From an uncultured Planctomycetales bacterium (GTDB taxonomy: Bacteria > Omnitrophota > Gorgyraeia > Zapsychrales > GWA2-47-8), in the NCBI GenBank assembly GCA_964364715.1, contig CAYING010000003.1, positions 3,764 through 67,763 on the forward strand: a stretch of DNA of 64,000 nucleotides, given 5' to 3'. The translations under genes and the position numbers were made by a program. The notes beneath the pieces are model-generated. The model worked only from the letters and a program-made list of their open reading frames with translations, searched no databases and was not told where the DNA came from. Shown piece after piece: positions 1 to 64,000 of this stretch; positions within the stretch are counted from its first letter, which is position 1; every line of letters begins with the position of its first letter.

Positions 1-1602
1 CGGCCTCATCAAAAGGGCCATCCCCTGCTGGGCGCGCGCTTCAACCGGCTCCGGGGTCCTCTGCTCGGGAAAAACCGCTTTATGAACTTTAAACATATCC
101 AAAGATGCTTTATACTCCCCGTCCACCGTTTTCGCAGACTTCCATGATATGTATTGAAAGATCCCGAAATCTCCCAAGGCGATCAATATCATCGCCGCGC
201 CGACGATCCATTGCGCATCTCCCAGCGATCGCGTTTCTTTTTTCCTGCCTTCGGTCAGCGCACAAAATACAGCGATCAATAAAAGCCCTGTCCCGTTCCA
301 GATCACTTTGAATGTATTCAAGTCCACCGGGATCTGCCTTATCCACTCGATCAGTGTGCGGCCGGAGACAATATTCTTTATATAAAGATCCGTCAGCCAA
401 GCTCCAGGGATCCGAAATGCATCAAACACAAAGATCAGGCCGGCCAAAAGGATCAGGATGGTCTTTATTTTTTGCCTTCCCCCCTGCTGCCAAAAATGAT
501 CCAGCCCAAACCCCGCGACGATCAAAATTAAGATATGCAAAAAATGGTACGTGTATCCGATGTGACGGTAATAAAACATCAACGGAAAATAATAAACAAG
601 GATCGCAAATATCCCGGCAAAGGACAGCCAAAGGATGCCCACCGCCGCTGAGGCAAAAGCCAGGAATATCTGCCCTCTCACTTTGAACAAGGCAAAAACA
701 AAAAAAACCAGCGTCAGGAATCCAACCGGCCGCTGAAAGATCTCCCAGCGCACGAAAGAGCCGAGGTCATAGATCCCGGCCCAGGTCAAAAACATCCCCA
801 AGCTGTTATGCCCGCCCGCATCGCGCGAACGCAGATCAACACTGACAATAAAATCTTTTAAGAGGACATAAAAACTGATGACCAGGCTGAGAAAGACGAG
901 AAAAAGCGCAAGATTGGCCCAGGACCGTTTGAACAGGCATTTAAAGACATCCTTTTGCCGCGGCCACAGGACAGCAAAAATGACCGTCAGCACAAAAAAC
1001 CACAGGCAGATATGATAGATCACCTCGCCTGTTTCCCAGAACATCACCGTGATCCCGGTCAGCCATAAATATTCCGGCTGTTTATTTTTAAAAAACATCA
1101 GCAGAAAATACGCGGCCATCGGGAACATATAAAATATGGAAAAGAAATAATACAGCTGGTAATACAGATCCGCACCGCAGGAAAAAGAAGCCAGGCAGAC
1201 GATAAAGGTTGTCGCCCGGCTGAAAAAGATCAGGCGGGAAAGTAAATACATTCCCAATAAGAATATAAATTGCTGAAAAAGAATAGAGAGTTTGAACAGC
1301 AGCAACACATTCTCAAAACGTACCACGGCCCCGATAAGCCCGGCCAGATAATTGAACGGCGTCAAGAACGCCAATTGCTCGTGGTTACTGAGAAGCCCGA
1401 AAGAATCATACGGCATCCATTGAGCGATCTCACCGTGGAAGAAAAAATTATTGTAAAAGAAATAAAACAGCTGAAAGCCGTACATCGAGTCGTGGGTCGG
1501 AACGTAAACATCCGGCAAATACGGAAGATTAATAAGGACTACGCTGAGGGCGAGAACCGCAAAATCCCAGCGCTGCAGTGTTTTTGTCAGATCTTTGAGC
1601 AT
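1..1602 (-). CDS. Large polytopic integral membrane protein, N-terminus in window and C-terminus beyond the window start (>530 aa); candidate GT-C/YfhO-like glycosyltransferase
   Basis: Manual minus-strand translation gives one uninterrupted frame from ATG at 1602 (MLKDLTKTLQRWDFAVLALSVVLINLPYLPDVYVP...) to position 1. It is rich in aromatic/aliphatic transmembrane stretches (FYMFPMAAYFLLMFF, WFFVLTVIFAVLW, ILILLAGLIFVF). It is absent from the supplied ORF track, apparently because it runs off the window edge. Its start overlaps the stop of the upstream GT2 gene by 16 nt. Confidence 0.7.
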   Translation of the reverse strand, partial: MLKDLTKTLQRWDFAVLALSVVLINLPYLPDVYVPTHDSMYGFQLFYFFYNNFFFHGEIAQWMPYDSFGLLSNHEQLAFLTPFNYLAGLIGAVVRFENVLLLFKLSILFQQFIFLLGMYLLSRLIFFSRATTFIVCLASFSCGADLYYQLYYFFSIFYMFPMAAYFLLMFFKNKQPEYLWLTGITVMFWETGEVIYHICLWFFVLTVIFAVLWPRQKDVFKCLFKRSWANLALFLVFLSLVISFYVLLKDFIVSVDLRSRDAGGHNSLGMFLTWAGIYDLGSFVRWEIFQRPVGFLTLVFFVFALFKVRGQIFLAFASAAVGILWLSFAGIFAILVYYFPLMFYYRHIGYTYHFLHILILIVAGFGLDHFWQQGGRQKIKTILILLAGLIFVFDAFRIPGAWLTDLYIKNIVSGRTLIEWIRQIPVDLNTFKVIWNGTGLLLIAVFCALTEGRKKETRSLGDAQWIVGAAMILIALGDFGIFQYISWKSAKTVDGEYKASLDMFKVHKAVFPEQRTPEPVEARAQQGMALLMRP

Positions 1603-3086
1603 ATCCGTCTTCCTGCCAGCCGGCATAACAGCCGGAAATAATTCGGCCCGGTCATCAGGATCTTGAACGACGACAAACCCATATTGGCCGAGCGGTTCAT
1701 CCAGGAGATCGGGACTTCCGCGACCTTGAATCCCATGAGCAAAGGCTTGATCCCGGTCTCGGCATTGGCCGCAAAGTCATTAAATTCTATATTAAGCTTT
1801 TCTGCGGCCTCGCGCTTCAATATTTTCAAATTATTGGTCAGGTCGCGAAAGTGCCTCCCAAGAAAAATATTTGCCAGGCAATGGAACGCGCGGTTAGCGA
1901 TGATCTTCGTGAACGGATAATTCAAAAGGACCGATTCCCGGGAAAAACGCGAGCCCACCGCCACCTCCGCCCCGTTTTTTACCGCATCAAAAAGGTCCCG
2001 CATCTCCGGGATGATCGCCCGGAAATCGCAATCCATCAGCACAATATAATCGCCTTTCGCGTTCTTAAGCCCGTCGCGCAACGCCGCCCCGACGCCGTTT
2101 ACGCCGGAACGCCTGACCAACCGCACTCGCTGATCGCGCGCCGCGGCCGTTTCCGTCATTTCCGCAGTTTTGTCCGTTGAGTTATCGTCGACAATAATGA
2201 TCTCCAGAATATAAGAATTATAAAAGTCCCGCAAACCATTGATCAGCGGCACAATGTTCATCTCTTCGTTGCGGCACGGAATGACGAAAGAAACTTTCCC
2301 TTGAAACATCGCGTGCTCGGCGAGGTCCATGACCGGAGGCTGATGATCATCCGCCGCGGAGTGCCGCGCCCAGATGAACAAGGACCCGGCAAAATTTCGG
2401 ATACCCGGACAATTTTCCATGATCAGGCTTAAATGTTGCGCCGGCCAAAGCAGGAATTTAGGAATCGGCGAATAAAGAAAATCGTACGGCAGGGCATGGA
2501 TTTGGGTAAAACCGATCTCGGAAAAAACGGAATAGATCTGCAGAAGATCCAGCGAAATAGATTCTGCCGGGCGTTTCCATTTGAACGGGAGTAATTTTTG
2601 AACAAAACGCCGCGCCCGGTAATACGGATTCCAGGGGTTCTGCTCAAACAACAATAATCCGCCGTCGGGGTTCATCAGCTTCTTGACTTCTTCCAGAAAA
2701 AGGTCCCTCACGTCGTTATTGAGCATCTGGTGGGCGACGACATAATCGAACCTTTCCTCTGCCAACTGTCCTGGAAAATCTTTCAAGAGACAGGGTTTCA
2801 CATTCTTTACGGGAGCGCTGGGCTCGAGGCGCTTCAGATATTCTTCGTCAAAAATAACCGCCGTGATCGGGCACTCATAACGGGTCGCCTTGGCCAGTTC
2901 CTTCGTGAATTTCCCGTCGCCGGCGCCGATCTCCAGGATCCTTTGCCCGGGAAGGATATGGAACAGATGCCGTGTGGTCGCCGCCCGCCAGAACATCCTT
3001 TGATCAATAAAATGATCATAATGGTCCCAATACCCCATCCTGGTTCTTTCCTGCATCGCCAGCTTCTCAGCGAGCTCTCGTCCCAT
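1587..3086 (-). CDS. Fusion protein: N-terminal class I SAM-dependent methyltransferase + C-terminal family-2 glycosyltransferase (polyprenyl-phosphate-sugar synthase-like)
   Basis: N-terminal half carries methyltransferase motif I (RILEIGAGDGKFT). C-terminal half carries GT2 signatures (KVSFVIPCRNEE, IIVDDNSTD, YIVLMDCDF, VAVGSRF). Confidence 0.8.
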   Translation of the reverse strand: MGRELAEKLAMQERTRMGYWDHYDHFIDQRMFWRAATTRHLFHILPGQRILEIGAGDGKFTKELAKATRYECPITAVIFDEEYLKRLEPSAPVKNVKPCLLKDFPGQLAEERFDYVVAHQMLNNDVRDLFLEEVKKLMNPDGGLLLFEQNPWNPYYRARRFVQKLLPFKWKRPAESISLDLLQIYSVFSEIGFTQIHALPYDFLYSPIPKFLLWPAQHLSLIMENCPGIRNFAGSLFIWARHSAADDHQPPVMDLAEHAMFQGKVSFVIPCRNEEMNIVPLINGLRDFYNSYILEIIIVDDNSTDKTAEMTETAAARDQRVRLVRRSGVNGVGAALRDGLKNAKGDYIVLMDCDFRAIIPEMRDLFDAVKNGAEVAVGSRFSRESVLLNYPFTKIIANRAFHCLANIFLGRHFRDLTNNLKILKREAAEKLNIEFNDFAANAETGIKPLLMGFKVAEVPISWMNRSANMGLSSFKILMTGPNYFRLLCRLAGRRICSKI

Positions 3087-3818
3087 CTACTTTGTCCCCC
3101 GAACCATAAAATACGGCGCGATCTTTTTTAACATTGCCTTTTTTTCCCAAGAACGCTCGACGTTCAAGAGCAGCGGAAATGCATCGATCAAAAACGGAGG
3201 AAAAAATCCGAATTGTTCATAAGCGACCTGCCGCAGATTGTTCCGCTGAAAGACGGCCTGGATATTCTCCGGCGTGCTTTTGGATTTATTTTTCTCCGCC
3301 TGCCATCCGCGGTCGAGGATCGTATCGATCATGTGCAGCGGATTCCCGGCATGCGGTTCCAAAAACGCCGCCGTCCCTCCGGTCCGTAGACACGGCAAAA
3401 GTTTTCTTAAATGATCTTCGACATCGTATAAATGGTGCAGGACATTGAACCCGATGATAAGGTCGAATTGCCCCGGAGACGGATCGAAATGATCGAGATC
3501 CGCGCAGATCAGCTCAAAACCTTTCAGATCCAACACAGCGGCATCTTCGCGGAATTTCTTGAGCATCCGTTCGGAGATATCGATCCCGGTCAGCTGGTAA
3601 CCGGATTTGATCAGCGGGATCGAATAGCGCCCGGCCCCGCAGCCGATCTCCAATATTTTCAGATCTCTCTTCAGCCCGGCAAATGCAATAAAACGCTCCA
3701 GGATATTACCTGCAAAGAATGAACGCTCCGAGAACCACATCCGCTTATGGTCCCGCTGATCATAAAATTGCTTTTGAGTTTCGTTCCAGTTTTGAATTAT
3801 CGGCTGTTCTGAAGGCAT
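3087..3818 (-). CDS. Class I SAM-dependent methyltransferase
   Basis: Motif I LEIGCGAGRYS and motif DLIIGFNVLHH. Its stop is adjacent to the start of the GT2 fusion gene (operon arrangement). Confidence 0.85.
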   Translation of the reverse strand: MPSEQPIIQNWNETQKQFYDQRDHKRMWFSERSFFAGNILERFIAFAGLKRDLKILEIGCGAGRYSIPLIKSGYQLTGIDISERMLKKFREDAAVLDLKGFELICADLDHFDPSPGQFDLIIGFNVLHHLYDVEDHLRKLLPCLRTGGTAAFLEPHAGNPLHMIDTILDRGWQAEKNKSKSTPENIQAVFQRNNLRQVAYEQFGFFPPFLIDAFPLLLNVERSWEKKAMLKKIAPYFMVRGTK

Positions 3819-3845
3819 ATCTGAAAAAATACCGTGCCAAGAAAC

Positions 3846-6557
3846 TTATAACAAAATACGAATATGGACATCCCCGTCTGCGTTAACGATCGCGGAACGG
3901 GAAATTTTAATGATGGTGCCGGATCCTTTTGCAACAGGGACAGCTGATCCGTTCAAAATGACCTCGGAGATCTGATAGTGAGGAAAGTCTTTTCGTCTCG
4001 AATTTAAATAAGCGATGTGAAGCTTTTTCCCTGCGAAATGGCACACGACACTCGCCTCGCCCTTTTTATTGAATTCTTCTTTGACCAATTTCGGGGACAG
4101 GATCAGATCGCCGCCTTCCCCGCGCACGCCGAAGGCCTGGGTCAATTGGGTCAAGACCAGCCAGCTCGCTGATCCGGTCAGATAGTGGTACATCCCTTTG
4201 CCGTTCGAATCGAAATATTCCGGGATGCCCGGATAAATCTTGCTTCGGCCGGTGTCCGCGCACATTTTAAAGATCGAATTCAAAACCTGATAACCTTCCC
4301 GGACAAACCCGCGTGAATAGAGCGCGTACGCGTACATCACGATCATATGGCTGAAAAAAGCGCCGTTCTCTTTTGTCCCGTAGGCAAAGCCGAACGCCCG
4401 CCCCAGATCAAGATAATGGTCCAAGCCGAAATCCGTGTTCAGACGGTATCCGCCGAGTTTTTTATCGCGCAGGAAACGATCCACGCTGGCAATGACATTC
4501 TTCGTTTCATTCTCATCCGCCAAGCCGCTCATCACCGCGAAGACCTGTCCGGTCAGCGTCATCCAGACGCGGCTGTCTTTCTTTCCTTCGACGCGCGCGC
4601 CGCTGTTGTCGTAGTAACCGTTGAACCAGGTGTAAGATTTTTGTTTTTCCTGAACGGAAACTTTTTCATGATGTTTGATGTGATTAAATATCCACGCCCC
4701 CTTGCGGCGGAGATCTTTCACCACGTCGGATATTTTCAATTTCTCCTGCGCCCCGCTTAACTCCGGTTGAACGCTGTTAAAATATTTTTGGCACAAAAGT
4801 TCGCGTTTAGCTTCCACTGAACCGTAATCGCACGGGGTTTCCGCCAAAGTATCCAAAAGCATTTTCAATTCCTGAGCGACAAAAACAGTGTCGATTTTAT
4901 TAACTTTGGCCAAATGCTCCAAAAGGTCAGCGATCCCGAGGAGGTTGCCGCCGTAAAAGGACATAAACGCCACACTCTCGCCGCGGTGCGGGGCCATATC
5001 GAGCCCGTCGTTCCAGTCGGCATTTTCCAAGCGCGTGATATTATGTTCGCCCACGTTAAAAAACTGCACCAAATTCTGCACAAGGATATGCTCGAGCACC
5101 GTCCCCTGATAAATGTGCCCTTCCTTGGATTTCAGTTTATTGCCGTACGCCGGATGCCAGGTGAGATCTTTTTCCTTGGCCCGGGATTGCTGGGTATCGC
5201 GAAAATAAGCGGCCTTTTCTAAAAGAAAATCATAATCCCCGGTCTGATTGATATATAAAAGGGTGGTCAGAAACGGCCAGGCGCCGTGATCCATCCAAAC
5301 GCGGGTAATCATATTACGGTCCGCGATAAATTCGCCCGGCTTGGAGCCGATGATCGTCGCGTTCGACCCGTCGATGCGCACGCCGGAGAAATTATTCAAA
5401 AGGCTTTCCCTGACGTGCTCCGGCTCGATCAAAAGCAAGGACAAAAGGTCCTGCCATAGATCGCGCCAGCCTTTGCCGCCTTTGCCGTAATCATGGTCGG
5501 GCAGATAAGAATTCCCGAAGATCCGCCGGAGGACCGGCTGTAAAGTTACCCAGCGCATCCAGGAATCGAATTCTTTATTTCCGGTCGAAAAAATAATAGA
5601 GCGGGTCTTATATTCCCAAAATGTTTTGTTGTTGATCAGGGCTTCGTCAAAATCCGCCGGGGTCTGGAATTCGCGGAACATTTTAAGCGCCTGCTCCTTG
5701 CTTTTGGCAACGCCCGACACCAGGAGATATTCACACGACTTCCCCGGCCGCAAAGTCTCATCGCTAAAACGCAGCGCCCCCGCGGCTTCTTTCCCGTCGG
5801 TCAGATTCTTAGGCAGCTTGGCGGGTTTTAAATTCTGCGCGACCGCTTTCGGCCTTGTCCACGTGCCCTCCTCCCCGCAGAAACTTTCTATCGTCGGGAA
5901 AGTCCCTGACGGTTTCTTGCCGCGGGAATTTATCCCGAACACGAAATACGCGCTGCCGCCGGCCAAATGCTCCTCTTCATTAAAAACCATCGTCGGAGCG
6001 ACTATCACCCCTTCCTTGAGCTGCTCTGTCCGCTGAAAAAGGGACGTGACGTGTTCGTGATCGTGTTTGTTCGCCAGCGCGCGGCCGAAAATGGGGACAA
6101 ACGCGGTCGGCGTGATCTTAAAAGATTTTCTCCCGCTATTTTTGACCGTCACCCGCATCAGCTCGACGGTCTCTCCGGAAATCGGGATAAAATTCACCGC
6201 CTGGATCTCCAGCCCGGCGGCCTTATGCCGGCGGATCAATTTATGCCACAGCTGTCCGGCTTCAATAGACGATTTATCTTCCTTATCGCTGGGGCAAGCT
6301 AAAGAAAAAATTCCTTTGCCGGCAACGTTCACAAAGAAATTCCTGACCGGAGTCCGCAGATCCTCGGTCGAAACCGGCTTGGTCAGGTAATGATATTTGT
6401 CGATCTTGATGTCGCCGCTCAAGTTGGGGCTGATCGAAGATTTGAGGCTGAAGGAATCGATCCCGCAGAGCGGCGCGTACACCGTGCGCAAGACCAAGGC
6501 CTTGCCGGATGTGAACGAAACTCCGTCGGGAAGATAGCTGTAAAGTTTATTTTTCAT
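3846..6557 (-). CDS. Large (903 aa) glycoside hydrolase/phosphorylase-like protein; exact family uncertain
   Basis: Long ORF with coding-like composition. Internal NADWNDGLDM and acidic motifs are reminiscent of (alpha/alpha)6-barrel glycosidases and phosphorylases. Family not assignable without a search. Confidence 0.5.
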   Translation of the reverse strand: MKNKLYSYLPDGVSFTSGKALVLRTVYAPLCGIDSFSLKSSISPNLSGDIKIDKYHYLTKPVSTEDLRTPVRNFFVNVAGKGIFSLACPSDKEDKSSIEAGQLWHKLIRRHKAAGLEIQAVNFIPISGETVELMRVTVKNSGRKSFKITPTAFVPIFGRALANKHDHEHVTSLFQRTEQLKEGVIVAPTMVFNEEEHLAGGSAYFVFGINSRGKKPSGTFPTIESFCGEEGTWTRPKAVAQNLKPAKLPKNLTDGKEAAGALRFSDETLRPGKSCEYLLVSGVAKSKEQALKMFREFQTPADFDEALINNKTFWEYKTRSIIFSTGNKEFDSWMRWVTLQPVLRRIFGNSYLPDHDYGKGGKGWRDLWQDLLSLLLIEPEHVRESLLNNFSGVRIDGSNATIIGSKPGEFIADRNMITRVWMDHGAWPFLTTLLYINQTGDYDFLLEKAAYFRDTQQSRAKEKDLTWHPAYGNKLKSKEGHIYQGTVLEHILVQNLVQFFNVGEHNITRLENADWNDGLDMAPHRGESVAFMSFYGGNLLGIADLLEHLAKVNKIDTVFVAQELKMLLDTLAETPCDYGSVEAKRELLCQKYFNSVQPELSGAQEKLKISDVVKDLRRKGAWIFNHIKHHEKVSVQEKQKSYTWFNGYYDNSGARVEGKKDSRVWMTLTGQVFAVMSGLADENETKNVIASVDRFLRDKKLGGYRLNTDFGLDHYLDLGRAFGFAYGTKENGAFFSHMIVMYAYALYSRGFVREGYQVLNSIFKMCADTGRSKIYPGIPEYFDSNGKGMYHYLTGSASWLVLTQLTQAFGVRGEGGDLILSPKLVKEEFNKKGEASVVCHFAGKKLHIAYLNSRRKDFPHYQISEVILNGSAVPVAKGSGTIIKISRSAIVNADGDVHIRILL

Positions 6558-6591
6558 TGAAAACTTATTGTATCATTTTTTCTGGAATCCG

Positions 6592-7214
6592 CTAGAAAAG
6601 AACCAAAAGATCACTCGGGTTTTGCAGCAAAAAATCCGGTTTATGTTCCGCCAGCGCGTCGCGTGAATTATAGCCCCACGTTACTGCCGCCACTTTTATT
6701 CCCAAACGTCTCGCTGCCACGACATCGCGGATCTCATCGCCGACATAAATGACCTCATCCTTCGGCAGTTTTCTTTGCCGGATCAAACTCTGAAGAGAGA
6801 TATTCTTCCCCCATATCCTGGACGTCGAATGGATGAATTCAAAAAAATCCAGCCCGTGCTGCTGCAGGACCAGCGAAACATTTTCCCGGGAATTCGACGA
6901 CAGTACCCCCATCCGGGCTCCCCGGGTTTTCAATTTTTCCAATGAATCCTTCAGCCCGTCAACAATCTCGATATTCCCGATACCTTTTTGATATTCTCTT
7001 TTCGCGCGGGCTGCAATGGCGGGGATCTTCAGTGTCGGCACATGGAGATAGGCGATGACCTCTTGAGAAGTCTTCCCTCTCAAAAACTCTATGTCCTTAG
7101 GCTCGATACGTTTATAACAAAATTCCCGGCAGATCCGGTTGCTGATCTCGCACATATACAGGTATGTATCCGCGATCGTCCCGTCAAAATCAAAAAGCAA
7201 AATGGAATTACTCA
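6592..7214 (-). CDS. HAD-superfamily hydrolase (phosphatase)
   Basis: Motif I FDFDGTIADT shortly after an internal ATG (MSNSILLFDFDGT). C-terminal motif III is VGDEIRDVVAARRLG. The track's extended N-terminus begins at a TTG at 7302 and is probably not used. Confidence 0.8.
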
Positions 7215-7380
7215 TACCGCTGTATGCTATCAATTCTTCCTCGAGATGTCTATAATTGTTTGAGTGTAAAGCATCTTTGCTGCGAATTAAGAAGCTGATC
7301 AATACTTAATTAATCATCTCCGCCGTAGAGTTCCGCACCCCTAATATCTTTTAGGTCATCAATAATAAGGATTTTCTTCA

Positions 7381-7496
7381 TCCCAATTTTCCTCTATAAA
7401 ATCCCAATTATCATTAGATGAAATTGGGATAAGTACCCCGCCAATGACGCGGGGCAGGCTTGTTACATCTAAAAATATCCAGGGAGAACAAGTACA
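7381..7496 (-). repeat. MITE-like hairpin repeat, copy A (full length, with a GC-rich nested insert)
   Basis: Sequence: CCCAATTTTCC..ATCCCAATT..AATTGGGAT..GTACC[ccccgccaatgacgcggggcaggc]TTGTTAC..AACAAGTAC. Shared with copies at 40998, 44812, 48044 and 48158. Confidence 0.8.
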
Positions 7497-7504
7497 TGGG
7501 CATT

Positions 7505-7744
7505 CTAACCGTTGATAAGCTTCACTTTTTTCTTTTTAGGCCAGCGTTTGATCTGGGCCTCGCGTTTCATGGCGCGGGATTGAGTGCGGAGTTTTGCGGT
7601 ATAGCGAAGTTCTTTGAACCCGAAGATCTTGGTGAATTTGGCGCCGCGGCCGGCCTTGTGGGCCTTCATCCGGCGTTCAACATTATTGGTAATGCCGGTG
7701 TACAATCTTCCGTCCATCGTTTCGAGAATATAGACGTACCACAT
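7505..7744 (-). CDS. GIY-YIG nuclease family protein
   Basis: WYVYILETMDGRLYTGITNNVERRMKAH matches the GIY-YIG core. An internal Met start (MWYVYIL) gives a 2-nt gap to msrA instead of a 37-nt overlap. Confidence 0.75.
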   Translation of the reverse strand: MWYVYILETMDGRLYTGITNNVERRMKAHKAGRGAKFTKIFGFKELRYTAKLRTQSRAMKREAQIKRWPKKKKVKLING

Positions 7745-7746
7745 TT

Positions 7747-8400
7747 TTAAGGGGATTTTTCTAACCTCTTCGGAAGAGGACAAACCAGAGGTTTTTTGTC
7801 CCAGGTTTCTTTAATAAAGCCTTCTCTACCGGAACCGATCCGGTACATCTTGTAATGGCCGGGCTGTTTTTTAGAATAGTCCTGGTGATATTCTTCCGCC
7901 GGATAAAATCTTGAGGCCATGCGGATCTCGGTCACGGCCGGCTTGCCGAACATCCCGCTCTTATCCAGATTTGCCTTGGATTCTTCGGCGATCTTTTCCT
8001 GTTCTTCAGTAAAATAACAAATGGCTGTCTGATATTGGGAACCGCGGTCGGCAAATTGTCCGCCCGCGTCGGTCGGGTCGATCTGCCGCCAAAAAACGTT
8101 CAAAAGTTCTTCATAAAAAATTTGCGCCGGATCGTAAGTGACCTCGACCGCTTCCAAATGTCCGGTCGCGCCGGAAGAAACTTCCGAGTAGGCCGGGTCT
8201 TGTTCATCGCCGCCGGTGTAACCGGAAACCGCGCCGACCACACCAGGCAATTCTTTAAAAACAGATTCAATGCACCAGAAACATCCGCCGGCAAAAATGG
8301 CTTTCTCAGGATCCATCGTTTTCTCCTCCTCAGCATGACCAGGGCCAATCATGTGGCACAGCAGGAACAACACTAATATAAGTTTTACTTTCATAAACAT
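7747..8400 (-). CDS. msrA: Peptide methionine sulfoxide reductase MsrA, with signal peptide
   Basis: Active-site motif GCFWC. N-terminal hydrophobic signal peptide (MFMKVKLILVLFLLCHMIG). Confidence 0.9.
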   Translation of the reverse strand: MFMKVKLILVLFLLCHMIGPGHAEEEKTMDPEKAIFAGGCFWCIESVFKELPGVVGAVSGYTGGDEQDPAYSEVSSGATGHLEAVEVTYDPAQIFYEELLNVFWRQIDPTDAGGQFADRGSQYQTAICYFTEEQEKIAEESKANLDKSGMFGKPAVTEIRMASRFYPAEEYHQDYSKKQPGHYKMYRIGSGREGFIKETWDKKPLVCPLPKRLEKSP

Positions 8401-8492
8401 ATCTTAACCGCAATTACCACCTTAGCAAATTAAAAATAAATCCTTCTCCTATTCCAGGAGGCGCATCATTGGCATTCAGCTTTTAATCTGAC

Positions 8493-8540
8493 GCACAATA
8501 TAAAAGGCGCCCGCCTTAGGCGGACGCCTTTTATATTGTG
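8493..8540. terminator. Bidirectional intrinsic terminator (long palindrome flanked by A/T runs)
   Basis: gcacaatataaaaggcgcccgccttaggcggacgccttttatattgtg lies just 3' of ccsA on the minus strand. Confidence 0.6.
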
Positions 8541-8559
8541 TCCATAAATCAAAAAAATC

Positions 8560-10515
8560 TTAAAACTTCATCCCTTTTTTGCCTAAAACGATCAGCCCGG
8601 CCGCGACAAAAATACTTTCTGCAATCACATACAGCGCCAAAGTATTCGCTATGCCCGACGTGAAACCATATGAATGCAAACCCACGCTCAGCAAATTCAC
8701 CCCGAACCACGCCCACATCACGACGATCAGCAAAAACACACTCCCGGCCGCCATGCCGAGCGGATTGATCAATTTACTGATCCGGGCATGCAGGAGAATA
8801 GCGCACCAGAGGACGATGAGCAAAGCACCGTTCTCTTTGGGGTCCCAACCCCAAAAACGCCCCCAGGATTGGTCCGCCCAGATACCGCCCAGCGCCGTTC
8901 CCAGCAAGGTCATGGTCAATCCGAACCCGATAATGCCGAACATATTGCTAAAAGTTATTTCCAAACGCTTTTTATCATTCGGTTTACTGAGGGCCTGCAG
9001 GATATAAATATGCCCCATGATGCCGGCCACACAGCACCCCGCATAACCGATGGTGATCGAGATCACATGCGTGCTCAGCCAAAAATTCGAGTTCAGGACC
9101 GCCACCAGCATCTGCATCGTATCCCCGTCGCTGTTAAATTTTCCAGCGACGAACAACGCAACCAGCCCGGAAACACCGGAGACCACCAGCCCCATCCAAT
9201 TTTTATTCACCATCTCAAGGATAAACCCTAACAAAACACTGATCAGGCCCACAAAGATGAACGTTTCATAAAGGTTACTCACCGGCGGACGGGACATGAT
9301 CAATATCCGCAAGATCAAAGCGCCCAAATGCGGAATGAATCCCGCGGCTACGGAAAATACCGCGGCGCGGTACAGCCATTTTTTATCGGACATAAGAGAA
9401 GACAAAAACAAGATAAAAACGGCCGCATAGAAAAGCTCTGCCCAGGCGAACAAATTCAGTTTATTATAGAGAAGCTCCAGCGGAAATCTTTTCACCGCGT
9501 TCTTTTCTTTGGAAGAAAGCCGTTTACCGACGGAATCCATAAAACTCCGCCCCGCCAGGTCAAATTCAAGCTGCGATCCTGACCAATACGCAAGCGTCAT
9601 ATCACGGATGCTTTTCACTTCCGAATGATATTCCGGATCAAAATACCCGATATTGATCGTGTCCATGGGGCTCATCCACTGCTCATCGTCGTGGCTCTTG
9701 GTGGGAATGATCCCCAAGGGGCAATTGGCATAATTCTGCGTCCAGAAGAACAGGCCGTTCACTAAACCGAGAAAGACTTTATCGGCATCGGTCCAGGATT
9801 CTTTAGGCTTTCGCTCTAACGGTTCCGTGACCTTCTGTAAAGGATCCGACTTCTCAAGAATATCAAAAAAGCTGAACTCGCTTTGGTCTTTCGGCAGTTC
9901 CAGCGCCTCAAGGACCTCGGGTGTCGTGATCGTAAAATCCGGATGATGGAAACCGTAACTGAACGCCCCGGACAATTGGACATAGAGCCGGAGGTTGCTG
10001 AAAACCCGCAGCAGCTCCCGGTCGACGACAGATTGGCTCTTTTCATCGATCGCATTGGCGCTCATCGCCAGCTCTTGAAGCTTTGCGTAACCCGGTTCCA
10101 GCTGCTGATAGGAATAGCGCCTCTTTTTATCCAGCTCGATCTGCAGGGCTTCGGCGATCTCCGGGTTATTGATCAAAAAAACCTTGTCCTTGAAGGTCGT
10201 CCGCGGGGCGAATAAAAACCGCGCGAACCACACGAGCGCGGATTCTTTCTCATAATGTTTTTTCCCGGAAAGCTGGATCAAAAAACTTTCGGCATATGTA
10301 TCCAGCGGCTTGATCCGGCCCTGGTTCACAATAGGGATCCGCTTAAAGGTTTCCAGCGAATTGGCCTTTTCGGGTTTAAGATTATTGAGCGGACAAAACT
10401 GCTGAGCGGAAATGGCCTGCGGGAACAAAATCCCCAGGAAGAACAGGACTGCTATGCATCCTGCGAAGCTCAATCGAATATTTTTATTTTCCTTCATCCA
10501 CATAAGGCGATTCAA
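8560..10515 (-). CDS. ccsA: Cytochrome c biogenesis protein CcsA (system II heme-handling subunit) with a ~330-aa N-terminal periplasmic extension
   Basis: Tryptophan-rich WWD motif WGRFWGWDPKENGALL. Multiple TM helices in the C-terminal half; signal peptide plus a soluble N-terminal domain. Overlaps ccsB by 32 nt. Confidence 0.8.
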   Translation of the reverse strand: MNRLMWMKENKNIRLSFAGCIAVLFFLGILFPQAISAQQFCPLNNLKPEKANSLETFKRIPIVNQGRIKPLDTYAESFLIQLSGKKHYEKESALVWFARFLFAPRTTFKDKVFLINNPEIAEALQIELDKKRRYSYQQLEPGYAKLQELAMSANAIDEKSQSVVDRELLRVFSNLRLYVQLSGAFSYGFHHPDFTITTPEVLEALELPKDQSEFSFFDILEKSDPLQKVTEPLERKPKESWTDADKVFLGLVNGLFFWTQNYANCPLGIIPTKSHDDEQWMSPMDTINIGYFDPEYHSEVKSIRDMTLAYWSGSQLEFDLAGRSFMDSVGKRLSSKEKNAVKRFPLELLYNKLNLFAWAELFYAAVFILFLSSLMSDKKWLYRAAVFSVAAGFIPHLGALILRILIMSRPPVSNLYETFIFVGLISVLLGFILEMVNKNWMGLVVSGVSGLVALFVAGKFNSDGDTMQMLVAVLNSNFWLSTHVISITIGYAGCCVAGIMGHIYILQALSKPNDKKRLEITFSNMFGIIGFGLTMTLLGTALGGIWADQSWGRFWGWDPKENGALLIVLWCAILLHARISKLINPLGMAAGSVFLLIVVMWAWFGVNLLSVGLHSYGFTSGIANTLALYVIAESIFVAAGLIVLGKKGMKF

Positions 10516-11653
10516 ACTTTCTCTTGGAAGTAAAGGCCATCATAATAAAATGGATCGTCAGCCCCGCGAATGTGACAAAGGTCGCAATATAGGGCAAAAT
10601 CCAGCCGCCATTCTTAACGACCGCCAGCGTCGAGGCCTCGTTCCCCATCTTATCGATCTGATAAGAAGATTGGTATAAAGTAAATTCTTTATCCCGCAAA
10701 GGATTATTCATTGAGATCAATTTCTCGCGCCACGCGTTATTTGTGTTGATGGCTACCTGGCTGCTGAAGCTGCGCGGGGTATCAGTCCCCGGATATTGTT
10801 CCTTAATGAAATCAATCATTTTCAGATGGAACGGCAATTGATGCCGCGCCTGCCGCAGCATCATGGCATAATTTTTTCCGCCGGCCTTAAACGAGAACGG
10901 AGTTTCCTCACTCCCGTAAAGCATTAGGTCAAAATTTTCTCCGTCTTTCGGCTGAATAGTGAAAATTCCGCCCGGGGTGTTTTTCTCCGGCTCTTTCTCG
11001 AGGTCCGCCGGCTGCAGCCGCTGGATCCCGGAAGCGCTCAATATCTTCTTTTCATCCGCCGGGCCTGAGTAGGCCAGGCAATTCCGGTAAAAATCTTTTA
11101 CGGTCAACTTAAAGCCCAGCTGGAAAACATCAACTTCCTGCCCCGTTTTTAGGCCGCCCGCATCGATCGCCGTGACCTCGCGGGTATACTGCAGAGGCTT
11201 TTCATCTTTCCCCGCTTCCCAAACCGCGACCTCCCAATTATGGTATGCCGTCGAGACATTGGAGCTTTGGCCTTCGTATAATGTGAGAAAACTTTCCCGC
11301 GAGCTATGGAGCACAATATAACCGGATATCAAGAAAAGCATAAGGCCGAAATGGATAATGATGATGCCGATATTCCGCCATTTGTAAACCAACCGGGTCA
11401 ATGCCACACATACCAAATTAATGAACAAGACCCACATCACCAGCTGAGCCCCGGGAAAAGGGATAAATCCCAGCACCAGAAAAAAGAACGATTCGAAGAA
11501 TCTCTCCTGGGCGATGTACAAACCCTGTTGAACCTGAGCGATCGTTCCCCAATACGTGAGGATGAACAACAAGATCAAACACACGACCGCCAATTTCACG
11601 GAGGAAAGTGATTTAATGATTTTATTCTTGCGGAGTTTTTGACGGAAATTCAT
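10484..11653 (-). CDS. ccsB: Cytochrome c biogenesis protein CcsB/ResB
   Basis: N-terminal TM helix, large periplasmic domain and C-terminal TM helices, as in the ResB family. Adjacent to and overlapping ccsA. Confidence 0.75.
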   Translation of the reverse strand: MNFRQKLRKNKIIKSLSSVKLAVVCLILLFILTYWGTIAQVQQGLYIAQERFFESFFFLVLGFIPFPGAQLVMWVLFINLVCVALTRLVYKWRNIGIIIIHFGLMLFLISGYIVLHSSRESFLTLYEGQSSNVSTAYHNWEVAVWEAGKDEKPLQYTREVTAIDAGGLKTGQEVDVFQLGFKLTVKDFYRNCLAYSGPADEKKILSASGIQRLQPADLEKEPEKNTPGGIFTIQPKDGENFDLMLYGSEETPFSFKAGGKNYAMMLRQARHQLPFHLKMIDFIKEQYPGTDTPRSFSSQVAINTNNAWREKLISMNNPLRDKEFTLYQSSYQIDKMGNEASTLAVVKNGGWILPYIATFVTFAGLTIHFIMMAFTSKRKFESPYVDEGK

Positions 11654-11657
11654 TGCA

Positions 11658-12434
11658 TTATTTCAAGTGAATGGATTTAACAAAACTCTTGAGCGTATCA
11701 CGGCTGCTCAAAACCGCCGGTTTCGGGCCGGTCATTTTAACAAAAATTTGAGAACCTTCTTTTTCAATGACCGCGGCGATCATGCTCGGGGCGTCCGGCG
11801 GAGAATCATTCTGCATCTGAGTAAGGTCGATCAGGGTGACGGGCATTCCCTTGTCCGTGGAAAATTTTTCCTGGCGCTGGATAAAGCTGTCCAATTCTTT
11901 GGCATCCGGGACCGGGATCTTGATCTGCTGGATCCAGCGCGCCACGTTTGCGCTCAGCCCGCCGGCTGATCCGCCTAATGAAACGATGGTTGTTTCGGTC
12001 TTGGGGTCGGTCGAGGTAAATGTCGCCAGCCGCAATCCGCCGCCTCTTTTTTCCGACCATCCCTTGGGCGTTTCCCATTCCAGAGGAGTTTGATCGGCGG
12101 AGGCGCTGATCTGCTGCTGCAGGGCAGGATCGTTCATTCCCTGCATCATGGGAGGTATGTCTTGCTGATTAGAACCCTTTAAGCCGGCGTGGATGTCATC
12201 GTCAGGCATGAGCCCGGCGCGAACGCCATCCTGGGGCATAAGCCCGGCATGGATATCGTCTTGCGGCATACCGGAGAACATTCCTCCGGTTGGCGGGGTC
12301 ATCTTCTTAGGAGCATCCCCGAAGACTTCTGTGTATTGACGGAGTTTGGCAGGCTGTTCACATCCCAGGAACAGAACTGATGTAAGGGAAATATATAAAA
12401 ATAAAAGGCCGAACCGGCCGGAAATCTGCAGCAT
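11658..12434 (-). CDS. Lipoprotein with a tandem peptide repeat (MPxDxIHAGL x3), function unknown
   Basis: Lipobox LFLGC. DNA tandem repeat of ~30 nt at about 12180-12270 encodes MPQDDIHAGLMPQDGVRAGLMPDDDIHAGL. Confidence 0.6.
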   Translation of the reverse strand: MLQISGRFGLLFLYISLTSVLFLGCEQPAKLRQYTEVFGDAPKKMTPPTGGMFSGMPQDDIHAGLMPQDGVRAGLMPDDDIHAGLKGSNQQDIPPMMQGMNDPALQQQISASADQTPLEWETPKGWSEKRGGGLRLATFTSTDPKTETTIVSLGGSAGGLSANVARWIQQIKIPVPDAKELDSFIQRQEKFSTDKGMPVTLIDLTQMQNDSPPDAPSMIAAVIEKEGSQIFVKMTGPKPAVLSSRDTLKSFVKSIHLK

Positions 12435-12517
12435 AAAAATTTTTCTCCCGAAAGTTGGTAGTATCCTAACAAAATGCCATTAAGAATTCAACAGGAAAAG
12501 ACCTTTCCGACAAAAAT

Positions 12518-14014
12518 CTAACTCCCGGAATGGCACTCTGAACAGTGCATTTCCTTCCACCCCTCATCTGTTTCATCCGGATGGCGAAACGGAAGACCGT
12601 CCGCGTTCTTCTCAGTGGCCCCGACGGGCCCCTGTTCAATAATGGAATGGCACTGATTGCAATCCTTGGACAAAACCTTCCCGTCCGATGTCTTATGCTT
12701 CTCATCATGGCACCGGAAGCATCCCGGGAAAATAAAATGCCCGATATTATCTGGGTACGCCTTCCACGATGCCTTCATCCGGGGAAAAATATTCATCTTA
12801 TAAATTTCCAAGATCGATGCCACCGCCTGGTCGACCAAGCTCCGGTTCTGAGAAAAAAATTCCGGATATTTTTTCTGATAAAATTTCTCGATTTTTTCTT
12901 TGATCGCGGATTCTGCCGCCTCTTCGGTCTCATACTCTGCGGATAAAACCTTCAACGCCTCCCGCTTGATATACGGGATGGAGTTGTCGATCGCGCCGCG
13001 AGCCAGCACCTCGTTGAGCGTTTTGTCCGGAGAGTTGTAAATGTGCGCAGGACGGTTATGACAGTCCATGCAATCCATCTGACGCAGTTCTCCCTCCGGC
13101 GGTTTCTCCGCAGAATATTTTGAGTCCTCATCAACGTAGATGTCCTCTTTGCCGTCGGCACGGACGACTTTGATCCAGGGAATCGTTTGCCGCTTTGCAT
13201 CTGTGGCGACATAATACACCTTGCTGTTGATATTCATATGCCAATGGATCCCCTCCTTCTTTCCATACGGAGGGTTCCCGCCGCCCACCAGCATCAGCAT
13301 CCTGCTCTTCCAGGCGGTATTTTTCTCATCGGACAAAAAATAAGTTTTATCTGCTTCAATTGCGCCGAAAAACTGCTGCGGCCAATGGCACTTTTCGCAG
13401 GTCTCTTGAGCCGGACGAAGATTTTTGACCGGGGTCTCTATCGGACGGCTATATTTCTTGAAAATGACAGAATAAACCTGATATGTCCCGGCAAGTTTCG
13501 ATCTGACGTACCAATCCACCCCATGCCCGATATGACAATGAACGCACGCCACCCGGGCATGCGGTGAATTCTGATAGGTCGTGAATTCCGGATGCATGAC
13601 TTGATGGCATGTCTTCCCGCAAAACGTCACCGATTCGGTAAATTCATAAGCCCGGTAACTCCCCACCGCCGTGAACAGCAAAAACGCCGTCACAACACAG
13701 ATTGTGACATACGCGATCCTCTGATGCATGGGATTATTGAAATCAATGTGAGGAAAACGCCGGGCATGACCGCGCTTGACCCTTAGCTTGCGCTCGAGCA
13801 TGGCGCCGATGGGGATCAGCAATAAAGAAATGATGAGGAAAATCGGAGCGATTAAATACGTAACCACCCCAAGGTACGGGTTCGCCTCTTTATTGCGGAA
13901 GTCTAGAATGAAAAATACGAGAATGACGGAAAAGCAGAAGCTGGAAAGGATGCCTCCGGCGACGCTGACCCAATTTTGAAAGAGACTCGGTTGTTTATTT
14001 TCGTCGGACTGCAT
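12518..14014 (-). CDS. Membrane-anchored heptaheme cytochrome c, NapC/NrfH-like quinol dehydrogenase type
   Basis: Seven CXXCH motifs (CGKTCH, CVHCH, CEKCH, CMDCH, CFRCH, CNQCH, CSECH). N-terminal TM helices lie immediately before the first heme motif. Confidence 0.8.
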   Translation of the reverse strand: MQSDENKQPSLFQNWVSVAGGILSSFCFSVILVFFILDFRNKEANPYLGVVTYLIAPIFLIISLLLIPIGAMLERKLRVKRGHARRFPHIDFNNPMHQRIAYVTICVVTAFLLFTAVGSYRAYEFTESVTFCGKTCHQVMHPEFTTYQNSPHARVACVHCHIGHGVDWYVRSKLAGTYQVYSVIFKKYSRPIETPVKNLRPAQETCEKCHWPQQFFGAIEADKTYFLSDEKNTAWKSRMLMLVGGGNPPYGKKEGIHWHMNINSKVYYVATDAKRQTIPWIKVVRADGKEDIYVDEDSKYSAEKPPEGELRQMDCMDCHNRPAHIYNSPDKTLNEVLARGAIDNSIPYIKREALKVLSAEYETEEAAESAIKEKIEKFYQKKYPEFFSQNRSLVDQAVASILEIYKMNIFPRMKASWKAYPDNIGHFIFPGCFRCHDEKHKTSDGKVLSKDCNQCHSIIEQGPVGATEKNADGLPFRHPDETDEGWKEMHCSECHSGS

Positions 14015-14092
14015 AAAAAGAGGCCTGCTAAATTCTCGCCGGCCGCGTCAAACTGGCGGGATCGTGAAAAGGGCAGAAATTCCGCTAAAAGT

Positions 14093-15529
14093 TTATTTAT
14101 ACCGTTCCTGAAACTGCTTTTGAGCTTCAAGCCGTTTCGCCGCCTCGGCCGGATCCATTTTGTTGATATACCATTTATGGTCCGCAGATTCCAGGACTTC
14201 CGATAATTTATTTTTTAACATCTGGGCTGCTTCTGATTCTTTCTTGTCCTTGGAGTCGATGTTCTTTTCAACAATCGCCTCAAGCGCCGGGATAAATTCG
14301 GCATAGAACCTTTTGGCGACCTCGTAGGTCCCGTGCCAATGCGTATAATCCGGCCCCATCATAGACGCGCCGTGCCTTGCCCTACGCCCTTCATGATGCC
14401 ACAGCTCATACCAGATAAAATCGATCTCATTACTGAATTCTACCGGCTTCAATAATGGCTGCGCCAATTTCATCAGCTCCTGACCCGGCCTGGCAAATTT
14501 CTCAGTATACAATTCCAACAGGCTGTCATATTGCAGATAAAAGCTGTCCACATAATTGGCGCTGTGGCATTCTGTGCAGACTTTCTTCATGTTCTTCCGG
14601 CGGGTTTCCCAGGACACGTCTTTCCCGGGGAGTCCCATCTTGCCATCGGAAACTTCCGGACGGATAGAAATAGCCGGCCGATTGTTCCAACTGATACGCA
14701 TCCCGACGTCGTGGGTGACATCCATATCCGGGGTCGCGCTCATATGGCAAGTCGCGCACGTCGGAGCAGCATTATAATCTTCGCCGAGAACCCATTTCTC
14801 ATTATCTAAATTCATTTTATGTTTATTCGCATGAAAGGCAATGCCGTGCTTCGATTCTTCGTAGATCTCGATCTGCGGATGGTCCGGCCCCATATGGCAT
14901 TTTCCGCAATTCTCCGGATTTCTGGCCTGTTCAACGGAAAATTTGTGCCGGGAATGGCATGCCGAGCAGGAACCTTCGGACCCATCGGGATTGATCCGGC
15001 CGATCCCGGTATTGGGCCACGTGGCCGGGTCCAGGGAACCGTCCTTCAAAACCTTAACTTCGGAGCCGTGGCATTGCCAGCAGCCGTTAACGGCAGCGGC
15101 GGAGACACCTTCCGGAAAACCAGGCGTTTTCATCATAAGATTGCCCTCGACGATATCCGCGAGGCGATTGTCCAAGGAGCCAAGAATCCTGGCGCCTTTG
15201 GAATGGTGAGACGAATTGAATTCGTTGACCTCTTTAGCATGGCAGCGGGAGCAATCCTGAGGCGAAACAATTATGGAGATGATCTCGCCGTAATGGTCAA
15301 TGGCATCCTTATCGGATTTATCGGCCTGATGGCATTCATAACATCCGACATTGCCCCTAAAATGCTTGCTGGCACCCCACTGCTGAACGATAACGGGCGT
15401 CTCTTCCCGGTGGCATTCAAGACAATCCTTGGACTTGACCGACAACTCGTCAAGACCGTAGGCACTGCGCCATACCAGAACAAAAGTTAATAATAAAAAA
15501 CATGCCCCCGAAAAGAAATATTTTTTCAT
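14093..15529 (-). CDS. Octaheme cytochrome c, hydroxylamine oxidoreductase (HAO)-like
   Basis: Eight CXXCH motifs (CLECH, CYECH, CSRCH, CWQCH, CSACH, CGKCH, CATCH, CTECH). Size ~480 aa. The signal peptide starts at the internal Met MKKYFFSGACFLLL; the track's 50-aa N-terminal extension is rejected. Confidence 0.8.
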   Translation of the reverse strand: MKKYFFSGACFLLLTFVLVWRSAYGLDELSVKSKDCLECHREETPVIVQQWGASKHFRGNVGCYECHQADKSDKDAIDHYGEIISIIVSPQDCSRCHAKEVNEFNSSHHSKGARILGSLDNRLADIVEGNLMMKTPGFPEGVSAAAVNGCWQCHGSEVKVLKDGSLDPATWPNTGIGRINPDGSEGSCSACHSRHKFSVEQARNPENCGKCHMGPDHPQIEIYEESKHGIAFHANKHKMNLDNEKWVLGEDYNAAPTCATCHMSATPDMDVTHDVGMRISWNNRPAISIRPEVSDGKMGLPGKDVSWETRRKNMKKVCTECHSANYVDSFYLQYDSLLELYTEKFARPGQELMKLAQPLLKPVEFSNEIDFIWYELWHHEGRRARHGASMMGPDYTHWHGTYEVAKRFYAEFIPALEAIVEKNIDSKDKKESEAAQMLKNKLSEVLESADHKWYINKMDPAEAAKRLEAQKQFQERYK

Positions 15530-15572
15530 AATCGTTCCGTCCATTGTTTTCCCGTCTAAATTTCTACGATAG

Positions 15573-16130
15573 TTACTCTTTCGGCACCGGGTGCTTGATC
15601 TGTTCGAGTCTTTCCTTGAAATCAAAAGATTTATATGTCGGGGCTTCGGGGTTGTGGCATTTCTTGCAAGTATTTTCATCAGGAATTACCAGGCCCTGCG
15701 CGACCGCTTCTTCCTCATCTTCCATAACGCTTTTCTTCATATAATCCTTGCCGGCGCCGTGACAGGATTCACAGGAAACCCCTTCCTCGACGGTAATCGC
15801 CTCGGTGGCCTTTGCTTCCGTGAAATTATAAGCCGTTGAATGGCATTTCAGGCATTTGCCGCTTGTGGACGGATCATCAATACCTAACTTAGCGGCCTGC
15901 TCTTTGGCCTCCGGGGTCTTTAAGGTCTCAAACGCTTTGGCATGTTTTGACTCCTGCCAGATTTTAAACTGTTCCCCCTGCTCCGGTTTTTTATGGCACA
16001 TGGAACATTTTGTAACTCCCACAAATTCGTGTTCCGCCTGGACGGCGGACATCTCAGCGCCCCACATAAGCATAACTGCACATCCCCCAAAAACTAATAC
16101 GGCATTAATGACTGTTAAGCCTCGTTTCAT
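15573..16130 (-). CDS. Tetraheme cytochrome c
   Basis: Four CXXCH motifs (CSMCH, CLKCH, CESCH, CKKCH). N-terminal signal/anchor. Confidence 0.8.
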   Translation of the reverse strand: MKRGLTVINAVLVFGGCAVMLMWGAEMSAVQAEHEFVGVTKCSMCHKKPEQGEQFKIWQESKHAKAFETLKTPEAKEQAAKLGIDDPSTSGKCLKCHSTAYNFTEAKATEAITVEEGVSCESCHGAGKDYMKKSVMEDEEEAVAQGLVIPDENTCKKCHNPEAPTYKSFDFKERLEQIKHPVPKE

Positions 16131-16161
16131 TTTTTATCCTCCTGTATTCCGGTGAATTAAT

Positions 16162-17313
16162 TTATTTTTCCTGAATCCCTTGATCCGGCTGCGCTGAGTG
16201 CGGAATGCCAAAAATATCAAATTTATATTCTTTGCCGAAAATTTTTTGTTTACTCTCCGAAATAAACCCTAAAACACCAAATACCAATAAAGACAACAAA
16301 ACCAAGACCCCTATGGTCACCGAGATCGGGCGTTTGAACGGATGCCGCTGAGGGCTTCTATCCAAAAAAGGCCACAATAAAAGCAAGACAGGCGCCAGAC
16401 CGACGACAAAAATCCCCAAAAGTTTAGAAAAATATTTCAAAACATGATACATCGGCAAAAAATACCACTCCGGCTTTATCCCCTCGGGAGTGCTTAACGG
16501 ATCGGCCTTTTCGCCCAATTCAAAAGGAGCCAGGATCGATAACGTGATCAAGATACCGAGCAGAATAAAAAAGACGACCCCTTCCTTGAGCATATGGTGC
16601 GGGAAGAACGGGATCCCGTCTTTTACCTTAGTCTCTTTCTCATCCCCCACCGGGTCCATCGTCGCGATCCCCTGAAACCTCACCAAAAATAGATGAATGG
16701 CAATCAAAAAGAAAACCGTCCAGGGAAGGATGATGACGTGGATCACAAAGAAACGGGAAAGAGTTTCTCCGCCGACCGACGTGCCCCCCCGCATCAATGT
16801 CTTCATCCATTCTCCGACAAACGGAATAGCGCCGGCGATCTCTGTCCCGACCGTCGTTGCCCAATACGCCAACTGGTTCCACGGCAGAAGATATCCCGTA
16901 AACCCGAAGACTAACGTCAAAACGAACAGAAAAACACCAATAAGCCAGGTTATTTCCCGCGGTCTTTTGAACGATCCGGTAAAAAATGTGCGCAGCATAT
17001 GCAGAAAGACAACGATCACCATCAAATTCGCCCCCCAGGCATGGACCTGACGGTATAACCACCCCATATACGGTGTGGTCATAATAAATTTAATGCTCTC
17101 AAAGGCTTCATCGACGGTGGGACGGTAATAGATCAAGAGCAATATCCCGGTCAGGACCTGGCTGACAAAAAGGAATAAGGACATGCTTCCGAGGGTATGA
17201 AACCAACCGGTACTTCTGGGAAGCGGTTTTTTGATCTGGTACTGCAGCGACCCTTCGATCTTCTCCAGATCGTAGCGCTTCGACAACCATTCTCTTAAAT
17301 TAAATTTCAGCAT
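16162..17313 (-). CDS. Cytochrome b (fused cytochrome b6 / subunit IV type) of a Rieske/cytochrome b complex
   Basis: Conserved cytochrome b segments: GWFHTLGSMSLFLFVSQVLTGILL, bis-His helix pairs, and PEWYFLPMY of the C-terminal portion. Confidence 0.9.
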   Translation of the reverse strand: MLKFNLREWLSKRYDLEKIEGSLQYQIKKPLPRSTGWFHTLGSMSLFLFVSQVLTGILLLIYYRPTVDEAFESIKFIMTTPYMGWLYRQVHAWGANLMVIVVFLHMLRTFFTGSFKRPREITWLIGVFLFVLTLVFGFTGYLLPWNQLAYWATTVGTEIAGAIPFVGEWMKTLMRGGTSVGGETLSRFFVIHVIILPWTVFFLIAIHLFLVRFQGIATMDPVGDEKETKVKDGIPFFPHHMLKEGVVFFILLGILITLSILAPFELGEKADPLSTPEGIKPEWYFLPMYHVLKYFSKLLGIFVVGLAPVLLLLWPFLDRSPQRHPFKRPISVTIGVLVLLSLLVFGVLGFISESKQKIFGKEYKFDIFGIPHSAQPDQGIQEK

Positions 17314-17345
17314 AAAAATTTTTGTTCCCTTCGCGGAAATTTCGG

Positions 17346-17816
17346 TTACACCTTCACCATGACTCTGCCGTTGACAACGCTCACTTCATGCGGCGGGAGC
17401 GGGCGCGGCGGAGGCCCTGCCACAACTTTTCCATCAAGATCAAAAAGGCCCGCATGGCAAGGGCAGATGATCTCCCGTTTCTTACCGTCCCACTCGACCA
17501 AACACCCTAAATGGGTGCAGATGGCAGAATAGGCCTTAAACCCTTGCGGCGTTCGGATAACCAGAATAGCGCTGCCTGCCACAATTACTTTTTTCCCTCC
17601 CCAGGCCGGAATATCATCCTCGGCGCCGACATCACTTAAACCCCCGGCCGGACCCCGACGGGTCACCGGCCAAAGATAAGCTAAGGCCGGGGCCACCATC
17701 CCGGCCAAGGTCGTGAACAGCCCCAGCCGGATGATCCATCCCAGAAAATCCCTGCGGCTCAAATTTTCCTTTTCCAAAACTGCGGTTTTTACGTGCCCCG
17801 GATTTTCATTTACCAT
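17346..17816 (-). CDS. Rieske [2Fe-2S] iron-sulfur protein
   Basis: Rieske boxes CTHLGC and CPCHAG. Canonical twin-arginine signal SRRDFLG. An internal start (MVNENPGH) abuts the upstream cytochrome gene. Confidence 0.85.
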   Translation of the reverse strand: MVNENPGHVKTAVLEKENLSRRDFLGWIIRLGLFTTLAGMVAPALAYLWPVTRRGPAGGLSDVGAEDDIPAWGGKKVIVAGSAILVIRTPQGFKAYSAICTHLGCLVEWDGKKREIICPCHAGLFDLDGKVVAGPPPRPLPPHEVSVVNGRVMVKV

Positions 17817-17817
17817 A

Positions 17818-19068
17818 TTATTGCCCACTCTTCTTTCGTGCATCCTCTTCAAGCTTTAACCGCTTATATTCCGCGTTCAACGCCAAAACCATGATCAAAA
17901 TGAAAATCCACAGAACAACCAGGCCGACCTTCCGCCACTTAAGCCCTTTGCGTTTACCGTCGATGCTGGCTTTAATTTCCTTGATCTTCACAGCGGATTG
18001 ATTATAAAGATCCGACAACTCATCATAGATCAATTTATGCTGCAGAGGCTGCATTTCCAAAACTTTTGATCTGACCTCCTCCAAAAGCGCTTCTTCCTCT
18101 TCGATAAAAAACCCTTCGATACCGGCCTGCTTAACGATTCCGCGGGTGTCCTTCAGTTCACTATCCGCTTTCTGCAGGATTTTCTTGATCGCCTGGCCTT
18201 GCTGGAACGCTTTGCTCTCCGGCGTATGGCATTTGACGCACGCCTGGTCATAAAGGGCAATGCTGACCGGCTGGACATCATGATTGCTGTGGCAGGAAAC
18301 ACATTCCGAAAATTTATCCCCCTCAGTGATCGAGGCATGGACGCTTTCCAAAAAACGGGCCTTCTCATTGATATGGCATTTACCGCACGTGGCGCCGACC
18401 TCTCTGAATCCAGGCGGAACCGCCCCGTGGCTGCCGTGACAGCTGGCGCAGTTGGCGGCCGAGGTATCGCCTTTTTCGAATAATGCTTTTCCGTGAACGC
18501 TGTTTTTGTATTTTTCGAATACATCCGACGGGAGGCCAAAGGAATGCATCAACTTTTCATTCCCGTGGCACTTGGCGCAGGTCTTAGGAAGATTGCCGGG
18601 ATAGACCGAACTGTTCGGGTCAGAGATCTTCAGGACTTCATGATATCCATGGCAATCACTGCAGACGGCAACTTTGGTATTACCCTCTTCCAAAAGTTTT
18701 TTGCCATGATGACTTGTCTTATATTGGGCGAGTTGATCGGTACGGGTCCCATAAAAATTCATGGTACTGACATCCGAATGACAATTGCCGCAGAGCTCCA
18801 TGGTCTGCTTTTTGTCCGGGATACCGATATAACCCGTTCCCGGGCCCTTGGCTAAGTCCTTGTCATCCTGGGCGGGATCACCGCCGTGGCATTTATTGCA
18901 GTAAATTCCCTGCTGAGAGTGAGCGCTCCCCTTGACCTCATCCCACATATCCGAATGACATGCAACGCAGGAATTCCCTCCAATTTCCTGCGAAAAAGTA
19001 AAATTGGCAAAGCTGAGAAATATAATTATTAGATAAATGATCTTCATAAATTTCCCTAAAAGGATCAA
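17818..19068 (-). CDS. Nonaheme cytochrome c with C-terminal transmembrane anchor (occupies the cytochrome c1 position)
   Basis: Nine CXXCH motifs. Signal peptide. C-terminal TM helix VGLVVLWIFILIMVLAL. Confidence 0.8.
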   Translation of the reverse strand: MILLGKFMKIIYLIIIFLSFANFTFSQEIGGNSCVACHSDMWDEVKGSAHSQQGIYCNKCHGGDPAQDDKDLAKGPGTGYIGIPDKKQTMELCGNCHSDVSTMNFYGTRTDQLAQYKTSHHGKKLLEEGNTKVAVCSDCHGYHEVLKISDPNSSVYPGNLPKTCAKCHGNEKLMHSFGLPSDVFEKYKNSVHGKALFEKGDTSAANCASCHGSHGAVPPGFREVGATCGKCHINEKARFLESVHASITEGDKFSECVSCHSNHDVQPVSIALYDQACVKCHTPESKAFQQGQAIKKILQKADSELKDTRGIVKQAGIEGFFIEEEEALLEEVRSKVLEMQPLQHKLIYDELSDLYNQSAVKIKEIKASIDGKRKGLKWRKVGLVVLWIFILIMVLALNAEYKRLKLEEDARKKSGQ

Positions 19069-19113
19069 AAAAGCAAATTCACAAGGCCTTCCTTAAAATA
19101 AAGACCTTTGGCT

Positions 19114-19896
19114 TCAAGCATAACTATGCAATGTTGAAAAAAACAAATTTACCCCAATGTAGGTAAAAAGAATAACTACAAACCCCAACATTGTTAAAAG
19201 AGCGGCATTAAGACCGCGTAAATTCCGTGTATGGCGCAAATGAAGACAGCCGGCATAGATCAACCACGTTGTTAATGCCCATATTTCTTTGGCATCCCAA
19301 TTCCAGAATCTTCCCCAGCTGATACTGGCCCATATAGAACCGCAGGCCAACCCCACCGTTAAGAAAGGGAACCCCCTGTCAAGCACTTGGAAAATCATCC
19401 CCTCAAGACTATCCAATAAAGCCTTATTATTACCGCGATAGCGCAAAATATTGATGATATAAACAAGGCTCAAACCAAAGGCTATCGCGAAACTGGCATA
19501 AGCAATAAGATAAGATCCCACATGAAAATAGAGCCAGCCGCTTCTCAATGACGGCATCAGCGGACGTATGGCATCATTAATAAAAAGGGAGAATACCAGC
19601 AAACACAACGCCACTACAATCCCCAGCAATTTGATCCAGCGGAACCCCAACCGGAACGCGGCATAAAAGCTCAACATCACAATCAGCCAGGCAAAAACGA
19701 TCAATGTTTCATACGTATCGGTTAATGGAAAACGCTGCGCTTCAATAGCTCGTTTGACAATCAAATAGCCGTGCAATCCCCACCCTGTCATCAAAAAAGA
19801 GCCTTCAATAACAGTAAAAAAATTTTCCCTAACCTTCCCGGCTATGAGGAAAAAAACCAGGGACAAAAAATAGAGGACAATGACTCCTATCATCAT
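19114..19896 (-). CDS. ccsA: Cytochrome c biogenesis protein CcsA (second, canonical-length copy)
   Basis: WWD motif WGRFWNWDAKEIWAL. Eight TM segments. Confidence 0.85.
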   Translation of the reverse strand: MMIGVIVLYFLSLVFFLIAGKVRENFFTVIEGSFLMTGWGLHGYLIVKRAIEAQRFPLTDTYETLIVFAWLIVMLSFYAAFRLGFRWIKLLGIVVALCLLVFSLFINDAIRPLMPSLRSGWLYFHVGSYLIAYASFAIAFGLSLVYIINILRYRGNNKALLDSLEGMIFQVLDRGFPFLTVGLACGSIWASISWGRFWNWDAKEIWALTTWLIYAGCLHLRHTRNLRGLNAALLTMLGFVVILFTYIGVNLFFSTLHSYA

Positions 19897-21236
19897 AACC
19901 CTTCCATCCTCCGCTCTATGTCCTTAACAATTTTTTGTATTTCCTTCTCAAAGGAAAATACATTTTTGCACTTCATGGCTCGAGCGCTAACATACGAGGT
20001 CATGTTTGAAATATCTTCTTTAACAGTGATAACCAAACCGCGATAAAACCGGTAACTGCTTAAAAAAGATCCGGCAACAAGCAAAATCAGCCCAAAATAT
20101 GTTATATACTCGCCGGGATTCTTCGCGTATTTTATGCCGGAGGTATACCGGGACTTAATGCCGTCCAGCATGAACCTCAATTTCTCCGGAGTCTCCGTGG
20201 ATCCTGTATGAGGCATCACTCCGCGGAAAACCCACTGCTCCCGAGCCGGCAAAGAAGAATTGGCCGGTGAATAAATCAAAAGATAACCGGCCGGATTCCT
20301 TAATATATGACTTCGGGTTGAAGGCTGGTTATTCTCATCGATAAAAAAATCCGGGATAAAATTTTTAACCTTTAAAGCGATATTCAACTCGGGAACAGCG
20401 ACCAGATTATCAACACCCATCGTCAAAATCTTAACCGGCTGACTTTCATTTTCACGGAAGATGGCAATGCGTAACTCGTCAATATCAAAACTAAATCTCT
20501 GCTGATAAAGCCTAACACCTTCGATTCTTAAGGGGCCATTGACTTTTAATGTGCGCCATTCTATGGGTTTTCCCGGACGGTTGATTCTTAAGCGGCTGGC
20601 ATAATCATCAGTTTTTTCTTTAGCGGCGCTTGGGATAACCGCGAATTTTTCCAGCGTTAATAAAGCGTCCGTCCCCTCCAACGGGATCGTTTCTCCTTCG
20701 CGAATGGAAAAATCATAAAACCTTCCGCCCCCGGCCGTAATTATGCCGGCTAACAACAATACCGCAACAGCCAGATGAACGATATGTGAACCGAAGATAT
20801 TAAATTTTGCTTTTTCATAAAAAAATCTCTCTTCGCCTTGGCCTGGCTCACAATAAGCCGTCTTACGATAACGCCATTGACTTAAGACCTGGTGAATATG
20901 CTCTGTGACAAGCTGTCTATTTTTTTTCTTAAAAGAAAAATTAAAAACTTCTTTCTCCGCTAACGAAGAGAAGAAATTGCGGAAGGATTCCTTATCTTGT
21001 ACAGAAGAAAATATTCTCTTATGGTATTGATAAAATTTGATGAGTCCCGGCCATCGTCTGACCGAACAATACCCCATCATCAAGACGATATAACACAAAT
21101 AGCCCAAAAACAAACGGTTTTGGAAAACCGCTCTGAAGGAAGGAGAAACGCCCAGCAGACTGATCAGTCCGAGAGAAAGGAGCAGGAAGATCGTTAAGGG
21201 GACAGATAGAAAGATCCTATCAAAAAATTTAAGCAT
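19893..21236 (-). CDS. ccsB: Cytochrome c biogenesis protein CcsB/ResB (second copy)
   Basis: ResB-like topology. 4-nt overlap with the downstream ccsA. Confidence 0.75.
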   Translation of the reverse strand: MLKFFDRIFLSVPLTIFLLLSLGLISLLGVSPSFRAVFQNRLFLGYLCYIVLMMGYCSVRRWPGLIKFYQYHKRIFSSVQDKESFRNFFSSLAEKEVFNFSFKKKNRQLVTEHIHQVLSQWRYRKTAYCEPGQGEERFFYEKAKFNIFGSHIVHLAVAVLLLAGIITAGGGRFYDFSIREGETIPLEGTDALLTLEKFAVIPSAAKEKTDDYASRLRINRPGKPIEWRTLKVNGPLRIEGVRLYQQRFSFDIDELRIAIFRENESQPVKILTMGVDNLVAVPELNIALKVKNFIPDFFIDENNQPSTRSHILRNPAGYLLIYSPANSSLPAREQWVFRGVMPHTGSTETPEKLRFMLDGIKSRYTSGIKYAKNPGEYITYFGLILLVAGSFLSSYRFYRGLVITVKEDISNMTSYVSARAMKCKNVFSFEKEIQKIVKDIERRMEGL

Positions 21237-21272
21237 CGAGTTACTATTAAACCATACTTTGTCCCCGATTAA

Positions 21273-23312
21273 TTAAAATTTTCTGTTATAAACGACTTCC
21301 GCGCCTACCCCATGATAATCATCAAAATCGTTATAACCGCCGTAGCCGACGGTCTTTGCATTAAAATTGTAGTATTCAAGACGGGCCGAAATGCTTGCAT
21401 CATCATTTAAACTATGGTTAGCGCTGAGCCAGAGTTTATCAAGGCTATTTCTGATCGTTCCATCAACTTCGTTATGTTGCAACCCAAAACCGGTTGACGT
21501 CTTATTCGTAAATCGATAACTTCCGCCGAGTAAGCCGACATAACGATTGACTTTATAATCAAAAGCCTTACCCCCCTGATAGAAGGTGGAATTGGTGGAA
21601 ATCCCCTCTCCGGGAGTATACAAACCCTGAAGTTCCCCCATCAGCATGAATGTAAGGGTAAATTTATCCGTTAAAAGACCCATCAAATTTCCTGAAATGG
21701 CATTGCGCATCATTTGCATGCCATTTTGACCTTGTTGACGTGCATACCCCAAGTCATTATCTTCATAAATATACTGCAGGCCGCCGTTCCATTTTTTAGT
21801 AATGCTGGCGTTGTAGCCTAAGGTGACTTGATCAATTGTCTGATCCGAACTCCCCATATAACCGGGATAGGATGCCGGCAAATTGTCCCTTACGTTTTCG
21901 TATTTTCTTCTTTTATCGGCATGTTTATACTTCGCCGTTACCTTTGATTTATCATTTAGCCTGGTTGAAAGTAGAAACGTATTAATAATATCGTTGTTCC
22001 GGATATTGGTTTCGCGGTCGATGGTCCTTTCTGCCCCTGTTACCGCATAGTCGCTAACCATTTCGTAACTGCTGATATCGGCCAGCTCGCTCCAATTCAA
22101 CTTTCTTTGTTCCAACTCCAGGGTATAAGACAGGTTGGTCTTTTTTATGCCGGTATAGGCCACAGAGAAAGTTTCCCCATACTGGTATTCCGACTGGTCG
22201 GACTCGGCTTTCCTCACCACAGTCCCCCCTCTAAACCCGTCTCCTTCAGCTTCCGTTTCCGCGTTCTCAAAACGCGTATTAAACCCGATACGGAGGTCTT
22301 TTATCAAACTATCTAAATTCACCAACCCCAAATTAAGGATATTGGCCTTCCGCTCATTACTTGTATCCGGGTTAATGAATTGATTCAAAGTGGTCCCGGA
22401 CGCGGCGACCCCGCCGGATATCGGCCGTAATTCCGTACGGGTCGTCCTGTTCTTTAAATCCTGAAAAAGATAGTTGGTCGCAAGATACGTCTTTTCAGAT
22501 AGAAAACTGTTATAGCTGGCATGCGTTAATGATTCCTGAAATTGCGGCTCATCGTAGTAGTTTCTTTGTTGGTTTAATGCCCCATTGGAATACCGCGAGG
22601 AAAGGATGGCCTGATCATCATGGTAAAGTTCGATCTGCTGTTTGAGGGCCACATTATGTTTTTCATTGATCTGCTTGGAGAGCTGAACAAAAGCCTTGTC
22701 GCTTACGCCATCGACATCCGCCGCGATCACACTGGAGCGCAGCGTGTTCAATCCGGTGAAAGCAACCTCCTCACCGCGCAACAATGTTTCCTGTCCATTA
22801 CGTGACCAGCGGGTATATCCGATGGTCACATCAGGAAGACTATCCAGTTTAATCCCGTATTCCACATCCGTATCAAACCGGTCCGTATAGGTATGATTAT
22901 CTTTCTTTTCAGCCGTTTCCCTTCCAAGCCCATAACTTGCCGGATCCCATGGTTCGTTGGAACCGTCATAATAGCGGCGGGTCAGCCGGGTATTCAGTTT
23001 AAGAAAATAAGAATCTTCTTTTGCTAAATCCAAATTCAATCCATAATCACCATCATAAAGAGCATGAGCTTCAATAGACAAAATGGCATCTTTAATATTG
23101 CCGCTCAGCATTAATTCCTCAAGCCCGCCGGAATAGTTATCGGTGACATAATTATCTTCCCTAAAGCGGCCCTCATCGCCGTCAATGACCATAAAACGGG
23201 AACCGATCTTGAAGGAATCCAAGGTCAAAGATGATTTTGCGTGGGCGACATCCCAAGACAAAAATACCGCCATACAAAGGAACAAATAGTGTAATATTAT
23301 TTTTCTATACAT
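21273..23312 (-). CDS. Outer-membrane beta-barrel protein (679 aa), candidate porin partner of the adjacent periplasmic multiheme cytochrome (MtrB/PioB-like role)
   Basis: Signal peptide. Alternating amphipathic beta-strand pattern throughout. C-terminal aromatic residue (…VVYNRKF). Lies immediately downstream of a periplasmic heptaheme cytochrome. Confidence 0.55.
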   Translation of the reverse strand: MYRKIILHYLFLCMAVFLSWDVAHAKSSLTLDSFKIGSRFMVIDGDEGRFREDNYVTDNYSGGLEELMLSGNIKDAILSIEAHALYDGDYGLNLDLAKEDSYFLKLNTRLTRRYYDGSNEPWDPASYGLGRETAEKKDNHTYTDRFDTDVEYGIKLDSLPDVTIGYTRWSRNGQETLLRGEEVAFTGLNTLRSSVIAADVDGVSDKAFVQLSKQINEKHNVALKQQIELYHDDQAILSSRYSNGALNQQRNYYDEPQFQESLTHASYNSFLSEKTYLATNYLFQDLKNRTTRTELRPISGGVAASGTTLNQFINPDTSNERKANILNLGLVNLDSLIKDLRIGFNTRFENAETEAEGDGFRGGTVVRKAESDQSEYQYGETFSVAYTGIKKTNLSYTLELEQRKLNWSELADISSYEMVSDYAVTGAERTIDRETNIRNNDIINTFLLSTRLNDKSKVTAKYKHADKRRKYENVRDNLPASYPGYMGSSDQTIDQVTLGYNASITKKWNGGLQYIYEDNDLGYARQQGQNGMQMMRNAISGNLMGLLTDKFTLTFMLMGELQGLYTPGEGISTNSTFYQGGKAFDYKVNRYVGLLGGSYRFTNKTSTGFGLQHNEVDGTIRNSLDKLWLSANHSLNDDASISARLEYYNFNAKTVGYGGYNDFDDYHGVGAEVVYNRKF

Positions 23313-23327
23313 GTTGCCCCCCTTCGT

Positions 23328-24149
23328 CTATCGATTAAGCGTTTTCCAAATATTTGAGCCATGCACGGCCCGGTGGTGGTCAATACATTCCTGACCCTTC
23401 CCAATATAATAATCTCCGCCTGATCCTGCTTTCGTACCATGCTGAATAGCGCCGATAGTGCCGGTTGACGTATTAAAAGAAGGTTCCCAGTGGCAACGCA
23501 GACACAAATTCGCCTGATCCGCGACCAGCATCTTATCGTAAACAGCGCCATGCGGGTTATGGCACGTCTGACATCCTTCACGCATAACGTCGTGTTCAAA
23601 CACAAACGGCCCCTTCATTTCCTTATGACATTTAAAGCACGATTGATCGGATTTCTGAAGAGAGACCGTATTCATCGTTTCAAGTTCCGTCCCATGAGGG
23701 TTGTGGCAGTCTGTACACTTCATGCGTCCCTCCACCACCGGATGATGGTACTGTAAAAGAAATTCTCCTTTTTTATCCATATGGCAACTGAAGCAATTCT
23801 CCGGATCATAGCGGACAATATCTTTTTTGCTTTGACTCTCCGCGTGTTTACTTCCCGCTCCGTGACAACTTTCACAACCTCCGCCCAAAACATCCTCCTT
23901 CTCCCCGAGAACTCGATAGTGAGAAGTTAAAGAAAACCGTTGAGCTTGTTCCTCATGACACGTGGCACAGGTCTCGGTGCCGACATACGTTGCCCCCTTG
24001 ATCGCCGGAGGCATAATCCCCTCACCCGAGAAAGAATTCTTCAAAAATACCGGGGCAAATAAAAACAAAGCGGTCAACAGACAAAGAGAAACTATTGCCA
24101 TCCGCTTGTGATGAGACCGCCCCGTTCCTGATTGAATCGTTTTGTCCAT
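23328..24149 (-). CDS. Periplasmic heptaheme cytochrome c (MtrA/DmsE-like electron shuttle candidate)
   Basis: Seven CXXCH motifs in 273 aa. N-terminal signal peptide. Confidence 0.8.
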   Translation of the reverse strand: MDKTIQSGTGRSHHKRMAIVSLCLLTALFLFAPVFLKNSFSGEGIMPPAIKGATYVGTETCATCHEEQAQRFSLTSHYRVLGEKEDVLGGGCESCHGAGSKHAESQSKKDIVRYDPENCFSCHMDKKGEFLLQYHHPVVEGRMKCTDCHNPHGTELETMNTVSLQKSDQSCFKCHKEMKGPFVFEHDVMREGCQTCHNPHGAVYDKMLVADQANLCLRCHWEPSFNTSTGTIGAIQHGTKAGSGGDYYIGKGQECIDHHRAVHGSNIWKTLNR

Positions 24150-24184
24150 ATTGACCCCCTTGTTCGCTTCCTATAAAAAGTTGC

Positions 24185-25222
24185 TTAGACTCCGACTTCC
24201 TCCATCGTGCTGATCTTTGCCAATTTCCCGTAAAATGCCGCGATCTTCTCTTGAATCATCGCTTCCACCTGCTTCACACATAACGAACGCTGCTGAACAC
24301 TCCCCTCAACGACCTTATCCAAATCATCGATCTCCTTTAAAATAACATTGGGGACATCCGCGACAGCCGGATCGATATTCCGCGGAATGGAAATATCGAT
24401 GCACAACAACTTTTTTTCACGGCAGGACATGATCTGCGCGATCAAATCCTTTTCAATCAGATAATGCGCACAGCTGGCCGAACAAATACACACATCCGCC
24501 TGTTCCAAGATTTCTTTGATCTGCCAGAACCCGGCGGCAACCCCGCCGTATTGCCGGGCTAGATCTTCGGCTTTTTCCTGGCTTCGGTTCATGACAAAAA
24601 TCTTTCCGATGCCCTTTTGCTGAAACTGACTGGCCGCCAATTTTCCCATCTTCCCGGCGCCCAGGATCAAAACGGATTTATCATTTAATTGACCCAAAAT
24701 ATTTTCCGCCATTTTTATGGCCGCCCAGCTGATCGAAGAACCGCCGGCATCGATCTCTGTTTCAGCCCTGGCCTTCTTCCCGATCCGGATGGCAAGGTTG
24801 GTCAGGATATTGAACTGTTTGCCCAGCATCCCTGCCGTGCGGCTCAATTCCGTCGCGACCTTCACCTGTCCCAAGATCTGTTTTTCGCCCAGGATAAGAG
24901 AATCCAGCCCGGTGGAAACAGAAAAAAGATGCCGAATGGCATCTTTCTCTTTTTTTACATAAAAATATTTCATAAGGTCATCGGAAAAATGGAGGTCCTT
25001 AATCTTAAAAAGCGACTTAACCAGAAGCGCCGGATCATCATCCAGAAGATGCGCGTAGATCTCAGTGCGGTTGCAGGTCGACAAGATCAGCGCTTCCACG
25101 ACCGAAGACTCGTTCTTTAAATGGGAAAGCAATAATTCTCTCTCAACGGTCCTCAAAAAGAATTTTTCTCTTATTTCAACCGGGCACTTTTTATGGCTGA
25201 CGCCGACAACGCACAGATGCAT
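24185..25222 (-). CDS. hemA: Glutamyl-tRNA reductase HemA
   Basis: Catalytic motif LSTCNRTEIY. NADPH-binding LILGAGKMGKLAA. Internal Met start (MHLCVVGVSHK) preferred over the track start at 25243. Confidence 0.85.
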   Translation of the reverse strand: MHLCVVGVSHKKCPVEIREKFFLRTVERELLLSHLKNESSVVEALILSTCNRTEIYAHLLDDDPALLVKSLFKIKDLHFSDDLMKYFYVKKEKDAIRHLFSVSTGLDSLILGEKQILGQVKVATELSRTAGMLGKQFNILTNLAIRIGKKARAETEIDAGGSSISWAAIKMAENILGQLNDKSVLILGAGKMGKLAASQFQQKGIGKIFVMNRSQEKAEDLARQYGGVAAGFWQIKEILEQADVCICSASCAHYLIEKDLIAQIMSCREKKLLCIDISIPRNIDPAVADVPNVILKEIDDLDKVVEGSVQQRSLCVKQVEAMIQEKIAAFYGKLAKISTMEEVGV

Positions 25223-25249
25223 TCTTCCCTCTCCTAGGTTCAATTAGGT

Positions 25250-25771
25250 TCAATGGTGAACGCTTAACTTCGAAATCAGGACATCCTGCTCTTCCGCCTT
25301 CAACCGGCGCATCATCTTGTAAATATTCTGCCCCTCGACTTGCAGATGATTGCGGACCAAACACACCAGATAGATCCCGTGGTCCCTCAATTTGGCGGCC
25401 AATTTTTGCTCTCCGGTGTCGGTCTTGGCCTTCTCAGCTTTTAAAAATAGCACTTCCAGCGCCTTAAATTCTTCTCTGATCTCAGCATGTTCCCCCTTAA
25501 AATACTCGAGAATCGGCTCATACTTAGGGATATGCTTTTGAAAAAACGGGAAAAGTTTATCGTCGTCAAACTTCATATGCGGGAAGAGATCCTTCTTTAT
25601 CGACCGTACGCTGCGGAATACATTCCGGATATTGCGCCGCACAAAGATCTTCCCTTCGTATTGAAGGTTGTTGAGCGCTGCGTAAAGTTTATTGACCTCT
25701 TTAAGCATTTCGGAATGTTCCGACTCTAAGCCCTGGATGGCTTTTTCTATCCTTGGATTCCGGCTGACCAT
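25250..25771 (-). CDS. Hemerythrin-like (HHE cation-binding domain) protein, paralog 1
   Basis: Four His/carboxylate helix motifs (ESEHSEM, HMKFDDDKLFP, GEHAEIREEF, RNHLQVEG). Paralogous to 59929..60567. Confidence 0.5.
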   Translation of the reverse strand: MVSRNPRIEKAIQGLESEHSEMLKEVNKLYAALNNLQYEGKIFVRRNIRNVFRSVRSIKKDLFPHMKFDDDKLFPFFQKHIPKYEPILEYFKGEHAEIREEFKALEVLFLKAEKAKTDTGEQKLAAKLRDHGIYLVCLVRNHLQVEGQNIYKMMRRLKAEEQDVLISKLSVHH

Positions 25772-25814
25772 AGAATTCTTTTAATTTTATTCTACTCAAA
25801 CCGGAGCTTTTGTC

Positions 25815-25830
25815 TGTGACTGCGGTCACA
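25815..25830. promoter_or_regulatory. Perfect CRP-type palindrome TGTGAC-N4-GTCACA between the Crp/Fnr gene and the hemerythrin-like gene
   Basis: tgtgactgcggtcaca, centred about 52 nt upstream of the ATG at 25771. It matches the TGTGA-N6-TCACA architecture. Confidence 0.5.
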
Positions 25831-25840
25831 AAGGCCTTAA

Positions 25841-26506
25841 CTATTTCAAAAGCTGTTTTTCCAGCGCCTCTTTATCGCATATAAGGATGCGCGGGGGCTT
25901 CAGGTCTACCAATGCCTTATCTTTAAGTTTTTTAAGATGCCGGGTGACTGTTTCACGAACCAAACCCAACCTTTGAGCGATCTCTTCGTGGGTAAATGAA
26001 ATACCGGGAACTGACTCGCTCATATTGAGCAGGAATTTGATCAAGCGTTTTTCCGGGGCATCCAAGGACACCTCTTCCACCAAAGAACTCATCCGGCATA
26101 AACGCTGGGCAAAAATGCGGGTTAAGGCTTGAGCCAGTGTGGAATTGCTTTTGACCATTTGCACATATTGGCTGCGGCTCACGATCCCCAGCTCGCAATC
26201 CGACATCGCCTGGGCCGATGAAGAACAGCTCCACTGCGTCGCGCCGGGGTTGCAGGCGCAGGTATCGCCGGACCCGAGGATCTCCAGGATCTGTTCCCGG
26301 CCATTGAGAGAAGTCCGGAATATTTTGACCCGCCCGGATAAGACAAAAAATATCTCCCGGCAGGATTCTCCGGCGGTCGAAATGACCTTATTTTTTTCAA
26401 AAATTTTTCGGATAATAGTGGGGGCGATCGCCTGCTTTTCCTTGAGCGACAAGTCGCGGAACAGTGATATGTTTTGGATCATATCTGGAGTAATGCGTGA
26501 CGACAT
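25841..26506 (-). CDS. Crp/Fnr-family transcriptional regulator with an internal Cys cluster, paralog 1
   Basis: cNMP-binding beta-roll plus C-terminal HTH (EIAQRLGLVRETVTRHLKKL). Conserved motif GDTCACNPG..WSCSSSAQA..DC. Start chosen by alignment with the paralog at 60718..61419. Confidence 0.85.
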   Translation of the reverse strand: MSSRITPDMIQNISLFRDLSLKEKQAIAPTIIRKIFEKNKVISTAGESCREIFFVLSGRVKIFRTSLNGREQILEILGSGDTCACNPGATQWSCSSSAQAMSDCELGIVSRSQYVQMVKSNSTLAQALTRIFAQRLCRMSSLVEEVSLDAPEKRLIKFLLNMSESVPGISFTHEEIAQRLGLVRETVTRHLKKLKDKALVDLKPPRILICDKEALEKQLLK

Positions 26507-26640
26507 TATTATGCAGTCCTCATTTAATATATATCTTACTGTATTCCTTTTTAATGGCAAATGAATTGAGAACTAATTTAAATCCTCTTCTGCTGCACTG
26601 GAACTTGAATACGCCAAACCACAGGAATATTATTAATCTA

Positions 26641-27639
26641 TTACAAAATAGTTCGGTAAGTCTTCAAAGCCCGCATATAATACGCCCGCTCAAATGACCC
26701 CGGGCTGGCGCAAGATTTCTGGCTCATACTCCCCTGCATCTGAGCAACGGAATCGTATTCGTGCTCTTCCATCCATTGCTCCAGTTCCTTTAAGATGGAA
26801 CGGAGTTCACTGATCCCATTTTTCAATAAAATAGAGCACATCATGGCCACATCCGCTCCGACCATCAGCATTTTAATAACATCGGCCGCCGAATGGACCC
26901 CGCTGGTCGCCGCCAAGCTTGCCTTGATCTGTTTGTGAAGGATCGCGATCCAGCGCAGCGGAAGCCGCATGGCCTGCGGCGTACTCAAAAGAATATTGGG
27001 CAAGATCTCTAAATTATCCAAATCTATATCCGGCTGGTAAAACCGGTTGAACAGGACCAGGGCATCGGCTCCGGCGTCGTCAAGGCGTTTGGCCATATTG
27101 GCCATGGAGCTGAAAAACGGCCCGATCTTTACGGCGACCGGGATCTTCACGTTCGATTTTACCGACTTAAGGATGTTTAAATATTTCTCTTCAACTTCGG
27201 CTGAACCGACGTTAATGTCGGTGGGAATAAAATAAATATTCAACTCCAAGGCATCCGCCCCCGCCTGCTCGATGAGCTTGGCGTAACGCGTCCATCCTCC
27301 GTCGGAATAACCGTTCAGGCTGGCGATCACGGGGATGCCGACCGATCTTTTCGCCTTAGCGATATGGTCCAGATATTCTTCCGGCCCGATGATCAGATCA
27401 GCCGGTTCAGGAAAATAGGTCAAGGACTCCGCGAAACTATCCGTCCCCTGAATGGAATAATTATAGAGTTCATACGTTTCACGCGTGATCTGCTCCTCAA
27501 AAATGGATTCATTAACGATCGCGGCGGCCCCCGCGTCTTCCAATTTTTTGAAATTATCCAGATTCTTCGTCAGCGGTGAGGCCGAGACCACCAGCGGATT
27601 TTTTAATTTCATTCCCATATAGCGTGTTGTAAGGTCCAT
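26641..27639 (-). CDS. Dihydroorotate dehydrogenase-like TIM-barrel flavoprotein
   Basis: PyrD-family segments (GADALELNIYF, PVAVKIGP, GADALVLFNR, ATSGVHSAADV). Confidence 0.65.
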   Translation of the reverse strand: MDLTTRYMGMKLKNPLVVSASPLTKNLDNFKKLEDAGAAAIVNESIFEEQITRETYELYNYSIQGTDSFAESLTYFPEPADLIIGPEEYLDHIAKAKRSVGIPVIASLNGYSDGGWTRYAKLIEQAGADALELNIYFIPTDINVGSAEVEEKYLNILKSVKSNVKIPVAVKIGPFFSSMANMAKRLDDAGADALVLFNRFYQPDIDLDNLEILPNILLSTPQAMRLPLRWIAILHKQIKASLAATSGVHSAADVIKMLMVGADVAMMCSILLKNGISELRSILKELEQWMEEHEYDSVAQMQGSMSQKSCASPGSFERAYYMRALKTYRTIL

Positions 27640-27669
27640 ACTTCCTCCCTGCCCCGCCTGTGGCGGGGC

Positions 27670-30600
27670 TCAAACTTTTGATTGCTCTGCCGGCGCGGGG
27701 GCATCATGGGTTTCCGCGGCCATCGCTTGATAGACCGCCCATCGGTCAAATATATCGTCCTGCGCCAGTGCCATCAATTGCTTGGCTCTCTCGGGATGGG
27801 TTTTAGCCAGCATCCGGAAACGGTTCTGCCGGTCGGCATATTCTTTGAACGGGATCTTCGGCGACTCTGAATCCAGGATCAGCGGATTCTTTCCTTGCTG
27901 GGCAAGCTCAGGGTTATAGCGGAACAACGGCCAATATCCGCTTAAGACAGCCGCTTTATGGTCCTGAAGGGCTTGCGTCATATTGATCCCGTGGGCGATG
28001 CAGTGAGAATAGGCGATGATCAGGGATGTGCCCTCGTAACGTTCAGCCTCGAGAAAGACTTTTAAAGTGTGTTCATCCTTGGCCCCGAAGGCGACCGCGG
28101 CCACATAAACATTCCCGTAGGTCATGGCAATGCGCGCCAGGTCTTTTTTAGGAGATGATTTTCCCGATGAAGCAAATTTGGCCACCGCGGAACGGGGAGT
28201 GGCCTTCGATGATTGCCCGCCGGTGTTGGAATAGACTTCCGTGTCCAAAACCAAAATATTGACATTGCGCCCGGCCGCCATCACATGGTCAAGCCCGCCG
28301 AAGCCGATGTCATACGCCCACCCGTCGCCGCCGATGATCCATACGCTCTTTTTAACCAATGTGTCGGCGAGGCTCATAAGCTGCGCGGCTTCGGGAGATC
28401 TTATTTTTCTGATCTTTTCTTTAAGGATCTCGACGCGCTTACGCTGTTCAAAAATATCCGCCTCATCTTTTTGCGGTGATCCCAGGATCGCCTGGATCAA
28501 TTCCGTGCCGATGTGCGATTCCATACCTTTAAGCAACTCTCCCGCGAATTGCTGCTGTTTATCCAAAGCAAGACGGAAGCCAAAACCGAATTCGGCATTG
28601 TCCTCAAACAAAGAATTCGACCAGGACGGCCCCCGCCCTTCTTTATTTTTTGTCCATGGGGTCGTGGGTAAATTCCCGCCGTAAATGGACGAGCATCCGG
28701 TCGCGTTGGCGATCATGGCCCGGTCACCGAAGAGCTGGCTCATTAATTTCAGATAAGGCGTCTCCCCGCAGCCGGAACACGCGCCGGAGAATTCAAATAA
28801 AGGCTCTAAGACCTGGACGCCGCGGACCGAATTCTGTTTGACCTGCGAACGGTCCATTTCCGGAAGATTTAAAAAGAAATCCCAATTTTGTTTTTCCGCT
28901 TCTTTTAACGGCGGCTGGGGATTCATGTTGAGAGCTTTTAATCTTGTTTCGGATTTATTCTTGACCGGACAAACCTCGACGCACAAACTGCATCCGGTAC
29001 AATCTTCCGGCGCCGCCTGGATCGTATAGGCCTTCCCCTGAAATTCACGGTCACGGGCGGCAACAGTTTTAAAAGTCTTCGGCGCCTCCGCGGCCAAGCC
29101 GGTTTCATAAACTTTAGAGCGGATAACCGAATGCGGGCAGACAAAAACACACTTTCCGCATTGGATGCATATGCTCTCATCCCAGACCGGGATCTCCAGA
29201 GTGATATTGCGTTTTTCATATTTTGCCGTCCCGACCGGATAAGTCCCATCCGCCGGCAAAACGCTCGTCGGGATCTGATCACCGCAGCCGACCATAATCC
29301 GGGCGGTCAATTTCTTGACGAATTCCGGCGCGGACGGTGATACCGCCGCCGGCTTCTCAATTGTGCTCGTGGCCTTTTGCGGGACTTCGATCTTATGCAG
29401 ATGAGCCAAGGCGTGATCGACCGCGTCATAATTCATCCGCACGATCTCCTCGCCTTTTTTGCTGTATGTTTTTTCGATATATTTCTTAATGGCATTGATC
29501 GCTTCTTCCTTAGGAAGGATCCCGGAGATGGCAAAGAAACATGTCTGCATAATGGTATTGATCCGTCCGGCCATACCGGATTCATACGCCACTTTATATC
29601 CGTCAATAACATAAAATCGGCATTTCTTGTCGATGATCTGCTGCTGGACATCGCGCGGAAGTTTATCCCAGGTCTTATCCGCTGCGATAGGGCTGTTGAG
29701 CAAAAATACCCCGCCTTCATCCAGCTTCTCGAGGACATCGTATTTTTCCAGGAATCCAAAAGCATGGCATCCCACAAAGTTAGCCCGGCTCACCAGATAA
29801 GAAGAATGGATCTGTTTAGGCCCAAAACGTAAATGCGAAACCGTGATCGACCCGGATTTCTTTGAATCATAAACAAAATACCCTTGCGTGAAATAATCGG
29901 TATTCTCGCCGATGATCTTGATGGTGCTTCTATTGGCGCTGACCGTTCCATCCGAGCCGAGCCCGTAAAAAATAGCCCTGACTCCCGTCGGGCTTTCGAT
30001 CGTAAAATCCTCATCATAGTCAAGGCTGGTCTGGGACAGGTCATCATTAATACCAACGGTAAAATGATTCTTCGGCTGCTTCTTGGCCGTCTCATCATAA
30101 ACCGCCTTGATCATCGCCGGCGTAAATTCCTTGGACGATAAGCCGTACCGCCCGCCGATGACAACCGGCAATTTCTTGAATTTACCGCTGCCGGCCTCAT
30201 AGAGCGCGCCGATCACGTCGAGATAAAGCGGTTCACCGACGCCGCCCGGTTCTTTCGTGCGGTCCAGGACAGCTAACACCTCTACGCTGGAAGGCAACTC
30301 CTGGATAAAATCCTTAATCGAAAATGGACGGAAAAGCCTGATCTTCAACAAACCCACCTTCTCGCCTTTAGCGGTCAATTTGTCGACGGTATCCTGCGCC
30401 GCCTCCGCGCCCGAACCCATGATCACAATGACCCGTTGAGCATCCTGCGGCCCATAATAATCAAATAATTTATATTTCCTCCCGGTCAATTGAAAAAATT
30501 TGTCCATCGACTTCTGGATGATCCCTGGGCAAACGGCATAATACGGATTGACCGTTTCGCGGGATTGAAAATAAACATCGGGATTTTGCGCGGTCCCGCG

Positions 30601-31245
30601 GATGACCGGCCGGTCCGGCGACAAGCCTCTTAAGCGATGCGCCAGGACCAGAGATTCATCGATCATGCTTCTGATCTGTTCATCGCTGACCGGTTCGATC
30701 TTGGCTATTTCATGAGAGGTGCGGAAACCATCGAAAAAATGAATGAAGGGAATGCGGGACTCTAATGTTGCGGCATGCGAGATGAGAGCAAAATCCATGA
30801 CTTCCTGTACGCTCGACGAGCACAACATCCCGAAACCGGTCGCGCGCGCCGCCATGACGTCGGAATGGTCCCCGAAAATCGACAGCGCCTGCGTGGCCAA
30901 CGACCGCGCCGCGACGTGAAAGACCGTCGGGGTCAATTCTCCGGCGATCTTGTACATATTCGGGATCATCAAAAGTAATCCCTGCGAACAGGTAAAGGTC
31001 GTGGTCAAGGCCCCGGTCTGTAACGCCCCGTGAATCGCGCCGGCGGCGCCGCCCTCGCTCTGCATCGGCTGAACCAAGGGAACCGTTCCCCAGAGATTTT
31101 TTTCGTCAGCCGCCATCAATTCGTCGGCTTTCTCTCCCATAGGCGAAGAAGGCGTAATGGGATAGATCGCGATCACCTCACTGACCTTAAAGGCGATCGC
31201 CGCGGCTGCTTCATTCCCTTCCACAATGACAAATTTATTTCTCAT
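27670..31245 (-). CDS. por: Pyruvate:ferredoxin (flavodoxin) oxidoreductase, single-chain PFOR
   Basis: 1191 aa. Ferredoxin-domain motifs CIQCGKCVFVCP and CTGCSLCVEVCP. TPP-binding GGDGWAYDIGFGGLDH. Confidence 0.95.
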   Translation of the reverse strand: MRNKFVIVEGNEAAAAIAFKVSEVIAIYPITPSSPMGEKADELMAADEKNLWGTVPLVQPMQSEGGAAGAIHGALQTGALTTTFTCSQGLLLMIPNMYKIAGELTPTVFHVAARSLATQALSIFGDHSDVMAARATGFGMLCSSSVQEVMDFALISHAATLESRIPFIHFFDGFRTSHEIAKIEPVSDEQIRSMIDESLVLAHRLRGLSPDRPVIRGTAQNPDVYFQSRETVNPYYAVCPGIIQKSMDKFFQLTGRKYKLFDYYGPQDAQRVIVIMGSGAEAAQDTVDKLTAKGEKVGLLKIRLFRPFSIKDFIQELPSSVEVLAVLDRTKEPGGVGEPLYLDVIGALYEAGSGKFKKLPVVIGGRYGLSSKEFTPAMIKAVYDETAKKQPKNHFTVGINDDLSQTSLDYDEDFTIESPTGVRAIFYGLGSDGTVSANRSTIKIIGENTDYFTQGYFVYDSKKSGSITVSHLRFGPKQIHSSYLVSRANFVGCHAFGFLEKYDVLEKLDEGGVFLLNSPIAADKTWDKLPRDVQQQIIDKKCRFYVIDGYKVAYESGMAGRINTIMQTCFFAISGILPKEEAINAIKKYIEKTYSKKGEEIVRMNYDAVDHALAHLHKIEVPQKATSTIEKPAAVSPSAPEFVKKLTARIMVGCGDQIPTSVLPADGTYPVGTAKYEKRNITLEIPVWDESICIQCGKCVFVCPHSVIRSKVYETGLAAEAPKTFKTVAARDREFQGKAYTIQAAPEDCTGCSLCVEVCPVKNKSETRLKALNMNPQPPLKEAEKQNWDFFLNLPEMDRSQVKQNSVRGVQVLEPLFEFSGACSGCGETPYLKLMSQLFGDRAMIANATGCSSIYGGNLPTTPWTKNKEGRGPSWSNSLFEDNAEFGFGFRLALDKQQQFAGELLKGMESHIGTELIQAILGSPQKDEADIFEQRKRVEILKEKIRKIRSPEAAQLMSLADTLVKKSVWIIGGDGWAYDIGFGGLDHVMAAGRNVNILVLDTEVYSNTGGQSSKATPRSAVAKFASSGKSSPKKDLARIAMTYGNVYVAAVAFGAKDEHTLKVFLEAERYEGTSLIIAYSHCIAHGINMTQALQDHKAAVLSGYWPLFRYNPELAQQGKNPLILDSESPKIPFKEYADRQNRFRMLAKTHPERAKQLMALAQDDIFDRWAVYQAMAAETHDAPAPAEQSKV

Positions 31246-31419
31246 AATACTTCCCAGGTTGAATTCCGGCCTCTTAATAGACCAAAAAGGAATTTCTTTA
31301 GTCTTCTGAAAAAAACATTATGCGGCAGGAAAAGATTTCCGGCCATTCGTAGTAATGGCAGAAAATCTAAGTAGTCCTACGGGTGATTATTCGAGAAATT
31401 GAAATTAACTTCTACCTCT

Positions 31420-32679
31420 TTAACGGCGTCTGCCTCTAAAACCGCCGCTGCTGCGCCCCCGGAAAGGCCTGCGGCTGTTGTAATGGAAACTCTGCTTCAC
31501 GGGCAATGAAAAATTTTCCGAAGGTATCTCCGGATGCTGGGAAATCGGCAATGTCCCCTTGAGGAACCGCTCGATCTTCGAAACATCGTCACGCTGATCG
31601 GACGTCGCGAATGAGATCGCGTGTCCGGGGCTTCCGGCGCGTCCGGTCCGTCCGATGCGATGGATATAATTCTCGGCATCGTCCGGCAGATCGTAATTGA
31701 TCACCAGTTCAATGCCTTTGACATCGATCCCGCGGGCCGCAATATCGGTCGCGACCAACACGCGGTATTTCCCTCGTTTAAATCCTTCCAGCGCTTCACG
31801 GCGCTGACCAAGCGAGCGGTCCGAATGGATCTCCGCGACGCTGTGCCCGTGCTGGCGAAGCGAAGCCGTAATTCTTCTTGCGCCGATCTTGGTCCGGCTG
31901 AACAAAAGGACCGAGCCGCGGAACTGGTGAAGAAGTTTTTCAAGCAAGGCCTTTTTCATTTCTCTTTTCACGATGAACAATTCATGCGTGATCGCTTCTA
32001 ACTTGGTCCCGGACGGCGCGATCTCAATAGAGACCGGTAATTTCATGTGCCGTTTGACGACCAACATAATTTCCTGTGGCATCGTTGCTGAAAAAAGCAA
32101 TGTCTGACGCTCATGCGGAAGAACTTTAAGGATCCGCTCGATCTGAGGCGCAAACCCCATATCGAACATCCGGTCCGCTTCATCTAATATCAATGTCTTG
32201 ATATCGTGCAGATGGACCTTGCGCTGTTCCATCAAATCGATCAGCCGTCCCGGTGTCGCGATGATCACACGCGGCTGAGCGCTTAACGCCCGTAACTGAA
32301 GGTGCATCGACTCTCCGCCGATCAAGACAGCAGTTTTGATATCAAATGGCCGTCCAATCTTGACGAAACTTTCGTCGACCTGGACCGCCAGTTCACGTGT
32401 CGGGACAACGACGAGGGCCCGTTCGCGGTTCTGCGCGAGCCGCTGGATCGTCGGTATGGCGAACGCCATGGTTTTACCCGTACCGGTTTGGGCGATGCCC
32501 ATCACATCCTTGCCTTCCAAAATAAGAGGAATGGCCTGATGCTGGATCGGGGTGGCTTGTTTAAATTTAAGTTTAGCTAACGTTTCGGTGATCTTCGGGG
32601 CAATGCCCAGACCAAAAAAATTGAGATTGGATTGTTCCAAGAAAAACTCCTTTTGATTATGCGCAAACTCGGCAGGCAT
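31420..32679 (-). CDS. DEAD-box ATP-dependent RNA helicase with RGG-rich C-terminal tail
   Basis: Motif I AQTGTGKT. DEAD box. SAT motif. Motif VI HRIGRTGRAG. Confidence 0.9.
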   Translation of the reverse strand: MPAEFAHNQKEFFLEQSNLNFFGLGIAPKITETLAKLKFKQATPIQHQAIPLILEGKDVMGIAQTGTGKTMAFAIPTIQRLAQNRERALVVVPTRELAVQVDESFVKIGRPFDIKTAVLIGGESMHLQLRALSAQPRVIIATPGRLIDLMEQRKVHLHDIKTLILDEADRMFDMGFAPQIERILKVLPHERQTLLFSATMPQEIMLVVKRHMKLPVSIEIAPSGTKLEAITHELFIVKREMKKALLEKLLHQFRGSVLLFSRTKIGARRITASLRQHGHSVAEIHSDRSLGQRREALEGFKRGKYRVLVATDIAARGIDVKGIELVINYDLPDDAENYIHRIGRTGRAGSPGHAISFATSDQRDDVSKIERFLKGTLPISQHPEIPSENFSLPVKQSFHYNSRRPFRGRSSGGFRGRRR

Positions 32680-32890
32680 TCTTAAAGCACGGCTCCAGTA
32701 TACCTTCCAATACTTCAGTTTCCAAATAAAAGATTCTAAATTAACAAAATGCTAAGGATAGAAAAAATTCTTTGTGTGGAACCTGAGGGTTCTTGCGGAA
32801 AAAATTGTTTAAAGAATCCCCCCGCCAAAGGCGGGGGGATAATTCGTACATATGATTTACGAGCGCTTCGCTCCGTAAATCATGCACTCA

Positions 32891-33091
32891 TTACAGCTTC
32901 ACCACATTAGCGGCTTGTTCACCTTTAGGACCGCGGGTGATTTCGAACTCCACCTTTTGGCCTTCATCCAAAGATTTGTAGCCTTCACCCTGGATAGCGC
33001 TGTGATGCACGAAAACATCATTGCCTGACTCCGGGGTAATGAAACCATAACCTTTTTGGTTGTTAAACCATTTGACTGTACCTTTTGCCAT
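32891..33091 (-). CDS. cspA: Cold-shock protein CspA family
   Basis: [18 protein letters not shown] with RNP motifs. The track's 9-aa N-terminal extension is rejected. Confidence 0.9.
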
Positions 33092-33258
33092 TTGACAAAA
33101 ACCTCCTTCTTCTAGCATTTTTTTGTCCCTCGGGCCTTAAGGCCTTCATCGGGACAAAGATATTTTGAGCTATAAAAAAAGCCGCAAGGCGATTAATGCT
33201 TCACCTTACGGCTTACAATTTCCATCTCCTTCGACTCACTGCTCAAAATTACATTCAA

Positions 33259-33287
33259 AGTATATATGCCGGCCTTTCGGCTGTCAA
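33259..33287 (-). promoter_or_regulatory. Sigma70-type promoter for cspA (TTGACA-17-TATACT) preceding a ~160-nt structured 5' UTR
   Basis: Minus-strand reading: ttgacagccgaaaggccggcatatatact. An A-rich UP-like stretch lies upstream. Several hairpins lie between the predicted TSS and the RBS AAGGAGG. Confidence 0.5.
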
Positions 33288-33316
33288 TGTTTTTTTATTT
33301 TTTATTTTACCAATGA

Positions 33317-35065
33317 TCATGGCATGATTTTTTGCTTGAATTCCAGCAAAATCCCTTCGGCGGGATAAACTTCCAGCAGATCGGTAAGGACCGCGCGTGC
33401 TTTTGGGATCTCCCCCATTGCCTGGTACGTCTGCAGAAGATACACGCGCGCGCTGAAAAGATCGCCGTCAAACCTGAACGCTTCATTAATGAAATGCAGC
33501 GCCTGCGGGAAATTGTTCTTCAGCAAAAAGGCCTTGCCCAAACTCGCATAGCCCTCGGCATAATCGGGTTTTAATTTTACCGCTTTGGTAAACGCATCGA
33601 TGGCCTTGTCGGGGTCGTTCACATAACATGTCCCGATCTGATGCCACGCAACGTATTCACCGGGAATGGCCCCGGCCAAATATGACTCCGGTTTATTTTC
33701 AATGTACTGACGGTAATGTGCCGCCGCTTCAGGATACATCCGTAACTCTTTGTAAATCGTTCCGAGGATAAGATAGGGATAGGCGCTGTCCGGATAACTT
33801 TGACGCATAGCTTCATGCATCGTAAAATTGTCTTTGTACTTGACGTTAAGTTGAACGGTAAACATCATACACGCGACGACAATCGTTGATTTGGCAATAA
33901 TCCGGTATAGTCTGTAATGTTTGTAGGTTTCGAAAAACCCGGCCGCCCAGCGCGTGAGCATCCCCAGAATCGCGAAGAGACCGATCGACGGGAGATAGAG
34001 ATACCGGTATCCCATCGGGTTGACCAGCGGGATGATGTTCGAGGTAGGCAGATAAGTGCTCCCAAACCAGAGGATCAGAAACGCGAACACTCCGCGTTTG
34101 CTTAAGCTTAATTTGATCCCGCAAAACGCCGCCGCGAGCAAAACGCCGGTAACGCTGAGCATCACGATCATTTGCGGATTGAGCGCGGGCGCGTAAAACG
34201 GGGGAACCACTTTGACGCCCAACGGCCAGACAACCGCCCAAACAGTATGCCCCATCATGTAAAAAAACAAAAACGCCTGCTCGAACACGGCCGGCCCGTT
34301 TAAAACATCCAAGGTCGCGTTGGAAAAAACAAAAAAATAAAGATAAAGGTAGATGCCGGGGATCACCCACCAAAGGATGTACAAACGCGCGTGTTTCCGA
34401 AACGCCCGGGCGGCGTTTGCGGTATTCACGAAAATGATATGATAAACCATGAGCATCGCGGGAAGTGTTATTGCGGTTTCTTTGGCCAGCAGCGCCAAAA
34501 TCATCGCGGCAAGCCCCCCGGCACAAAAGCAGAATTTTTTATTTTCGTCGTAGAGGATAAACGCGATCATGGTCAGACAATAAAACAGGACGGCCAGCAG
34601 GTCCGAGCGGTAACCGATGTTGTTAAGGAGTTCCGCCTGGATTGGGTGGACACCAAAAAGCAGCGCGGCTAATCCAGCCGCGCTTTTGCGCCTTAAAATC
34701 AAAAAGAGCATCCAGTAGACAAGCACGCTGTTAAGAATGTGCAGCAAAAGATTGGTGAAACGCAAGCCGTGCGGATTCAACTTCCAAACGGCAAAGTCAA
34801 GAAAATAACTTAAAGCAGTGACGGGGCGGTAGGCGACACAGCCGGAATAATTGTTCAGTCGTCCCGGCGCAGGTGACCGGCTTAATTCCTCCTGGGTGGT
34901 AATAAAATCCGGCGAGAATATCCGGCCGGCATTGTGCGGATCGCGATAATAACTGTTGCCCACAAACAGCAGAAAGTCATCACCGACAAAACTATTCGAG
35001 AGGGAATTGGCGAATGTTAAAGAAACCAGGCAGACGATAAGGACGATGATTTTGGAATGGCTCAT
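33317..35065 (-). CDS. TMTC/PMT-like polytopic membrane protein with C-terminal TPR repeats (candidate GT-C glycosyltransferase)
   Basis: About 11 TM helices in the N-terminal two thirds. C-terminal TPR-like repeats (YPYLILGTIYKELRMYPEAAAHYRQYI, AIDAFTKAVKLKPDYAEGYASLGKAFLL). Confidence 0.65.
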   Translation of the reverse strand: MSHSKIIVLIVCLVSLTFANSLSNSFVGDDFLLFVGNSYYRDPHNAGRIFSPDFITTQEELSRSPAPGRLNNYSGCVAYRPVTALSYFLDFAVWKLNPHGLRFTNLLLHILNSVLVYWMLFLILRRKSAAGLAALLFGVHPIQAELLNNIGYRSDLLAVLFYCLTMIAFILYDENKKFCFCAGGLAAMILALLAKETAITLPAMLMVYHIIFVNTANAARAFRKHARLYILWWVIPGIYLYLYFFVFSNATLDVLNGPAVFEQAFLFFYMMGHTVWAVVWPLGVKVVPPFYAPALNPQMIVMLSVTGVLLAAAFCGIKLSLSKRGVFAFLILWFGSTYLPTSNIIPLVNPMGYRYLYLPSIGLFAILGMLTRWAAGFFETYKHYRLYRIIAKSTIVVACMMFTVQLNVKYKDNFTMHEAMRQSYPDSAYPYLILGTIYKELRMYPEAAAHYRQYIENKPESYLAGAIPGEYVAWHQIGTCYVNDPDKAIDAFTKAVKLKPDYAEGYASLGKAFLLKNNFPQALHFINEAFRFDGDLFSARVYLLQTYQAMGEIPKARAVLTDLLEVYPAEGILLEFKQKIMP

Positions 35066-35091
35066 AAGACAAACCGGGGCTTAAGCTCGTT

Positions 35092-35496
35092 TCAAATTTT
35101 TGCCAAGCGAAAAAATGCCAGGACGCCGATCAAGTAGGTTGTCAGGGCTAACAAAAGAACCGCATTAAATCCGTAAAACTGCGCGATAAATATCGCCAGC
35201 ATCGAACCCAAGACGCTAAATCCCGCGTTAATGCCCCAGGCCCAAGCGATGGTGGACTCATAGTTTTTGCTGATCAGCTGGAGGCCGCAAGGGAAATAAA
35301 CTCCCAGGCATATTCCAAAAGGCAATAACAGCAAACAAACCAGAAAGATACGGGCCGCGAACGGGAATCCCATAAAGCTGTCAAAGATTTGCGTACCCAT
35401 TAAGACAAAGACCAACAGCAAGAAGCCGAGAACAATTGTTGCCCCCATAATGAGCTGTGAATCGTTAAATTTTCGCTGCCAATAAGGCAGAGCCAA
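35092..35496 (-). CDS. Small polytopic membrane protein, possibly a frameshifted C-terminal continuation of the upstream gene
   Basis: Four hydrophobic helices. Overlaps the upstream ORF by 32 nt in another frame. Confidence 0.45.
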   Translation of the reverse strand: MALPYWQRKFNDSQLIMGATIVLGFLLLVFVLMGTQIFDSFMGFPFAARIFLVCLLLLPFGICLGVYFPCGLQLISKNYESTIAWAWGINAGFSVLGSMLAIFIAQFYGFNAVLLLALTTYLIGVLAFFRLAKI

Positions 35497-37558
35497 GCTT
35501 CATCCCTGAAAACACCAAAAGCGCTGCCAAGGTTATAGAAAGTGAATAAATCGGGCTGCCCAAAAGCAGCCCAAAGCGCTGCATCATTGGTATTTCAATA
35601 AACATAAACCCCAGGCCTAAACAACTAAAATAAATAATAAATGGTTTTAAAAGAGAGGGCGGCAATGTTTTAATCCCGGATTTCTTGAAAAAAAGAAGCG
35701 GCAGAAAGATAAAGATGATGATAAATAGAACGGCTTGTAATAGAACCAACATTTGGCTCATGAAAATCACCGTTCCCGTATGGTGCACGACGGCTACGGC
35801 AAAGGGGTTAAAAAAATTTAATTTATAATATTTGTAAAAGAAGGGATCGTCATCGGTAATAACTGAGATATCAAAAGGGTAAAAATGGGCAAAAACATTT
35901 TCCTTGCCGTCAATAAACGCCTGGGCGTATTGGTCATAATAATTTGTGGTTTCGACGGCGGCGTTATTCTCCCAATTTTCGGTTGGAAAAATCAGTTCGG
36001 TTTCATGGGTTTTAAAATACTCTTTGACGGCTTGCTTTTCTTCCGCCGTGAATGGGGTTTTTTTGATCAAATTGATCGACCAGCGTTTATGCCCTCCGAT
36101 GATAATATGCTTCCAGGGTTCTTGGGCGCCGGCTTCCCGCAAGGCCTGTAAGCAAATAGCATGTAATTTTAGAGTCTCTCGCGGGTAATCGGCAAAAAGC
36201 CAGCGATTAAAATTTATCATACCATCATCGCTAAGGAGTTTCAGATAATCAATGACCGCGTTTTTTGTGTAGAGATAGCTTTCGGCGTAGGCATAAGCTC
36301 CGGTAGAAAGACCGGAAAAAGTATCAACACCGTTCAAAATAATCAGATCATAGCTGTTGGGTTGAAGAGTTTTGACCAAATGGCGGCCGTCAATATTAAA
36401 CACTTTGACGTTGTCGGCGGTATAAATTTGTCCTGAATATTCGTGGAGGCGGCCGCCTTTCGACATTTGTTCAAAGATGGCAGGATTAATCTCCGCGCCT
36501 ACAATGCCGGCCGCTCCATGAGTTTTGGCCATAAAAATATCGCGCCCGCCGCCCGTTCCGATAACAACAACTTTGGGTTCCCGCAGGATCGTGTAGGGAA
36601 CTTCCATGCCTTGCGAAAATAATTTGACTTGGGAATTATATTTTTGCAGTCCATCCGGCGCCATATTATATATCGGAGTCCCGGCAAGAAAATTCGTGGC
36701 AAAATACGAAAATTCCGGCGGCGGGTCAAGGTTAATTTCGAATGTCCCCGCCGAACTGTCAAAAATTGCCTGGCGTATCTGCGGATTTTTAATGCGATAT
36801 ATATCGGTACGTCCTAAGGGGTGCCACTCGGAGAAAAGGGTGTCGTAATCTTCCTTGGGATAGTAGCCCGGGATCCATTCCCAGCCTTTAGCTGGGTCAA
36901 TCGCATATTCTTTGATTTCAGGAACTAGGCGGGGTAGCAGGGCGCCGCATACAACAAAAATCGCAAGCAGGCCCAAGATGATTTGTCTATGATTTTTGCA
37001 TATGAAAAATAATATGGATAAGGCAAGGGTGAGCGAACTCAGCAGAAACAGGGAACGGAAGACCTCCAGCCAATTAATTAAAAAGAAAAACGCGGCCGCT
37101 CCCAAGCCTGCCCCCACGAGGTCAAAAAAATAAAGTTTATTGCTTTCGCTGGGTTTAAGGGAGAAGAAGTACGTTACCAAAAAACCAATAATAACAAAAG
37201 GCAGCATGACGAGCGTGTAAGCCTGGAGCAGCCTGGAGATTGCCGAAAGATTGGCAAAAAGATTCACCAGGTATTCAACGCGCAAAGGAAACCGGATCAG
37301 TAATAGGGTGCTGATGAGAATTATGGCCGACAAGGCCAGGAGGCTTACGGCAACGACCATGCGCTCTTTGAGGCGGAATATTTTTTCCTTAAAGATAAGG
37401 AGAAAATTCGCTCCGATCCCGTAACCTAAGATCGCGAACGGGATAATGATATAGACAATATGATTCCAGGCTTTAAAGTTGAGTATGCGAGTGAAAAAAA
37501 GTTCCAGCAAAATACATACGAAGGATATAAAAAAAATAACAAGGTGGCAGGATGGCAT
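35465..37558 (-). CDS. Spermidine synthase-like (aminopropyltransferase fold) domain fused to N- and C-terminal multi-TM domains
   Basis: Central Rossmann segment VVVIGTGGGRDIF … DLIILNGVD, typical of the SpeE-like fold. Extensive TM regions on both sides. Confidence 0.7.
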   Translation of the reverse strand: MPSCHLVIFFISFVCILLELFFTRILNFKAWNHIVYIIIPFAILGYGIGANFLLIFKEKIFRLKERMVVAVSLLALSAIILISTLLLIRFPLRVEYLVNLFANLSAISRLLQAYTLVMLPFVIIGFLVTYFFSLKPSESNKLYFFDLVGAGLGAAAFFFLINWLEVFRSLFLLSSLTLALSILFFICKNHRQIILGLLAIFVVCGALLPRLVPEIKEYAIDPAKGWEWIPGYYPKEDYDTLFSEWHPLGRTDIYRIKNPQIRQAIFDSSAGTFEINLDPPPEFSYFATNFLAGTPIYNMAPDGLQKYNSQVKLFSQGMEVPYTILREPKVVVIGTGGGRDIFMAKTHGAAGIVGAEINPAIFEQMSKGGRLHEYSGQIYTADNVKVFNIDGRHLVKTLQPNSYDLIILNGVDTFSGLSTGAYAYAESYLYTKNAVIDYLKLLSDDGMINFNRWLFADYPRETLKLHAICLQALREAGAQEPWKHIIIGGHKRWSINLIKKTPFTAEEKQAVKEYFKTHETELIFPTENWENNAAVETTNYYDQYAQAFIDGKENVFAHFYPFDISVITDDDPFFYKYYKLNFFNPFAVAVVHHTGTVIFMSQMLVLLQAVLFIIIFIFLPLLFFKKSGIKTLPPSLLKPFIIYFSCLGLGFMFIEIPMMQRFGLLLGSPIYSLSITLAALLVFSGMKLGSALLAAKI

Positions 37559-37651
37559 CCGTGTCCTTTCGATGGATGATCGCTATGATCGGTTTTATAA
37601 AAAGAGTATAAATATCATCACTCGTGAGAACAATCATTTTTTCAAATAATC

Positions 37652-39460
37652 CTATTGTTTCCTATAAACCCGCACACCGTCCTTCTCAAAAATAACTTCG
37701 CCAGGCAAGGTCTTCCCATCCGGCTGGATGATGTCTTCAACCGTTTTATTTTGATCAACAAGGATGTAGTCGCCTTTGCGGTTATCTTGGAGAAGAAAAT
37801 AATCATTCCGCGTCGAAACGTGAGAGACAAGATGTTTGGGGGCGCTGACCGAAGCATCTTCTGGAATAAGCGCAATCGCTTCTTTCATCACATTCAGATA
37901 AGCCGGATCCCTGGTGATGCGCAAGTAACCCCGCCAAAGAAAACAATGGCTCAGGACACAGAGACAGATGAACCATGCGCAGAGTTGTTGAATCTTCGAC
38001 GAGGAAATGGAAAAGCGGAATGGTGTTCCCAGGCGGCCGATCACGGCGGCGCAAGCGACCATAATAAAGCATCCGACCACAATATTATAATGCCATGTCG
38101 GATAAAAAAGCGGGATGCTGGCCAGCAGATTGATCAGCAATTCCGGCAGGCCCAGGAAGAAGATCGGGGACAGTAACGGGAAAACAATTCCAACGGGAGC
38201 GAGGAGCGTATAGATAAATATGAATGAAGAAAAACGCCCCATAACAGAATTTCCCGCGCCCCACAAAAGATTGTCTGCAACGGAATGCCCGGGCCGGATA
38301 AACCGGTCTTTAATGTTATCGATCAGCCACGCCGGAGAAGGATCCACCGAATAGATTTGCTGAAAGCAATGCATGATCCACAGTGAAAAGACAGCCCAAA
38401 GGAGGCCGATGATCACCGGTGTCAGAATCCACCGCCGGCTGCGTCTTAATAAAAACGCGTACAGGCCGAACATCACGGATACCAAGGCCATATGCTCTTT
38501 GATGGAAAGACAAAAAAACAAGAAAATTAAAAAATTTCTGAAATGCTGCGTTAGAAAAAAATAAAATGCAAATAAGAGAAACGGCGGCAAAAAACACACC
38601 TCATGCGGCGCGTTAAAATGCTGGCCGATCAGAAAGGGATAAAAGAGATACGCGGCCATGAGCGGCCAAATGGCTGCAGGAGAGACACACCGTTTGAGAA
38701 TCAAATAAAAGGGAACGGCGGAGACGGTCAAAAAGATCGACTTCATGAACAGTAATGTGGCCGGATGCGGATAAACGGCGTACAGCGGTGAAAGGAGAAT
38801 CAGGAAAGGAGAATTGTGAGTCACAAAGTTAGAGCCGCTGATAGAGCTTTGATAGAAACGGCCGTGAATGTTATTCCATTGAATTTGATTATATAAGGCG
38901 ACATCAAAGGAACTGGTGTCCTGAAAATTCAGATGCCGCAGGACAGCAATGGCGCCAAAGAATAGCGCATACCCCGAGAGAAACAGCGCGAACAGCGGTA
39001 TGGATATCGGCGGCCTCCTCAAGGGATGCTCGGGCCGCCGAAGGATACTATTAAACATAATACATCCCACGGCCACAATAAAAATAGCCGCAGCTGGCTG
39101 GTTGCCATCGGGGAGGGGGTAAAAAAAATTGTAAGGAATCAGCAGAAGTAAAATGAAAGATGGGATTAACGAGAGGCGGGCATATGGTAAAGCCGTTTCG
39201 GACGGATCGGCGGCAATGAGGCCGGCCCAGAACAGAACGACAGCGAGAATAACGGCAGCCAACAAAAGAATAGCCGAGGCGCAACTAAGATAAACGGCCG
39301 ATGCAAAACTGGTGACAATGAAAAAAACAACAGTAAAGCTGACAACAATGAGAAGACCGGCATCTTTCCAGGATGCTTTTGCCAAACGTTGCCGGGTTTC
39401 CCTATACTTTAACAGTACCAGTACTTTGTTAAAAAAATATTTTTTGACACATAAATTCAA
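37652..39460 (-). CDS. Large polytopic membrane protein (DUF2079-like) with C-terminal soluble domain
   Basis: More than 12 predicted TM helices followed by a ~100-aa hydrophilic C-terminal domain. Confidence 0.65.
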   Translation of the reverse strand: MNLCVKKYFFNKVLVLLKYRETRQRLAKASWKDAGLLIVVSFTVVFFIVTSFASAVYLSCASAILLLAAVILAVVLFWAGLIAADPSETALPYARLSLIPSFILLLLIPYNFFYPLPDGNQPAAAIFIVAVGCIMFNSILRRPEHPLRRPPISIPLFALFLSGYALFFGAIAVLRHLNFQDTSSFDVALYNQIQWNNIHGRFYQSSISGSNFVTHNSPFLILLSPLYAVYPHPATLLFMKSIFLTVSAVPFYLILKRCVSPAAIWPLMAAYLFYPFLIGQHFNAPHEVCFLPPFLLFAFYFFLTQHFRNFLIFLFFCLSIKEHMALVSVMFGLYAFLLRRSRRWILTPVIIGLLWAVFSLWIMHCFQQIYSVDPSPAWLIDNIKDRFIRPGHSVADNLLWGAGNSVMGRFSSFIFIYTLLAPVGIVFPLLSPIFFLGLPELLINLLASIPLFYPTWHYNIVVGCFIMVACAAVIGRLGTPFRFSISSSKIQQLCAWFICLCVLSHCFLWRGYLRITRDPAYLNVMKEAIALIPEDASVSAPKHLVSHVSTRNDYFLLQDNRKGDYILVDQNKTVEDIIQPDGKTLPGEVIFEKDGVRVYRKQ

Positions 39461-39645
39461 AAATTTCTCGACGCTGTGAAGCGTTGCAATGCGCTGCGTG
39501 CAGTTCTAATCAACGCTTTAAGGCTTGTTAACCATCTGGGATTCAATGGGTTACGTTATAAAAAGAGCTGAATTTTAACAAACTACTGTCAAGTATATAC
39601 TGTGCCCGACGTGATGTCGAATTTTATTGCCGGTTATTGCCGGAA

Positions 39646-40668
39646 TCACCCGAATCTTTCCGTATGCTCAATGATCTGGCGCATCATGCGGACACACTTG
39701 ACGGGAAAAGACCCCACCGCGGTCTCACCCGAAAGCATCGCATAATCGGTCCCGTCCAGAATAGCGTTCGCCACATCGCTCACCTCGGCGCGGGTCGGGC
39801 GGGAATTTTCCGTCATACTTTCCAGCATCTGGGTCGCGGTCACGACCACCTTATCGCTGATATTGCAATGAAGAATGATCTCCTTTTGGATCAAAGGGAT
39901 CTGATAGATCGGCAAGGAAACGCCCAAGTCTCCCCTCGCCACCATGACACCGTCACAGGCGTCGATAATACTCATCATATTTTTGACACCGTCCTGATTT
40001 TCGATCTTGGCAATGATCTGACAGCGGGGTAAATGCGGTTTGACCAGGCGGCTCACCTTAAGAATATCCTGTTTATTCCGGACAAATGACTGCGAAATAA
40101 AATCAACTTTATGGCGGATACCGAAAGCAATATCCCGCTTGTCCTTATCCGTAAGAATATCCGAGCTGAGTTTAAGCGCCGGGATATTTACCCCTTTACG
40201 GGACTTAATCATCCCTCCCTGCCGGACTTCCAAACGGACACCATTTTTCGACCGGCCCATGACCTTTAAATGGACCTTGCCGTCGTCGATGAAAATATCC
40301 ATTCCCTTTTTCAGATGATTGACGGCAATATCGGAATCGAGCGGGATCTCAAAAACATTGCTCGCTCCGCTCGCCTCGCTCGCCTTGCTCTTCATCCACA
40401 CCGGCTGGTATTTCATAAGTTCGACCGGGTATTTGAGTTCCCCTAAACGCAGGCGGTACCCTTCCAGGTCCTGCAGAATTTTGATCTTGAGTTTTGCCTC
40501 GCGGTTGGCGGCTCGGATGGTCTTGATCAGTTTGAGATGGTCCGCGCGGCTTCCGTGGGAAAAATTGATGCGGGCGACATCCATCCCCTCGCGGGCCATC
40601 TTGATAATAGTATCCTTGCGCTGACTCGCCGGACCCAAAGTGCAGATGATCTTTGTCTTACGCAGCAT
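39646..40668 (-). CDS. Pyruvate kinase-like protein lacking the C-terminal regulatory domain
   Basis: N-terminal KTKIICTLGPAS, MDVARINFSHG and MVARGDLG motifs. Only 340 aa. Confidence 0.8.
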   Translation of the reverse strand: MLRKTKIICTLGPASQRKDTIIKMAREGMDVARINFSHGSRADHLKLIKTIRAANREAKLKIKILQDLEGYRLRLGELKYPVELMKYQPVWMKSKASEASGASNVFEIPLDSDIAVNHLKKGMDIFIDDGKVHLKVMGRSKNGVRLEVRQGGMIKSRKGVNIPALKLSSDILTDKDKRDIAFGIRHKVDFISQSFVRNKQDILKVSRLVKPHLPRCQIIAKIENQDGVKNMMSIIDACDGVMVARGDLGVSLPIYQIPLIQKEIILHCNISDKVVVTATQMLESMTENSRPTRAEVSDVANAILDGTDYAMLSGETAVGSFPVKCVRMMRQIIEHTERFG

Positions 40669-40999
40669 TGAGATTGAGCAAACCCTTCAGGCGGTTGGAG
40701 GAACCGGGATCCATTTGCGTGAAATAGATCGCGATCCCCTCGCCGGCAGCGATCCGCGAGATACGCGCCAACCCCTGCACCGATTCCTCAGGATTTGTGG
40801 AAGCGCATTGGATCGCGAAACTGATCTCGTCGTTGTTCTGCAGATAAATATTGGTCTTGATCTTAACGAACGCGCTTTTGAGGGAAAGGTCTTTCAGCTG
40901 GCCTTGGAGGGTGATCTGCGTGCCCAGGCTGATCTGGATAGGGAAACTCAACGCGGCGCGCTGAGTTTCCCGTTGATTGCGGAATGAATCCGGATACAT
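40658..40999 (-). CDS. PilZ-domain protein (c-di-GMP receptor candidate)
   Basis: RxxxR (RETQRA) and D-x-S-x-x-G-like (DLSLKSAFV) motifs. Its ATG abuts the end of repeat copy B. Confidence 0.65.
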   Translation of the reverse strand: MYPDSFRNQRETQRAALSFPIQISLGTQITLQGQLKDLSLKSAFVKIKTNIYLQNNDEISFAIQCASTNPEESVQGLARISRIAAGEGIAIYFTQMDPGSSNRLKGLLNLNAA

Positions 41000-41090
41000 C
41001 CCAATTTTCCTCTATATTATCCCAATTATCGTTAGATGAAATTGGGATAAGTACTTGTTACATCTAAAATTAGTCATGGAAAACAAGTAC
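40998..41090 (-). repeat. MITE-like hairpin repeat, copy B (no GC insert)
   Basis: ATCCCAATTTTCCTCTATATTATCCCAATTATCGTTAGATGAAATTGGGATAAGTACTTGTTACATCTAAAATTAGTCATGGAAAACAAGTAC. Confidence 0.8.
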
Positions 41091-41093
41091 CTT

Positions 41094-41540
41094 TTACTCG
41101 TCCCACGCCACTGCGGCTTCGGAGGAAGGTTCCGCGGCGGCCGGGGCTTCCGAGAACGCGGAACCGTTGCCTGAAGAACCGTTCCCTGAGGAAGCGTTGC
41201 CTGACGCATCATCTCTCTTGGCCGGCAGGAAATGAATATTGTTCGCTGAAATTCTGACACGGCTTTGGGTCTTGCCGTCTTTTTCCCAGCGGTCCTGCCG
41301 TAAACGCCCCTCGACGATGATGCCGCGGCCTTTGGCCAAATATTTGGCGCAATTCTCGGCGACGACACCCCAGACCTCGACGTCAAAATACGAGACCTCG
41401 GTGACTTTCTGCCCGTTACTGGTATACACCCGGTTGTTGGCGACCGACAGATTACAAACAGCCTTCCCTGACGCGATGTACTTCAATTCCGGATCCCTCG
41501 TAAGATTCCCCATAATTTGAACACTGTTCAGACTCATCAC
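41094..41540 (-). CDS. ssb: Single-stranded DNA-binding protein with atypical C-terminal tail
   Basis: OB-fold N-terminus MMSLNSVQIMGNLTRDPELKY. Gly/Ser-rich linker. The tail ends …AAVAWDE instead of DDDIPF. Confidence 0.85.
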   Translation of the reverse strand: MMSLNSVQIMGNLTRDPELKYIASGKAVCNLSVANNRVYTSNGQKVTEVSYFDVEVWGVVAENCAKYLAKGRGIIVEGRLRQDRWEKDGKTQSRVRISANNIHFLPAKRDDASGNASSGNGSSGNGSAFSEAPAAAEPSSEAAVAWDE

Positions 41541-41552
41541 GTTCTCCTTAAT

Positions 41553-41620
41553 GACCCCGCCGCTTCGCAGAGGCGGGGGAATTACTCCCGCCGCTTTCGC
41601 TAGAGGCGGGACTTCCTTAT
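41553..41620. repeat. GC-rich double-hairpin repeat (CCCCGCCGCTTCGCAGAGGCGGGGGAATT family), copy 1
   Basis: Near-identical to 49771..49845. Lies just 5' of the ssb RBS. Confidence 0.7.
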
Positions 41621-41803
41621 TTAGCCCCTTTTCCCCTTTTTAATATTTTTCTCAATTTCCGTGATTTTCTTTTTGGTCGATCTTTGTACATCACCGCTGT
41701 TGTCCTTTGCGGCCCCTTTACCGTGCTCCGGCAAGACCCCGCAATATTCACAGACGATCGAAAACTTATCGAGTTCTTTCTGGCATTCTGCACACTTTTT
41801 CAT
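41621..41803 (-). CDS. Small zinc-ribbon protein (CxxC…CxxC)
   Basis: MKKCAECQKELDKFSIVCEYCG, followed by a Lys-rich tail. Confidence 0.4.
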   Translation of the reverse strand: MKKCAECQKELDKFSIVCEYCGVLPEHGKGAAKDNSGDVQRSTKKKITEIEKNIKKGKRG

Positions 41804-41806
41804 AAA

Positions 41807-42538
41807 CTACCCCTTTGTATTGATCACTGAGCCGGATAAAAGTTCCCGCACGCCGTTTTTGTCCTGCACATAAACCTCCGGAGGAAATTCGATCGATCTC
41901 GGGATCTGAGCGTCTAAAAGCTTTTTCAACCTCTCCTGCTGCAGCGCATCGTTCGGATCAAAAAGCGGCTGCTGGCTCAGATCATTCAATAATAGAATAG
42001 CAGGGTCATGGCTAAATTCAAAATCTTTAATTAGTCGTTTGACCAAAAGGTCCAGGAACGCCGGCTTGTCGCTGAACACTTCCATCGCCGCTTTAAATAC
42101 GATCTTGCCCCAATCCTCGTGCGCCATTTTCTGCAGAAGGCCGTAGACGGAAGAATATTTCACCAGCCGCACCTGGCCCGGCGCAAGTTTACGCGAGTGG
42201 TTGATGATCGTTTCGGAAAGTTCATTCGGATTAAAGGTCTTTATTTCATTATGGATATCGATCGTCAAAAGGTCGAAAACATAAATCCCGTGGACACCGA
42301 AGGCCGCCTGCGACACACTGCGCGCCAAAAGGTCCTCGAGCGCGCGCCAGATCACATCTTCGTCTTTGCGGATGACGTTCAAGGCCGAGACTTGGCATGG
42401 CTGGTCTTCACGCACCGCCTTAAATTTCCGCACCTTCCCATCCGCCATCCCTTCATAAAGAATATCGTCGAACAAAGGCATATGGGCGAACAGATTCGAA
42501 TGCTGTATGCCGCCGGTGATCAAATTATAAACAGCCAT
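41807..42538 (-). CDS. Hypothetical protein (243 aa)
   Basis: Intact ORF, no overlaps. No recognisable motif. Confidence 0.55.
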   Translation of the reverse strand: MAVYNLITGGIQHSNLFAHMPLFDDILYEGMADGKVRKFKAVREDQPCQVSALNVIRKDEDVIWRALEDLLARSVSQAAFGVHGIYVFDLLTIDIHNEIKTFNPNELSETIINHSRKLAPGQVRLVKYSSVYGLLQKMAHEDWGKIVFKAAMEVFSDKPAFLDLLVKRLIKDFEFSHDPAILLLNDLSQQPLFDPNDALQQERLKKLLDAQIPRSIEFPPEVYVQDKNGVRELLSGSVINTKG

Positions 42539-42562
42539 CGATATAATTAACCTCGCAAAATC

Positions 42563-44236
42563 TTAACGCATCAGCGCCAGCACCATCGCCTGCGCCGCCA
42601 CGACCCTCAACAGTATGACCAAAGGATAGACCGTTGAATACGCGACCGAGACCGCGTTGGTCTTCACCTGCGCGTTAGCAAAAGCCAAGGCCGGCGGATC
42701 GGTCATCGCCCCGGCGAGCAGGCCGCAAATTTTCAGGTAATTGATTTTCCCAAAACGCCACGCGATCAAACCGACGATCAAAAGCGGCAAAAGCGTGATG
42801 GCTGATGCCAGCGCCATCCAATAAATCCCCTGCCCGGTCAAAAGTGTCGCAATAAATTGATCGCCGGAACGCAAGCCCACGCACGCCAAGAATAACGCGA
42901 TGCCCACTTCCCTCAACATATAATTGGCGCCCATCGGCATATACCAGATCAATCCGGCCCAATGCCCCAAGCGGCTTAAAATGATCGCCGCTAAAAGCGG
43001 ACCACCGGCCAGCCCCAATTTGACCGGCGAAGGGATCCCCGGCAATTGGATCGGCCAGCTGCCGATGATGATCCCCAACACAATACCCACAAAAAGAGAC
43101 ATCAAATGCGGAACGTCCAGATCCTGGCGCGAATCGCCCAAGACCGACGCCAGCCGGCGCATGGAATCCTCTTGCCCGACGATCGTCAAGACATCCGCAT
43201 ATTGAATTTTCAACTCCGGATCCGCGGGGAACTCAACGCCGGCACGGTTGACCCGCGTGACCGTCAGATCAGACATACTCATCAATAAAACTTCTCCAAT
43301 CGTTTTACCGACCATCAGGGGCTTGCTCACCAGGATCGTCCGCGCGATTAAATCCGACGAAACATCCGTCGACAAATTAATAGCGCTTTGACTCCCGATG
43401 ATCAACACAGCTTCTTTCAATTTATCTTTAGGGCCGACAAGATGAATAATATCCCCGATGTGGATGGCACTCTCGGGTTTTGCCACAGAGATTTCCTCAT
43501 GATGTAAAATGCGCGAGGCGACCACGCCAAACTTCGACAAAAGAGGGATGTCCTTGAACGCTATTCCGTGAAGATTCTTATTTTCAACATTCACATCGAC
43601 CGCGAACAAACGGCCGGCATGAACGGGATGTTCTTTTTCAAATGCCTGCACCTGCTGTGTGACATCGATCTTAAAAAACTTACGGATCAAGACCATCGTC
43701 AAAATGATCCCGATGATGCCGAAGGGATACGCCATCGCATAAGCGAGGCCCGGAAGTTTCTGCATATCGGGATCCGTCTGAGGGAGGAGTTGAAGCGCCT
43801 CCTGCGCCGCCGCAAGGCTGGGAGTGTTGGTCGTCCCTCCGGAGAAAAGCCCCACTGCCGTTGGAAGCGGCACCAGGCCGGTGATGACATATAAGACCGT
43901 TATCCCCGCCCCCATCAAAACGATCGAGGCCGCCAGGATATTGAGCGTCAGGCCTTCTTTCTTCATAGAAGAAAAAAATCCAGGACCGACCTGCATCCCG
44001 ATCGTGAAGACAAAGAGGACCAGCCCAAACTCGCGGATAAATTCCAATAAATGCGGATCAATGGACAGCCGAAGGTGGCCGAACAAAAGCCCGGCAAAAA
44101 GAACACCGGCCACACCGAGCTTAATCCCCCAAACCCTGATATTGCCGATGGCAATCCCGCCCGCGATCACCAAGCTGAGGATGAACACAGCGTGCGCGGA
44201 GGAAGTGCCGGTTAAAAGATTCGTTAAAAATTCCAT
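42563..44236 (-). CDS. AAE-family (YidE/YbjL/AspT-like) transporter with two TrkA-C (RCK_C) domains
   Basis: Duplicated membrane halves separated by two soluble regulatory domains. 557 aa. Confidence 0.75.
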   Translation of the reverse strand: MEFLTNLLTGTSSAHAVFILSLVIAGGIAIGNIRVWGIKLGVAGVLFAGLLFGHLRLSIDPHLLEFIREFGLVLFVFTIGMQVGPGFFSSMKKEGLTLNILAASIVLMGAGITVLYVITGLVPLPTAVGLFSGGTTNTPSLAAAQEALQLLPQTDPDMQKLPGLAYAMAYPFGIIGIILTMVLIRKFFKIDVTQQVQAFEKEHPVHAGRLFAVDVNVENKNLHGIAFKDIPLLSKFGVVASRILHHEEISVAKPESAIHIGDIIHLVGPKDKLKEAVLIIGSQSAINLSTDVSSDLIARTILVSKPLMVGKTIGEVLLMSMSDLTVTRVNRAGVEFPADPELKIQYADVLTIVGQEDSMRRLASVLGDSRQDLDVPHLMSLFVGIVLGIIIGSWPIQLPGIPSPVKLGLAGGPLLAAIILSRLGHWAGLIWYMPMGANYMLREVGIALFLACVGLRSGDQFIATLLTGQGIYWMALASAITLLPLLIVGLIAWRFGKINYLKICGLLAGAMTDPPALAFANAQVKTNAVSVAYSTVYPLVILLRVVAAQAMVLALMR

Positions 44237-44263
44237 ACAATGATTATAACAGATTTTCAGTTT

Positions 44264-44764
44264 TCAATAATATTTCACCCTGCCCTCGGGCTCATTCCAG
44301 CGGAGGGTCTTGACCTCATCCCTCGGGATATACACATCGCCCTCGCCGCTGACATACCAGTCCTGAAAATGTTCCGGATAGACCGCGATGTCGACCAAGG
44401 GCAGAGAGATCATATCCTTGGACATCCGGTCCAATTGTTTTTGAAAGTTGGCGACGTCCCGTTCTTCTTTGACGAACACAAAATGCGCCTGACGGTATTT
44501 TTTAAAAAGCTTCTCGATCTTGCTGATCGAGACATTCCCGACCTCGGACCAAAACAGCATCGTGCCGTCGTAACCTTCCGCGCTCAAATCCGGCTGGAAG
44601 CGGTCCTCGATCTTCGCCTCCACCCGGATCGTCGGGTATTCCTTATGGTACAGCGCGAAGACGAGCGCTTTGGCATGGGGATGGAATTCCGATTCATAGG
44701 AGAGCTTGCTGATGATGATCTTCTTATCCTTGAAACGGAACGTATATTTCCGATTATGTTCCAT
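44264..44764 (-). CDS. Hypothetical protein
   Basis: Start moved to the internal Met (MEHNRKYTF). The track's N-terminal 26 aa are the translation of repeat copy D (FRENWGKLG = GGGAAAATTGGGG…). Confidence 0.5.
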   Translation of the reverse strand: MEHNRKYTFRFKDKKIIISKLSYESEFHPHAKALVFALYHKEYPTIRVEAKIEDRFQPDLSAEGYDGTMLFWSEVGNVSISKIEKLFKKYRQAHFVFVKEERDVANFQKQLDRMSKDMISLPLVDIAVYPEHFQDWYVSGEGDVYIPRDEVKTLRWNEPEGRVKYY

Positions 44765-44811
44765 ATTAATGACTTTGAAAAGCATTGTACACGGCACCAA
44801 AACCTTAAGCA

Positions 44812-44872
44812 ATCCCAATTTTCCCCAATTTTCCCTGAACAAAATTATAATATTAGAAGTAATTGGGATTAG
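44812..44872 (-). repeat. MITE-like hairpin repeat, degenerate copy D
   Basis: ATCCCAATTTTCCCCAATTTTCCC…AATTGGGAT retains the CCCAATT/AATTGGG arms. Lacks the GTACTTGTT…AACAAGTAC hairpin. Confidence 0.6.
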
Positions 44873-44931
44873 CTCTGATTTCCTCTAATAATGTCTATTG
44901 AGGAATAATCAGGCAAGGTTTACATTACAGT

Positions 44932-45633
44932 TTACATCTCGCCTTTCTCCGCGAAGGAATAAAATTCGCCGTCCCCGACAATGATATGGTCCATCACCTT
45001 GATCCCGAGGGTGATCCCGGCATCGACCAGTTTCCGCGTGAAAGCCCGGTCTTCGGCGCTCGGCAAGGCTTTTCCCGACGGATGATTGTGCGCGCAGATA
45101 ATCGACACGCTGAAATTCTGCAAAGCCTTCTGAAAGATCTCGCGGATGACCGGCGAGGCGTAATTGACCGTGCCTTCATCCTCTTCCTCGATCGAGATCA
45201 AACGGTTCTGGCTGTCGAGGTGGGCAGTTTTAAAGACTTCTTTTTTAAGGTCGCGCATCCGCGGCATCAAGATCGCCGCCAGATCCTGCGCGCATTTGAT
45301 CGCCGGGCGCTCTTCGCGCGCTTCATCTTCTCGAAAGCGCCGCGCGATCTCAAGCGCCGCTTTGATCTGCGCGAGTTTCGCCGGGCCAAGCCCTTTGAAA
45401 TCTTCCCAATCCCGGCTGTCGGTGTGGCTCATATTACGGAAAGTTTTAAACTTCGCTAATAATTTTCGCGCCAGGTCGATCGCGTTTTCACCTTTGGTGC
45501 CGGTCCGCAAAAGGATCGCCAGCAATTCGGAATTGCTCAAATGATGTTCGCCGTATTTGGCCAAACGTTCACGCGGACGGTCCTCGGCGGGCCAAGAACA
45601 GATGGATGAATTGTATTCTGTGGAATGTGACAT
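44932..45633 (-). CDS. radC: RadC-like JAB-domain protein
   Basis: Helix-hairpin-helix N-terminal region. JAMM motif HNHPSG. Confidence 0.9.
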   Translation of the reverse strand: MSHSTEYNSSICSWPAEDRPRERLAKYGEHHLSNSELLAILLRTGTKGENAIDLARKLLAKFKTFRNMSHTDSRDWEDFKGLGPAKLAQIKAALEIARRFREDEAREERPAIKCAQDLAAILMPRMRDLKKEVFKTAHLDSQNRLISIEEEDEGTVNYASPVIREIFQKALQNFSVSIICAHNHPSGKALPSAEDRAFTRKLVDAGITLGIKVMDHIIVGDGEFYSFAEKGEM

Positions 45634-45786
45634 GAAGTTCCCTTTCTGTGGAAGTCCCGCTGGCGCGGGCCATTTGGCCCCGCTGCATTCTTGCTGAATG
45701 CAAGAAGCGGGGCTAATTCGCCCAACAAACTTATGTCATCAAAATCATTCCATAAGTTTGGGGCTCATTAGGGGAACCGAGGAAGG

Positions 45787-45823
45787 ACAAAAAAGGCCTG
45801 TCCGTCTAGAGAGGACAGGCCTT
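45787..45823 (-). terminator. Intrinsic terminator downstream of the AT-rich secreted-protein gene
   Basis: Minus strand: aaaggcctgtcctctctagacggacaggccttttttg. Confidence 0.6.
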
Positions 45824-45828
45824 TGATT

Positions 45829-47169
45829 CTAAAGCCAAAAGAAATTTAAATCAATAAAATCACCATTATGCTGATTAAATACAGCACCGGGGACCCAATT
45901 ATTGCCAACTAAATTAAATAATTTAAGCTGTATAACGGTCAGAATGCCATATATTGGATGATTAATCCTATCACGATCCGTATATCCAATGACTAAGGAA
46001 GGCAATGTACCGTTTGTCGGTCGAGAGGTTTCGGTAATTCCTACATTCCGAAAACTACTGTATGGAGAAGTGTGCGCAGCCAAAGTTTGCGAATTCACCT
46101 GCCCCTGGGAGTAAGTATAAAGTTGAAGATCCTGTGCGACGGAGGGAAATCCGGAGTAAGGTCCTTCAAGTGTCGGTATATAAATTGTGGCCGTTGAAGG
46201 ATCATATCCCAAAGCACAGGCAAAACCCGTGGGAGAAAGACTAACCGGCGCTCCCCATTGCTGTCCATTCCATGCTCTGAATCCAATACCGATAAAACTA
46301 TTAGGAGTAGAATTGTAAGTCATAAATTTTATCGGATTAAAAGGAGATGGAACAATGTACGTTTTTCGTTCCGCCCCGCCAGGGCCTATTAGCGTAGGAT
46401 TAATCGCCATCGTATTCATTCCTGAGTATACAAAATTGCCGTTGATTTCCTGGAATTCCGCCTCCTCATAGTTTCCGTTACCTACAAGCACCACATTCTC
46501 AATATAATACGCTAACCATACCTTGCCGGAGACACTATCCTTTTCTATTTGAAACTTCTTTAATACAGGCACAAAAAGAAATCCAGAATATGGTATTGTT
46601 GTTACTAATTGGATATTATTAAATGTTGCCGCGGTGGCTGCTTTTTTTCCTAAAAAAATATTGATCAATCTCAGTATATTATCATACTGAGCTATAGCGA
46701 TATAAGCTTCGCCCGTTGGAGACATATCCAAGCTGACGGACAAAAAATCAGCAACATTTATGTTGCCCGGCAATGAGATATTTTGATGGACTGCCTGGTT
46801 CGCTCCCTTAGGGATCATAAAATACTTTAAATATTTAAGATTCGCGGGATTTGGCCAAGGCGCTAGTTGCAAAACCGTTCCTTCAATATTGCCAGTAACC
46901 GGGTTAGATTTCGCAGTGAGGTTGGATAGCGGGAGGTAAAGGCCGAGCGATAGCATCGTTGAAGTATAAGTTGATGCAGCAGAATCAATGCGATGATACA
47001 TAAGGTATGGATTCCAAGATCCAGTTCCGGCGATAGATATGAGTCCTAAATCTGCCGGAGGGATGAGTGGGTCACGGGAACGCGCAAAAGCCGGCGAAAC
47101 AGTACTCAAAACCAGGATTATAGCTTGGACAACTAATACATATCTGAACATCGGTGATCTTCGTTTCAT
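45829..47169 (-). CDS. Secreted hypothetical protein (446 aa), encoded in an AT-rich segment
   Basis: Signal peptide MFRYVLVVQAIILVLSTVSPAFA. Visibly lower GC and different codon usage than the flanking genes. Confidence 0.65.
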   Translation of the reverse strand: MKRRSPMFRYVLVVQAIILVLSTVSPAFARSRDPLIPPADLGLISIAGTGSWNPYLMYHRIDSAASTYTSTMLSLGLYLPLSNLTAKSNPVTGNIEGTVLQLAPWPNPANLKYLKYFMIPKGANQAVHQNISLPGNINVADFLSVSLDMSPTGEAYIAIAQYDNILRLINIFLGKKAATAATFNNIQLVTTIPYSGFLFVPVLKKFQIEKDSVSGKVWLAYYIENVVLVGNGNYEEAEFQEINGNFVYSGMNTMAINPTLIGPGGAERKTYIVPSPFNPIKFMTYNSTPNSFIGIGFRAWNGQQWGAPVSLSPTGFACALGYDPSTATIYIPTLEGPYSGFPSVAQDLQLYTYSQGQVNSQTLAAHTSPYSSFRNVGITETSRPTNGTLPSLVIGYTDRDRINHPIYGILTVIQLKLFNLVGNNWVPGAVFNQHNGDFIDLNFFWL

Positions 47170-47274
47170 TTCTTGCCTCCGTTTAAAGATTATAGAAATT
47201 TACCTTAAAAATACTCTGACTGGAAATATATAACATATAATCTCCTAAAAGGCAAAAATACTTTCTAACGGGCT

Positions 47275-48045
47275 TTACACCAAGCCTAAGGCTAAAAGAA
47301 GGGCGATCACAGCCAGCATGGCCGAGACAATTTTCTGTACGGCCGCCATCGTGATCTTTTTCAAAAGGCGTGTTCCGGCAAAAACCCCGGTGAACGCGGC
47401 CAGTGTTGCAGAGAGCAGCAATAATTTATTCTCTCCGACGCTGGAAGATAAATGCCCGGAGTAGACAAAGATCCGGCTCACATCGACCAAACAGGCGATC
47501 ACCACACCGGTTGCGATAAAACTTTCCTTGCTCAAATTGCACCGGACCAAAAACGCCGCGCGTAGCGCCCCTTGATGCCCGGAAAGCCCGCCCAAGAATC
47601 CACTCACCGCACCACCCACCGGTAAAAATTTTAATGGAAAAGAAATTTTAGAAAACGCCGGGCTCATTTCGAGGACTAAAAAAAGAATGATCAGAGCCGC
47701 GACCGCCAATTTTATAAACGTCACTTCGAATATCCGTCCACCCAAACTGTACGACAGAACCGGCGTTACGCTTTCCAATAAAAATAATATTTTGGCCCCC
47801 AAAAATGCCGCCGCAAAAGCCGAGGCGCCAAATCTTAAAACCACGTCCCGGCGCGCGGATCTTCCCAGTAAAATTAATTTAAAGAAATTATTCGCGAAAT
47901 GAACAACCGCGGTCAACGCGATCGCCGTGTCGAGCGGAAAAAAAATTGCCATGGCCGGCATGAGGATCGTTCCCAGGCCGAACCCGGAAAACAGCGTCAA
48001 AAGCGATGCCCCTAACGCGACGAGGCAGATAAAAAAAACTTCCAT
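47275..48045 (-). CDS. TauE/SafE (TSUP, DUF81) family membrane exporter
   Basis: Eight TM segments with duplicated GxxxG-rich halves. ATG fused to the end of repeat copy C1. Confidence 0.75.
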   Translation of the reverse strand: MEVFFICLVALGASLLTLFSGFGLGTILMPAMAIFFPLDTAIALTAVVHFANNFFKLILLGRSARRDVVLRFGASAFAAAFLGAKILFLLESVTPVLSYSLGGRIFEVTFIKLAVAALIILFLVLEMSPAFSKISFPLKFLPVGGAVSGFLGGLSGHQGALRAAFLVRCNLSKESFIATGVVIACLVDVSRIFVYSGHLSSSVGENKLLLLSATLAAFTGVFAGTRLLKKITMAAVQKIVSAMLAVIALLLALGLV

Positions 48046-48157
48046 CCCAATTTTCCTTTATAATCCCAAATTATCATATAGATGAAATTGGGATAAGTAC
48101 CTGCCTACCGGCAGGCAGGCTTGTTACATCTAATGCTATTTTAGGGAGAACAAGTAC
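48044..48157 (-). repeat. MITE-like hairpin repeat, copy C1 (with GC-rich nested insert)
   Basis: Tandem with C2. Insert ctgcctaccggcaggcaggc lies between GTACC and TTGTTAC. Confidence 0.8.
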
Positions 48158-48270
48158 ATCCCAATTTTCCTTTATTAATCCCATTTATCGTATAGATGAA
48201 ATTGGGATAAGTACCTGCCTACCGGCAGGCAGGCTTGTTACATCTAATATTTTTAGGGAAAACAAGTACA
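48158..48270 (-). repeat. MITE-like hairpin repeat, copy C2
   Basis: Head-to-tail with C1. About 95 percent identical. Confidence 0.8.
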
Positions 48271-48279
48271 TAAAAAAAC

Positions 48280-49197
48280 CTACGTTTTCTTGCTTTTCCA
48301 GCGACGGTGCAGCCATCCGCCCCATTCCGCGGGATAACGGCGGACATAACTTTCGATCACCTTCGAAAGCTGCGCAACATTACGTGTCGTATCTTCTTCG
48401 CTTCCCTGCGTCGCTTCCAGGACGACCGGCGGGTCGATGTGGATCTTAAAATGGTCTTTGCCGTCGCGGGTGATAAAGGTCGGTAAGATCGGCGAGCCCA
48501 ATCGCTGCGAAAAGATCACCGGGCCGGTTCCCGTCGCGGCCGGCTGTCCGAAAAAATCCACGAACACACGCCCGTCATCGCCGTAATTCTGGTCGAGCAG
48601 GATAAAAAGGGCCTCATTCGCTCTCAAACTCTTCAACGAGTTCACAATACATTCTCGGTGCGGCAAAGAATGGATCGTATGGATCCCGTTTTTAGCACGA
48701 AGGTTAAAAGTATATTTTTCAAACTCCGGGTCCCGCATCCGCCGCATAATGCAGTTGATTTTATACCCTTCCGCGGCGAGCCGCATCATCATCAGAACAA
48801 AATTCCCGAAATGGGCGCTCAACAAGACCACGCCGTTGCCTTTTGCTAAAGCCGCATCAAGGTTTTCCTTCCCTTGAATAGTGACTTTCTTGATGACTTC
48901 CTTTGGTTTATCCAAAAAATAGACAAGCTCGATCATCCCCAGACCGAAATTATCAAAGGCCTTTTGCGCCAGCTCACGGATCTCTTGCTCCGACTTCTCC
49001 TTACCGAAGGCCATCCGCAAATTTTCCAAGGTTAAACGTTTCTTGCTCTGCAGGGCCAGTTGACCGATCGCGATAAAGACAAAGGCCATGGCCTTATAGA
49101 CCGGGTACGGCAGACGGCGGATAATAAAATGCGCGGTCTTAAGCGCCTTGCGGCCCAGCGAACGCGAGAACCTTGCCTGAAATGAATCTGAACTCAT
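48280..49197 (-). CDS. Lipid A biosynthesis (Kdo2-lipid IVA) lauroyl/myristoyl acyltransferase, LpxL/HtrB family
   Basis: N-terminal TM anchor, then acyltransferase family segments (LLSAHFGNF, LLDQNYG, PATGTGPV). ATG at 49197 is preceded by AAGGGG. The track's GTG start at 49251 lies inside a terminator T-run. Confidence 0.7.
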   Translation of the reverse strand: MSSDSFQARFSRSLGRKALKTAHFIIRRLPYPVYKAMAFVFIAIGQLALQSKKRLTLENLRMAFGKEKSEQEIRELAQKAFDNFGLGMIELVYFLDKPKEVIKKVTIQGKENLDAALAKGNGVVLLSAHFGNFVLMMMRLAAEGYKINCIMRRMRDPEFEKYTFNLRAKNGIHTIHSLPHRECIVNSLKSLRANEALFILLDQNYGDDGRVFVDFFGQPAATGTGPVIFSQRLGSPILPTFITRDGKDHFKIHIDPPVVLEATQGSEEDTTRNVAQLSKVIESYVRRYPAEWGGWLHRRWKSKKT

Positions 49198-49248
49198 AAA
49201 AATTTCCCCTTGATAAATATTTCTCAAAAATGTGCCAACATTGTAGCA

Positions 49249-49285
49249 CAAAAAAGAGGACAGCTCACCAAGAACTGTCCTCTTT
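49249..49285 (-). terminator. Intrinsic terminator immediately followed by an extended -10 promoter (TGcTACAAT) for the acyltransferase gene
   Basis: Minus strand: aagaggacagttcttggtgagctgtcctcttttttgtgctacaatg. Confidence 0.55.
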
Positions 49286-49457
49286 CAGGTACGCATATGA
49301 GGCATAATGCTGATTCCTCCTCGACCTTTCGTCAATGATCATTCACTCTATTCCAGCAGAGAAGAAAGGTCGTTATATTGACGACCTCTGATCATTTAGA
49401 AAAGTCAATCCTGATTTCCTCTAAATAATTTATTAAGGAAAATCATGGATCAATAGT

Positions 49458-49700
49458 TTAAAAACGCCGACGAGCATTATTTTGATTTGCCTCATTGCCG
49501 TTGCCTTTCAGCCGGCGGATGTACGACGCAAGCACCGTGCTGATCTCGGTCTGTCCGACGCCGAGCTCTTTAGCCGAGCCGATCAGTTCAGTGCACTCTT
49601 CGTAACGCTCCGCTGCCAAGGCCTCCTGCAGATACAAGAGGGCCGTGACTTGAAGCGCGTTTTCCGCCGTCTGATTGTTTTGCACCATTACATTACGCAT
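49458..49700 (-). CDS. Small hypothetical protein (about 80 aa)
   Basis: ATG preceded by AGGAGG at 8-nt spacing. No known motif. Confidence 0.45.
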   Translation of the reverse strand: MRNVMVQNNQTAENALQVTALLYLQEALAAERYEECTELIGSAKELGVGQTEISTVLASYIRRLKGNGNEANQNNARRRF

Positions 49701-49770
49701 TTTTTTCACCTCCTTTCAATGAGCGCTTGACTTACGGAAGCTTTAGCGACGTAAGTCAATTGCGCGAATT

Positions 49771-49845
49771 GACCCCGCCGGCTTCGCAGAGGCGGGGGAA
49801 TTGATCCCGCCTCTTGCGAAGCGGCGGGATGTTTTCCGGCAGTAA
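49771..49845. repeat. GC-rich double-hairpin repeat, copy 2
   Basis: gaccccgccggcttcgcagaggcgggggaattgatcccgcctcttgcgaagcggcggga. Compare 41553..41620. Confidence 0.7.
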
Positions 49846-49908
49846 TTTACGTTTCCGCCTGATGCGGATCCGCCTCAGGCGGACATTGCATTCCGTAAAT
49901 TACGCCGT

Positions 49909-50131
49909 CAAACAAAAACCCCCGCTCCTTGTTTCGCAAGAAGCGGGGGTTTCAAAATTCAGAATCTGTTCTGTTTATTTACCTAACGAATCCGGAAACA
50001 CCCCTTCCCGCGCGCTTTCTCCAAACCGGGAAAAGCATAATGGTGCAGGTCGCGCAGTGTTTATGATTCGTTAATTTTTGCATTTGATCTTCCCTGCCCC
50101 GCCACAGGCGGGGCTTAATGTTCTTAACAGC
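49909..50131 (-). ncRNA. Candidate small RNA or micropeptide transcript, bounded by a consensus promoter and an intrinsic terminator
   Basis: Promoter TTGACA-17-TATATT at 50138..50166 (minus strand). Terminator cccccgcttcttgcgaaacaaggagcgggggtttttgttt at about 49909..49950. Internal nested hairpins. Optional 34-codon ORF at 49979..50083 (MQKLTNHKHCATCTIMLFPVWRKRAGRGVSGFVR). Confidence 0.4.
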
Positions 50132-50137
50132 GTTTAA

Positions 50138-50166
50138 AATATACCACGGTCGACCAACCCTGTCAA
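50138..50166 (-). promoter_or_regulatory. Near-consensus sigma70 promoter (TTGACA-N17-TATATT), divergent from the amidase promoter
   Basis: Plus strand: aatata(50138-50143) + 17 nt + tgtcaa(50161-50166). Confidence 0.55.
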
Positions 50167-50170
50167 CGGC

Positions 50171-50216
50171 TGAAATTGAACGTGAAATTGAACGTGAAAT
50201 TGAACAGTGAACAGTG
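50171..50216. repeat. Tandem direct repeats (3 x TGAAATTGAACG plus GTGAACAGTGAACAGTG) between two divergent promoters
   Basis: tgaaattgaacg tgaaattgaacg tgaaattgaaca gtgaacagtg. Confidence 0.8.
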
Positions 50217-50234
50217 CCCGCGGCCGGCATTTTA

Positions 50235-50243
50235 TGCTAAAAT
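50235..50243 (+). promoter_or_regulatory. Extended -10 element TGcTAAAAT, 9 nt upstream of the amidase ATG (near-leaderless transcript)
   Basis: tgctaaaat, then acggcaata, then ATG at 50253. No Shine-Dalgarno sequence. Confidence 0.4.
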
Positions 50244-50252
50244 ACGGCAATA

Positions 50253-50978
50253 ATGGCCAAGGCAAACAAGTTCATCCCATTCTTAATTTTTCTCGCCCTG
50301 ACGGCAGCCTCATGCTCGACGGTCCCGAAAAAACCGGTCACGGCCCCTGTCCCGCCCCCCGGGCGCTCCACCGTTAAACATGTCGTCGGCCCCGGAGAAA
50401 CGCTGTGGCGCATCAGTAAAATTTACGACGTTCCCGCCGCGGCGATCCTGCAGGCGAATAGTTTAAAAAGCCGAAACCTCGCAATGGGAAGCACGCTCCG
50501 GATCCCGAAGGCCAAGGACGCCGAACAGCCGATCACTCTTTATCCGTCGAGAAAATGGAAATACATCATCATCCACCACAGCGCGACGAAAAAGGGAAGT
50601 TCGCTTGCGTTCAATAAAGCTCACCAGGCAAAAGGCTGGGACATGGTCGGGTACGATTTCATCATCGACAACGGCAGCGGCGGGAAACCGGACGGTTTTA
50701 TCGAGATCACTCCTCGCTGGCTGAAACAACTCGACGGGGCGCATTGCAAGGCCTCGGACATGAACTCCAAGGCGATCGGGATCTGTTTGGTGGGAGATTT
50801 CAATGAAGACCGGTTATCCTTCGCCCAGCGCAGATCTTTGGACGAACTCGTGAACAAACTGCGCGCCTATTACAAGATCCCGGGGAAGAACATTTTACGC
50901 CACGGTGAAGTCCGCGGCGCCCATACCGACTGCCCGGGTAAAAAATTCCCTTGGGAAAAATTTAAACACGGACTTTGA
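50253..50978 (+). CDS. Lipoprotein with LysM domain and N-acetylmuramoyl-L-alanine amidase (Amidase_2/PGRP) domain
   Basis: Lipobox LTAASC. LysM (HVVGPGETLWRISKIYDV). Amidase_2 motifs (IIHHSAT, GYDFIID, HTDCPG). The only convincing plus-strand gene. Confidence 0.85.
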   Translation: MAKANKFIPFLIFLALTAASCSTVPKKPVTAPVPPPGRSTVKHVVGPGETLWRISKIYDVPAAAILQANSLKSRNLAMGSTLRIPKAKDAEQPITLYPSRKWKYIIIHHSATKKGSSLAFNKAHQAKGWDMVGYDFIIDNGSGGKPDGFIEITPRWLKQLDGAHCKASDMNSKAIGICLVGDFNEDRLSFAQRRSLDELVNKLRAYYKIPGKNILRHGEVRGAHTDCPGKKFPWEKFKHGL

Positions 50979-51121
50979 GTACTTTATTCCCTCGACTCAA
51001 AAGTATTATAAATCTCAAATTTTAACGACCGCGGCGACGCCCGGATATCCGGACGGTTGCGCGCTTTAACTTCTCTTCATCAGGTTGCGTCCCAAAGCTC
51101 TCTGAGCCTGTTGAAATTTCT

Positions 51122-51607
51122 TCAAAAAATATCTTCATTCTCTTTCGAAACCAAAAATTCTATAACCTCAATTGTTTCGCCTGTTTTAAGAATTCCTTCT
51201 TTAAGAACCCGCGCATACATCCCATGCTTACCGGCAGCGTCTTCTTTAAGCCGCGGATGGATAGCATCCATCACATAACAGGGTTTTCGAATTTTTGATA
51301 TTTCTAATATTACACCGCCGGAGAATTTAAGAATAGCCCCCATCGGGAGTTCATTCACATTAAGATTTTTTACCGTTAAATTTTCTCCGGCTTGGCCCGG
51401 GCTTAAGATATAACCGTTTTGGCTGAGTTCGGCTAATTTTTCTAAATCCTGGATACAAACAGCTTGAAAAGGCGTGTTATGTTTAGCGTGATTATGCCCG
51501 TCGCCTTCTAATCCGGCAACAGTTAATCGAATCGAAGGAACAGGGATCTTGGGAATTCCTCCTTCAGAAATATTAATAGAAAGAACTATGGGAACATTAT
51601 TCTGCAC
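51122..51607 (-). CDS. MOSC-domain protein (YiiM-like)
   Basis: MOSC beta-barrel segments (GENLTVKNLNVNELPMGAILKFSGGVILEISKIRKPC). Confidence 0.65.
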   Translation of the reverse strand: MQNNVPIVLSINISEGGIPKIPVPSIRLTVAGLEGDGHNHAKHNTPFQAVCIQDLEKLAELSQNGYILSPGQAGENLTVKNLNVNELPMGAILKFSGGVILEISKIRKPCYVMDAIHPRLKEDAAGKHGMYARVLKEGILKTGETIEVIEFLVSKENEDIF

Positions 51608-51618
51608 CTATGCGCTCC

Positions 51619-52350
51619 TTACGACGTTTCTTTACTTCTTCTCTGTGTTAACATCACAATGCCTATGGAAATCACATAAAGAATAAAAATCGGCATGGCC
51701 ATAAACGCCATATTAAAGGCATCCGGTGTCGGCGTGATAAAAGCCGAAAAAATTATCGAGCCGGCGACAGCAATCTTCCAATGACGGATCATTGTTTGAG
51801 CTGTTAAAATATTTAATTTGGCTAAAAAAAACGCTAAAAGAGGTATTTCAAAAACAAGCCCGCCGGCCAGCATAAAGAGAAGAACAAAAGAAATATAAGA
51901 ATCCAAAGATATAAGAAACTGCAGCTCTCCTCTTCCAATGTTTAAAAGAAATTTTAGCGAGGCAGGAATTAAGAAATAAAAACTCAACAGCGCCCCCATG
52001 ATAAAAAGCCCTGTCCCTGAAAAAATAAGAAGCGCGCCATACCACGCCAGCGATTCCTCTACGGCTGGACGTATAAACATCCAGATTTCATATAACAAAA
52101 CGGGCAGAGCAAAAATAAGACCAAAGAAAAATGCCATCTTGAAAAAAGTGAGGATAGCTGCGGTAGGACTAAACACGGAAAGAGTCCCCAGATAATGCCC
52201 TCCGGGAATTTTCAACCATTGCAAAAGGCCTTCACTAAAATAAAAACCCGCCATCGAAGAAATAACAAAAACGATGATAATAATAAATAATCTTTTTCTA
52301 ATTTCGTCCAAATGCTCTAACATCGGAAGTCTTAAATCTTTTCCTGCCAT
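51619..52350 (-). CDS. tatC: Twin-arginine translocase subunit TatC
   Basis: Six TM helices with TatC family segments (HLDEIRKRL, FIRPAV, PTPD). Confidence 0.9.
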   Translation of the reverse strand: MAGKDLRLPMLEHLDEIRKRLFIIIIVFVISSMAGFYFSEGLLQWLKIPGGHYLGTLSVFSPTAAILTFFKMAFFFGLIFALPVLLYEIWMFIRPAVEESLAWYGALLIFSGTGLFIMGALLSFYFLIPASLKFLLNIGRGELQFLISLDSYISFVLLFMLAGGLVFEIPLLAFFLAKLNILTAQTMIRHWKIAVAGSIIFSAFITPTPDAFNMAFMAMPIFILYVISIGIVMLTQRRSKETS

Positions 52351-53343
52351 TTATCCCCCGATCTGATACATCGGCTGCTCAATATGATCAATCCGGCTTA
52401 ATGGTTTCATTTTCAAAACGGTTTTTAGAATTCCCCGATATTCTTCCCGCGGCACACCGCGCAAATTTACCCCGGCCTCAGACATAATACAGGCTCTTAA
52501 CTTGCCCGTTGCCGTCAGCCGCAGGCGGGAACAGAAAGAACAAAAGGCTTGCGATTCTGAGGCAATGAATCCAACTTTCGCGCCTGCCGGAGTCGTGAAA
52601 TTAAAAGAGGTGGAATCCCGATTGACCGACTGCGGTAATAATGTTTCGGATTCTTCGATCTTTTTTATAATCTCCCGGGCCGGCATAAAATTAAGGCTGT
52701 GATTTTGATGGGAACAGCCTATTTTCATTAACTCCAAGAATCGGACTTCAATAGCGTGATCGGCGGAAAATTTAACAAAATCCATGATCTCGTCATCATT
52801 GACCCCGCGCATCACCACAGTATTGACCTTTACCTTAAACCCTTGCGCCTTTGTTTGAAGAACGGCTTCATAAACTTTTTGAAAATATTTTGTCTTTGTA
52901 ATCTCATGGAATCGCCCGGCTCGCAGGCTGTCTAAGCTTATATTAATATGCTGACAGCGTGTTTGCTTTAAAAATTCAAGTTTCTCTACCAATAAAAAAC
53001 CATTCGTCGTTAGTCCTATCTTTCTTAACGGCAGCCTGGAAAGTCCTTCGACAATCGATTCAAAGTCTTTTCTTAAAGTAGGCTCTCCGCCTGAAATTCT
53101 TATCTCATCGATCCCGAAATCAGCCAAGGCGGAGCATATTTCCAGCAACTCACCGGAGGAAAGAAGCGCTGAGGAGGGTAAAAATTCAGGCGTCAAAGGC
53201 ATGCAATAAAAACAGCGGAAATTGCAGGCATCGGTTAGTTGAACCCGCAACTTATGAATTTGCCGGCCATGAGCGTCGGCTAAAATTGACTTCGATTCCA
53301 TCTTTTCCTTTCCGATCACGGGAAGCCGCATTGTTTCCAACAC
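52351..53343 (-). CDS. moaA: GTP 3',8-cyclase MoaA (radical SAM, molybdenum cofactor biosynthesis)
   Basis: Radical SAM motif CNFRCFYC. C-terminal second cluster CSFCSRLRLTATGKLRAC. The true start may be the internal Met at about 53301. Confidence 0.9.
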   Translation of the reverse strand: MLETMRLPVIGKEKMESKSILADAHGRQIHKLRVQLTDACNFRCFYCMPLTPEFLPSSALLSSGELLEICSALADFGIDEIRISGGEPTLRKDFESIVEGLSRLPLRKIGLTTNGFLLVEKLEFLKQTRCQHINISLDSLRAGRFHEITKTKYFQKVYEAVLQTKAQGFKVKVNTVVMRGVNDDEIMDFVKFSADHAIEVRFLELMKIGCSHQNHSLNFMPAREIIKKIEESETLLPQSVNRDSTSFNFTTPAGAKVGFIASESQAFCSFCSRLRLTATGKLRACIMSEAGVNLRGVPREEYRGILKTVLKMKPLSRIDHIEQPMYQIGG

Positions 53344-53441
53344 AGCCGTCAGCCTCTACTATCAGTCAGCTCGCAGGGGCATCGTCCTTAAGACCATGGC
53401 CGAAGCTTCAGGTCTTAAGGATTAGGGAATTTGATGTTTAT

Positions 53442-53642
53442 TTAAACATTCTTTGGCGTCGAATCTTTATATTTATCTTCTTTTGTATCGGCTGCATCAT
53501 CATTGATACTTTTAAAAGCATTCTTGAATTCTTTAAAACCTTTACCGAGTCCCTTAGCAATTTCAGGAATATTCTTGGCGCCAAATAAAAGAAAAATTAT
53601 TAAAAAGATTACTATAAGTTCTTGCATCCCCAAGCCAAACAT
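53442..53642 (-). CDS. tatA: Twin-arginine translocase subunit TatA/E, copy 1
   Basis: MFGLGMQELIVIFLIIFLLFGAKNIPEIAKGLGKGFKEFK. Confidence 0.85.
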   Translation of the reverse strand: MFGLGMQELIVIFLIIFLLFGAKNIPEIAKGLGKGFKEFKNAFKSINDDAADTKEDKYKDSTPKNV

Positions 53643-53724
53643 AAACCGGCTCCTTTATTAGTCTATCAACTTTAACTGCTTTTCGGGCATTTTTCCCAAA
53701 TCGATCATTTATCAAAATCAAACA

Positions 53725-54387
53725 TTAAAATCGAATAACATAATTTAGTTTAATTGTTGATACATTATCCTTCCCGGATTGTGTCGGGAATGACACCCAG
53801 CTTTCAAGAAGGAAATTGCCTCCTATGTCATAAATAAAACCGGCGCTGGAAGTCACATTATGACGGTCGTTTGTTTGAATAAGATCCGTTCTTAAAGTAA
53901 AATCGCGTTCAAACAATTTTACGGTTTTATCTAGGCCGACAAAACCACCCTCATTGTCTCGCTGCAGTGTTCCTCCGATATGAAAACGAACAACATTAAA
54001 ATCATGACTAAAGGCCAGATAATAATCTTCCCACCCTAATCTAGCCCGGTCACCGAGGTTAGCAACGCCGACAGCAACAGCCGTTTTTTCATCAAGCGCA
54101 AAACGGTATTTAATCTGGCCCCTCAGTGTTTCCTCAAGCGCCGGTTCAGGGAATATCCGGCCATCCAAGCCCACTTCGAGATTCTTTATAATACCATATT
54201 TAAATCCCGTAAAATAATCAGGCTTATTATTTTTGCCGACTTCGGTAATGACCTGCACAACGAGGACTTTCTCCGGAACAACATCCGCCGTTGGGATGTT
54301 GTTTAATCCTGTTGGTGTTGCAAAACTTGTTTGCGCAGTCAACAAAAGAAGAGTTCCAACAATTCCTAACGACCGTTTTCCCGACAT
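53725..54387 (-). CDS. Small outer-membrane beta-barrel protein
   Basis: Signal peptide. Amphipathic strands. C-terminal …NYVIRF. Confidence 0.5.
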   Translation of the reverse strand: MSGKRSLGIVGTLLLLTAQTSFATPTGLNNIPTADVVPEKVLVVQVITEVGKNNKPDYFTGFKYGIIKNLEVGLDGRIFPEPALEETLRGQIKYRFALDEKTAVAVGVANLGDRARLGWEDYYLAFSHDFNVVRFHIGGTLQRDNEGGFVGLDKTVKLFERDFTLRTDLIQTNDRHNVTSSAGFIYDIGGNFLLESWVSFPTQSGKDNVSTIKLNYVIRF

Positions 54388-54405
54388 ACGATATCCCCTT
54401 TTTTT

Positions 54406-55704
54406 CTAGAATTTGATGACGATATCCGCTTCGAGAACTTGATCATTAGCCTTCGCGCCGCTGATCACTCGAGAATTATAATAATCCAACCCTAATGCGA
54501 CATTGTCCATAAGGCCGTAATCGATAATGAATTCCCAGCCTCTGGCGTTGGTACCGCCGCTATTTAAGTCCGCATCCGGGAAAATATCAACAAAAGAATC
54601 GTTTTCGAGCCTCGAATATTGGCCCAGGACCATCCAATCTCTCTTCTTTTTGACCTTTTTCCCGAATTGAACTCCCGCGCGCCAAGCGTCATTTTTTTTG
54701 TCATTGGTGACAGCTAAATTATCCGCATATTCACCGATCAACGTGATAGGAACGCCTACACCTAATGGATCATTAAAGGTAAGCTCGACGGTTGGACTGA
54801 GCACGTTAAAATCTTCCAAGATTCTTGCAACACCAACGGTAGTTGAGGTATTGGTGCTCTTTTTTTCTTCCAATTTACTTGTTACATACCCTTCCATATT
54901 ATGAAAATTATAATAGGCTAATCCGGATTTCAATTTGGCCGTTTCCCCGATTTTCATTTCTTCCCCAAACTGAAAGACCGACAAGGCCAAATCGGATGCC
55001 CCAGCGGTATTATTATCCAGCGGGAAATATCCGCTAACCAAAAATAATTCTGTTTCAGGCAACTTGGTGCCTTTAAAAACAGTCTTTTTAGATTTCACCG
55101 CGAAACCGTCAAAGCGGATGTCTGAATCCCATAACATGTCTGTATGAAAAAATGGGCTTTCAAATTTACCACCGAGAAAAGTTAACCATTTCGTTGGTTC
55201 ATACTGGGCATAAGCATAATTAAGCCATATGGCCTTGGATTGAAATTCCTGTTCCAAAGTTTGATTGGTTGAGGTCGGAGCGTCGCTGCTGCCGGTCGCA
55301 AGACCAAAACCGATTTTAAGCTGATCATTAACTTTTGTCTTGGCGCCATAACGGAATCTTACTCTCGTGCGGTTATCATTCTCACCGCCTGGGCCCGGCT
55401 TCTCGATCATCTCATAACGAAGGCGCAAATCACCGCTGAATTCCGTGTTCTTAACCCATTTAGGCGTGTCTTTTGCGTTTTTCTCTAAGGCAGTCACCCG
55501 CTCCTCGACACCTTCCGGAACCTCCGCCTTCTTATCCGTCTTGACTTCTTGAGCGGCGCTATCGATATCGGATTGAGTAATAATGCCCTTATTAATAAGG
55601 GCTTTTAAAATAATTTCTGCCTGTTGGTCGGCAAACGTGTTTTGGCTAGAAGCCAAAAATAAACTTAAAAACAAAATAATAATTAATATTCCTTTTTTGT
55701 GCAT
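54406..55704 (-). CDS. Outer-membrane porin-like beta-barrel protein
   Basis: Start at the internal Met MHKKGILIIILFLSLFLASS, preceded by AGGAGGGAG. Ends …EADIVIKF. The track's upstream extension would overlap the molybdoenzyme gene. Confidence 0.6.
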   Translation of the reverse strand: MHKKGILIIILFLSLFLASSQNTFADQQAEIILKALINKGIITQSDIDSAAQEVKTDKKAEVPEGVEERVTALEKNAKDTPKWVKNTEFSGDLRLRYEMIEKPGPGGENDNRTRVRFRYGAKTKVNDQLKIGFGLATGSSDAPTSTNQTLEQEFQSKAIWLNYAYAQYEPTKWLTFLGGKFESPFFHTDMLWDSDIRFDGFAVKSKKTVFKGTKLPETELFLVSGYFPLDNNTAGASDLALSVFQFGEEMKIGETAKLKSGLAYYNFHNMEGYVTSKLEEKKSTNTSTTVGVARILEDFNVLSPTVELTFNDPLGVGVPITLIGEYADNLAVTNDKKNDAWRAGVQFGKKVKKKRDWMVLGQYSRLENDSFVDIFPDADLNSGGTNARGWEFIIDYGLMDNVALGLDYYNSRVISGAKANDQVLEADIVIKF

Positions 55705-55753
55705 GTGTTCTCTCCCTCCTATTTTGAAAGTGAATCTATTCGATTCGAACAAT

Positions 55754-58700
55754 TTATACTTTAACCAGTTCAACTTTGGTATCATAAAAACTAACACTCC
55801 CGCCAACTGGATCAAGTAGACAGGTATTGTTGCGCAGGCTTGGGTCGGTCCACATAGCGGCGTTGGCATGAATCCCTGTTGCCCGCCGAGGATCACCCTT
55901 AACCACTTGGCCGTCAACGGTAATATCTTCAGCGCCCGTGGCCCAATGCCCCCAGCCTAAAGCAAAACTGATCACTCCCGGCATCATAGTTTCAGTTAAT
56001 TTAACCTTTCCTATCATAAACTTCTTCCCGTGATTCTTAAGATCCCAAACACCTTCCATGTTTGTTTTGCTGACCACTTTCACTTCTTGGCCATCTTTGA
56101 TCCCCTTTCTGTCCGCGTCAATAGGGTTGATCAAAATATTATTTTCCGGCATAATCGGCTGCAGCCAATAGTTGCCGATGGTCCGGCTCTTGGTCGCCGT
56201 GACCGTACGATTCGTGATCATATGCAAGTCATATCCATTAGATAATTCTTCCAAAGTATTCCCTGCGTAATCTTTTTGAGGGATATATTTCGCGATCCCT
56301 GAGTATGATTTCCCTGTCCCTGCATATTTTGCACCGGCTGTTTTTTCCTGATAAAGATTTAATAATTTTCCATACCGATTTTTGAGGCGTTTACCGTCAA
56401 AACTTTTAGCGTGTTCTTCAAACTTACCGCCGCGATTCAACAGATAAATGACCTTCGGCCACATTTTTTCACCGACGATATTTTTCCATTTGACTTCATC
56501 AAAGACAGTCGCCGGCAAATGCCGTCTGGACTTTAAAAAGATTTCAATTTCTTTCTGACCCGCATCAGGGACAGCATCCGCCATCTCAGGTTTCTCACCG
56601 GCGGCAAAATTAGCCACGGCGCGTAAATAAAAGTCTTCCGGCCGGTTCAAGTCCAGGTTTTCCCCCAAGGCATTTTTGCCGAATGTCTTTAGCCCGAGCT
56701 TTTCACTTAAAGCCATAAGCGTTGACTCAAGACTGATCGGCACTTCTTCCCCGTAAACGTTGACCGCCTCAGGAATCGGCCCCACGACCGGCTGGCGGAT
56801 CGGCGCGACTTTGTGCGGCATATTAGGATGCGATCCCTGGAATTCCCATCGTTCCAGAAAAGTCAGATCCGGAAAAATATAATCCGCGTACATGCTGGTC
56901 GTCCCAACCGTAACATCACTCACAAAAAATAACGGCAGTTTATTCACATCCGAAAGGACATCTATATTGGTGTGTCCCGCCGGCAAAGCATAGACAGGCG
57001 TTCCTTTATATAAAAACAAGGCTTTCACCGCATAGGGATATGCTTCACCGATCGATGGCACAATTTCTTCATAAACATCGCTCGCCAAAGGATACCAATT
57101 TCTTTTGGCGGGATAACCTTCAAAGATAGTTGTTTCTTCATATTTTTTTTCATGCCTGATAATGCTAAGGCCGAATCCTTTTAATTTTCCCGGATAATCC
57201 GCAAGCTTAAATACTCCTCCTTTTGATCCGTCATAACTGTAGGTGCTGGGACTGCTCATACCGCCCTTCCAGTCGAAATTTCCTAAAAGCATATTAACGC
57301 TCATCCAGGCAAAGATATTATAAAAACCGTTCGTATGCTGGGCGGGGCCGCGATGGACATCGACTCCAGCTCTTTTTCCGTAACTGGTCAACTGTTTGAC
57401 TACATGAAGAGCATCATTACTATTTATCCCCGCGATGGCGCACCATTCATCAAAGGTGTGTTCATAAGCCGATTCCTTCAAGATCTGAAGTGAGGATTTA
57501 ACTTTAACAGTTTTGCCTGCTGGCCCCACAATTTCACTGTCAACAAACAGATCCCCCATAACCGCTTCTTTTTTATCATTAGGGTCAAACACCGCCGGCT
57601 TGCCGTCCTTCATCACAAGCATGAACTTTTCTACATACTCAATCGTCTTCTCTTTATCTTTGGGGTCAGGAATTGTTCTTTTATCCGCGACAGCCAGCGC
57701 GACATCGACGGCGCGCAGAAATTTGCCCGGCTTCCCGTCCTTGATCTCTACCAGCCACGTCGCGTTCGTGTAAGACGTTTCATTATTCTCTTTTGCCGCT
57801 GCCGCATTTGCTGACTTCAGGAACTTGGCATCATAACGTTTATTATCAATCATCCAGCGGATCATCGCCATGGCCAAAGCGGCGTCCTCTCCCGGCTTAA
57901 TCGGCAGCCAGGTTTCAGCTTTGCTGGCCAGTTTAGAATAGCGCGGATCAACGACCGCTATTTTGGTGCGTTTATTAACTAAATTTTCGCTCAAGCGGAC
58001 CGTCCTATTCGTAGGGCCATAATTGGCTTCAAACAAATTAGCCCCCACAAAAAGAATATAACGGGCATTTTCGGTATCGGCCTGCCAATAGAATTTCTTC
58101 CCTTCGGAAAATTTACCCGCGATATATTGTTCGCTGATCGCCTTACAAGTGAAATAAAGCGATCCCTGGCAGACAGTTGTGTGGCCATGCAAATTGATCG
58201 TTCCGTAACCAGCGCCGAATTTCGAAATGAAATCCTTCCGCCCATCCTTCAGACGTCCCCAGGCCATAACAAACTGATTATTTTTTAAACCAAGATCAGG
58301 ATGATTAGGATCGATAAGATAATTTAAGCTATCTTTATGTTTGTTTTTGAATTCTTCAACAAGGGCTTTCTGTTTGTCCTTGTCTTTTTCCTTGAGAATA
58401 CCGTCAACATCATGGGACATTTCTTTGGCAATGTTGTTATCCTCGAGAGCTCTTATAGAGCGGAGGCCTTCAACCTCGCGGCTTTCCTCACCCGAAACGT
58501 TAGTGAACAACCGGCCGCCCTCGACGATTTCTTCGATCGCTTTATCAAAGGGTATCGTAACCCATTTGTTTTCGCCTCTTTTTCCCGCTCTTTTTAAAAC
58601 CATTTTTAAACGGTACGGATCATAGACCGTTTGAATCCCCGCCTGCCCTTTGGGACATAGCCCCCCATCTATTCTTGCGGCATCTTCGAGGGAAACTGTC

Positions 58701-59011
58701 ATGGGAAGATGAGGCACCAGTGTCCACGGGCTATACCCGTTCCCGTCGATCTTTCTTAAAAGACCATCTTTGATCTTACACTTGATCCCGCAACCCGTAT
58801 TACAATTCAAACAAGTTGAATAGATGATATTTTCAGGATCATTAAGGTCATAGGGAGAATCCGGCCGTTTGCTTTGAAGGATTTTTTGTTGTACTTCTTC
58901 AGCCGCGGCATCTCCGGCCAGCGCGCTCATGAGAAGTCCGCTGCCTAAGAAAGCGGTGTGTTCCAAAAATCTTTTACGGGAAATGCCTGTTTTCTCATTA
59001 TTCTCATTCAT
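55754..59011 (-). CDS. Molybdopterin (bis-MGD) oxidoreductase catalytic subunit, 1085 aa, Tat-exported; substrate unknown (TtrA-like size class)
   Basis: Tat-type signal ISRKRFLEHTAFLGSGLLMSALAG. N-terminal 4Fe-4S motif CLNCNTGCGIKC. Long MopB-type body. Confidence 0.85.
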   Translation of the reverse strand: MNENNEKTGISRKRFLEHTAFLGSGLLMSALAGDAAAEEVQQKILQSKRPDSPYDLNDPENIIYSTCLNCNTGCGIKCKIKDGLLRKIDGNGYSPWTLVPHLPMTVSLEDAARIDGGLCPKGQAGIQTVYDPYRLKMVLKRAGKRGENKWVTIPFDKAIEEIVEGGRLFTNVSGEESREVEGLRSIRALEDNNIAKEMSHDVDGILKEKDKDKQKALVEEFKNKHKDSLNYLIDPNHPDLGLKNNQFVMAWGRLKDGRKDFISKFGAGYGTINLHGHTTVCQGSLYFTCKAISEQYIAGKFSEGKKFYWQADTENARYILFVGANLFEANYGPTNRTVRLSENLVNKRTKIAVVDPRYSKLASKAETWLPIKPGEDAALAMAMIRWMIDNKRYDAKFLKSANAAAAKENNETSYTNATWLVEIKDGKPGKFLRAVDVALAVADKRTIPDPKDKEKTIEYVEKFMLVMKDGKPAVFDPNDKKEAVMGDLFVDSEIVGPAGKTVKVKSSLQILKESAYEHTFDEWCAIAGINSNDALHVVKQLTSYGKRAGVDVHRGPAQHTNGFYNIFAWMSVNMLLGNFDWKGGMSSPSTYSYDGSKGGVFKLADYPGKLKGFGLSIIRHEKKYEETTIFEGYPAKRNWYPLASDVYEEIVPSIGEAYPYAVKALFLYKGTPVYALPAGHTNIDVLSDVNKLPLFFVSDVTVGTTSMYADYIFPDLTFLERWEFQGSHPNMPHKVAPIRQPVVGPIPEAVNVYGEEVPISLESTLMALSEKLGLKTFGKNALGENLDLNRPEDFYLRAVANFAAGEKPEMADAVPDAGQKEIEIFLKSRRHLPATVFDEVKWKNIVGEKMWPKVIYLLNRGGKFEEHAKSFDGKRLKNRYGKLLNLYQEKTAGAKYAGTGKSYSGIAKYIPQKDYAGNTLEELSNGYDLHMITNRTVTATKSRTIGNYWLQPIMPENNILINPIDADRKGIKDGQEVKVVSKTNMEGVWDLKNHGKKFMIGKVKLTETMMPGVISFALGWGHWATGAEDITVDGQVVKGDPRRATGIHANAAMWTDPSLRNNTCLLDPVGGSVSFYDTKVELVKV

Positions 59012-59087
59012 ATTATTTTAGCCTCCTTGGCTTGCGATAACGCGACTCTTTTTTTATATTCAATATATCGGCCTTGCGCAAGGCTTT

Positions 59088-59972
59088 TCATACAAGATAT
59101 GTTACTTGCGGTTTTGTCCCTTTTTCTTCAAGCAATTTAAGCTGATTGATTTCACGGCTTTTTTGAGCAACTAAACTATTCGAATCATTGGCATCGCCAA
59201 AATAATTTGCTCGCGCGATACAGGTTGTCACACACTGGGGCAGCTCCCCTTTTTCCAAACGATGTACACAAAAATGACATTTGCGGGCATTCCCGACAGG
59301 AGAGCCTTGCTTATTGCGATCCCATGATTTACCGTATTCATTATTCGATTGAATTTCATAAGGCTGTTTTTGCGGCGTATTATCCGTGTAATTCTGTCCT
59401 TCATCATAGGTTCGAGCGCCGTAAGGACAAGCTTCAATACAAAGTTTGCACCCGATACATGTATCATAATCAATGACAACAACCCCATCCGGTCGTTTCC
59501 ACGTCGCGTCAGCCGGGCAAACAGGAACACAAACAGGATTGTCACAGTGCATGCAAGGACGAGGGAAAAATTTCAATTGGACGTTGGGAAAAGTGCCGGA
59601 CTCTTCTAGAACTACCGGACGGTAAACGACCCCGGGGGGAAGTTTATTCTCTGATATACAAGCTACGGTGCACGCGTGACAGCCAACGCATTTGCGGGTA
59701 TCAATAATCATCTTCCATTTTCGTTGTTCAATGGGCTTGGCCATGGCCTTGCGCAATTCTTTCTGCATGCGGATTAAAGGATCGACCCGATTTCCTTTGA
59801 CAGTTAAAAATTTCGGTATCTCACGGATAGTCTGATCGCCGGTCAAGTCATGAATAGCTGTTTCTGAGTGTGCTTTATCCGAAACAACGGCCGAGATGGC
59901 GAGCCCAGAGACAGTCAATGCAGCGCCTTTAATAAAATCTTTTCTGGATATCGTATCTTTTTCTTCTTCCAT
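59088..59972 (-). CDS. 4Fe-4S ferredoxin-type electron-transfer subunit (four-cluster, PsrB/TtrB-like), Tat-exported
   Basis: Signal [23 protein letters not shown]. Four Cys clusters ([57 protein letters not shown]). Confidence 0.85.
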
Positions 59973-60567
59973 ACATCCCTCCGCTTATTTTTTCTTGCTT
60001 AAATGTTTCTTCGCCCAAGAATACACGGCCACGGTTGAAGGGAAACCGATCGTCCCCGCTGCCCATTTTCATATACTTCTGTATCAAACGGAATAACTCC
60101 TTTTTTTCAACAAACTTAAGTCTTTGATCAAGAACCTTGTAAATGCCCTCAATTTCTGCCTGCATATGATTTCTCACAATGCAAACAACATAGATGCCTT
60201 TCTCGCGCATTTTTTCTAAAAGCATATAATTTGCAACACCCGTTTTATGCTGAATAAATTCCTGAAACAGAACTTCAAAGGACTCCAATTGCGCGATGAA
60301 TTCATTACGTTCAGCTTTCAAGAAATTGATCATAGGTTCGAGGATCGGGATGTTGTTGCTGGCGAAGGGAAAAATGACTTGATCATCAAGATTCATGTGA
60401 TTCGCTAATATCGGTTTTAATTGCTGAACTGTTTCATTAATGATTCTCATATTTTTCGAAAAAGACATTTTGCCTTCGTAATGAAGGTTTTGTATCGAAT
60501 CATAAAGCAGGTCAAATTTTTCAAGGACAAGATTTTTTTCCTCCTCAAAGGACCTGAGAATATACAT
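59929..60567 (-). CDS. Hemerythrin-like (HHE) domain protein, paralog 2, with C-terminal extension overlapping the FeS-subunit gene
   Basis: Homologous to 25250..25771 (shared GIY.VC.VRNH.Q.E). ATG at 60567 is preceded by AGGAG. The track's TTG-start extension is rejected. Its 3' end overlaps the start of the 59088..59972 gene by 44 nt. Confidence 0.5.
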
Positions 60568-60628
60568 TTGCGCACTCCTTATTATGTTTAATTTTTGGTA
60601 ATCATATAATAAAAAGCGTCCTAAAGTC

Positions 60629-60644
60629 TGTATCTGGAGATACA
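60629..60644. promoter_or_regulatory. Palindrome TGTATC-N4-GATACA upstream of hemerythrin-like paralog 2 (candidate operator of the adjacent Crp/Fnr paralog)
   Basis: tgtatctggagataca. Same 6-4-6 architecture as the TGTGAC-N4-GTCACA site at 25815, but with different half-site bases. Confidence 0.45.
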
Positions 60645-60717
60645 AAATAGAAAAAAAATAAATGGTATCTTTAATGTACTCTATTGATACATATAAACTT
60701 GCGGATGAGGAGATGGA

Positions 60718-61419
60718 TTAAAGAAGCGCTTCTTGGAGGCTGTCTTTATCCAGGATAGTAATCTGCTGGGCTTGGTAGGATATCAGTTTTAGCTCTTGTA
60801 ATTGGCGAAGATGCCGGGCGACTGTCACCCGTACGAGACCCAATCGTTGCGCAACTTCTTCTTGAGTCATCGTCACGCAGATGCAGTTTTCTCTCCCACA
60901 TTGACACTCTTGGCGATTTGCCATCTCCAATATAAATTTAATCAGGCGTTTGCGGGGGGCATCCAGGGAAACTTTTTCAATTAGGGAACTAAACCGGCAC
61001 AGCCTCTCGGCAAAAATGCGGTTTAAGGTATGCGCCATGCGGGAATTACTTTTAACCATCTGAACATAGTTGAAGCGGGATAGAATCCAAACCGAACAAT
61101 CGGTTAATGCCTGGGCCGAGGCTGAGCATGACCAATGGACTTGTCCGGGATTGCAGGCGCAGGTATCTCCCGGCCCTAAAACCTCCAAAATTTGTTCACG
61201 GCCCGCGGAGGAAAGGCGGAATATTTTAATACGGCCTGACTGAACGATAAAAACCCGTTCGCACGCCATCCCTTCAGAAAAAAGGATTTCTCCTTTTTTA
61301 AATGCGGTTTCCTTTAAACATTTTCCTGTAACATTGCGTTCCTGCAAAGAAAGGTCTTGAAAAATGGAAATGTCTTTTAATTGAATCGTCTTGTTATCGG
61401 CTGAATTCATAATGAACAT
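60718..61419 (-). CDS. Crp/Fnr-family transcriptional regulator with internal Cys cluster, paralog 2
   Basis: GDTCACNPGQVHWSCSASAQALTDC. HTH EVAQRLGLVRVTVARHLRQL. Confidence 0.85.
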   Translation of the reverse strand: MFIMNSADNKTIQLKDISIFQDLSLQERNVTGKCLKETAFKKGEILFSEGMACERVFIVQSGRIKIFRLSSAGREQILEVLGPGDTCACNPGQVHWSCSASAQALTDCSVWILSRFNYVQMVKSNSRMAHTLNRIFAERLCRFSSLIEKVSLDAPRKRLIKFILEMANRQECQCGRENCICVTMTQEEVAQRLGLVRVTVARHLRQLQELKLISYQAQQITILDKDSLQEALL

Positions 61420-61468
61420 CGCGATTCATAGAAATGCCTTCTTTAACGTAATTCTATCATAACAATAA

Positions 61469-61672
61469 TTATGTTATATTTTTTGGCGTCGAATCTTTAT
61501 TTTTATCTTCTTTAGTTTCGGAGACGTCATCATGCATGCTTCTTAAAGCGTTCTTGAATTCTTTGATGCCTTTCCCCAGCCCCTTGGCGATTTCCGGCAG
61601 ATTTTTGGCACCGAACAAAAGAAAGATTATCAAAAATATAACAACTAACTCTTGCATCCCTAAGCCAAACAT
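61469..61672 (-). CDS. tatA: Twin-arginine translocase subunit TatA/E, copy 2
   Basis: MFGLGMQELVVIFLIIFLLFGAKNLPEIAKGLGKGIKEFK. About 85 percent identical to copy 1, including at the DNA level. Confidence 0.85.
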   Translation of the reverse strand: MFGLGMQELVVIFLIIFLLFGAKNLPEIAKGLGKGIKEFKNALRSMHDDVSETKEDKNKDSTPKNIT

Positions 61673-61684
61673 ACGGCACCTCCT

Positions 61685-62074
61685 TTAAATGAGCACCTGT
61701 GTTACGCTTTTATAAATCATTTTTATTGCCGGCCGGTCATTAACGGTCCGGCAGGCCGTCACACACTTGGCGCATCCATCACAGAATAAAATATTAACAA
61801 TCGGTTTCTGGTCGTCCAAAGTAATAGCCTTATCTCGCAAAGGACATACAACATAACAAAACTGGCAATTTCCTCCACCCCAGGCAAGGCAATGTTCTGA
61901 CTCTAACTGTACCACTTTGGCCTTGATATGTGTCGAATTTTCTTCTGATGTTTCTGACACACTGTCATTTGATAAATTCAATCGCCCCTGGAGAAGTGAA
62001 CGCGCATTTTGAACCACATATCTAGGGATAAATTTCAAGAATTCTTGCCGGCTGACTTCCTTTGAATTTTCCAT
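61685..62074 (-). CDS. 2x[4Fe-4S] ferredoxin-like protein with vestigial Tat-like motif (NapF-like maturation ferredoxin candidate)
   Basis: Cys motifs CLAWGGGNCQFCYVVCP and CDGCAKCVTAC. N-terminal SRQEFLKF is not followed by a hydrophobic h-region. Confidence 0.55.
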   Translation of the reverse strand: MENSKEVSRQEFLKFIPRYVVQNARSLLQGRLNLSNDSVSETSEENSTHIKAKVVQLESEHCLAWGGGNCQFCYVVCPLRDKAITLDDQKPIVNILFCDGCAKCVTACRTVNDRPAIKMIYKSVTQVLI

Positions 62075-62080
62075 CTTCGT

Positions 62081-62995
62081 TTAAACCTTTGCTTTTGTTT
62101 TTAAATCATAAAGGTCGAAACACTGCGGACAAATCCCCCGCTTCGGTTCCCAACGCGGATAATCCTTTTTAATCTCATTAACGACCGGAAGTGCCGCTGC
62201 GTCCCAATGCTCAACAGGATCAAAACTTGTAAAATCACACAGCGGACAACGCAATCCTCCTTCGCCTAGAACTTTTATACTTCGCGGGTCCCCCGCCCAA
62301 TTCAGCAGATCGATCTGCAGGAGGCTTTCACAGCCCTGAATCTTGCAAAGTATCGGCTCGCGTTCCGATGATGCCAAAAAGAAGAATTTTTTTTCGAATT
62401 CTTCCTTTTGCTCTTCATAGGACTTAAGGGTTTTAAAACCCCTGCCCCTTAAGCGGGCATCAATATAAAAATCCCACAATAAGCGGAAACGTTCACGGAT
62501 CAGGTTGTTTTCGATCTCATTCTTGCCGCCGAGCACCGGATGAGGAGAATATTGAAAATTAAAGCTAAGCATATCCGAAATCCGCGTCAGCTCGTGCCGT
62601 AAAAATGATTCAAGGAAAGTTAAATCCAGCATCCGGCGCGCCAAAATCCCCAGATAAACCGTTTTTTGGCGCGGCTGGACATAAAGCTCAGCCTCTTCAT
62701 GTTTCTTATCCCAAACTCTTTTAACAACGACCCTGATCTCCGGCTTATGAAGTTGTGAAAAATCTTTGCAGATGTTATTTAAAAAATCCTGCAGCCCAAG
62801 GATTAGAAAATATTTTTCATAGAGCAATTTAAACGCGCCCTCACGCTCATCGCTAGAGACAGCCTTCTGATAAATTTCCTCTTTCTCGTTACAAAAATTC
62901 CTATAAAGTTTGTCGCCCTGTTTAGTTCTCATCAACAAAAAAACAGCTTCTTCAACAAACGTCGGATCAAAATCGATTTGCAGAGAATTATTCAT
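62081..62995 (-). CDS. Hypothetical protein with C-terminal zinc-ribbon motifs
   Basis: CKIQGC…CPLC…CPQC near the C-terminus. No known domain recognised. Confidence 0.5.
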   Translation of the reverse strand: MNNSLQIDFDPTFVEEAVFLLMRTKQGDKLYRNFCNEKEEIYQKAVSSDEREGAFKLLYEKYFLILGLQDFLNNICKDFSQLHKPEIRVVVKRVWDKKHEEAELYVQPRQKTVYLGILARRMLDLTFLESFLRHELTRISDMLSFNFQYSPHPVLGGKNEIENNLIRERFRLLWDFYIDARLRGRGFKTLKSYEEQKEEFEKKFFFLASSEREPILCKIQGCESLLQIDLLNWAGDPRSIKVLGEGGLRCPLCDFTSFDPVEHWDAAALPVVNEIKKDYPRWEPKRGICPQCFDLYDLKTKAKV

Positions 62996-63004
62996 CGGAA
63001 TGCC

Positions 63005-63772
63005 TTATCGGGGAGTTGCCGGCCGCAGAGAACAATTTACACAGCCGCTGTCTTCTTTTTCCTGGACAGGACGAATAGGGAGACTTTCGGGTCCGGCCGG
63101 CACCCCCAGCCATTCACAGTCCTGCACAATATACAAAAAAGTAAAATCCGCCAGATCTTTTAAAAAACCTTGGCTGGCATACCGGCCAAGTTTTAACGCA
63201 AAGGAAGGAGCCCATCGGCCCAAATGCTCCCTAAGAAAACGCGTTGAAGCTTCACGGCATATCGCGGCATTCTCTATTTCCGTATTGGATAAGGCATAGA
63301 CTTCTTTGAAAAGCAAGTAATGCATAAATTCACATTCAATAGCGATATGATCAACGCGCTCGAAATTGTCCCCTCTTACCTTTAAGCCAAAAGCATTATA
63401 GAAGGAGGAAATATCGCTCAGCTGCTGCGGCTCACGATGCGTATGTTCTTCGCCGTATTCAAGCTCATAACAAGGGACCGGGCCGTTTGCGGTATACCCA
63501 AAACAATCTTCATATTGTCTGACCCGATCTTTATAGGCTGTCTGGTTTAGTTTTTCTGACAGTTCCTTCAGGCGCCTGATCAGCTGTTCTTTATTCTTGA
63601 GGGGGAGCGCCTCGGCGATCTCATCCCACGGCAGGCCCATATTCTCCTTTTCAAGATCTGCTCTATTTACATTTGGCCGACGGAAAGAATACGCGATGAA
63701 ACGATAGATATGACTTCGAACCATAAGAGAACTGATCTCAGATGGAGTTTTGGTGTTTGTCTGGCCTGACAT
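63005..63772 (-). CDS. NarJ/TorD/DmsD-family molybdoenzyme-specific chaperone (redox enzyme maturation protein)
   Basis: Family segment DHIAIECEFMHYLLFKE. All-helical composition. Start placed at an internal Met; the upstream extension overlaps another ORF. Confidence 0.6.
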   Translation of the reverse strand: MSGQTNTKTPSEISSLMVRSHIYRFIAYSFRRPNVNRADLEKENMGLPWDEIAEALPLKNKEQLIRRLKELSEKLNQTAYKDRVRQYEDCFGYTANGPVPCYELEYGEEHTHREPQQLSDISSFYNAFGLKVRGDNFERVDHIAIECEFMHYLLFKEVYALSNTEIENAAICREASTRFLREHLGRWAPSFALKLGRYASQGFLKDLADFTFLYIVQDCEWLGVPAGPESLPIRPVQEKEDSGCVNCSLRPATPR

Positions 63773-63977
63773 AAAACGGCTCCTCGACTTGTGTCCGGAA
63801 AATTTCTCCTCCGGCTTTATTGTAAGCAATAATCGTATCGTTATATAACGTAAACGGTTTGCCATGAATCTGTGTTTCAAAAACTTTCGGCCCTTCTTGA
63901 ATCTCATAGCGGAATATGATCTGGTTCGATCGGCGGAACATCTGCAGGACCGCTAAAAGTTCGCGGTCAGGGACCAT
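63738..63977 (-). CDS. Hypothetical ORF at the window edge (may extend beyond the window)
   Basis: 79 codons with no recognisable motif. Very close to the window end. Confidence 0.3.
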   Translation of the reverse strand: MVPDRELLAVLQMFRRSNQIIFRYEIQEGPKVFETQIHGKPFTLYNDTIIAYNKAGGEIFRTQVEEPFYVRPDKHQNSI

Positions 63978-64000
63978 ATAGGATTCAATGGCCTGATCGA

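Follow-up and report, generated by a model that had tools for sequence, protein, structure and literature searches.

A candidate leader-peptide attenuator upstream of the p80 gene family in Omnitrophota

Amino-acid operon attenuators (trp, his, leu, thr, ilv, and pheA) carry an early short open reading frame (ORF) and can form alternative 1:2, 2:3, and 3:4 hairpins, the last of which is the terminator. Their stop codon lets a terminating ribosome cover region 2, and termination is the default whether translation is absent or unhindered. Leaders that respond to antibiotics and consist of an upstream ORF (uORF) plus a terminator have reportedly been found by Term-seq before resistance genes. In mycobacteria, short leaderless ORFs with polycysteine tracts are outlined in a preprint as 5'-end uORFs that serve as ribosome-pausing sensors for the genes downstream (Canestrari et al., bioRxiv 10.1101/834739).

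Omnitrophota are uncultivated, and gene regulation in this phylum is barely known. Within a 64,000-nt stretch of Omnitrophota DNA (the window) we describe a regulatory module, compact and conserved but so far without annotation, that precedes the gene for an 80-amino-acid protein, p80, both on the minus strand. The leader most likely joins a known kind of regulation, leader-peptide attenuation, while being unannotated and without an Rfam family. A first-pass annotation had read the region as an orphan transcription unit, that is, a small RNA (sRNA) or micropeptide gene. Its promoter, its terminator, its ORF, and the short transcript expected by default all stand, but it is no orphan: a p80-family gene directly follows the leader, on its strand, in 9 of the 10 distinct contexts, while the remaining neighbors change.

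The p80 gene, its leader, and their distribution

The presumed regulated gene, p80, occupies positions 49458 to 49700 (minus strand). Three helices are predicted for the protein, which ends in ...RRRF, and a basic ...RRF tail is conserved in the family. Neither p80 in Pfam and NCBIfam nor ten family members in Pfam matched any described family, and the AlphaFold model (pLDDT 82) gave no significant match in the PDB by fold (Foldseek), as was the case for a sequence profile. Only unspecific matches came back, to generic helical bundles, to TPR-like repeats, and to designed repeat proteins. The family extends across Omnitrophota, with 180 proteins at an E value of ≤1e-5 and, at ≤1e-3, 237 cluster representatives (50% identity). 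The leader marks this family, whose 237 cluster representatives have no annotation, as tightly controlled and hence probably important. One paralog (L162/L163) is alone in being followed by an ABC-F gene.

Three close relatives (L084, L086, and L087) carry a homologous leader before a p80-family gene at 73 to 87% DNA identity. In five distant lineages (L160, L161, L163, L165, and L168), the leader precedes p80-family genes whose products share 41 to 54% identity with p80. The genes flanking these loci include an amidase, a fatty-acid desaturase, a deaminase, YggT/MscS, and YchF. The leader is missing from one p80-family member, L089. A covariance model (R1) for which the window clade was the sole input recovered all six distant copies at full length, with scores of 45 to 83 bits and E values of 6e-9 to 4e-18, and found nothing credible in 80 other Omnitrophota loci (∼600 kb). 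Since no leader, uORF, or p80 homolog occurs in 80 amidase-anchored GTDB Omnitrophota loci, synteny with the amidase is not conserved.

The minus-strand promoter proposed in the first-pass annotation, TTGACA-17-TATATT at 50166 to 50138, was recovered by our promoter scan with 11 of 12 matches and a TG-extended −10 element (TGgTATATT), and transcription is predicted to start near 50131. The hexamers are unchanged in L084, L086, and L087 while the spacer varies, and the layout TTGACA-17-TGnTAnnnT recurs in L160, L161, L163, and L168; in L165 we read TGcTATATT at the −10 region. This conserved site, with 10 to 11 of 12 matches plus the TG, is the sole strong promoter-like site 5' of p80 on its strand. 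No second one was found between the terminator and p80 in the window, L084, L086, L087, L160, or L161; L163 and L168 have weaker 9/12 matches, located 3' of the terminator or across its start.

Directly 5' of the −35 hexamer lie three tandem 12-nt repeats (GTTCAATTTCAC; 50171 to 50211, minus strand), in the spacer that the leader has in common with a divergent LysM-amidase gene. The strain variant L001 has two copies, L087 has three degenerate ones, L084 and L086 have approximately one, and none was found 5' of the distant leaders; judged by this distribution, the repeats are lineage-specific. On the other side of the promoter, a 22-nt insertion (50094 to 50115, minus strand) shows as an alignment gap in the three close relatives and contains a GCCCCGCC-TGT-GGCGGGGC hairpin (50114 to 50096). 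The window has another, near-identical copy of 24 nt at 27647 to 27670. From the alignment, the insertion is private to the window lineage and outside the conserved element. The GCCCCGCC hairpin had been placed at the very beginning of the transcript; it does exist, but it starts ∼18 nt into the predicted transcript and has no counterpart in relatives. An 83-residue ORF called here (49979 to 50230) was rightly dismissed as an artifact: it begins 5' of the promoter and is open through the 22-nt insertion alone, and relatives without the insertion have an in-frame TAA 7 codons 5' of the ATG, as read from alignment A2. This spurious ORF can be removed from the annotation, and the 540-nt "empty" intergenic region is accounted for.

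The leader ORF and the alternative RNA structures

The 34-codon ORF suggested earlier, encoding MQKLTNHKHCATCTIMLFPVWRKRAGRGVSGFVR, is a genuine feature. With its stop codon it runs from 50083 to 49979 on the minus strand, and GGGAAG, a GGA-type Shine-Dalgarno-like element at 50094 to 50089, precedes the ATG by 5 nt. All nine distinct leaders have a uORF, of 29 to 35 codons. Its AUG is invariant in all of them, the next 6 nt vary, and the surrounding stretch is otherwise variable and unpaired. In the window clade, the uORF has a 5' untranslated region (UTR) of 26 nt (48 nt in the window itself) with the Shine-Dalgarno-like element. In the five distant lineages, the AUG lies 9 to 10 nt past the −10 hexamer (by scanning in L160, L161, L163, and L168 and by reading in L165), so the uORF would there be translated, probably, as a leaderless message.

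Several observations point to coding. Between conserved anchors, lengths differ by multiples of 3 throughout (47/44/62 nt and 34/40 nt), and pN/pS of the uORF within the window clade is 0.11 to 0.52. Weighing against it, synonymous changes at unpaired positions in this clade are only weakly above expectation (∼5 to 6 by hand count), and in several copies the +2 frame is open too, for 31 to 37 codons. Every invariant residue of the peptide is encoded in a stem and the variable codons are mostly in loops, and the coding evidence is therefore confounded by RNA structure.

The peptides follow the consensus M-N/Q-x-x-T/M-N-x-K-H...C...LFPxWRK...GV-F, with a C terminus that varies in length and sequence. 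The window peptide has two His and two Cys residues, and a single Cys is invariant across the leader peptides. The CxxC motif is not maintained, its first Cys being C, Y, Y, or S in four close relatives. No run or cluster of one regulatory codon occurs in region 1 of the uORF. Among ∼15 billion proteins, not one of the nine peptides appears as a called gene, and scanning JGI metagenomes with uORF peptide patterns gave no relatives; the 69 matches to back-translated F..WRKRAGRG were all in unrelated reading contexts, none with the remaining peptide.

Codons 4 to 33 are enclosed in a long imperfect hairpin (helices P1 to P4; 49983 to 50074, minus strand) that is supported by folding and covariation; across the nine leaders its predicted ΔG lies between −33 and −49 kcal/mol. 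None of 200 shuffled sequences folds as well as the 225-nt stretch (z = −5.6). Nine distinct leaders were available, and alignment A13 was fitted to the model's structure. In A13, 95.7% of the cells are paired, and 20 pairs differ at both positions; shuffled alignments gave 8.6 ± 1.6 such pairs (0 of 500 as high) and slid controls 1 to 5. The lower part of P4 (GCUUUUU/AGAAAG) and much of P2 are near-invariant across lineages in which the other helices covary.

The intrinsic terminator reported earlier is likewise present and kept in relatives. Its 17-bp stem, GAAACCCCCGCUUCUUG/CAAGGAGCGGGGGUUUU at 49953 to 49915, closes a CGAAA loop and is followed by the U-rich tail UUUUUGUUU (49910 to 49953 overall, minus strand), with a predicted ΔG of −29.2 kcal/mol; a simple terminator scan misses it because the U run is partly counted into the stem. 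All nine leaders have a GC-rich terminator stem followed by 5 to 7 U residues. The terminators of the distant leaders differ in sequence (AAAGCCACCGACUCUU...GGUGGCUUUUUUU), with 8 pairs of this helix (helix 6) changed on both sides.

We designate the two arms of the terminator as regions 3 and 4 and the 3' arm of the ORF hairpin as region 2 (GCGCGGGAAGGGGUGUUUCC, codons 24 to 30; 49994 to 50013, minus strand), which includes GGGGUGUUUC with its GGGG. Duplex calculations indicate that region 2 can pair instead with the 5' arm and loop of the terminator, forming an antiterminator. The window 2:3 duplex has a ΔG of −25.1 kcal/mol, a value matched by 15 of 2,000 shuffles and 16 of 1,977 random window segments. 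In each of the nine leaders, the terminator 5' arm pairs best with the 3' arm of the ORF hairpin (codons ∼23 to 36), with duplex energies of −12.6 to −25.4 kcal/mol that were reached by 0 to 27 of 500 shuffles. This pairing is weak in L168 (−12.6 kcal/mol, 24/500) and L161 (−15.0 kcal/mol, 27/500). The register of region 2 shifts by 2 columns between clades in A13, and the antiterminator was assessed by per-sequence duplexes and a cross-clade energy matrix, in which, for either type of terminator arm, a same-clade leader pairs better by 6 to 7 kcal/mol than one from the other clade. As read from the duplexes and the alignment, a change from CCCC to CACC in region 3 is paralleled by GGGG to GGUG in both region 2 and region 4.

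To simulate translation, we masked ribosome footprints on the nascent RNA, a thermodynamic model alone. In all nine leaders the antiterminator is part of the minimum free energy (MFE) fold with the P site at codons ∼1 to 16 and absent from it once the P site has entered the final third of the uORF; in this model a stalled ribosome thus frees region 2 and a terminating one does not. Without a ribosome, the antiterminator appears in the nascent MFE fold of one leader of nine (L160), and also in a longer window transcript. By reading, six of the nine leaders have their stop codon next to region 2 or overlapping it. The terminator wins at equilibrium in every case, and the attenuator model therefore rests on folding kinetics.

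Further structure lies between the terminator and p80. The nested inverted repeats that the first-pass annotation had put inside a ∼220-nt RNA are in fact 3' of the terminator, beyond both that RNA and the coordinates given for it: GTAATTTACG/CGTAAATTAC occupy 49842 to 49851 and 49894 to 49903 and enclose 49854 to 49883, a nested palindromic insertion. Together with an outer CGGC/GCCG stem they form the post-terminator hairpin H1 (49838 to 49909, minus strand). It shows compensatory changes (GTGACTTACG/CGTAAGTCAC in L086 and L087; GCGACTTACG/CGTAAGTCGC in L163) and is absent from L160, L161, L165, and L168. The remaining hairpins of the 5' UTR (49720 to 49830, minus strand) comprise two GC-rich 32-nt repeat units at 49766 to 49828 and hairpin H4 (TTGACTTACG/CGTAAGTCAA, 49727 to 49759), which covaries (CAACTTATG/CATAAGTTG in L084; CAGCTTATG/CATAAGCTG in L163), followed by TCATTGAAAGGAGGTG. 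In L161, L164, and L168 the gap between the terminator and p80 is just 35 to 57 nt, and L160 and L163 have another small ORF with a good Shine-Dalgarno sequence after the leader.

Probable attenuation and competing explanations

With an early ORF that has a usable start signal, an intrinsic terminator before p80, and mutually exclusive 1:2, 2:3, and 3:4 pairings, we favor the view that the region is the p80 5' leader and acts as a ribosome-mediated (leader-peptide) transcription attenuator, a reading that we regard as reasonably probable. From the sequences we infer how transcription would start and terminate, how the uORF would be translated, and how read-through would arise. A strong sigma-70-type promoter would yield a transcript that presents the 29- to 35-codon ORF first, then a spacer and the terminator, with the ORF hairpin (1:2) as an anti-antiterminator. 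Without a ribosome, the 1:2 hairpin and then the terminator would form, and transcription would stop after ∼200 to 220 nt. A ribosome that keeps pace to the stop codon would cover region 2, or the hairpin would re-form behind it, and again the terminator would form. A loaded ribosome that is slowed within the first ∼15 to 19 codons would cover region 1 and leave region 2 free to capture region 3 as it emerges, such that no terminator forms and RNA polymerase enters p80. Only a ribosome that has been loaded and then slowed would permit read-through. Translation stress in general, one specific aminoacyl-tRNA, or the nascent peptide itself could be what slows the ribosome. The design gives clear testable predictions and, if the leaderless start is true, would couple leaderless translation to an intrinsic terminator. 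A more far-reaching version, which we put forward as speculation and think rather doubtful, is a phylum-wide leaderless nascent-chain or translation-stress switch, in which the peptide would slow its own ribosome on a specific cue and the switch would control the p80 family, as a hitherto unrecognized group of ribosome- or stress-related small proteins, in ultra-small, host-dependent Omnitrophota.

Control by a protein is, in our judgment, an unlikely alternative to the ribosome. A protein, possibly p80 itself, would bind the long hairpin, stabilize 1:2, and favor termination, acting as in PyrR and ribosomal-protein leaders, with the ORF either incidental or serving to open the hairpin. The confinement of the leader to p80-family genes is what such a feedback loop predicts, the conserved basic ...RRF tail of p80 is in keeping with it, and the near-invariance of lower P4 and much of P2 suggests recognition of sequence beyond pairing. 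However, a need both to pair and to encode L-F...R-K accounts equally well for the invariance of P4, and p80 has no recognizable RNA-binding fold; an AUG that is invariant and fixed in position, in-frame indels, and a stop codon on region 2 would all be left unexplained. Far less credible still is a metabolite-sensing riboswitch with the terminator as its expression platform and a coincidental ORF. A conserved structured leader with terminator/antiterminator alternatives and no Rfam match would be expected of one, but the conserved fold amounts to one long hairpin whose internal loops are small, without the multihelix junction or conserved unpaired core typical of aptamers, and the loop and internal-loop sequences vary, to the extent of a 15- to 18-nt insertion there in L163. 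Both the AUG, which is invariant at the start, and the indels, which keep the frame, again point to translation.

The original reading of the locus as an independent gene, for a trans-acting sRNA of ∼200 to 220 nt or a basic micropeptide of 29 to 35 residues that is kept beside p80, for instance because the products work together, we also consider improbable. It is true that a strong conserved promoter and terminator should make the short RNA the main product, that the peptide is conserved, and that the extra small ORFs of L160 and L163 would make small proteins a theme at the locus. Yet p80 would be left with no other promoter-like site in the window, L084, L086, L087, L160, and L161, the terminator comes very close to the p80 start in L161, L164, and L168, and the clade-specific complementarity of regions 2 and 3 would have no purpose in a stand-alone gene. 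An ORF buried in a hairpin as stable as this one is odd for efficient translation, and the C terminus of the peptide is conserved in neither length nor sequence. Such a function is compatible with attenuation, and the peptide or the short RNA may have a separate role besides it.

Comparison with known leaders

The first-pass annotation had suggested an Rfam check. Rfam 15 at gathering thresholds gave no match on the leader, either across the whole window or in eight related loci. At an E value of ≤10, the region gave terminator-driven subthreshold matches only. His_leader, Phe_leader, PyrR, and PyrG_leader scored 16 to 24 bits against thresholds of 49 to 65, and the PyrG_leader, PyrR, and His_leader alignments rest mainly on the terminator. 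A scan for tRNA and tmRNA found none, and the fold is unlike 6S RNA in that its ends are unpaired and it forms no rod opened by a central bubble.

E. coli SecM contains PVW...RAGP, which the PVW...RAG of the window peptide superficially resembles. SecM/RAPP-type arrest motifs end in an essential proline, as in RAGP, RAPP, RAPG, and RGPP (PMC10987492). The window has RAGR, and its relatives PARE, YARG, CSRG, and PAER, with no proline next. The leader peptides also lack the length and the signal sequences of monitoring substrates, and the motif sits in region 2, where stalling would favor termination. We therefore rejected an arrest peptide of this type; constraints that act on region 2 as RNA best account for the resemblance.

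The Omnitrophota leader has the four-region layout and stop placement of the trp/his-type attenuators and would share their default termination. It differs from them in that its ORF has no run of codons for a single amino acid, is longer (29 to 35 codons), and lies almost wholly inside the 1:2 hairpin; the presumed regulated gene codes for a small protein and is no biosynthetic operon, and the uORF is apparently leaderless in most lineages. An amino-acid-sensing attenuator was set aside on the lack of a repeated regulatory codon in region 1. As in the antibiotic-responsive attenuators, the uORF overlaps the anti-antiterminator, a stalled ribosome would free the antiterminator, and the peptide is conserved without a codon run. 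Unlike the genes behind those leaders, p80 is not recognizable as a determinant of resistance (ABC-F protein, methyltransferase, or efflux pump, for example), and nothing ties the Omnitrophota leader to an antibiotic. With the mycobacterial polycysteine uORFs, as far as the preprint outlines them, it shares a start that is probably leaderless and an invariant Cys codon, whereas the Omnitrophota switch would act on an intrinsic terminator and has a single such codon.

The leader region and its matches to known RNA families

The leader lies within a 543-nt spacer between a LysM-amidase gene (50253-50978, plus strand) and the 80-aa ORF p80 (49700-49458, minus strand). On the minus strand, three 12-nt tandem repeats (50211-50171) are followed by the promoter TTGACA-17-TGgTATATT (50166-50138; 11/12 matches plus the TG), a GC hairpin (50114-50096), GGGAAG, a 34-codon ORF (the uORF; ATG at 50083, end at 49979) and a terminator with a 17-bp hairpin and a U-rich tail (49953-49910, ΔG −29.2 kcal/mol). 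Very stable hairpins spanning ∼190 nt (z = −10.2) separate the terminator from the strong Shine-Dalgarno sequence of p80. The nested inverted repeats that the first-pass annotation placed inside the RNA are actually found at 49842-49903, downstream of the terminator.

Upstream of the −35 hexamer, the copy number of the tandem repeat, GTTCAATTTCAC, differs between otherwise identical strains, with three copies in the window and its strain copy L002 and two in the strain copy L001, which shows no other difference; the repeat is degenerate or single in the related loci L084, L086, and L087. A regulator of the divergent promoters could bind this repeat. Palindromes of the CCGCCNNNGGCGG type occur five times in the window (8511, 27654, 32822, 49870, and 50099) versus 0.14 expected. 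The 24-nt copies of CCCTGCCCCGCC-NNN-GGCGGGGCT at 27647-27670 and 50092-50115 are identical except for an inverted loop, the latter being a 22-nt insertion in the leader 5′ UTR, and another such pair is inserted in the loop of hairpin H1 (49854-49883). These palindromes behave like small inserted hairpin elements.

The first-pass annotation had pointed to Rfam as a check; run on the window, Rfam 15 has no family at the leader. Subthreshold alignments there (His, Phe, PyrR, and PyrG leaders, NsiR1, and others) reached 16-24 bits, below the thresholds of 39-65; those shown drew support mainly from the terminator. No related locus matched Rfam, a tRNA/tmRNA scan found no gene, and a collection of about 15 billion called proteins includes none of the nine leader peptides. 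The single window match at the gathering threshold is a Moco riboswitch (RF01055, 53289-53441, minus strand; 52.6 bits, gathering score 36). The listed GTG start of a 330-aa ORF (52351-53343) falls within the riboswitch; we take this ORF to be a radical-SAM MoaA-like gene, with its true start probably further downstream.

Conservation of the leader with p80

The window comes from the genome of a member of Omnitrophota; Hainich groundwater contigs carry exact copies of the window genes, and the amidase relatives are all from Omnitrophota MAGs. Among 80 GTDB Omnitrophota loci anchored on the amidase, we found no homolog of the spacer, ORF, or p80. A word-indexed protein search returned only seven p80 homologs (73-100% identity), whose contigs provided three informative loci, L087, L084, and L086, aligned with the window as A2 (the window clade). 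In A2, the −35 hexamer and extended −10 are invariant and the spacer between the hexamers varies, the terminator is nearly invariant, the ORF is kept at 34, 33, and 30 codons, and the 22-nt insertion that makes up the GC hairpin is unique to the window. The upstream neighbor is the divergent amidase gene (window and L087) or a co-directional fatty-acid desaturase gene (L084 and L086), while the leader, p80, and an LpxL-like gene remain together throughout. In all four loci, no promoter-like site other than the conserved promoter precedes p80 on the same strand.

Between the terminator and the Shine-Dalgarno sequence of p80 are two hairpins, which are missing from short-UTR lineages. H1 (49838-49909, GYRAYTTACG...CGTAARTYRC), 3′ of the terminator, shows two compensatory changes in A2 (GTAATTTACG/CGTAAATTAC versus GTGACTTACG/CGTAAGTCAC). 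H4 (49727-49759, ..CTTAYG...CRTAAG..) precedes TCATTGAAAG and the Shine-Dalgarno sequence. When the window clade is compared with the distant locus L163, both hairpins covary, and they represent a conserved structure at the RNA or DNA level.

The spacer between p80 and the LpxL-like gene (49240-49305, minus strand; also in L086, L087, and L088) contains a conserved 6-codon mini-ORF, MPH(M/V/L)(R/C)T (49305-49285), with GGAGGAA as a Shine-Dalgarno sequence in front and a stop codon adjoining a conserved intrinsic terminator (∼49283-49250), directly after which comes an invariant TGcTACAAT extended −10 (49248-49240). This stretch may be a second small regulatory unit together with the LpxL-like gene's own promoter. 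The window spacer also holds ∼130 nt missing in the relatives.

When 1.84 billion cluster representatives were searched with a profile, p80 proved to belong to a wide family of proteins, mostly of about 60-95 aa, with 237 representatives at E ≤ 1e-3; a larger collection gave 180 proteins at E ≤ 1e-5, labeled simply as hypothetical proteins of Omnitrophota. The family has no Pfam match. p80 is predicted to form three helices (pLDDT 82) with a conserved ...RRF C-terminus, and structure and sequence searches returned no informative relatives. We fetched five members on long contigs, with 41-54% identity to p80, and a homologous leader lies upstream of the p80-family gene in 5/5. These distant leaders have promoters of the form TTGACA-17-TGnTAnnnT (TGcTATATT in L165), ORFs of 29-35 codons (MNQSTNQKHVTCLIMLFPAWRKPAREGVF, MNQITNQKHTAVSCIMLFPAWRKYARGGVFLVR, MNQSMNRTHISCLPVAKAGAMLFPAWRKCSRGGVF, MKTLMTQNMHAVCIKLFPVWRKPAERGVF, and MNKLMNHKMHSCPITLFAVVARRKWAREGAF), and terminators that differ in sequence from those of the window clade (AAAGCCACCGACUCUU...GGUGGCUUUUUUU). 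The covariance model R1, trained on the window clade only, recovers all of them at full length (E, 6e-9 to 4e-18) and gave no credible match over about 600 kb of other Omnitrophota DNA. The leader is present in 9 of 10 distinct p80-family contexts, the exception being L089, where p80 starts 15 nt after an EamA-like gene.

Two distant loci, L160 (2376-2468) and L163 (2380-2472), have an extra 30-codon ORF between the leader and the p80 homolog, with a strong Shine-Dalgarno sequence and a hydrophobic N-terminal half (peptides MAMDVLFVITLVKWMSNQRRLDNSENKEKS and MEMIAISTVVCIEFLWHARKLKNSMKKEKS), that is missing in the window clade. The genome GCA_040960315.1 encodes two paralogs of p80 (P0179 and P0252), and a separate leader accompanies each of them (loci L163 and L168). 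An ABC-F gene (ABC_tran, ABC_tran_Xtn, ABC_tran) follows P0179, P0252 is downstream of a YchF GTPase gene, and a cold-shock protein gene follows the P0204 homolog; such translation-related neighbors are suggestive but not consistent. A degenerate F..WRKRAGRG DNA pattern recurs as ...SAGWIWVFGFVVWRKRAGRGALKLLKR in a family of mostly marine contigs, including TARA (L091, L098, L103, L104, L109, L111-L113, L115, L119, L126-L129, and L138), where the lengths of the enclosing open frames vary widely. The pattern is unrelated to the leader and probably reflects some abundant conserved gene read in another frame or on the other strand.

Putative translation, structure, and alternative pairing of the uORF

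The six unpaired bases 3′ of the AUG vary, whereas the AUG itself is invariant. Its position is fixed as well: helix P1 has a conserved A(C/T)GAAT four codons downstream in all leaders but L160 (ATGACT). In five distant lineages, the AUG lies 9-10 nt downstream of the −10 hexamer, which implies a 0-3-nt 5′ UTR and a putative leaderless message. In the window clade, the UTR instead measures 26 nt (48 nt in the window itself) and contains a Shine-Dalgarno-like element of the GGA type. Many genes of this genome have an element no stronger: GGA is present at 22 of 42 genes and GGAG at only 9. The conserved anchors are spaced 47, 44, or 62 nt apart in one interval and 34 or 40 nt apart in the other, so all indels, from at least three independent events, are multiples of 3 (chance, about 0.04). 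The stop codon directly follows GV(F/S) in five leaders and adjoins region 2, the 3′ arm of the ORF hairpin, in 6/9; a terminating ribosome would therefore occupy region 2, as in the trp leader.

Of the columns that vary in the window clade over the first 29 codons, 3 are first, 4 second, and 8 third codon positions; pairwise pN/pS values are 0.11-0.52. The same four sequences share one long hairpin (P1-P4, ΔG about −34 kcal/mol) with 99.2% of cells paired, compared to 39-55% in slid controls. Because the variable codons sit mostly in loops and the stem substitutions keep pairing (6/6, via wobble pairs, with no pair changed on both sides), coding and structure are inseparable here. The family-wide alignment A13, which was fitted to the same structure it scores, has 95.7% of cells paired and both-side changes in 20/49 pairs, against 8.6 ± 1.6 in shuffles (0/500 as high) and 1-5 in slid controls; its covariation score is 0.320 versus 0.165. 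Covariation is present in P1, P2, P3, and the terminator, and lower P4 (GCUUUUU/AGAAAG, coding for L-F and R-K) is invariant. The first-pass annotation had set ORF conservation against hairpin covariation; the nine leaders show both an open ORF and covarying helices.

Region 2 (GCGCGGGAAGGGGUGUUUCC, codons 24-30) is complementary to the terminator 5′ arm and loop (GAAACCCCCGCUUCUUGCG). In the window, this 2:3 duplex has a ΔG of −25.1 kcal/mol, equalled by 15/2000 dinucleotide shuffles and 16/1977 random window segments. Across the nine leaders, the upstream stretch that pairs best with the terminator 5′ arm is always the 3′ arm of the ORF hairpin (codons ∼23-36), with ΔG values of −12.6 to −25.4 kcal/mol that 0-27 of 500 shuffles reach. 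The terminator arm is clade specific (CCCCCGCUUCUU versus CCACCGACUCUU) and region 2 changes in step (GGGAAGGGG versus AGGGGAGGUG), a C-to-A change in region 3 being matched by G-to-U in regions 2 and 4. In a cross-matrix, a same-clade leader binds either arm type 6-7 kcal/mol better than an other-clade leader.

We then folded the nascent RNA with a masked ribosome footprint reaching from −12 to +14 nt relative to the P site. The antiterminator is predicted to form in the window with the P site at codons ∼1-15 to 19, and in the nine leaders at codons ∼1-16; with the P site later in the ORF, none is predicted. Without a ribosome, the simulation gave an antiterminator in only 1/9.

Probable attenuation, its alternatives, and related systems

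The leader is conserved, covaries, can pair in alternative ways, and is linked to p80, and its anatomy is most likely that of ribosome-mediated transcription attenuation, for which we infer the transcription start, uORF translation, folding kinetics, and stalling response. By default, transcription would terminate and yield an ∼200-220-nt RNA, and read-through into p80 would occur only if a loaded ribosome lagged in the first half of the uORF. No regulatory codon run was found in the nine uORFs. We rejected a SecM-like arrest at PVW...RAG, as the motif is not conserved, the essential proline is missing, and it sits where a stall would favor termination.

The same terminator and antiterminator could be governed by a protein or by autoregulation; we consider this reading unlikely. 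An independent sRNA or micropeptide gene, as the first-pass annotation proposed, would fit a short terminated RNA with a conserved ORF. Set beside the constant company of p80, it appears improbable as the main function, and it could be an additional role to attenuation. A riboswitch would accommodate the covarying helices; alongside the invariant AUG and the indels in threes, it seems very improbable.

Ribosome-mediated attenuation is a well-known kind of mechanism; the leader family is new, has no Rfam model, and was never annotated. Its variant features are the apparently leaderless uORF, the burial of this ORF in the anti-antiterminator hairpin, the lack of a regulatory codon run, and a small-protein target. 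The closest leaderless precedent is the polycysteine short ORFs of mycobacteria, which act on translation and not on a terminator (bioRxiv 10.1101/834739).
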